Shown here in pieces: positions 1 through 25,789 of a stretch of DNA of 25,789 nt (position 1 is its first letter; every line of letters starts with the position of its first letter). This DNA comes from a virus. Its lineage: Duplodnaviria > Caudoviricetes. The notes below the pieces were generated by a model that saw nothing but the letters and a program-made list of their open reading frames with translations, searched no databases and was not told the DNA's origin. The DNA is taken from the IMG/VR virus record IMGVR_UViG_3300048893_000243, positions 1 through 25,789 of that record. One strand, written 5' to 3'. The position numbers were made by a program, and so were the translations under genes.

Positions 1-561
1 ATCACGAATCCGTCGGCCAATTCCACGTGGACGACGGGTGCAGTGGCCAACCTCTCGGTGACCTTCGACCAATGTGGCTCACCCGACGTCGATGCACATT
101 GCACCTGGGCCGGAAGGGCCCTCTTGATCTCTCAGGCCGAAGGCGGCTGCCCAGCGGACTCCACCGCGGTCCAAGAAGCGGCCACTGGGAGTCAGTTCTG
201 GGAAAAGGGAGGGCCCTACAGTTTGGGGCCGAGTCCGATACTGCCTGGATACCAAGAACCCTTCTATAGCAATGGCACTGTGGAAAGCGGCCCCCTCAGT
301 CTCGACCTGAAGCCCTATCGAAATCGACCGGCGCGAGACACAATCTGCCTCTACCTGCAGTATGCGCACCTGTATACGCCGAGCTGCCAGCCAGCCAGTT
401 GCACCTCTGTCTCTGAGCCAGTTCTGGTCGCCTCCCAGGCCCTAGTGGCCCGACCTGCGCCTCCAAAGTGCCCCAAGGGCAAGCGGCGTGTACGACGCCA
501 CGGCAAGTTCCGCTGCGTCCCACGCCGTCACCAGACGCATCCTTCCCACCACGCCGCCTAG
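1..561 (+). CDS. 3' part of a Cys-containing, probably exported hypothetical protein (5' truncated)
   Basis: Frame 1 is open from base 1 (ITNPSANSTWTTGAVANLS...) to TAG at 559-561. It ends in the basic tail KCPKGKRRVRRHGKFRCV and converges on the phage operon. Confidence 0.65.
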   Translation: MTNPSANSTWTTGAVANLSVTFDQCGSPDVDAHCTWAGRALLISQAEGGCPADSTAVQEAATGSQFWEKGGPYSLGPSPILPGYQEPFYSNGTVESGPLSLDLKPYRNRPARDTICLYLQYAHLYTPSCQPASCTSVSEPVLVASQALVARPAPPKCPKGKRRVRRHGKFRCVPRRHQTHPSHHAA

Positions 562-562
562 A

Positions 563-610
563 ACGACTAAACGCCCCATCGCCAGCGTGGGCGACAGGGC
601 GTTGGGTCGA
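563..610. terminator. Hairpin between convergent genes, possibly a bidirectional terminator
   Basis: Inverted repeat aacgccc...gggcgtt with inner tcgcc...ggcga, in the gap between convergent stops. No clear adjacent U-tract. Confidence 0.4.
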
Positions 611-623
611 GCGTCTGAGTTTT

Positions 624-824
624 TCAGGAACCGGCAGGCCTGCCGGTGAGCGCCTGGCGGAGCCAGGCGCGTTCGAGCTCCTCGCGGGAGGGCATCGACG
701 CGAGCACGCCGTCCTCGCAGACGGGCACGCGGCGGCCGCTGGGCCGGATGACGATCGCCGCGGGCGGGCCCGGGAGGCGACTGCCGCAGTGCCAGCAGAT
801 GTAGGGCGCCGATGGCTCAGCCAC
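624..824 (-). CDS. Small hypothetical protein with CxxC motif (66 aa)
   Basis: GTG at 824 overlaps the end of the upstream gene: MAEPSAPYICWHCGSRL...VPVC. The longer 1283 start overlaps two better ORFs. Confidence 0.55.
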   Translation of the reverse strand: MAEPSAPYICWHCGSRLPGPPAAIVIRPSGRRVPVCEDGVLASMPSREELERAWLRQALTGRPAGS

Positions 825-1131
825 GACCGGCGGCGAGGAGCTCCCGCAGCGCCTCGATCTCCGCCCAGGCCTTACCGGCGAGGGCGATCGCCACCACCAG
901 GCGGTGCATCTGGGTGTCGTCGAGCTGGCGGGCGGCGCCGATTCCCCAACCGGCGATGTCGGCGGCCTCCTCCTGTACCTCGACGAGCAGCTCGTCGATC
1001 GGCTTTTCCCAGCCGGTGTTGCCGTGGGCCTGCTCGTAGTGATCGAGGCGGGCGAGGACCTGGGTGGCGAGCAGCTCGGGGACGTTGGCGCGCTCGAGGA
1101 CTTCGCGCTCGAGCGCGTGATCGCGCTCCAC
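817..1131 (-). CDS. Helical hypothetical phage protein, weakly MazG/NTP-pyrophosphatase-like
   Basis: 104 aa, abuts the upstream stop, contains the acidic motif EVQEEAAD. Confidence 0.6.
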   Translation of the reverse strand: MERDHALEREVLERANVPELLATQVLARLDHYEQAHGNTGWEKPIDELLVEVQEEAADIAGWGIGAARQLDDTQMHRLVVAIALAGKAWAEIEALRELLAAGRG

Positions 1132-1479
1132 CTACATCGCCCCCGCCGGCAGGTGGCTCGCGGCGATCGCCGCCAGGTCGTTGCGATCGGAGATCCCGAA
1201 GGCGCGTTCCACCGCCCGCCGGCTGCGGGCTGAGTCGAAGGCGAGCACCTCCAGAATGCAGCCGCGCGTTTGGACGACCGCATAGCGTGTCTGGGGACGA
1301 CTCTCAGATGATCGTGAGCGCCGCTGGCTCGCGTTCCGAACGGAGCGCTGGTCCTTGTAGCCCCTCTCTGCCTTCCACACCTTCGAGCGGCAGCGAGAGG
1401 AGCAGGTGCGACCGCGGCAGAGGACGCTGCAGTCCTCTGCCGCGCATGGGCTCTCCGGCTTCTCAGCGACGGACGGCAT
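1132..1479 (-). CDS. Basic Cys-rich (Zn-finger-like) hypothetical protein
   Basis: CAAEDC...CRGRTCSSRCR followed by an Arg-rich stretch. Overlaps the holin end by 17 nt. Confidence 0.6.
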   Translation of the reverse strand: MPSVAEKPESPCAAEDCSVLCRGRTCSSRCRSKVWKAERGYKDQRSVRNASQRRSRSSESRPQTRYAVVQTRGCILEVLAFDSARSRRAVERAFGISDRNDLAAIAASHLPAGAM

Positions 1480-1648
1480 CGACGACCTGCGAGACCACCA
1501 GCGGACCGAAGGCGCAGACGACGCCGATGGCGCCGATGGCGCCGGCGACGATCGACGGGACGCCGACCTGGGTGGAGAAGCCGTAGATGGCGAGGCCCAG
1601 GGCGGGCCCGGTGAGGGCCTCGGTCGGGCGTTTGGCGATGAGGTTCAT
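1463..1648 (-). CDS. Putative holin (61 aa, two hydrophobic segments)
   Basis: Directly downstream of the endolysin, with two hydrophobic stretches, a basic C-terminus (AVRR) and a GGAAGGA RBS. Confidence 0.7.
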   Translation of the reverse strand: MNLIAKRPTEALTGPALGLAIYGFSTQVGVPSIVAGAIGAIGVVCAFGPLVVSQVVDAVRR

Positions 1649-1672
1649 CTTGATCCTTCCTTCGAGGGTTGA

Positions 1673-1701
1673 CTCCCCGCCGGGGAGATCCCGACGGGGA
1701 G
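1673..1701 (-). promoter_or_regulatory. 12-bp RNA hairpin between endolysin and holin
   Basis: Minus strand reads CTCCCCGTCGGG-ATCTC-CCCGGCGGGGAG. It pairs fully (one G-U) only on the coding strand and has no U-tract. Confidence 0.5.
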
Positions 1702-1718
1702 GTGGAGATCCGGTGGAG

Positions 1719-3332
1719 CTAGGGGCGGATGCCGCCCTGAGCCACCGGCACTTCGGTCAGCGGTTCCGCGTCGGCCGCGGGCACGTGGGTTCGCAGGACC
1801 GAGCGGGACTCAGCGGCGAGCGGCGCCGTGACCTTCTTGGCGCGCGGCGCCTTTCGCACTCGCTTGGGCAGGCCGCGGACGCGCAGCTGCTCGAGCGCGC
1901 GGCGGCCGCCGCGGACCTTGCTCACGTCGACCTCGCCGGCGACGCCGGCGACGTGCGCTGTCCATGTGTACTGCCAGAGCGTGAAGACGTGCCACGGGCT
2001 CGGGATCAGTGGGCGATCAGCGCCGGGGTGCGCGATCCAGAGCAGGTAGTGGTTGAGGAGCGAGCATCCCCGCAGGTATTCGTCGACGTAGCTCGGGTAG
2101 GTGTAGATGACTGGCTTCTCGCCGAGCACCTTCTTGACCGTGTGGACGAATTCGCCGACTTCGTGACACCAGGCGGAGTCGGAAAGCGAGGTCTTCTCCT
2201 CGACGTCCACGAAGGGCATCAGGAAGCCCTTGCCGTAACCAGCGTGGCCGATGGCGTTGGCGAAGAAAGCGGCCTCGGCCTTGCCCGAGCTCCCGCCCGG
2301 CGAGAGCCAGTGGTAGACGCCGGGCACCAGGTGCGCCGCGCCGATCGCGGCGAGCTGCCGTCGACCGAAGCAGGGGTTGAGGTAGGTCGTGCCCTCGGTT
2401 GCCTTCGTGATCGCGAAGCTGGCACCGTCGTGGCGTACAGCCTTGAAGTTGATCGCGGGATGGCCCGTCGCGGGGCAGCCGTTGTTGGAGGAGATGTCGA
2501 TGCCCCAGGCGGGCTTGTTGGGCTTGCGCGCCGGGTGCTTGTGGGGCTTCGTCGGCTTCTTGGCCGGCGCCCCCTTGGTCAGACCGGGGACCTTCGCCGG
2601 GGTTGTCTTGACGGGCTTGGAGATCGGTCGGCGCAGGCGCTTCCAGACGCGAGGCGAGACGATGCCGTTGACGGGGATCCGCTGGGCCTTCTGGAAGCGA
2701 CGGACGGCGATCGCCGTCGAGCGGCCGAACTCGCCGTCGACGTCGACGGACTTGTCGCCGTGGCCGCGCAGGAGCTTTTGGACCTTGCGGACATAGACGT
2801 TCTGGCCGGGCCCGCCGGAGCCTCTCTGCAGGCGGGGACTGTGGAGGTTGGTACCCGGGTTGGGGCGGTGAAAGACGGCAGCGTTGTACTTGAGGTGCCA
2901 CCACTCCGACTGCGCGTCGGACCAGCACTTGCACCAGCCGAAGCGCTGGCCGTGCTCGTCGACGTAGCCGCGGACGAACTGCGGGACGTCGATCGCCAGG
3001 CCGAGGCCGTGGTTGGAGGTGCCGGGGTAAGCGGCGAGGTTGCCGCGGCCCGATTGATAGAGCTGCCAGTAGTAGAGCTGGCGCGAGTAGGGACGGTAGG
3101 CCGAGTCGCAGCCGCTGTCGGGAAGACGTTCGCCGGCGGCGAGCGCCATCGAGTTCCAAGCCGCGGCCGCCTTGTCTTCGAGCTGGCCCTGTAGGGGTGT
3201 GCACTTGACGCCGGTGGCGATCGGCGACATCGCGCTCGAGGGCGCGTCGCCGTTCGTCCAGGCGCTTGCTCCCTGGACGCCGGCGCCGAGCAACATCAGC
3301 GCCGCCACGAGGGCGAGCAGGGTCCGCCGCAT
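1719..3332 (-). CDS. Endolysin: signal peptide + M15 (VanY-like) peptidase + PG_binding_1 + GH25 muramidase
   Basis: Signal MRRTLLALVAALMLL...ASA. M15 motifs SAYR, PGTSNHGLGLAID, EWWH. PG-binding VDGEFGRSTAIAVRRFQ. GH25 motifs GIDIS, KATEG, GVYH, DVE, WQY. RBS AAAGGAGG. Confidence 0.92.
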   Translation of the reverse strand: MRRTLLALVAALMLLGAGVQGASAWTNGDAPSSAMSPIATGVKCTPLQGQLEDKAAAAWNSMALAAGERLPDSGCDSAYRPYSRQLYYWQLYQSGRGNLAAYPGTSNHGLGLAIDVPQFVRGYVDEHGQRFGWCKCWSDAQSEWWHLKYNAAVFHRPNPGTNLHSPRLQRGSGGPGQNVYVRKVQKLLRGHGDKSVDVDGEFGRSTAIAVRRFQKAQRIPVNGIVSPRVWKRLRRPISKPVKTTPAKVPGLTKGAPAKKPTKPHKHPARKPNKPAWGIDISSNNGCPATGHPAINFKAVRHDGASFAITKATEGTTYLNPCFGRRQLAAIGAAHLVPGVYHWLSPGGSSGKAEAAFFANAIGHAGYGKGFLMPFVDVEEKTSLSDSAWCHEVGEFVHTVKKVLGEKPVIYTYPSYVDEYLRGCSLLNHYLLWIAHPGADRPLIPSPWHVFTLWQYTWTAHVAGVAGEVDVSKVRGGRRALEQLRVRGLPKRVRKAPRAKKVTAPLAAESRSVLRTHVPAADAEPLTEVPVAQGGIRP

Positions 3333-3388
3333 AGCGGACCTCCTTTCGGTTGTGGTTATGGAGGCCGCGCTAGGCGGCGAGAGGCGGT

Positions 3389-3397
3389 TGCTACGGT
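3389..3397 (+). promoter_or_regulatory. Extended -10 promoter (TG-c-TACGGT) for a leaderless transcript
   Basis: TGnTAnnnT ends 6 nt before the ATG at 3404, with no Shine-Dalgarno sequence. This is typical actinobacterial leaderless geometry. Confidence 0.5.
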
Positions 3398-3403
3398 CGG
3401 CCG

Positions 3404-3553
3404 ATGGCCGATGAGAAAGACAGGGAGCAGGCCGAAGCCGAAGAAGACTTGGCCGAGGAAGCCGAGCGCATCGCTGAGCTATTCGAGGAGTTCAAGGAAG
3501 TGGCTCCCAAGCCCTACGCGGACTACGTGCCCGACATGCCGTGGGAGCGCTGA
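3404..3553 (+). CDS. Counter-oriented acidic micro-protein (49 aa)
   Basis: MADEKDREQAEAEEDLAEEAERIAELFEEFKEVAPKPYADYVPDMPWER. It sits in the gap between the collagen and endolysin genes without overlap and is not in the ORF track. Confidence 0.6.
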   Translation: MADEKDREQAEAEEDLAEEAERIAELFEEFKEVAPKPYADYVPDMPWER

Positions 3554-3565
3554 AGCCCCAGGCTG

Positions 3566-4363
3566 TCAGTGCGTCAACGAGTAGGAGGCGTTGTCGAAGG
3601 AGGGGATTTGGCCGGCATTGAATGCGACGGCACACTTCACTTTGCCGTCTGGTTCGACCACGACAGGCATCAGACCCGCAGCTGTCGGATTGTTGCCGTC
3701 GATCGCGACGAGGATCTTCTTGTATTTCGGACAGGCCGGGGCTGGCACGGTGAACAGGACCGAGCCGCCGACCACGCCTCCCGCGCCGATCGTGATCAGA
3801 CCCGATAGGTGGGCAAGCTGGCCGTCCTGACCCACCGCGATTTTGGGCGCATAGGGCGCACCGAAGGGTGTGACATTGGCGCCGAGTTCGACGTCTTCCC
3901 ATGCGACAGCCGAGCCACCGCTGCCGGGTGGCCCTTCGGGTCCGGCTGGACCTTCGGGGCCCTGCGGCCCCTGAATCCCGGCGTCGCCTTTGGCGCCCTG
4001 TTTGCCTTCAGGTCCCTCCGGTCCGACGTCGCCCTGGTCGCCCTTTTCGCCTTTCGGTCCCTGCGCCCCCATTTCACCTTTGCCGTCCGGGCCCTGGGGA
4101 CCTTCGGGCCCCGCCGGACCTTGCAGCCCTTCGGCACCTTTCGGGCCCTGTATGCCCTGGTCGCCCTGGTCTCCCTTCGGTCCCTGTTTCCCTTCCGGTC
4201 CCTGCGGCCCGGCCGGGCCTGGAGGCCCTTCGGCGCTCCCGTTTTTGCCGGCCGGTCCTTGCGGTCCCTGTTTTCCTTGAGGACCCTGGGGGCCGGGAGC
4301 CGAGACCTCGACCACCTCACGTGCGGGATCCCGAACGACAACGACGGTGTCTCCGTCGCTCAT
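3566..4363 (-). CDS. Collagen-like tail fibre / minor virion protein (265 aa)
   Basis: ATGA-coupled start at 4363 ([10 protein letters not shown]), about 40 G-X-Y triplets, and a C-terminal beta-rich head (AHLSGLI...[10 protein letters not shown]). Confidence 0.85.
3920..4292 (-). repeat. Gly-X-Y collagen coding repeat with two interruptions
   Basis: Blocks of about 7, 16 and 18 triplets ([12 protein letters not shown]...). Confidence 0.9.
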
Positions 4364-4707
4364 CGGGTCACCTCCTCGGAGAAGCTGACCTCTCCCTCGA
4401 GGAGGCGGGTCACCTCGTCGCCGGCACTGGTGAGCTCGAGGTCCCAGACGCACATGCTCGAGATCGGCAGGGCCGACGTTTGAGTGGCGCTGGCGAGCAG
4501 CGTGATCTTGCCTCCGTCGCCGAGCTCGATCGAGTTGTCGGCGGAGTCGAAGGTCAGGACCGGCTCGGAGGTGTAGCTCTTGCGGACCTGCGCCTTGGCG
4601 CTGTAGCCGTCGAGGTCGACCGGGGCCCCGGCGCTGTCCTTCCAGGTCACCTCGAGGCGGAAGGTGGAGCCCTTCTCGATCAGAAGGTCGTGACGTGCAG
4701 CGGGCAT
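4360..4707 (-). CDS. Small beta-sandwich phage tail/fibre adaptor protein (115 aa)
   Basis: ATG 4707 after GAAGGAG. The pattern [10 protein letters not shown]...[14 protein letters not shown]...VWDLEL...RLLEG...EVTR is common in genes preceding fibre genes. Confidence 0.75.
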
Positions 4708-4741
4708 CGGTCTCCTTCCCGCTGACCGGCAGATCTGCCGG

Positions 4742-5392
4742 TCAGCTGCAGAGGTGGGCAAGCAGGTCGGCGAGCGAGCAGACCCCGGTCAGGACGGGAT
4801 CCAGCACGCCGGGTTCGCTATGTTCAGGTTCGGGCTCGGGCGAAGACGTCGTTGGTGGGCCTGGCGACTCTGGTTCGCCCTGCGCTGCCGGCGTCGAGGA
4901 AGGCGCGGGCGCCACTTTGCCGGCGGGCTGGAGTGGGGGCGGTGATCCTTTGGGCTGTGGAACGCTGGAGTGCGGTTGCTCGTCGCCCTGATCACCCTCG
5001 TCGCCGACCGACGTCGGCGCGGATTGCTGGCCCGCTTGAGCGGGCTGTAGGGCATCACCTCCTGCAGCTGCGGGGAGCCTGACTCCAGAGCTCGGCGCCG
5101 GGCAGGAGTAGCCGACCTTCCAGAACGCAATGCAGGTGTCGCGGACCGAGCGCTCTTCGTCGGCTTCGCGCTTGATCTGCTGGCACTTCTCGCCGGAGGC
5201 ATTGACCGCGCACGCCGACTCCACCCTTCGGGTCACGTTGGTGATGTCGTCGCCCTGGCGGGCGTTGACGACGCTCGCCAGGATGCCGACCACCAGCCCA
5301 GCCACAGCAAGTAGGCAGACACCGCCCAGGGCGATGCCGAACACGAGTCGCGCGCGAGCAGCGCGCTCCGCGATTCCCTCGGCCTCGGTCAT
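4742..5392 (-). CDS. Membrane-anchored Cys/Pro-rich protein
   Basis: One N-terminal hydrophobic helix, paired Cys residues, a long P/S/Q/E linker and C-terminal VCSLADLLAHLC. ATGA-coupled. Confidence 0.7.
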   Translation of the reverse strand: MTEAEGIAERAARARLVFGIALGGVCLLAVAGLVVGILASVVNARQGDDITNVTRRVESACAVNASGEKCQQIKREADEERSVRDTCIAFWKVGYSCPAPSSGVRLPAAAGGDALQPAQAGQQSAPTSVGDEGDQGDEQPHSSVPQPKGSPPPLQPAGKVAPAPSSTPAAQGEPESPGPPTTSSPEPEPEHSEPGVLDPVLTGVCSLADLLAHLCS

Positions 5393-5628
5393 CCGATCAC
5401 TCCCTTCACGATCAGCGCCGACACCACGCTCAGTACGCCCAATCCCAGGAAGGCGCCGGCGGCTCGATAGATCACATTGGTGTTGCGGTCGACCGCTTCG
5501 CGAAGCAACCCGACCTCCTTGCGCAAGACCGGGATCTCCTTCGTTTCCCCCTCGAGGCGCTCGATGTCCTCCTTGAGGCGGTCCTGGCGATCGGAGATCA
5601 GGCTGAGCGGCGTCGGCTCCTCGACCAT
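5389..5628 (-). CDS. Small coiled-coil protein with C-terminal membrane helix (79 aa)
   Basis: TGATG-coupled start at 5628: MVEEPTPLSLISDRQDRLKEDIERLE...AAGAFLGLGVLSVVSALIVKG. The longer 6495 start is a shadow of the upstream gene. Confidence 0.75.
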   Translation of the reverse strand: MVEEPTPLSLISDRQDRLKEDIERLEGETKEIPVLRKEVGLLREAVDRNTNVIYRAAGAFLGLGVLSVVSALIVKGVIG

Positions 5629-8309
5629 CAGCCCAGCGCCACCGATTCGAAGGTCGCCTCTATCCGCTGCAGCAGGGCATCGAGGCTCGCCGGCGGCGCG
5701 TCGAGGTCGACGGAGGCCGAGCGGGAGCTGCGGGTGCGTGGCGCCCGAACGATCCGGCGGAAGCTGGTGTCCGCAGCATCGGTGAGCTGCAGGTAGTCGC
5801 CTCCCTTGACGCGGTCGTAGGGATGCATGTGCCCGTACTCGTCTTCGACGTGGCCCACGAGCGTGGCCCGCCCGGAGCCGTCGAGCTGTTTGGCGTCCTC
5901 GAGGAAGACCCGCAGGGCTTCTTCGGCCCGGGGGGCACTGCGGGCCCGTTGCAGGTTGAGCCGCGCGTAGCGTTTGATCCCCAGTTCGTTCGCCGGGTTG
6001 AGCGGGTCGTCGTCGAGCAGCGGGCCGACGCGGCGGGTCGCGCCGCTGTCGTCGCGGTAGGTGCCGATCGCGCCGTTGAAGGAGCGCTCCATGGACGGCC
6101 CGGTTTCTTCGAACTTGGCCGGGCGCATCCGCGATCGCCAGCGCTTGGAGAGGCCGCCCCCGCGCTCGTGGTAGTAGAGCGTCTTGTCGTTCCAGACGGC
6201 GAATTCGGGCAGGGAGAAGCGCGCGGCCTCGTTGATCATCGCGAGCGCCGTGGTGTCTTCTTTGAAGGCGAACTGCTGGATCACGAAGGAGCCCGGGCGA
6301 ATGGTGCCCCTCTCGCCCGTGGTGAAGTTGAGGATTGGCGCGTACTTCGCCGCCAGGTAGGCGACGATGTCGCCCTCGAGGAAGCCGACTTCGGGCCAGG
6401 TGCCGCGGAGCGTGAGGGGATGGAGTCCCAGCACCTTGGGGAGCAGCCAAGCGTGGACGTCGGCCATCTGGCCCGATGCGCCGCCGCCGGCCCAAGCGCT
6501 GATCAGGAAGGCGTACTTACGACCCGGACCAGGCGCCTGTACAGATTTGGGAACGGCGGCGCTCTGTGTGGTGGCGTTGTGATCGCTGCCATCGTTGTAG
6601 CTCGACATCACGTCGTCGTCGCTCAGGCGCGCGAGGTCGATCCAACTGGCGTTGCCTTCGGGCCCGGCCAGCACCTTGAAGAAGTAGAGGACTTCGCCGA
6701 TGTCGACGCCGCCGCCGTAGTAGCACTGCTCGCCCATCTCGTTCTTGCCTTCTTCCAGCGTGACGCTGGTGAAGTCCATGAGGATCCCCGGCGGCGCTTC
6801 GCCGGCGTCTGTCCAGCCGGAGGAGATCGAAGCCGCCTGCTTGTAATTTTCTTTGAGGAAGTTCGCCTTGCGCTGGGTGGATGGCTCTCCCCAGCCGGAC
6901 TCGTCGCAGTCGATGATGATCTCCTGCGCCGTTTCGTCGTCCTCAAGCGCCGAGCTCCACCCCTTGGCGCTGGGGGTGACCGCGATCTTGTCCCCAGAGA
7001 CACGAGGCGTGCTCTCCAGCCGGTACTCGCCTACCTGCTGGCCGTTGCTGTACTCCTTGATCGTCGAGAGGCGCAGCAGGTCGCTGTAGTCGACGCCGGG
7101 CTTGCGCGGGAGCGTGCAGGAAAAGTCAGACCAGCCCCCGTTCACCTCTGAGCCGGAGGTGAGGTCTTCGAAGACGTTCGCCGCCTTCGGCTCGTCCTCG
7201 CCCCAGCGGAAGCGCTTGCCTCGCGGGTTCTCGATGATGATCGACTTCCGCAGGGGCGGCAGCTCGCGCACTCGAACCCTTGGGCGGGCACGAAAGGTGA
7301 CGGTGGGCGAGGCGCTGCCGGCGGCCGAGAGGGTGAGGCGCGGACGTGCCTTGAGGCTGAGCGTCGCGCTCGCTTTCCCCGGCGCCGTGCCGAGTGGAAG
7401 TTTGACTTTGACGCCCAGCTGCAGCGTCGCCGAAGAGGTGCCGGGGGAAGGGTTCATCGGCACGCGGAAAGGCGCGAAGAGGCTGAGCGTCGGGCTCGAG
7501 CTGCCTGGCGCAGCCGCCATCGGGATCCCCGTCGGCGTGCGCAGGGCCAGCGTCGGCGAGCTCGAGCCGGGCGCGCTGCCTAGCTGCAGGCGGTTGGGGG
7601 CGCGGAGGGAGAGCGTCGCGGACGAGCTCCCGCCGGCGGCGGCGAAGTCGGTCCCGCGGCCGAGGGTGTAGTGGTTGAGGACCTGGGCGGCGCTCAGCGC
7701 GACGTTGTAGAGGGCGATCTCGTCGAGCGAGGCGGAGAGGAAGTTTTCGGGCCCGGGCTCGGCGCCGAACCACAGTTCTTTTTCGTTGTTGACGAGGGTG
7801 CTGTTGGTGACGGTGCCGGTGACGTCGACGCCGTCGACGTAGATCTTCGTCGTCGCCCCGTTCTTGGTGACGACCACGTGGTGCCAGAGCGTCGTGTCGG
7901 CGATTTTGGTTTTCGACTCGACGATGTCGGCAACGCCGGCGCGGCGGAGCTTGACTTTGTTTTCCCCGGTGAAGGTAACCCGCGCCGAGCCCGCTTCCTT
8001 GGACATCAGGCAGTCGTTGGCGCCGCCGAGTGCTGAGCGCTTCACCCAGCACTCGAAGGTGAAGACGTCGGCGAAGTTCAGCGAGGCGGCGTGCGCGACG
8101 GTGATGTACTGCGTGGTGCCGTTGAGTTTGACCGCGGTGTTGGCGTCGTTGACGATCGCGCCCGCCTGGGCCAGCGTTGGCGCATTTTTGTAGACGCCTT
8201 TGTTGGTGCCTTTGCTGTCGGCGGCTTCGGTCCCCGCGGCCTCGCCGAGGCGCCAGTAGGAGACCAGGCCTGCCTCGGCGAGAACCGCTTCTGAGTATTT
8301 GGCGCTCAC
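5628..8309 (-). CDS. Tail tip protein: LamG/concanavalin-like domain + repeat stalk + putative baseplate-hub region
   Basis: LamG hallmarks YWRLGE, FTFECWVK, WHHVVVT, IYVDG, LDEIALYNVALS, followed by six ~21-aa repeats. The hub call for the C-terminal ~545 aa rests on position and general pattern. Confidence 0.8.
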   Translation of the reverse strand: MSAKYSEAVLAEAGLVSYWRLGEAAGTEAADSKGTNKGVYKNAPTLAQAGAIVNDANTAVKLNGTTQYITVAHAASLNFADVFTFECWVKRSALGGANDCLMSKEAGSARVTFTGENKVKLRRAGVADIVESKTKIADTTLWHHVVVTKNGATTKIYVDGVDVTGTVTNSTLVNNEKELWFGAEPGPENFLSASLDEIALYNVALSAAQVLNHYTLGRGTDFAAAGGSSSATLSLRAPNRLQLGSAPGSSSPTLALRTPTGIPMAAAPGSSSPTLSLFAPFRVPMNPSPGTSSATLQLGVKVKLPLGTAPGKASATLSLKARPRLTLSAAGSASPTVTFRARPRVRVRELPPLRKSIIIENPRGKRFRWGEDEPKAANVFEDLTSGSEVNGGWSDFSCTLPRKPGVDYSDLLRLSTIKEYSNGQQVGEYRLESTPRVSGDKIAVTPSAKGWSSALEDDETAQEIIIDCDESGWGEPSTQRKANFLKENYKQAASISSGWTDAGEAPPGILMDFTSVTLEEGKNEMGEQCYYGGGVDIGEVLYFFKVLAGPEGNASWIDLARLSDDDVMSSYNDGSDHNATTQSAAVPKSVQAPGPGRKYAFLISAWAGGGASGQMADVHAWLLPKVLGLHPLTLRGTWPEVGFLEGDIVAYLAAKYAPILNFTTGERGTIRPGSFVIQQFAFKEDTTALAMINEAARFSLPEFAVWNDKTLYYHERGGGLSKRWRSRMRPAKFEETGPSMERSFNGAIGTYRDDSGATRRVGPLLDDDPLNPANELGIKRYARLNLQRARSAPRAEEALRVFLEDAKQLDGSGRATLVGHVEDEYGHMHPYDRVKGGDYLQLTDAADTSFRRIVRAPRTRSSRSASVDLDAPPASLDALLQRIEATFESVALG
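7265..7645 (-). repeat. Six degenerate ~21-aa tandem repeats (xAPGSSSxTLxL...)
   Basis: GGSSSATLSL, PGSSSPTLAL, PGSSSPTLSL, PGTSSATLQL, PGKASATLSL and AGSASPTVTF at about 63-nt spacing. Confidence 0.85.
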
Positions 8310-8329
8310 GGGACCTCGGCCCTACGCGG

Positions 8330-8890
8330 TCAGTCCTCGGTGACGACGAGCCCGCCGATCGCAACCGTCGCCGGCGTCTGCGTCGTCGAGATCACCGTCG
8401 ACGTGCACGTGCCCCAGTAGAGGGCGTTGCCGGCACCGGTCGCCGAGCTGTCGAGGAGAGCCCAGCCGATGATCGTCGAGGAGCCGGCCGTGCAGGCCGC
8501 GAATTCCAGGGCGGACGAGTTGGTCTTCGAGCCGGACGCTGCGGCGCTCAGCGCCGCGGCTTCCACGACCTTGCGGGCGTAGCCCGTGTAGGTCGCCTCG
8601 ACGATCGTCGCGCCCGTGGAGGCGTCAGTCGGCACCGACGTACAGAGGGCCAGCGCCACGGTCGCCGGCGAGGTGAAGGCGCCATCGCCGAGGTTGTGGT
8701 CGAGGTCTTTGTTCTCGAGGTAGTCGGACTTGCCAGCCGCCTCGAGGCCCATGGCGAACCTGGCCGCCGGCGTGATGCCGTCCGGGGCCAGCTGCAGGTC
8801 GCGCAGCAGCCTGCCGTAGCGGGTCAGGCGCCCAGGGTTGAGCTTGACGGTGACGATCTCAAGCGCGTCCTTCGGCTCGATCAGTTCCAT
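8330..8890 (-). CDS. Minor tail / fibre-associated structural protein
   Basis: SDYLEN...LALCT...GYAR...LEF...ALLDS...GNALYWG matches a widespread small phage tail protein pattern. About 50 extra N-terminal residues. RBS AAGGAGG. Confidence 0.75.
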   Translation of the reverse strand: MELIEPKDALEIVTVKLNPGRLTRYGRLLRDLQLAPDGITPAARFAMGLEAAGKSDYLENKDLDHNLGDGAFTSPATVALALCTSVPTDASTGATIVEATYTGYARKVVEAAALSAAASGSKTNSSALEFAACTAGSSTIIGWALLDSSATGAGNALYWGTCTSTVISTTQTPATVAIGGLVVTED

Positions 8891-8891
8891 C

Positions 8892-9326
8892 TCAGGCCAC
8901 CTCCTTCGCGGCCGCCTTGGCCGCCTCGAGCTCTTCTTCGGCGTGCTCCACGCGAGCGCTCGCGCGTTCGCCTTCGATCCGGGCGCCCTCCTCTGCCATC
9001 GCCGCGTTGGCGGCCTCGGCGTCCTCGAGCGCTTTGCCCTCGAGCGGGGGTGGCTCGTTGGCGATCGGGCCCGCCAGCGTGCTGAGCCCCCCGGCGCTGA
9101 GCCGCCAGCCCGCTTTCAGCTCTTTGGCGTGCCCGCTCGAGGCGAGCTCGGCGAGGACCTGGGCGAGGGCGTCGACGTCGGGGACGAGCGTATGGGCGTC
9201 GTCGTCGACGCGGCCGAGCAGGTCCTCGAGGCTGATCGGGGGCTCGTCGGGAAGCGGCAGGTTGCCGGCGACTCGACGGTGCGTGTCGGACGCGAAGACG
9301 CCGCCCGGATCGGGTGGGTAGTTCAA
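8892..9326 (-). CDS. Acidic hypothetical protein in the tail region
   Basis: TTG start after AAGGAGGAG, 144 aa, with an Ala/Glu helical C-terminus. Confidence 0.7.
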   Translation of the reverse strand: MNYPPDPGGVFASDTHRRVAGNLPLPDEPPISLEDLLGRVDDDAHTLVPDVDALAQVLAELASSGHAKELKAGWRLSAGGLSTLAGPIANEPPPLEGKALEDAEAANAAMAEEGARIEGERASARVEHAEEELEAAKAAAKEVA

Positions 9327-9384
9327 GGTCTCCTCCTTGTTGGTGGGCGCAGCGCGCCCAAGCGGGTTTGACGAGGGGCGCCGT

Positions 9385-11334
9385 CTAGGGCACGAAGATC
9401 CGAGACGGACGGGTCAGCGTCTGCACGCTGAAGTTCTGGAAGCTCGAGTCGGGGATCTCGTGGTAGTCCCCAGGTGAGGTGGCGATCATGATCTCCACTT
9501 CACGTTGCTCGTCGCCGGAGGCTGGCAGTCTGGGCAGGTCGCCGATCGGTTCGATCTTGCCGTAGCCCTGACCGTCCGAGCTCGAGCGGTAGCAGCCTGC
9601 CTCGGTGAGCTCGATCAGCTGGTTGGCGAGGATGACGGCCTCGAGGTTCGGCACCCAGGCGAGGAAGTTGTCGTAGATCCGGGTGAGCGCCGCGGCTACG
9701 CAGTGGTCGACGAGCTTCATCGGGAGCGTCGCGGGAAGGCCCGATGTCGTGATCGCGACCAGCTCGCCGTTGACGTAGCCCAGGGCGTACTGCCCGGTGC
9801 CGTTGAAGAGCAGCGTCAGGGTGTAGCGAGTTCCGGCCTGCCAGTCGTAATCGACGCGGTTGCCGAAGAGGTTGAGCTTGCCGTCTTCGCCGATCGGCAT
9901 TTCCGCCCACAGTGCCGGCGAGCCGGGGTTTTTGTCGTTGAAGCCGGAGATCAGGGCTTCTGAGAGCGCGCTCCATTCGAAGTCGATCTGCAGGGCCACG
10001 AGCGGGAGAGAGCCGCCCGGCGCTTCTGCGAAGCGACCGAATTCTTCGCCGCCTTCTTTGGCGGTGCGCTGCAGATAGCGTTTGAGGATGCCGGCGCATT
10101 CGAAGTCGCCTTTGGTCGAGCCACTGGTGACCCAGCTCCCCGAGCCGTCCGGCAACGCCTTTCCGCTGAGGGCGCCTGCGCTCTGATTGAACTCGTCGCG
10201 GGCTTTGTAGTCCGCCAGCCCCTGGTCGACGTTCGGCGTGGTGAAGAGCACGCCGTGGCCGTGGGTGACCGGCCAGAAGCGGACCCGGTCGATGTAGATG
10301 TTCTCCCCGCCGTATTCGCCCCGGAACTGAAAGGCGCCCTGCCAGCGGTGGGCGCCGATCGGGTTGTCTTCGAGGTTGATCTCGCCGAAGTCGAGCGTGT
10401 AGAAGGTTTTCCTGTTGTCCGGGATCCAGAGCGGATCGAGCGGCGAGGCGCCGACCAGGTCCCCGACGTCGTAGACGAAGCGCCCCTGGATCGGTTCGCC
10501 CGACGTCGAGTAGACCCGCGCCTCCACGCGGTAGAGACCTTTGTGGGTGAGGAACGATGAGCCGGCCAGGTTCGTCCCCAGCACCGGCGTCCAGTCGGTC
10601 GCGAGGCTGTTGTGGCGGATCGCTTTCCCGCCAAGGGCGCCGGCGAGCACGACTTCGGCGGCGATGTCGAGCGGGTCGAGCGCGGTGGCTTTGTAGGAGA
10701 GCGCCGCGGTGGTCGCGGCGTCGGGCGGCCTGTACCGGTAGCCGTACTTCAAACCCAGGTGATTGGCGCCCGCTTCGTCCTCGACGATCAGCGAGGTCCT
10801 CGCCGGGAGGTTTCCTCCCACGGTCGGCACGGTGACGATCGCCTCACCGTTCGTCGATTTCACCGGCGCCGTTTCGACGGGTTCGCCGTAGAACTCTGAG
10901 ACCTCGAGGGTCAGCTGGGCGTTGGCGTCGAGGTCGGAGATGGCCTGGTCGATTTCCCCCCCGAACTTGAGCGTGGCCTTCTCGACGTCGCCGAAGAGCT
11001 TTTTGCCGTCCTTGAGGCTTCGTCGAAGCCAGCCGCCCTCTTCGTTGATTCGCGCGGCCTTCGCTTCGAGCGCATGGCGGGAGGCTGAGAAGTCGCCTCG
11101 AGCGCCGATCATCAGCGGCACCGTCACCGTGCGGTTCGGCAGCCGCGAGTCGATCGCCCGCTCGCCGACGGACCTCTGGACCATGAAGAGTTCGGGCTCG
11201 AAGGTGGGCCAGTCGACGCCCTCGAAGCGGACGAGGATCGAGTCGTCGGCAGCGTGCAGGTCGAGCTCGCCGCGATCGGGTGTCGCGACCTCGACGGGAT
11301 CCAGTACGAGTCCTTCTTCCGGCACTATCGCCAC
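9385..11334 (-). CDS. Distal tail (Dit-like) protein with inserted carbohydrate-binding-like domains
   Basis: Immediately follows the tape measure. N-terminal NRTVTVPLMI...LTLEVSEFYG pattern, 649 aa, beta-rich inserts ending IYIDRVRF and IYDNFLAW. Confidence 0.7.
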   Translation of the reverse strand: MAIVPEEGLVLDPVEVATPDRGELDLHAADDSILVRFEGVDWPTFEPELFMVQRSVGERAIDSRLPNRTVTVPLMIGARGDFSASRHALEAKAARINEEGGWLRRSLKDGKKLFGDVEKATLKFGGEIDQAISDLDANAQLTLEVSEFYGEPVETAPVKSTNGEAIVTVPTVGGNLPARTSLIVEDEAGANHLGLKYGYRYRPPDAATTAALSYKATALDPLDIAAEVVLAGALGGKAIRHNSLATDWTPVLGTNLAGSSFLTHKGLYRVEARVYSTSGEPIQGRFVYDVGDLVGASPLDPLWIPDNRKTFYTLDFGEINLEDNPIGAHRWQGAFQFRGEYGGENIYIDRVRFWPVTHGHGVLFTTPNVDQGLADYKARDEFNQSAGALSGKALPDGSGSWVTSGSTKGDFECAGILKRYLQRTAKEGGEEFGRFAEAPGGSLPLVALQIDFEWSALSEALISGFNDKNPGSPALWAEMPIGEDGKLNLFGNRVDYDWQAGTRYTLTLLFNGTGQYALGYVNGELVAITTSGLPATLPMKLVDHCVAAALTRIYDNFLAWVPNLEAVILANQLIELTEAGCYRSSSDGQGYGKIEPIGDLPRLPASGDEQREVEIMIATSPGDYHEIPDSSFQNFSVQTLTRPSRIFVP

Positions 11335-14300
11335 CCTTCCCCGCCGCGCCCGGCGCTTGGGCTGCTGGCGCGCTGCGCGTGGCCGCGCACGACTACCTCA
11401 GCCTCATCCTTGGCGACAACCCGGATCTTGCTCGGGTCGACCGCCCCGTCCAGAATCTGCACCTCGATGCGAGGCACGGGAGCCTCCGTCGTCGGCCCAG
11501 GAGAGACCGGCTGCAGGCGGCGCATCTGCTCCTCAGTAAAGACGCCCTCGCCGCCCTTGACGACCATCGTCTTCTCCTTGCTCGAGGGTCCGGGGACGAT
11601 CGCGCCGACGTGGGCCTTACCGGCGTAGGGCGGCATGACGTCGATCGAGCCGCCGCCCTGCAGGCCCATGTGGAAGATGTCCTCCCAGATCGAGTCGGCA
11701 ACCTTGCGTTCCCGTTCCTGGCGGAGCAGTTCCTCAAGCAGTTGGGCCCTTTCGTCGTCGCCCTGGCCCGCGCTCGTCCCGACGTCGAGACTCGACGCCG
11801 CCTCGGAGATCCGCAGGCCGAGTTCGGCGATCGACGTCTGCACGTCCCAGATGACGCCGCCGAAGGAACCGGCAGATCTGCCGCCCGGGAGGCTGGCGAG
11901 CAGTTCGTGCTGGTCGGGCCAGTGGATGCCCTGCACGTTGGAGAGGGCGTCCTCGAAGGTGCCGGATCCCGGTAGAGGCGGCTGCGGTGGACGGACACGC
12001 GCTTTGCCGGGGAAGAACTCGCCCCGAGCTTCCCCCAGCGCCTTACGCAGTTCGCGGTCCTTGAAGCGCAGCATCGGCAACTTGGCGAGCTGCTGGTGCA
12101 AGAAGGCATCGGCTTTCGGATGTTCTTTCCACCATTTGTCGCTGTGGGATTTGGAGAATTTGACGATCTGGTCGATTTCGTGGTCGATCGAGATCACGTT
12201 GTCTTCCCAGTTCCCCTCGAGGCCGCCCAGCGTTTTCGAGCTCGCCCAGTCGCCGGCAGCTGCCTGCTCGGCGAGGACGATCGCGTTACGCCAGTCGGCG
12301 GCGGTTTCGAGCAGGTGGGTGTAGGCGGGGCGCTCCTGGCCTTCGATGTAGGCAGTGAGCCCGGCAACGTGCTTCTTTTCGGCGTCTTCCCGTTCGGCGT
12401 CCGTGGCGCTGGCCGCCAGCTGGGGCGCAAGCGGCTCCAGGTCGACCAGCTGCTCGGCCCTCTGGCTGGCGATGTTGAAGGTGCGCTCCTTGCCCTCGAT
12501 GAGGGTCTCGAAGCCGGTGAGCTTGGCCAGCCTCTTGCCGAGCTTCTTGGAGAACTTCTTCTTTGCCGCCTCGCGCCGGAGCTTGGCGCGTTCATGTTCC
12601 AGTTGGCGGACCCAGGATTCCAGCGCGGTGATGTTGACCTCGATCGCGTGCTGGATCTTCGGCTTGCCTTTCGTCGCCGCGATCTTGGCGGCGAGGCGGT
12701 AGCGACGCAGGTCGCCGCGGCGGCGGGTGAGCTCCTTCTCGACGCCCGGCAGCGACTTGGGCATCGGGCCGAGGCTGAGGTCTTTGGTCTTGGCGCCGTG
12801 GTATTCGGCCGGGACGTCTTCCTCGGTCGAGCCACCCTTGCCGCCGGCGGGTCGGATGAAGGCGTTGCCTTTGCTGTTGCCGCTGAGTCCGACGTCCGGC
12901 CAGGCGAGATGGTGAATGTCGATCGAGTAGTAGGGATCGCCCTGGCCGTAGCCGCGATCACGCTTGTAGAGCGTCGCCGGCGAGTGGTTGCCGATCTTTA
13001 CGTCGAGGGCGTAATCCTTCGGCAACTCGCCGCTCATCCCGAGCGCCTTGGCAATGAAGCCGGAGCCCGTCCCTGAGCCGCTCGAGGTCGCCGCCCCCAG
13101 CTCGGCGTACCCCTTGCCCTTCATCAGATCGCCGAAGGCGCCAGGACCGTCTTCGTCGTAGGTCGTGTAGCCGGTCTTCACCCAGCCGCCGTCGGCGAGC
13201 TCCTGCAGCAGGCCGCCGAGCTGGTGGCCGGTACCAGAGGCATGGCCGTCGTCGCGAAAGCCGACCGGCGCCAGCAGCGGGTACTTGAAGCCGCGCGTCG
13301 CTGCCACGACCGCGTCCTTGACCGCCTTCGCCGCCGGGTCGACGTAGCCGCCGAAGTCGACGGCGCCGCCGGGGTACTGCGTCTTCTCGTGTTCGGAGAA
13401 GTAGTTGCGGCCGTGGGCGACGTTTTCCGCGTGGCTGCGGTAGCCGGAGGTGGGCTGGGCGCTGACGCCCTGGCTCGCTGCGTATTCGAGCGCTTCCTTG
13501 ACCCAGATTGCCATCAGCACACCCTTGTAGGAGCTGGTGCCGGCGGGGCCGATCGGCGGGCCCGAGTAGCCCGGGCCGCCCTTCGGCCGGTGCTGGGCGA
13601 TGTACTTCATCGCAGCCTTGTAGGCCTTGTCCTCGGCACCGTGGGCGATGTCGAGCAGGGGGCCGCCCGGGCCGGAGATCTCCGGCTTCTCGAAGAGCCC
13701 GCCTTTCTGGAAGCGCGGGATGGCGCGGTTGCGGGCTTCGAGGTTGTCGGCGCCGAGCTGCTTCACTTCCGGCGGGAGGTAGACCCGCTCGCCCGGCTCG
13801 AGCGCCACCGGCATCAGGCGACCGCCTTCGGCGAAGGCCTGGGCCCGGGCAGCTTCGCGGTTTTCGATGAAGCTCCCTGCCGGGAGGGCGGTACGGAAGG
13901 TGTCGCCCGACCCGGTGCCGGGGACGATAAAGCCGCCGGTCTGGCGTTCCTGGCTCCCGCCGGTGAGCCCCAGGAGATCGCCGACCTGCTTGATCGCGTA
14001 GTCGAGCGGGTTGGCACCGAAGGCACCTAGCGACTGGTTGGTGTTGTCCTTGATCAGTTCGAGGACGTTGGCGATCGCGCCGCCCATCGAGCCGAAGTTG
14101 CGCGAGACGCCGATCGCCAGGTTGAGGCTGGAGCCCTTGCCTTTGACGGTCAGGTCGCTGAAGGTCGAGAGCGCCGAGGAGACGAAGTCCTTGAGGTCTT
14201 GCCGCGGCAGCTTGCCGCCCTGGACGAGCCCGTGGGCGTACTGGACCATGGAATTGAAGGCCTGCTGGCGGGCCTTCGGTGCCATCTTGCCGAGGTCGTC

Positions 14301-16856
14301 GATCGCCTGCTTGCGTTGCTGGTCGTTGATCGAGCCAGCCTTTCGCCAGGAGTTGCGGAAGCCTTTGGCGATACCGAAGGGATCGTCGCCGCTGATCAGG
14401 TTGGCGTCACGGAGGAGTTCCTTTTGGCGGGCAAGTCCTTGCTTGACCGTGATCTCCTGATCGGCCATCGCCTTACCGATCGCGATCACCTCCGCGCGGT
14501 AATTCTGGGCAACCGCGTCCCTGCCCTCTTTCGTTTTAAGTCCAAATTCGGCAGAGACAATGCTCAGGTTGTCGCGCGTGACCTTGCGGATGTCATGCAT
14601 CGACGTGAGCACGCCCGATTTCAGAGTCGACAGTCCCTGTTGGAACTGAGCGATTTTTTCGGGGTTCATCCCTAGGTCGACGCCGAGGTGGAGCTGGTGC
14701 CCTTGCTCCGCGACGCGGAGCATCTGATCGAGCTGCGCCCGCGCTTTTTTGGTGAGGTTGAGTTCCTCGGCTTGAGCGCGAAGGCCTTCGATCGTCGACT
14801 GCGAAAGTTGAACCCGTCGTTTGGACATCTCTTCGAGCTCGGCGTTGACGTTCTTCAGCTTCGTCACTTCGTCGGTGTCGCTGAGCACGCCGAACGGGTC
14901 GAAGAGACTGCCGTCGTTTTTGTGGAGGTGGACGCTCAGAGGGCCCGCGCCGAGCTTCGTCCCTTCGATTTGAGCGTGGAGCTCGGTGAGGAGGTCGCCG
15001 GACTTTTCGCGACTGCGACGGTCGAACTCGCTGACGACGTCGTCAGCGAGGGTCAAGCCGAGGCCAACTGCGCCAATGCGTCCCCACTGGATGCTTTTCA
15101 GCGTCCCGATGATCCCGCCGGCGATGCCCGCACCGGCAGATTTGCCGGCGATGCCGCCGAAGATCCCACCTTGCGCGGCGAGCGCCTGCCGCTCGGTCTG
15201 CCGAGCAAGCGAGCCCATACCCGCGGCTTCGAGCCCCGCTCGAGCGACACGTGTGTCCGTGCCAAGCCAGCGACCTCCCGCTGCGCCGCCGGCGAGCGCG
15301 CCGGCGATCGCCTGGGTAGCACCCGGGCGGGCGACGGTCGCGGCTGTCTCGACGGCGATTTCCTTCCCCAGCGAGATCCCGAAGAACTTGCCAACGCCGG
15401 CGAATGCCGCCCTGCCGCCAAGGAAGTTGATCGCCCAGGTCGCCATCACCGCCTTGCCCAGCGGGTCGGCATGTAGGAAGCCTTCGCCGAATCCCTCAAC
15501 CGCCTTCAGCCCTAGTTGACCGGCGTGAGATGCAACCACCGGCACCGCGGCGTCGATCGCGTCGGCCACGTGCTCGCCGATGTGCGCGTTGTCCCAGAGG
15601 TGTTCGAGCTCGCCCTCGGCCAGCTGCGCAGACTTGGCAAGCCGTTCGCCGAAGTCGAGGCGGTCGTCGCTCATGATCGCGCCGATTTCGTTGGCGAAGT
15701 CCGTGGCGTCGTGCAGGGCGTCCTGTATCGGCCCGCGGAATTCCTTGAAGGCGATGATCTCGGCCGTTTCCACCGAGCCTGAGAATTCCTCCCAGGCGCC
15801 GGAGACGTTGTCGAGCATCGTCTTCGACGCTTTTTCGGCGGTGCCGTCGGAGTGTTCGAGGCTCTTGGTGAGCCTTTCCAGCTTCGCCGGCCCGGCGTCG
15901 ACCAGCTCGTACATCCCCGACATCGCCTCGGTGCCGAAGATCGAAGCGAGGGCCTGAGCCTGCTGGCTCTTGCTCAGGTCGCCCATGCCCGATTGCAGCT
16001 TCGCGATCAGCTGCGGCAGCGGGAGAAGACCTTTGGGCCCGGTGACGTCCTCGGTCGTGAGGCCGAGATCAGCGAGGCCCTCTTTCACCTGCTTGGTCGG
16101 CTTGACCAGGCGCAGGAGACCAGCGCGCAAGGTGGTGCCCGCCTGCTCTCCCTTGATGCCGGCGTCGCCCATGACGTCAACCGCGGCGAGCATCTCCTCG
16201 AGGTCCTGACCGGTGGCCTTGGCGACGGGCCCGATGTACTTGAGGGAAAGCTGCAGGTCGTCCATCTCCACCGAGGAGGTGTTGACCGATTCCGCCAGGG
16301 CGTCGGCGACGTGGGTGCTTTCGCTCGCGTCGAGGCCGAAGCCGCGCAGAGCATTGGAGGAGATTTCGGCGGCGTCTGCCAGGGCGATGTTCGACGCCGC
16401 GGCGAGATCGAGAGTGCCGGGGATGGCGTCCGCCATTTCGCTCACTCCGAAGCCGGCCGAGGAGAGCTCGTACATCCCTTCGGCCGCCTCGCCGGCGGAG
16501 AACTTGGTCTTCGCCCCGAGTTCGATCGCCAAAGCGTCGAGCTTGCCCATCTGCTTGCCGGTCGCGTCGCTGACCGCCTTGACGCGAGACATCTGCGCTT
16601 CGTAGCCGGCGCCGGTCTGAATCAGGTCCTTGACGGCGAGCACACCGGCAGCGCCGACGCCGGCCGCCGCGATCTTCGCCCCACGAGTCACCGTTTCGAA
16701 GTGCTTCTTCTGCTGGGCGCCGACGGTGGACATCGCTTTGCCGAAGCCCGATGAGAAGCTCCGGCCGGCGACCGCCGCCTCCTGCGCGGCTTCGCGGCGA
16801 AGGCTGCTGAAGTCGCCCTTGAAATCAACCCATGCGGTACCGGCCGATGTCCTCAT
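11325..16856 (-). CDS. Tape measure protein (TP901-family core) with C-terminal wall-lytic domains
   Basis: 1843 aa. Core motifs TKFSAGEAAEGMYEL, LDLAAAS, GIKGEQAGTTLR, IFGTEA. Follows the chaperone pair. Carries M15-like and DPBB-like segments. Confidence 0.95.
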   Translation of the reverse strand: MRTSAGTAWVDFKGDFSSLRREAAQEAAVAGRSFSSGFGKAMSTVGAQQKKHFETVTRGAKIAAAGVGAAGVLAVKDLIQTGAGYEAQMSRVKAVSDATGKQMGKLDALAIELGAKTKFSAGEAAEGMYELSSAGFGVSEMADAIPGTLDLAAASNIALADAAEISSNALRGFGLDASESTHVADALAESVNTSSVEMDDLQLSLKYIGPVAKATGQDLEEMLAAVDVMGDAGIKGEQAGTTLRAGLLRLVKPTKQVKEGLADLGLTTEDVTGPKGLLPLPQLIAKLQSGMGDLSKSQQAQALASIFGTEAMSGMYELVDAGPAKLERLTKSLEHSDGTAEKASKTMLDNVSGAWEEFSGSVETAEIIAFKEFRGPIQDALHDATDFANEIGAIMSDDRLDFGERLAKSAQLAEGELEHLWDNAHIGEHVADAIDAAVPVVASHAGQLGLKAVEGFGEGFLHADPLGKAVMATWAINFLGGRAAFAGVGKFFGISLGKEIAVETAATVARPGATQAIAGALAGGAAGGRWLGTDTRVARAGLEAAGMGSLARQTERQALAAQGGIFGGIAGKSAGAGIAGGIIGTLKSIQWGRIGAVGLGLTLADDVVSEFDRRSREKSGDLLTELHAQIEGTKLGAGPLSVHLHKNDGSLFDPFGVLSDTDEVTKLKNVNAELEEMSKRRVQLSQSTIEGLRAQAEELNLTKKARAQLDQMLRVAEQGHQLHLGVDLGMNPEKIAQFQQGLSTLKSGVLTSMHDIRKVTRDNLSIVSAEFGLKTKEGRDAVAQNYRAEVIAIGKAMADQEITVKQGLARQKELLRDANLISGDDPFGIAKGFRNSWRKAGSINDQQRKQAIDDLGKMAPKARQQAFNSMVQYAHGLVQGGKLPRQDLKDFVSSALSTFSDLTVKGKGSSLNLAIGVSRNFGSMGGAIANVLELIKDNTNQSLGAFGANPLDYAIKQVGDLLGLTGGSQERQTGGFIVPGTGSGDTFRTALPAGSFIENREAARAQAFAEGGRLMPVALEPGERVYLPPEVKQLGADNLEARNRAIPRFQKGGLFEKPEISGPGGPLLDIAHGAEDKAYKAAMKYIAQHRPKGGPGYSGPPIGPAGTSSYKGVLMAIWVKEALEYAASQGVSAQPTSGYRSHAENVAHGRNYFSEHEKTQYPGGAVDFGGYVDPAAKAVKDAVVAATRGFKYPLLAPVGFRDDGHASGTGHQLGGLLQELADGGWVKTGYTTYDEDGPGAFGDLMKGKGYAELGAATSSGSGTGSGFIAKALGMSGELPKDYALDVKIGNHSPATLYKRDRGYGQGDPYYSIDIHHLAWPDVGLSGNSKGNAFIRPAGGKGGSTEEDVPAEYHGAKTKDLSLGPMPKSLPGVEKELTRRRGDLRRYRLAAKIAATKGKPKIQHAIEVNITALESWVRQLEHERAKLRREAAKKKFSKKLGKRLAKLTGFETLIEGKERTFNIASQRAEQLVDLEPLAPQLAASATDAEREDAEKKHVAGLTAYIEGQERPAYTHLLETAADWRNAIVLAEQAAAGDWASSKTLGGLEGNWEDNVISIDHEIDQIVKFSKSHSDKWWKEHPKADAFLHQQLAKLPMLRFKDRELRKALGEARGEFFPGKARVRPPQPPLPGSGTFEDALSNVQGIHWPDQHELLASLPGGRSAGSFGGVIWDVQTSIAELGLRISEAASSLDVGTSAGQGDDERAQLLEELLRQERERKVADSIWEDIFHMGLQGGGSIDVMPPYAGKAHVGAIVPGPSSKEKTMVVKGGEGVFTEEQMRRLQPVSPGPTTEAPVPRIEVQILDGAVDPSKIRVVAKDEAEVVVRGHAQRASSPSAGRGGEGWR

Positions 16857-17646
16857 CCCTTGTCACCTCCCTTCGGTTGCAGGCCGAAGAAGCGCGCGAT
16901 CGCGTGGGGGTCTTTCTCGACCTCCTTCTTCGGTTTCTCCCCTTCCGGGTCGGGCCGGTCGGGGTGTGTGTAGATGCGCTGGGGCATCGGCAATTTCTTG
17001 GGCCACTTGCCCCGGCTGCCGAGCGCAAAGATCGCCGAGTAGCTCAGCGCGCCCCAGTGGTTGATCGCCTCGATCGTCAAGGCATTCCACTCGTCGGTTT
17101 TCGTCCACCCAAGCTGGTCCTCAGCCCAGGTGGCCGCGTCATCGGGAAGGCCGTCGACCAGCACCCAAAGTCTGCGGGCGCTGGTCGGTTGGGCCGTGTG
17201 GGTGCCGAATACCTCGGCACGCAGGTCGAGGGTGTAGAAGCGTTGGAAGTCCGCCTCAACCAAGTCCCAGCGAGAAGCTAGGAGTCGGATGAGGCCGAGG
17301 ATTCCCCCTCGCCGATCCCGAACTCCTTCCTGATCTCTTTGAGCAGCTCTTCGACCGCGTTGCCGCCGTCTTTCGCCGAGAGTCCCATCGCAGCGAACTG
17401 CTCAAGCTGTTCGGCGCCGACGTAGGCCTCGGCGATGTCGAGCAGGGCAAAGTTGAGCGCGCCCTCGTTTTCTTCCTCCGCCGCAGCGAGCAGCTTGCGG
17501 TTGGCCAGCATCACCGAGAAGGGGACCTCGTCGGGCAGCGTGAACTTGATTCCGCGCACCTCGACCGACCGCGGCTCGCCGCTGCCCTCGCTACGGGCAG
17601 CGGCGGTCGAGTCTTTTTTGGCGCGCGGTTTGCGAGCGGCGCTCAC
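16853..17646 (-). CDS. Tail assembly chaperone, -1 frameshift-extended form (about 264 aa)
   Basis: The -1 frame is open from the slippery site (GILGLIRLLASRWDLVEADFQRFY...) to the TGA overlapping the tape measure ATG. Confidence 0.85.
17278..17646 (-). CDS. Tail assembly chaperone (short form, 122 aa)
   Basis: Lies between tail tube and tape measure, GTGA-coupled, ends GEGESSASSDS. Confidence 0.85.
   Translation of the reverse strand: MSAARKPRAKKDSTAAARSEGSGEPRSVEVRGIKFTLPDEVPFSVMLANRKLLAAAEEENEGALNFALLDIAEAYVGAEQLEQFAAMGLSAKDGGNAVEELLKEIRKEFGIGEGESSASSDS
17302..17308 (-). promoter_or_regulatory. Programmed -1 ribosomal frameshift site G GGG GAA
   Basis: GGGGGAA in the correct phase, just before the last 7 sense codons. 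The same heptamer is used by mycobacteriophage chaperone genes. Confidence 0.85.
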
Positions 17647-18212
17647 GAGCCGGTCGGCTCGAAGGCGACGTCGTCCGTGACGAACGAGACCCCGATCGAG
17701 TCGTTGCTCTCGCCGGCGAGCGCCTTGTAGCCGATGTTGAGCACCGACAGGTCGGAGCGTTTGAGCGGCACTTTGACGCCGTCGACCACGTTGCCGTTCT
17801 CGAAGCCGAGCTGGTAGTGGCGGTCGCCGTCGACCCAGCGCAGGACGAGCGAGCGCTCCTCCAGGGCGTCGTCGCCGGTCGGGAATTCGAACTTGTAGAT
17901 CCCCGATTTGACCTCGACCACTTCGCCGCCGCCGAAGGCGAAGACGAAGTTGTCGGCGTTGAACTGCTCGAGCGTGAAATTCGCGCCGAGGTCTTCTTTT
18001 TCGACTTCGCGCCGGACCGCGTTGCGGCGCTGGGCGGCGAAATACTCTTTGATCGTCAGGTCGCGGCTGAACTCCGCGCCGTCCTCGGTGATGAAGCCCA
18101 GTTCGACGAACCCTTTGAGTTCGGCGACCGGATCGTCGGGGATGGTCGCAGCTGCAGCGCCGACGAAAATGTCAGCCCCCGGGGCAACGACCAGCTCTTT
18201 GTGGTCCTGCAT
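17643..18212 (-). CDS. Major tail (tube) protein
   Basis: Motifs LGFITEDG, FTLEQ, ERSLVLRWVDG as in actinophage tail tubes. RBS AGGAGG. Ends EPTGS. Confidence 0.88.
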   Translation of the reverse strand: MQDHKELVVAPGADIFVGAAAATIPDDPVAELKGFVELGFITEDGAEFSRDLTIKEYFAAQRRNAVRREVEKEDLGANFTLEQFNADNFVFAFGGGEVVEVKSGIYKFEFPTGDDALEERSLVLRWVDGDRHYQLGFENGNVVDGVKVPLKRSDLSVLNIGYKALAGESNDSIGVSFVTDDVAFEPTGS

Positions 18213-18272
18213 GGTGGGTCCTCCTGCCCCGGTTGGGGCGGTTGTGTTGTGTTCGGAACGGACAGGCGCGGC

Positions 18273-18572
18273 TTACTTGCCGTGCTCGTCGAGACGAAGA
18301 CCTGCGGCCCTTACAGAGCGCCTGAGCGGTGAGTAGGGCGGGTTCTTGGCGGAGCCGTACTCGTCGAGATGGGCGCCGTGGTCGGTGTTGACCACGCGCA
18401 CCTCGTCGCCGTCGACCTCGACAACGACCGAGCCCGAGCGGCTGCTCGGCATGATCGAGTGCTTCGCCCCTTCGGCTCGCCGGCGAACCCCGTTGGCAGC
18501 TTTGATCAGGGTGCCCTTCATCTGGGCCTGCAGCTGCAACTCGAAGTCCGTGTTGGGCTGAAAGCGAGTCAC
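18273..18572 (-). CDS. HK97 gp10-like neck/tail completion protein (99 aa)
   Basis: GTGA-coupled start at 18572. Contains the motif AHLDEYGSAKNPPYSPLRRS. Confidence 0.75.
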   Translation of the reverse strand: MTRFQPNTDFELQLQAQMKGTLIKAANGVRRRAEGAKHSIMPSSRSGSVVVEVDGDEVRVVNTDHGAHLDEYGSAKNPPYSPLRRSVRAAGLRLDEHGK

Positions 18573-19003
18573 GACCCCTCCTCGACCGCGTGCGCCCAAA
18601 CCGTCGCTGTAAGCGCATAGCGCTCCATGGGAGGGTCGAAGTCGCCGTCGGGGATCCTCGGGCAGCCGTCGATGCGCACCCCGCTCACGACGGCACCGGC
18701 GTGAGCGGCTTCGGGCATCGCCACCATTGCGGCGCGCACCAGGCGCGTGAGAAGCGAGGATTCGCCGCGCCGGCCTTGCGCTGCTTTGCCGGCGAAGCAG
18801 TCGAGCTGCACGTAGAACTCCACCAGGTGGTCAGTGGTCGACCTTCCGCTACTTTGGGCGTCGAGTTGGAAGACGCGGACCCAGGGTCTATCGGTCGAGC
18901 TCGGTGTCCTGCCAACCACGCGATCGCCAACGATGTCCGCGATCTCCGGCTCGTCACGCAGGTGGTCGCCGATGAGCGCCTCGATGTCGGGTATCGGGGT
19001 CAT
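18569..19003 (-). CDS. Tail terminator protein
   Basis: IPDIEALI...VGDRV...RPWVRV...VQLDCFA...RYALTATV pattern. Ends VEEGS. Confidence 0.8.
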   Translation of the reverse strand: MTPIPDIEALIGDHLRDEPEIADIVGDRVVGRTPSSTDRPWVRVFQLDAQSSGRSTTDHLVEFYVQLDCFAGKAAQGRRGESSLLTRLVRAAMVAMPEAAHAGAVVSGVRIDGCPRIPDGDFDPPMERYALTATVWAHAVEEGS

Positions 19004-19362
19004 GAGCCCTCCGGCAAATCTGCCGGTGCGGCGGTCCGGCGCACCACTGCCTCGACGTGTGACTGCTCATGCGTGCGCGGGTTCCGCGCCGGCCAGGGGT
19101 CGCCCTCGACCTCGTAGGCGCAACCATCAACCGTCACCGTGTCCCCCGAGCTAATCTCCGTGCCGGCGGGGAGGAAGAGATTCCAGCGGGTATCGCTCAC
19201 GACGCCCTCGGACTCCTCGCGATAGCCAGACTGGCCTTGGAGCTCGCACACCGTCGCCACCTCGACGTCGTCGGGGATCTCGTCGCCGTAGGCATCGTGA
19301 TCGTCGCCCTCCAGGTGGCGGGTGACGGTGCACGGCCGGTTGATCAGCTCGTCGATGCTCAT
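19000..19362 (-). CDS. Head closure / stopper protein (120 aa)
   Basis: ATG 19362 after AAGGAG. Pattern DAYGD...LFLPAGTEI...DTVTVDG..YEVEGDP...HVEA. Ends LPEGS. Confidence 0.85.
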   Translation of the reverse strand: MSIDELINRPCTVTRHLEGDDHDAYGDEIPDDVEVATVCELQGQSGYREESEGVVSDTRWNLFLPAGTEISSGDTVTVDGCAYEVEGDPWPARNPRTHEQSHVEAVVRRTAAPADLPEGS

Positions 19363-19364
19363 GC

Positions 19365-20345
19365 TCACCACTCCTTGTGGAGGTCGGCCAGGACGGCCGC
19401 GGCGCGTTTGGCCGCCTTGCCATCACAGGCGAGGTAGACGTCGGAGACGATGTCCCGCCGGCGCCGCGCGATCTCGGGCGGGTCGGCGATCGCTTCGTCA
19501 ATTGCCGCCGGCAGTCCCCCGGGCGACCAGGCCTGCGGGCCGACGTCGGCGTGTGACCAGAAACGAAGCCCGTGCTCGACGTCGCGGCGATACCAAGGGG
19601 CATTGAGCACCACCACGGGCCGGTCGAGCGAAGCCCACTCGTACATCGTCGAGCTGTTGTCGATGCAGTAGACGTCGGCGCGCGCGATGACCTCGGCGAA
19701 GTCCTCGACCACCTCGATCCCGGCACGCTTGTAGTGGCGGCTGATTTGGCGAAGCAACCGGGGATGGCCGTGGCCGATCATCTCGTAGCGCTCGGCGAGG
19801 GCGGGCAGCGCCGAGCGGTAGTGACTGTGGGCACCGCGCGTCTCCTTGCATACCCGGCACTGCCAGTGGAAGCTGATCGCGACCACGGGACGATCGCCGC
19901 GACGGCGGAAGGGCGCCCGATGATGCACGTCGAGCTTCGGGCAGCCGACCGGATAGGCGGGGATCGTTGGGTGCGCCCGGCGGTGACAGTCGGCCGCCAT
20001 CTGCCCGGGCACCAGTGTCGCCACGACGCCGGCGCGATCACAAGCCCCGATGTAGGAGCCGGAGTTCACGCCGACGTAAGACTGGCCCGCACCGTGCTCG
20101 GAGTAGACGACCAGGCGCGAGAGGCCGCGGGCGAGCTTCAGGTCGCGATAGCTGGCCACAAGGGTGAGTGGGCCCGACTCCGGCGCCTCCTCGACGGCGA
20201 CGGCCTCGATTGAGGCCGCGGACAGCTGCTCGAGCATCTCGGGGTGGACGTAGAAGGTGCCGCGCAGTCGCCTCGGCAGCTCGTGCCAGGTTGGGATCAG
20301 GTGGTCGGCGAAGTGGCTCTCGCGAGCCAGGAAGTCAATAGCCAC
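19365..20345 (-). CDS. GT-B transferase, TagF/TagB (CDP-glycerol glycerophosphotransferase)-like
   Basis: EHG, VGCPKLD, HPR and ADVYCIDNSSTMYE...LDRPVV parallel the TagF motifs WHG, GYPRND, HP and DYSS in order. Confidence 0.72.
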   Translation of the reverse strand: MAIDFLARESHFADHLIPTWHELPRRLRGTFYVHPEMLEQLSAASIEAVAVEEAPESGPLTLVASYRDLKLARGLSRLVVYSEHGAGQSYVGVNSGSYIGACDRAGVVATLVPGQMAADCHRRAHPTIPAYPVGCPKLDVHHRAPFRRRGDRPVVAISFHWQCRVCKETRGAHSHYRSALPALAERYEMIGHGHPRLLRQISRHYKRAGIEVVEDFAEVIARADVYCIDNSSTMYEWASLDRPVVVLNAPWYRRDVEHGLRFWSHADVGPQAWSPGGLPAAIDEAIADPPEIARRRRDIVSDVYLACDGKAAKRAAAVLADLHKEW

Positions 20346-21006
20346 GACCCATGCGCTTCTCGCCGATGTGCGTTACCCAGGGCGTGCCGTCGCCCCAGAG
20401 GCCGAAGCGCACATCGGGGTCCTCGCAGAGCCGCCGACTGAAGTGCCACTCGTGGCTGTGGCCGATCGGGCGCTCGAGCTCGCAGAGCTCCCGTCGGTAG
20501 AGGCAGGGGTTGAGCGTGAACCACATGCGGTGCTCGAGCCACTTGAGCTCGCCCTCGCTGACCTGCGTGTACTCGTCGGGATCCCGCTCGATAATCCCAC
20601 CGGCGCGGACCTCGCCGGGAAACCAGGGCTGGCGAAGCAGCGCCATCTGGGCGAGGTGGGGATGCTCTTCGAGCACCTCGCGCAGCTGCTCGAGGTCGAC
20701 CGGCCGGTTGAAGAGGAAGTCGTCCTCGAGGTGGAAGACCCAGGGGTGATTTCGGTACTCGCTGCCGGCGAGGTGTTTCCACATGCGCGCGAGCGCCTCG
20801 CCCTGGCCAACGCGCTCGCGACCGTAGGCGACGGTGAAGCCCTGCCGCTGGTAGGTCTCACGCAGCCAGCGCTGGTAGTCGCGGTCTCCTGAGTCATCGA
20901 AGATCAGGTGCGGCCCATCGAGACCGTGCAGCTGCTCGCGCGCTGAGGCGATCGTCCGCTCGAGGCACTCGCGGCGCCCATCCGTCGTGACCGCGAGGAG
21001 GATCAA
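20335..21006 (-). CDS. GT-A fold glycosyltransferase (223 aa)
   Basis: TTGA-coupled start at 21006 (MILLAVTTDGR...). Motifs IFDD, FHLEDDF, TLNPCLYR, HIG. Confidence 0.8.
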   Translation of the reverse strand: MILLAVTTDGRRECLERTIASAREQLHGLDGPHLIFDDSGDRDYQRWLRETYQRQGFTVAYGRERVGQGEALARMWKHLAGSEYRNHPWVFHLEDDFLFNRPVDLEQLREVLEEHPHLAQMALLRQPWFPGEVRAGGIIERDPDEYTQVSEGELKWLEHRMWFTLNPCLYRRELCELERPIGHSHEWHFSRRLCEDPDVRFGLWGDGTPWVTHIGEKRMGRGY

Positions 21007-21668
21007 CGCAGGGCCTCGAGCAGTTCGCGCATCTCCTCCGCGCCCCGCGCCTCCTTGTAGCGACCGGCGCGCTCGCAGTTGGCGATGTACTGAGGGCTCT
21101 GCGTGTCCTTCTCCGCCGAGCGCGGATGCCAAAGGTGGTGAACCGGCCCGGGGATCCGCGCGACGCCGCTCAGCGCGCGGCAGGCCGCGAAGAAGGCAGC
21201 GTCCTCATAGCCCCAGCCGACAAAGTCCTCGTCGAACCCGCCGACCTCCTCCCAGAGGACGCGGCCGACACAAAGGCAGGATGACTTGGTCTCGTTCTTG
21301 ACCCAGCGCACCGGCGCCTCCGCTGGATCGAGGTCGCCGGCGAGGACCTCGCGGGTTGCGTTTTTGCTGAGCGAGCGGAAGTGGTCGTGTGGCAGCACCA
21401 GCTCGCCGCCTCGCGCAAACTCGATCCCCTGCTGCAGCTGGCTGGCCGGGATCAGCGTGTCGGCATCGAGCACCACGGCGAGCTTCCAATCGCCGGCGTC
21501 GGCCGCAGCCCGGTTGATCGCGGCCGAGCGGTTCATCGGCGCCGGGCCCTCGTCGAGACCTTCGAAGATCGGCAGATCTGCCGATGCCTCGAGCTGGGCC
21601 CGGGTGAAGTCCCAGAGACGATCGCGCCAGCGCTCCGGCCGACGAGGCACCAGGACTACAACGTCCAC
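21003..21668 (-). CDS. GT2 / GT7-C-like glycosyltransferase
   Basis: VLVP, NRSAAINRA, LDADT (DxD), VGGFDEDFVGWGYED, HLWHP. Confidence 0.9.
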   Translation of the reverse strand: MDVVVLVPRRPERWRDRLWDFTRAQLEASADLPIFEGLDEGPAPMNRSAAINRAAADAGDWKLAVVLDADTLIPASQLQQGIEFARGGELVLPHDHFRSLSKNATREVLAGDLDPAEAPVRWVKNETKSSCLCVGRVLWEEVGGFDEDFVGWGYEDAAFFAACRALSGVARIPGPVHHLWHPRSAEKDTQSPQYIANCERAGRYKEARGAEEMRELLEALR

Positions 21669-22324
21669 TGCGCCCTCCGCCGCTCGAAGAGCGCCTTATC
21701 GCGATCCCACCCCTGGCCGTGTCCCTGCCGATCCGTCTCGTCGGCCTCTCGGGATCCCCAGTCGGGGTGAAGGTGCTCGATCACCGAGCCGCGCTCGAAG
21801 ACCGCGACGCCGCGGTGGAGAGCGAGCTGCCAAAGCTCCGTCTCCACAAAGTTGTGGTGGTAGCCCTCATGGAAGCAGACACCCGGCTCGCCGTATGCGG
21901 CGCCCGGATCCTCGATGTAGGAGCGCTGAACGATCGGCATCGTCGCGTGCTGCCCCCTGGCCGTCGCCGGCGTCAGATCGAGCGTGCCGACGACGTCGAC
22001 ACCTTCCGCGAAGTGCGGCAGCGCCGCCTCGAGCCAGCCGCTGTGAAAGACCACGTCGTCGGCGGTCGGCAGGACCAGGTCCTCGTCGGTGGCCCTGACC
22101 CCGGCGTTGGTCTTCTCCGGGTAGGTGCCGTTGCTGACGATCGAGAAGAAGTCGCCGGCGGGAGGCATCGCGGCGATCGCCTCCTGGGTGGCGGCGTCGC
22201 CGGCGTCGATGACGAAGCACACCCGGTAGCGCGGCCGGGTGGTCTGGCGGAGATTCGCCATCAGGCCCGCGAGGACCTGCGGCCGTCCCAGCGTGGGGAT
22301 GAGGATCGCGATGTCGGCGCTCAT
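21656..22324 (-). CDS. GT2 family glycosyltransferase
   Basis: ILIPTLGR, FVID, NAG, ADDVVFHSGW, YHHNFVETE, IEHLHP. Confidence 0.85.
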   Translation of the reverse strand: MSADIAILIPTLGRPQVLAGLMANLRQTTRPRYRVCFVIDAGDAATQEAIAAMPPAGDFFSIVSNGTYPEKTNAGVRATDEDLVLPTADDVVFHSGWLEAALPHFAEGVDVVGTLDLTPATARGQHATMPIVQRSYIEDPGAAYGEPGVCFHEGYHHNFVETELWQLALHRGVAVFERGSVIEHLHPDWGSREADETDRQGHGQGWDRDKALFERRRAQWTL

Positions 22325-22491
22325 TTGCCTGCCTGCGAAGTGGTTGTGATCCGGCCGGGATCGGTGGTGATCACGTCTGGTTCCTGGTCGCCTTCCGGCT
22401 CAGGACGCGACTGCTGCAGGTGGTTGAAGGTGACCTTGCCGTCGTCGCTCTCGACGTCTTGGCGGATCCCCTCTGGCTTCGGGTCGCCCAT
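22321..22491 (-). CDS. Small acidic, probably disordered protein (56 aa)
   Basis: MGDPKPEGIRQDVESDDGKVTFNHLQQSRPEPEGDQEPDVITTDPGRITTTSQAGK. TGATG overlap upstream and ATGA overlap downstream. Not in the ORF track. Confidence 0.7.
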   Translation of the reverse strand: MGDPKPEGIRQDVESDDGKVTFNHLQQSRPEPEGDQEPDVITTDPGRITTTSQAGK

Positions 22492-22901
22492 CAGGAACCG
22501 ACCACCGGATCGAGATCGCTAGCGAGTGAGTCAACGCGGGGAGATGCGCTGTTGCTGCCGCGCACCACGCGGCGCACCATCAGCCGCTCCTGCTTGGTGA
22601 GCATCAAGCCTGCGCCTTCGGCCTGGGCCCGGAAGGACTTGCTGTAGCTGTGGGCGCCCAGGCGCTCTTCGAAGCTCGACAGACCCTCCGGGTTCGCCAT
22701 CGCCCTGGCGGTCGCCTCAAGCGTCACTAGGCGGAGGACCTTGGGGACCGGGTCCAACTGCTCTGCCCAAGCGTCGTCCTTGCCAACGGCCTCGGCGACC
22801 ATCGAGGTGGCCAGCTCGAGCAGAAGCTCAGCGGCCTCTTCTTCGGCTGCGGAGAGGCTGCGCGCCAGGCGTTTGGCGACTTCCTCTTTGCTCGCGAACA
22901 C
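22491..22901 (-). CDS. Head-tail adaptor protein
   Basis: FAS.EEV..RL.R...ARAMANPEG...E.LG.HSYS...GLMLTKQE as in actinophage adaptors. Ends VVGS. Confidence 0.85.
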   Translation of the reverse strand: MFASKEEVAKRLARSLSAAEEEAAELLLELATSMVAEAVGKDDAWAEQLDPVPKVLRLVTLEATARAMANPEGLSSFEERLGAHSYSKSFRAQAEGAGLMLTKQERLMVRRVVRGSNSASPRVDSLASDLDPVVGS

Positions 22902-22917
22902 GGCTCACCCCCTTTGC

Positions 22918-22960
22918 AAAAAAGGACAGCCGAGCCGGCCATGCGGCCAGCCCGGCTGTC
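22918..22960 (-). terminator. Intrinsic terminator after the major capsid gene
   Basis: GACAGCCGGGCTGGCC-GCAT-GGCCGGCTCGGCTGTC (16 bp, two G-U) followed by CTTTTTT. Confidence 0.9.
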
Positions 22961-22966
22961 GGTGGA

Positions 22967-23917
22967 TCAGGAGCCCTCGGACTCCAGGACGGCGAAGGGG
23001 TAGCGATCCGCCTCCACCTGGTTCTTGCGGTTGATCGGGTTCGCCACCGCGAAGCCGTAGCGAGCGACCACGCGCATCGCCACCGCGTCCTGCTGCATGA
23101 GGTTCAGGATGACTTTCCCGTCGTCGTCGGAGATGACGCCCTGCTCGAAGATCTTGAACGTCATGTCCTTGCGGACACCGACGATCGACTTCGACCAGTC
23201 ACCCGCGACCAGGTCGACGCCCTGGTCGAGGAACGAGCCGTTGGCGTCGGGGTAGTAGATCGGCTCGCCGTAGAGGGTCGACGGTGTGTCGGCCTGCAGC
23301 GAGGGGTTGAAGAGCAGCCCCCCGTTTTTGTCCCGCAGGCCACGCAGCGACGACTTCAGCCGGGTCCGGCCGGCGAAGCCGTTGACGGCGAAGCCGTCCT
23401 CCTCGACCATCCCCATCACGCCGTCCTCGCCGCCGATGTCGTCCGCGAGGTCGCCGTTGTCGCCCCGAGCCAACGCATTGTCGGCTTTGAGCGCGTCCGG
23501 CACGATCGCGTCGTTGAACGAGTCCGGCGCGTCGGCCCCGAAGAGACACGCTTCGTCGAGCTTGACGCCGATCGCCTCGGTGATCAGGGGCCGGACCTCG
23601 CCCCAGATGTCGAAGTCCGAATCTTCGATCAGGACTTCCGGCACCGGCACGATCACCGCGAGCTCCTCGGCGACCAGCTCCTTGTTTTTCCATTCGGCCT
23701 TGGTGGTCTGCTTGAGCCCCGTGGCCCCGTTGACCCAGTAGGCCACCGGCAGAGCGGACAGGACCGGCTGGCGCTCTTTCTTGGTGCTCATGTTGGCCCG
23801 GCGGCACAGGCTGAACGCCGCCGACTGCGCGGGCAGACCCTTGATGATCTCCCGCACCTCTTTGACCGGGATCAGATCTCCGGCCTCGTTGTCGCTGATG
23901 ATGTCTTTGACACCCAC
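22967..23917 (-). CDS. Major capsid protein (HK97 fold)
   Basis: AYWVNG...AEELAVIVPV...LYGEP...GDWS...NLMQQDAVAMRVVARYGF. Strong RBS. Ends ESEGS. Confidence 0.95.
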   Translation of the reverse strand: MGVKDIISDNEAGDLIPVKEVREIIKGLPAQSAAFSLCRRANMSTKKERQPVLSALPVAYWVNGATGLKQTTKAEWKNKELVAEELAVIVPVPEVLIEDSDFDIWGEVRPLITEAIGVKLDEACLFGADAPDSFNDAIVPDALKADNALARGDNGDLADDIGGEDGVMGMVEEDGFAVNGFAGRTRLKSSLRGLRDKNGGLLFNPSLQADTPSTLYGEPIYYPDANGSFLDQGVDLVAGDWSKSIVGVRKDMTFKIFEQGVISDDDGKVILNLMQQDAVAMRVVARYGFAVANPINRKNQVEADRYPFAVLESEGS

Positions 23918-23990
23918 TTTGGGGCCTCCTCCTTGGTTTCGATTGATCGGTTCGGTGCAGGCCCCAGACTGCTCCGGTCCCTGCTGGGTG

Positions 23991-24743
23991 CTAGCTGCGT
24001 CCCGCCTTGCGGCGGATCAGGTCGTTCATGTCGCCGTCGTCGTCGCCGCCCGAGCCCTCGCCGCCGTTGGCGCGGCCTGAAGGACGACGGGAACCGCCGG
24101 CCTTCAGGTGTGGCTTGCGGTCGAGGAGATCGTCGATCTCCGTGTTGAGGGCCTTGGTCTGCACCTTGCCCTTGTCGTCGAAGATCTCGTCCTCGTCGAT
24201 CTCGCCGGCGTCGATCGCGCGCTGGATGTTGAGGAGGACGTCGTCGACGTCGGCGACGTCTTTGGCGCGCTTGGCGACGGCGACTTCCAAGCGATCGTTG
24301 CGACGCTCCTCCTGCACCTTGGACTCGGCCTCGGCCTTGCCCTCCTTGCGCGCTTTTTCGAGCTCTTTCTCCTGGTCGGTCTGGTTCTTTTCCCGCTCCG
24401 CCTGGAGTTCTTTCTCGAGCTTCTCGCTCTTGGAGCGTTCCGACTTGGCCCGCTTCTCATGCTTGCGCGACTCGGCCTTCCAGTCGGTTTTGTCCTCTTC
24501 TTTTTTCGGCTCTTCCTCGGGCTCTTCTTCTTTGTCACCTTCGCCCTCGCCGCCTTTGTCTCCCTCACCTTCACCCTCGCCTTCACCATCAAGGCGAAGA
24601 TCGGCTAGCTGGGCCACCTGCAGCAGCTCAGGCGAAGCCGAGCGAGGAACGCCTGCGCGTTCGAGCAGTTCATGCAGGCCCGGCATCGGGCGTCGATGAG
24701 ACGAGAGAATCGCGCGCAGGCGCGCGAGGAACTTCCTGGCCAT
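23991..24743 (-). CDS. Capsid scaffolding protein (250 aa)
   Basis: ATG 24743 after GAAGGAGG. Acidic linker, WKAESRKHEKRAK, coiled coil, KPHL and C-terminal MNDLIR. Confidence 0.85.
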   Translation of the reverse strand: MARKFLARLRAILSSHRRPMPGLHELLERAGVPRSASPELLQVAQLADLRLDGEGEGEGEGDKGGEGEGDKEEEPEEEPKKEEDKTDWKAESRKHEKRAKSERSKSEKLEKELQAEREKNQTDQEKELEKARKEGKAEAESKVQEERRNDRLEVAVAKRAKDVADVDDVLLNIQRAIDAGEIDEDEIFDDKGKVQTKALNTEIDDLLDRKPHLKAGGSRRPSGRANGGEGSGGDDDGDMNDLIRRKAGRS

Positions 24744-24789
24744 GCGGCCTCCTTCGGTTGGGCGCCCTGCGGCGCCGGATTGTGGGGAC

Positions 24790-25521
24790 TTACAGGTCCG
24801 ACTCAGAGGTGAAGTGGTGAGCCGGATCTGCCAACACCGGCCCCATCTCTCCGTGCGTGTGAACTGCCACGCCTTCGGGGACGGGGGTTGGCGAAGCATT
24901 GAAAGCACTGAGGGCGTTGCGGTTGTCGACGCCGCGCGTGTAGACGACGGGCTCTACTCCGCAGCCGCAAAAGTTGTGTAGCGGCATCGGATCCGCGGTG
25001 CGAAATTGTGCGCCGTTCACCTTCAGACAGAAGCTGCAGGCACCCGGGTCGGCGACGCGCTGGTAGCCCCAGATCGAGTCGTCCTCCCGCCCGACCAGCT
25101 GCAGCGTGTCGCGCATCGAGGCCTGCACGTCAAAAGCCGCCATCCCGCCGGCGCGAGCGCGCGCCGCGGTGCTCGCGGCCGCGAACTCCTCACCCTTCCC
25201 CAGCTTCGACCAGAGCGTGACGAAGGGGCGCTCGTACACCTGCGCCGGCGATGTGCCGGCACGCACGCCCGCGATGAGAGCCTGGTCGGCGCCGGCGCCG
25301 ACTGGACGGCGATCGAGGGCGCGCGCCAGGTAGGCGTCGGTCAGGTTGACGGACTGCCGCTGCGCCGCGGCGACTACGGGCAACACCTTGGAGAGCCACT
25401 CGTCGACGTTCTCCCGGTCGTAGCCCGGTAGGCCGCTCCAGATCGTCTCGACCGCGGCGACGGTGACCTCGCGCAGGCGCCGCTCAGCCTCGATGTGGGC
25501 CTGCGCCAGTGGCGAGCTCAT
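24790..25521 (-). CDS. MuF-like minor head / head morphogenesis protein
   Basis: GYQRV...ACSFC...HNFCGC motif, located between portal and scaffold. Confidence 0.8.
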   Translation of the reverse strand: MSSPLAQAHIEAERRLREVTVAAVETIWSGLPGYDRENVDEWLSKVLPVVAAAQRQSVNLTDAYLARALDRRPVGAGADQALIAGVRAGTSPAQVYERPFVTLWSKLGKGEEFAAASTAARARAGGMAAFDVQASMRDTLQLVGREDDSIWGYQRVADPGACSFCLKVNGAQFRTADPMPLHNFCGCGVEPVVYTRGVDNRNALSAFNASPTPVPEGVAVHTHGEMGPVLADPAHHFTSESDL

Positions 25522-25789
25522 GCGCTGGCGCCCTCACCGCCCTCGCTCGGTTTTTTGATCAGGCTCTCCAGCATCAGGGCGGACTGCTGGGATTCGGCGC
25601 GCGCGATCTCCTGCGGCGACATGCCCAGCACCTTCGAGGCGATCACCGACCATGGCATCCCGATCGAGGCGAGCTTGGTGGCGGCGTCGGCGCGCTCGGC
25701 CAGGGAGCGAGACTCGGGATCGCGCCAGATGATCTCGGCACTGGTGTCCTGACCGCGGGGATCGTCCGGGTTCTTGACCCGCAGGGCCA
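25518..25789 (-). CDS. Portal protein, C-terminal part (5' truncated)
   Basis: IIWRDPESRSLAERADAATKLASIGMPW...LGMSPQEI matches the SPP1-like actinophage portal end. ATGA overlap with the next gene. Confidence 0.85.
   Translation of the reverse strand, partial: ALRVKNPDDPRGQDTSAEIIWRDPESRSLAERADAATKLASIGMPWSVIASKVLGMSPQEIARAESQQSALMLESLIKKPSEGGEGASA

Follow-up and report, generated by a model that had tools for sequence, protein, structure and literature searches.

The closest described systems are those of the mycobacteriophages Che8 (gp108-110), Corndog (gp36-38) and Myrna, whose virions are O-glycosylated (PMC12363180, PMC11600133, PMC11256854, PMC12619734); citing work sites the glycans at the C-termini of the capsid and the tail tube (PMC12619734). 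In Che8, gp6 ends in KTGS and gp11 in SDGS, the sole Gly-Ser (GS) ends among the 21 structural-region genes listed, and the Corndog capsid and tube end in LVGS and KGDS, respectively. The primary study of virion glycosylation in these three phages is reportedly that of Freeman et al. (2023), and the linkage of the Che8-type glycan is said to be to the oxygen of serine.

The stretch of DNA analyzed here (the window) is a partial tailed-phage genome of 25,789 nucleotides with no nucleotide match among annotated phages; unlike the mycobacteriophages above, its host is likely a member of the Solirubrobacterales. A search of the open-licence literature found no paper on a C-terminal Ser or GS tag or on this host group, and Freeman et al. 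(2023) may already note the GS ends. Five shell proteins of the window, all encoded on the minus strand, share a GS terminus (Table 1), and both their PHROG and Pfam identities and their codons agree with what an earlier note on this DNA had given. Also as that note had it, the GS end is absent from the portal, the MuF-like protein, the scaffold, the gp10-like neck protein Ne1, the chaperones, the tape measure, the tip proteins and all four glycosyltransferases (GTs) among the 30 called genes. The only other GS-ending gene, making six of the 30, is the ORF at 624-824, which the note had flagged; we rejected it as a tagged gene, given a coding score of 2.1, the lack of a PHROG match and the expectation of about one chance GS end per 25 genes at a rate of ~2%. 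The probability of at least five GS ends in 30 genes is 2.5e-6 at the GS dipeptide rate of the window, 3e-4 at 2% (the rate for other genes in loci carrying the GT3 family of the window's cassette, hereafter GT3 loci; 33/1630) and 3e-3 at 3.4% (the rate for all genes in GT-less loci; 35/1035), figures that ignore the membership of all five in one functional class. The window capsid can be aligned with the solved capsid 8EDU up to residue 312 of 316.

Table 1. Shell, neck and cassette genes of the window
Feature	Positions	Strand	C-terminus	Last codons	Matches
Major capsid protein, HK97 fold	22967..23917	-	ESEGS	GGC TCC TGA	PF05065 E 1e-25, phrog_10 E 2e-47
Head-tail adaptor Ad1	22491..22901	-	PVVGS	GGT TCC TGA	phrog_137 E 2e-24
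56-aa ORF between adaptor and cassette	22321..22491	-	not GS		no Pfam/PHROG match
GT1, soluble GT2-like (GT-A) glycosyltransferase	21656..22324	-			PF00535 E 6e-8, phrog_14945
GT2, homologue of Che8 gp109 and Corndog gp37	21003..21668	-			phrog_1721
GT3, GT-A glycosyltransferase with EDD motif	20335..21006	-			phrog_3047 E 7e-21
GT4, TagF/TagB-like, CDP-glycerol glycerophosphotransferase family	19365..20345	-			PF04464 E 5e-7
Head closure Hc1, likely start ATG at 19362	19000..19371	-	LPEGS	GGC TCA TGA	phrog_501 E 6e-11
Tail terminator	18569..19003	-	VEEGS	GGG TCG TGA	PF11367 E 8e-11, phrog_123
Neck protein Ne1 (gp10-like), untagged	18273..18572	-	EHGK		phrog_24636 E 1e-4
Tail tube protein	17643..18212	-	EPTGS	GGC TCG TGA	PF25681 E 2e-20, phrog_117

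Like Che8 and Corndog, the window combines a cluster of soluble phage GTs with a Ser-ended capsid and tube; unlike in those phages, the four GT-family genes sit inside the head-neck run, between the adaptor and the head closure. A 60-aa ORF occupies the position of the window's 56-aa ORF in two loci (L202 and L205). GT2 is a homologue of enzymes in the mycobacteriophage systems: it matches Che8 gp109 by BLAST (29%, E 3e-14), and its family HMM matches Corndog gp37 (E 1e-38). GT3 matches gp241 of the cluster C1 phage Nappy (33%), with homologues in cluster C1 mycobacteriophages and the Gordonia phage Sephiroth, and its predicted structure (pLDDT 94.9) matches viral GT-A folds; sequence searches of the PDB gave weak GT-A matches for GT1 and GT3 only. 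GT1, present in 95 of 105 GT3 loci and with mainly viral nearest Atlas clusters, has no match among the tested GTs of Che8, Corndog, Nappy and Sephiroth, and GT4 likewise lacks a counterpart among the Che8 and Corndog GTs tested. Like the TagF/TagB glycerophosphotransferases, which pair a PF04464 domain with a CDP-alditol donor, GT4 matches PF04464 above cut-off, though the match is confined to residues 182-315. It differs from them in its virus-dominated clusters (Atlas score 0.98, with PF04464 on 37-70% of their members) and in scores under the NCBIfam equivalog cut-offs; it has no PDB sequence match, and its acceptor would be a virion glycan. The cassettes of three loci (L003, L006 and L024) include a TagD/RfaE-like nucleotidyltransferase, which was not found in the window.

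The essential gp110/gp38 (GT25-like) enzyme of Che8 and Corndog has no HMM match among the genes of the window, itself a partial genome, and a gp110 query found no homologue in five close relatives or in 26 GT3 virus records, with both controls positive; one GT3 locus, L209, does have a gp110 homologue. GT3 as a gp110 orthologue was rejected on account of weak similarity only (HMM E 3e-5 in an 11-sequence file; family hhalign 23%). Also rejected was a Gtr-type serotype-converting cassette, which would combine a membrane flippase with a membrane-bound transferase: the four GTs have no hydrophobic or membrane segment, their top 19-residue hydropathy being 0.4-1.45 against 2.3-2.7 in two hydrophobic window proteins, and no Gtr Pfam match occurs in the window. 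Nappy (gp241/242/244) and Sephiroth (gp119/121/122) carry both GT3 and GT2 homologues, and the Sephiroth tube is GS-ended (FAAGS). Unlike the window, these phages also have a gp110 homologue, show no GT1 match and keep their GT clusters far from the structural genes; the Sephiroth capsid ends in TSA, and the Myrna major capsid in ILRKA.

The earlier note had proposed comparing GS ends in homologues with and without GTs, and the comparison supports it for the capsid and the tube. The shell-protein counts for GT3 loci were thinned at 70% identity; loci whose sole GT is a GT-B or of another kind were counted apart, and we left out ORFs cut by contig ends and GT-less loci with less than 3.5 kb past the capsid (14 of the second capsid family). 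Most of the records compared are fragments. In GT3 loci, a GS end is seen on 22 of 37 capsids over seven sequence clusters and on 18 of 32 tail tubes over five; the terminal residue is Ser in 33/37 and 28/32, respectively. Terminators follow (GS 9/25, Ser 16/25), then head closures (GS 6/39) and adaptors (GS 5/44). GT-less loci have GS on 0/9 capsids, 0/12 tubes, 0/16 terminators, 0/25 closures and 1/13 adaptors. A second capsid family, fetched regardless of GTs, has it on 0/15 GT-less capsids and 2/12 GT-less tubes (L245 and L254). As internal controls within GT3 loci, scaffold (0/39), portal (1/31), terminase (0/26), MuF (0/26) and Ne1 (0/18) are nearly devoid of it. The differences from GT-less loci for closures (p = 0.07) and adaptors (p = 0.57) are not significant, and Fisher p-values overstate the association because independent contrasts are few: three trees yield 1, 2 and 3 starred pairs, none of them opposite, which is not significant. 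Scans of viral contigs for tube proteins found none with the window's tube and two contigs with another tube, and so provided no useful controls.

One could instead suppose that shell proteins have simply inherited GS as a structural cap or a flexible end and that the GTs act elsewhere, for instance on DNA or host surface polymers; phage GTs directed at DNA or serotype are known (PMC12619734). The HK97-like coliphages cut both ways here. HK97 and HK022 keep GS on the capsid and the gp6 adaptor without a gp110-family GT. Among their relatives, the capsids of GT-less HK446 and mEp234 end in FSAD, whereas those of HK542 and mEp390 end in SSGS; the latter two carry gp110-family GTs, different enzymes from those of the window, and resemble it in having GS on capsid, gp6 adaptor and tube. 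The structural-cap explanation also draws on the confinement of GT-less loci to a few clades and on a clade with a five-GT cassette whose capsids end in IALA, VVTL or RITA. Against it, the end is common to capsids and tubes of unrelated families that come with the same cassette: in L088, four cassette genes in the same location, with 56-65% identity to those of the window, accompany a P22-coat-like capsid, and GS ends its capsid, adaptor, closure and tube. On one capsid tree, moreover, the GT state changes six times and the GS state seven. The location of membrane-segment-free GTs within the head-neck genes and the homology of GT2 to a Che8 cassette gene point the same way, and we regard a mere structural cap as very unlikely. 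As a marker, then, GS tracks the cassette in capsid and tube families; it is not diagnostic alone, as HK97 and HK022 illustrate.

The claim that GS itself is the acceptor signal needs amending: the link to the cassette holds, with Che8 capsid and tube GS-ended as well, while the conserved element is the terminal Ser. Gly is preferred before it, and Ala, Thr, Pro, Asp (as in the DS of the Corndog tube) and others also occur. A DNA-level repeat as the origin of the ends was rejected, since the Gly, Ser and stop codons vary over 87 tails. The variable penultimate residue could also mean that virions are glycosylated via folded surface features or internal Ser/Thr, with terminal GS as one favored site and not a portable signal. 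The retention of five GTs in the clade without terminal Ser and the Thr-ended capsid of L155 would suit this; in L190, none of the shell genes is Ser-ended. Yet positions -3 to -7 of the tails show no consensus and Ser is still last in most capsids and tubes of unrelated families, the end being all they have in common, which makes this alternative improbable. We put the probability at roughly 0.78 that the sugar of a phage-encoded virion O-glycosylation, as in Che8, would be attached to the terminal Ser, which Gly or Ala mostly precedes. This reading is based on sequence comparison, and the GS ends of GT-less phages, the GT-bearing loci lacking Ser ends and the capsid ends of Sephiroth and Myrna count against it.

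Whether the modification would reach the neck is a separate matter. In Che8 the neck proteins are untagged, unlike the three GS-ended ones of the window, and it is possible, if rather unlikely, that only capsid and tube are glycosylated here too, the neck GS ends having arisen from ribosome-binding sites, stop/start overlap and chance. The earlier note had raised this caveat for two genes, and for these it may hold: the ends of the window closure (GAG GGC TCA TGA) and terminator (GAG GGG TCG TGA) each share 4 nt with the start of the following gene, and GAGG lies upstream. Further, the terminator of L204, whose tube is nearest the window's in the tree, ends in QEGP, and many closures of GT3 loci end in VEG or VTG. 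At the family level, however, such an origin was rejected: neck genes uncoupled from the next start end in GS in 10 of 48 cases, against 5 of 689 other genes (p = 1e-9), and coupled genes with a penultimate Gly are Ser-ended in 11/15 neck genes versus 22/120 others (p = 3e-5). Closures ending in DLGS, LPGS and EVGS carry no EG, and GS recurs on both adaptor and closure in L088 and L219. The extension to the neck survives as real family-level tagging, strongest for the terminator but patchy; all five tags together occur only in the window, among 30 patterns. We consider modification of the capsid and tube highly probable, and lean slightly toward at least one neck protein being modified as well.

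Taken together, the GS ends on five shell proteins, the GT genes among them and the parallel to Che8 point to a phage that probably glycosylates its own virion at these ends, possibly with the neck included. We envisage soluble GTs, made alongside the structural proteins and using host nucleotide sugars, of which an initiating GT-A enzyme would bind a short exposed tail of a small residue plus Ser and place the first sugar on the Ser hydroxyl. GT1 is our tentative candidate for this enzyme, and GT3 a doubtful one. The chain would be extended by GT2 and the remaining GT, and GT4 may cap the glycan with an alditol-phosphate. Every subunit with an exposed tail of this kind would be modified, so that a change of one or two codons would suffice to add a neck ring to the targets or to remove it. 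The surface of the virion would be shielded by the glycan. What appears new relative to Che8 is that no gp110 homologue was found, that neck proteins are tagged and that a TagF-like enzyme is present. Conceivably, though on balance we doubt that every element will hold, a small residue plus Ser at a free C-terminus is a portable two-residue signal for gp110-independent O-glycosylation started by the GT1 family, coating every outer ring (capsid, adaptor, closure, terminator, tube and, in relatives, the product of the gene that follows the tape measure) with an alditol-phosphate-capped glycan and passing among actinobacterial phages whose capsid and tail lineages are unrelated.

Virion glycosylation is established in a few mycobacteriophages. 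If a terminal-Ser signal is real, many uncultured phages could be predicted to have it on the basis of their sequences, and a gp110-independent pathway would mean a second initiating enzyme family. With environmental actinobacteria as the likely hosts, the glycan would presumably serve a purpose other than antibody evasion. Neck tags, if true, would imply a continuous coat that extends beyond capsid and tube, and an O-glycosylation tag that is minimal, can be grafted and is served by soluble enzymes could be of use in glyco-engineering and phage therapy.

The minus strand of the window, a 25.8-kb virus record, encodes a siphophage late operon, and translation together with gene calling bore out the earlier observation that five of its shell proteins end in Gly-Ser (GS), encoded by five distinct codon pairs: capsid ESEGS, adaptor PVVGS, head closure LPEGS, tail terminator VEEGS and tail tube EPTGS. 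Both Pfam and PHROG support the identities of these proteins. Among the 30 called genes, the only other GS end is that of the weak ORF that had been raised as a caveat, and the probability of at least five such ends lies between 2.5e-6 and 3e-3 across the background rates used. A family search with this ORF returned no match; it is listed with other features in the table.

Coordinates of features in the window and in comparison loci (L-numbers)
Feature	Locus and positions	Remarks
ORF ending PAGS	Window 624-824 (-)	66 aa; CxxC and a later Cys; low coding score
Three-domain endolysin	Window 1719-3332 (-)	VanY-like peptidase, peptidoglycan-binding domain, GH25 muramidase
Collagen-repeat fibre protein	Window 3566-4363 (-)	
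Tail protein	Window 5628-8309 (-)	893 aa; N-terminal laminin-G lectin domain
Added cassette genes in relatives, as one set	L003:10914-11339, L006:7355-7834, L024:6812-7246, L006:8487-9170, L180:8498-9400, L181:10689-11324	Nucleotidyltransferase, pyruvyltransferase, epimerase or methyltransferase
Single GT-B gene (family 4, phrog_26352)	L004:2630-3619, L008, L017, L053, L197	Just after capsid or adaptor; capsid ends GS, GS, NS, VS, SS
Clade with GT cassette, capsids without terminal Ser	L168, L169, L179, L189, L190, L193-L196, L217, L220, L221	
GS-ending gene directly after probable tape measure gene	L130:15949-16428, L131:19408-19878, L137:17646-18116, L152:9888-10391, L154:14681-15178, L163:16013-16525, L176:15316-15804	156-170 aa; seven distinct sequences in GT3 loci

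The interval between adaptor and closure holds four glycosyltransferase (GT)-family genes, GT1 (PF00535), GT2 (phrog_1721), GT3 (phrog_3047) and GT4 (PF04464), none with a hydrophobic segment. GT3 is modelled with high confidence (pLDDT 94.9), and the predicted structure matches viral GT-A folds; GT2 is homologous to Che8 gp109 and Corndog gp37. The closest GTDB relatives of GT3 (60-65%) reside in Solirubrobacterales genomes, and hence this is the likely host group. The additional enzymes in the cassettes of relatives suggest a varied glycan chemistry.

In Che8-type virion glycosylation, the glycan is O-linked to serine. In Che8, gp6 (KTGS) and gp11 (SDGS) are the sole GS-ending products among the 21 structural-region genes examined, and the neck proteins are untagged; the Corndog capsid and tube end in LVGS and KGDS, and in Myrna LAGGS ends gp98, the major capsid protein gp99 ending in ILRKA. 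Passages of PMC12619734 place the glycans of glycosylated phages on capsid and tube C-termini, and passages of PMC12363180 describe Che8, Corndog and Myrna as glycosylated and the GTs gp110 (Che8) and gp38 (Corndog) as essential. Parts of PMC11600133, PMC11256854, PMC12582341, PMC10568470 and PMC10877033 carry comparable statements; term searches in PMC13419713 and bioRxiv 2024.12.09.627619 yielded nothing relevant. We found no paper on a terminal Ser or GS tag in the open-licence literature; the original description of Che8-type glycosylation, Freeman et al. 2023, may mention it. By sequence, the window system appears to work like Che8-type virion glycosylation but lacks its gp110 feature: searches of the window, of five close relatives and of 26 GT3 virus records returned no gp110 homologue; one GT3 locus, L209, has one as an exception.

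The comparison drew on 100 loci surrounding GT3 homologues (viral, 80 of 101; GTDB, 20 of 20) and 113 surrounding capsid homologues (80 of 84 plus 33 of 33). Their genes were called and clustered, representatives were named, and the counts were thinned at 70% identity; GT-less loci entered the counts only if their sequence continued for 3.5 kb or more beyond the capsid. As the earlier note had anticipated, GS is more frequent alongside GTs. It ends 22/37 capsids in GT3 loci (Ser 33/37; seven clusters, including phrog_10, P22-coat-like, SU10, phrog_777, phrog_1650 and phrog_4523 types), 18/32 tubes (Ser 28/32; five clusters), 9/25 terminators (Ser 16/25), 6/39 closures (Ser 13/39) and 5/44 adaptors (Ser 11/44), versus 0/9, 0/12, 0/16, 0/25 and 1/13, respectively, in GT-less loci (Ser 3/9, 3/12, 3/16, 5/25 and 2/13). 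The Fisher p values (single-linkage thinning; capsid 0.009, tube 0.0005, terminator 0.015, closure 0.07, adaptor 0.57) overstate the difference, because the GT-less loci represent few clades and independent pairs on well-supported branches are too few (one for the phrog_10 capsid, two for the tube, three for the P22-like capsid; none contrary, none significant). Among internal controls in GT3 loci, GS ends 0/39 scaffolds, 1/31 portals, 0/26 terminases, 0/26 MuF proteins, 0/18 Ne1 neck proteins and 0/223 GT representatives, although GS is present at the end of three raw GT12 sequences. Searches of the whole records of the 30 capsid loci on longer contigs gave GT3 in that of L003 only, GT-B in those of L008, L017 and L053, and GT2-family matches in those of L016 and L071; gp110 matched in none of them. 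The four GT-B-only loci have capsids ending in GS, GS, NS and VS, making GT-B a third enzyme type tied to terminal Ser. The tube of the GT-B locus L053 ends in ATNS versus PATV in its GT-less sister L077; in Cronobacter phage ENT47670 (L225), two GT genes directly follow the tube gene, the capsid ending in EATS and the tube in EPSS.

The recurrence of GS on unrelated families is a stronger argument than the Fisher values. Seventy loci were fetched by a P22-coat-like capsid irrespective of GT status, and 14 short ones dropped. The 40 GT-less loci (15 representatives) gave GS on 0/15 capsids (Ser 5/15) and 2/12 tubes, and the 13 GT-bearing loci (three representatives) two GS capsids and one ending in ADSV, the latter with a different GT set. 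Whole records, checked for 35/38 loci, held GT3 in the positive control only, with one GT2-family match (L264) and one weak GT-B match (L256) among the GT-less. The clearest single case is L088, in which the four cassette genes of the window recur at the corresponding position (56-65% identity) beside a capsid from an unrelated family, and GS terminates the capsid, adaptor, closure and tube proteins.

Several cases run counter to a strict rule. In HK97 and HK022, which have no gp110-family GT, both capsid and gp6 end in GS; in GT-less HK446 and mEp234 the capsid ends in FSAD, yet gp6 still in EEGS; in mEp390 and HK542, which carry GTs, the GS end is present on capsid, gp6 and tube. The capsids of one GT3 clade (see table) end in IALA, VVTL or RITA, and in L190 none of the shell genes ends in Ser; Sephiroth is tagged on the tube only. 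Hence, GS is neither sufficient nor universal, and seems to mark lineages that use, or formerly used, the glycosylation system. L190 and L217 each have two tandem tube-family genes. Among the HK97-like loci compared (L222, mEp390; L230, HK542; L226, HK97; L227, HK022; L228; L229), the tube of GT-bearing phages is 156 aa with a GS end, and that of GT-less HK97, HK446 and mEp234 is 234 aa with a C-terminal extension; the tube may be decorated with either a glycan or the extra domain.

The tagged tails have no consensus at positions -3 to -7, only the end being common. The window capsid aligns to a solved relative through residue 312 of 316, so its tail is a short extension, and what is generally known of HK97-fold capsids and siphophage tubes suggests that it faces outward. 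We propose that an initiating GT-A enzyme would bind the free terminal Ser, the remaining GTs would lengthen the glycan, and GT4 might add an alditol-phosphate cap, a role suggested by a TagD/RfaE-like nucleotidyltransferase (scoring under family cut-offs) in the GT4-bearing cassettes of L003, L006 and L024 and absent from the window. GT1 is the best candidate initiator, since it occurs in 95/105 GT3 loci and, as two genes, in L240-243, which have GS-ending capsids and no GT3 within the available fragments, and has no match among GTs tested from gp110-bearing phages. The case is weakened by GX15bay, in which none of the six GTs tested matches GT1 or gp110.

The earlier note had extended the tag to the neck, with the reservation that ribosome-binding-site (RBS) and overlap constraints might favor such ends. 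In GT3 loci, GS ends 10/48 neck genes uncoupled from the next start (mostly terminators) versus 5/689 other genes (p 1e-9), 11/80 coupled neck genes versus 17/457 others (p 0.001), and, where the penultimate residue is Gly, 11/15 coupled neck genes versus 22/120 others (p 3e-5), the gaps being those of the gene caller, some miscalled, and the GT-less rows including short contigs. This excess supports neck tagging and argues against an RBS origin across GT3 loci; the untagged Che8 neck and the closure and adaptor p values weigh against the extension. In the window itself, the ends of the closure and terminator genes run 4 nt into the following start, GAGG lying upstream, and the L204 terminator ends in QEGP; hence, the RBS may partly account for these two ends. 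The 42 loci that carry all five genes show 30 distinct patterns, of which only that of the window has every protein tagged, L088 and L219 having four. The GS-ending gene after the probable tape measure gene, with no PHROG match in six tested, would by position encode a distal-tail ring, raising the possibility that the tag extends to the baseplate.
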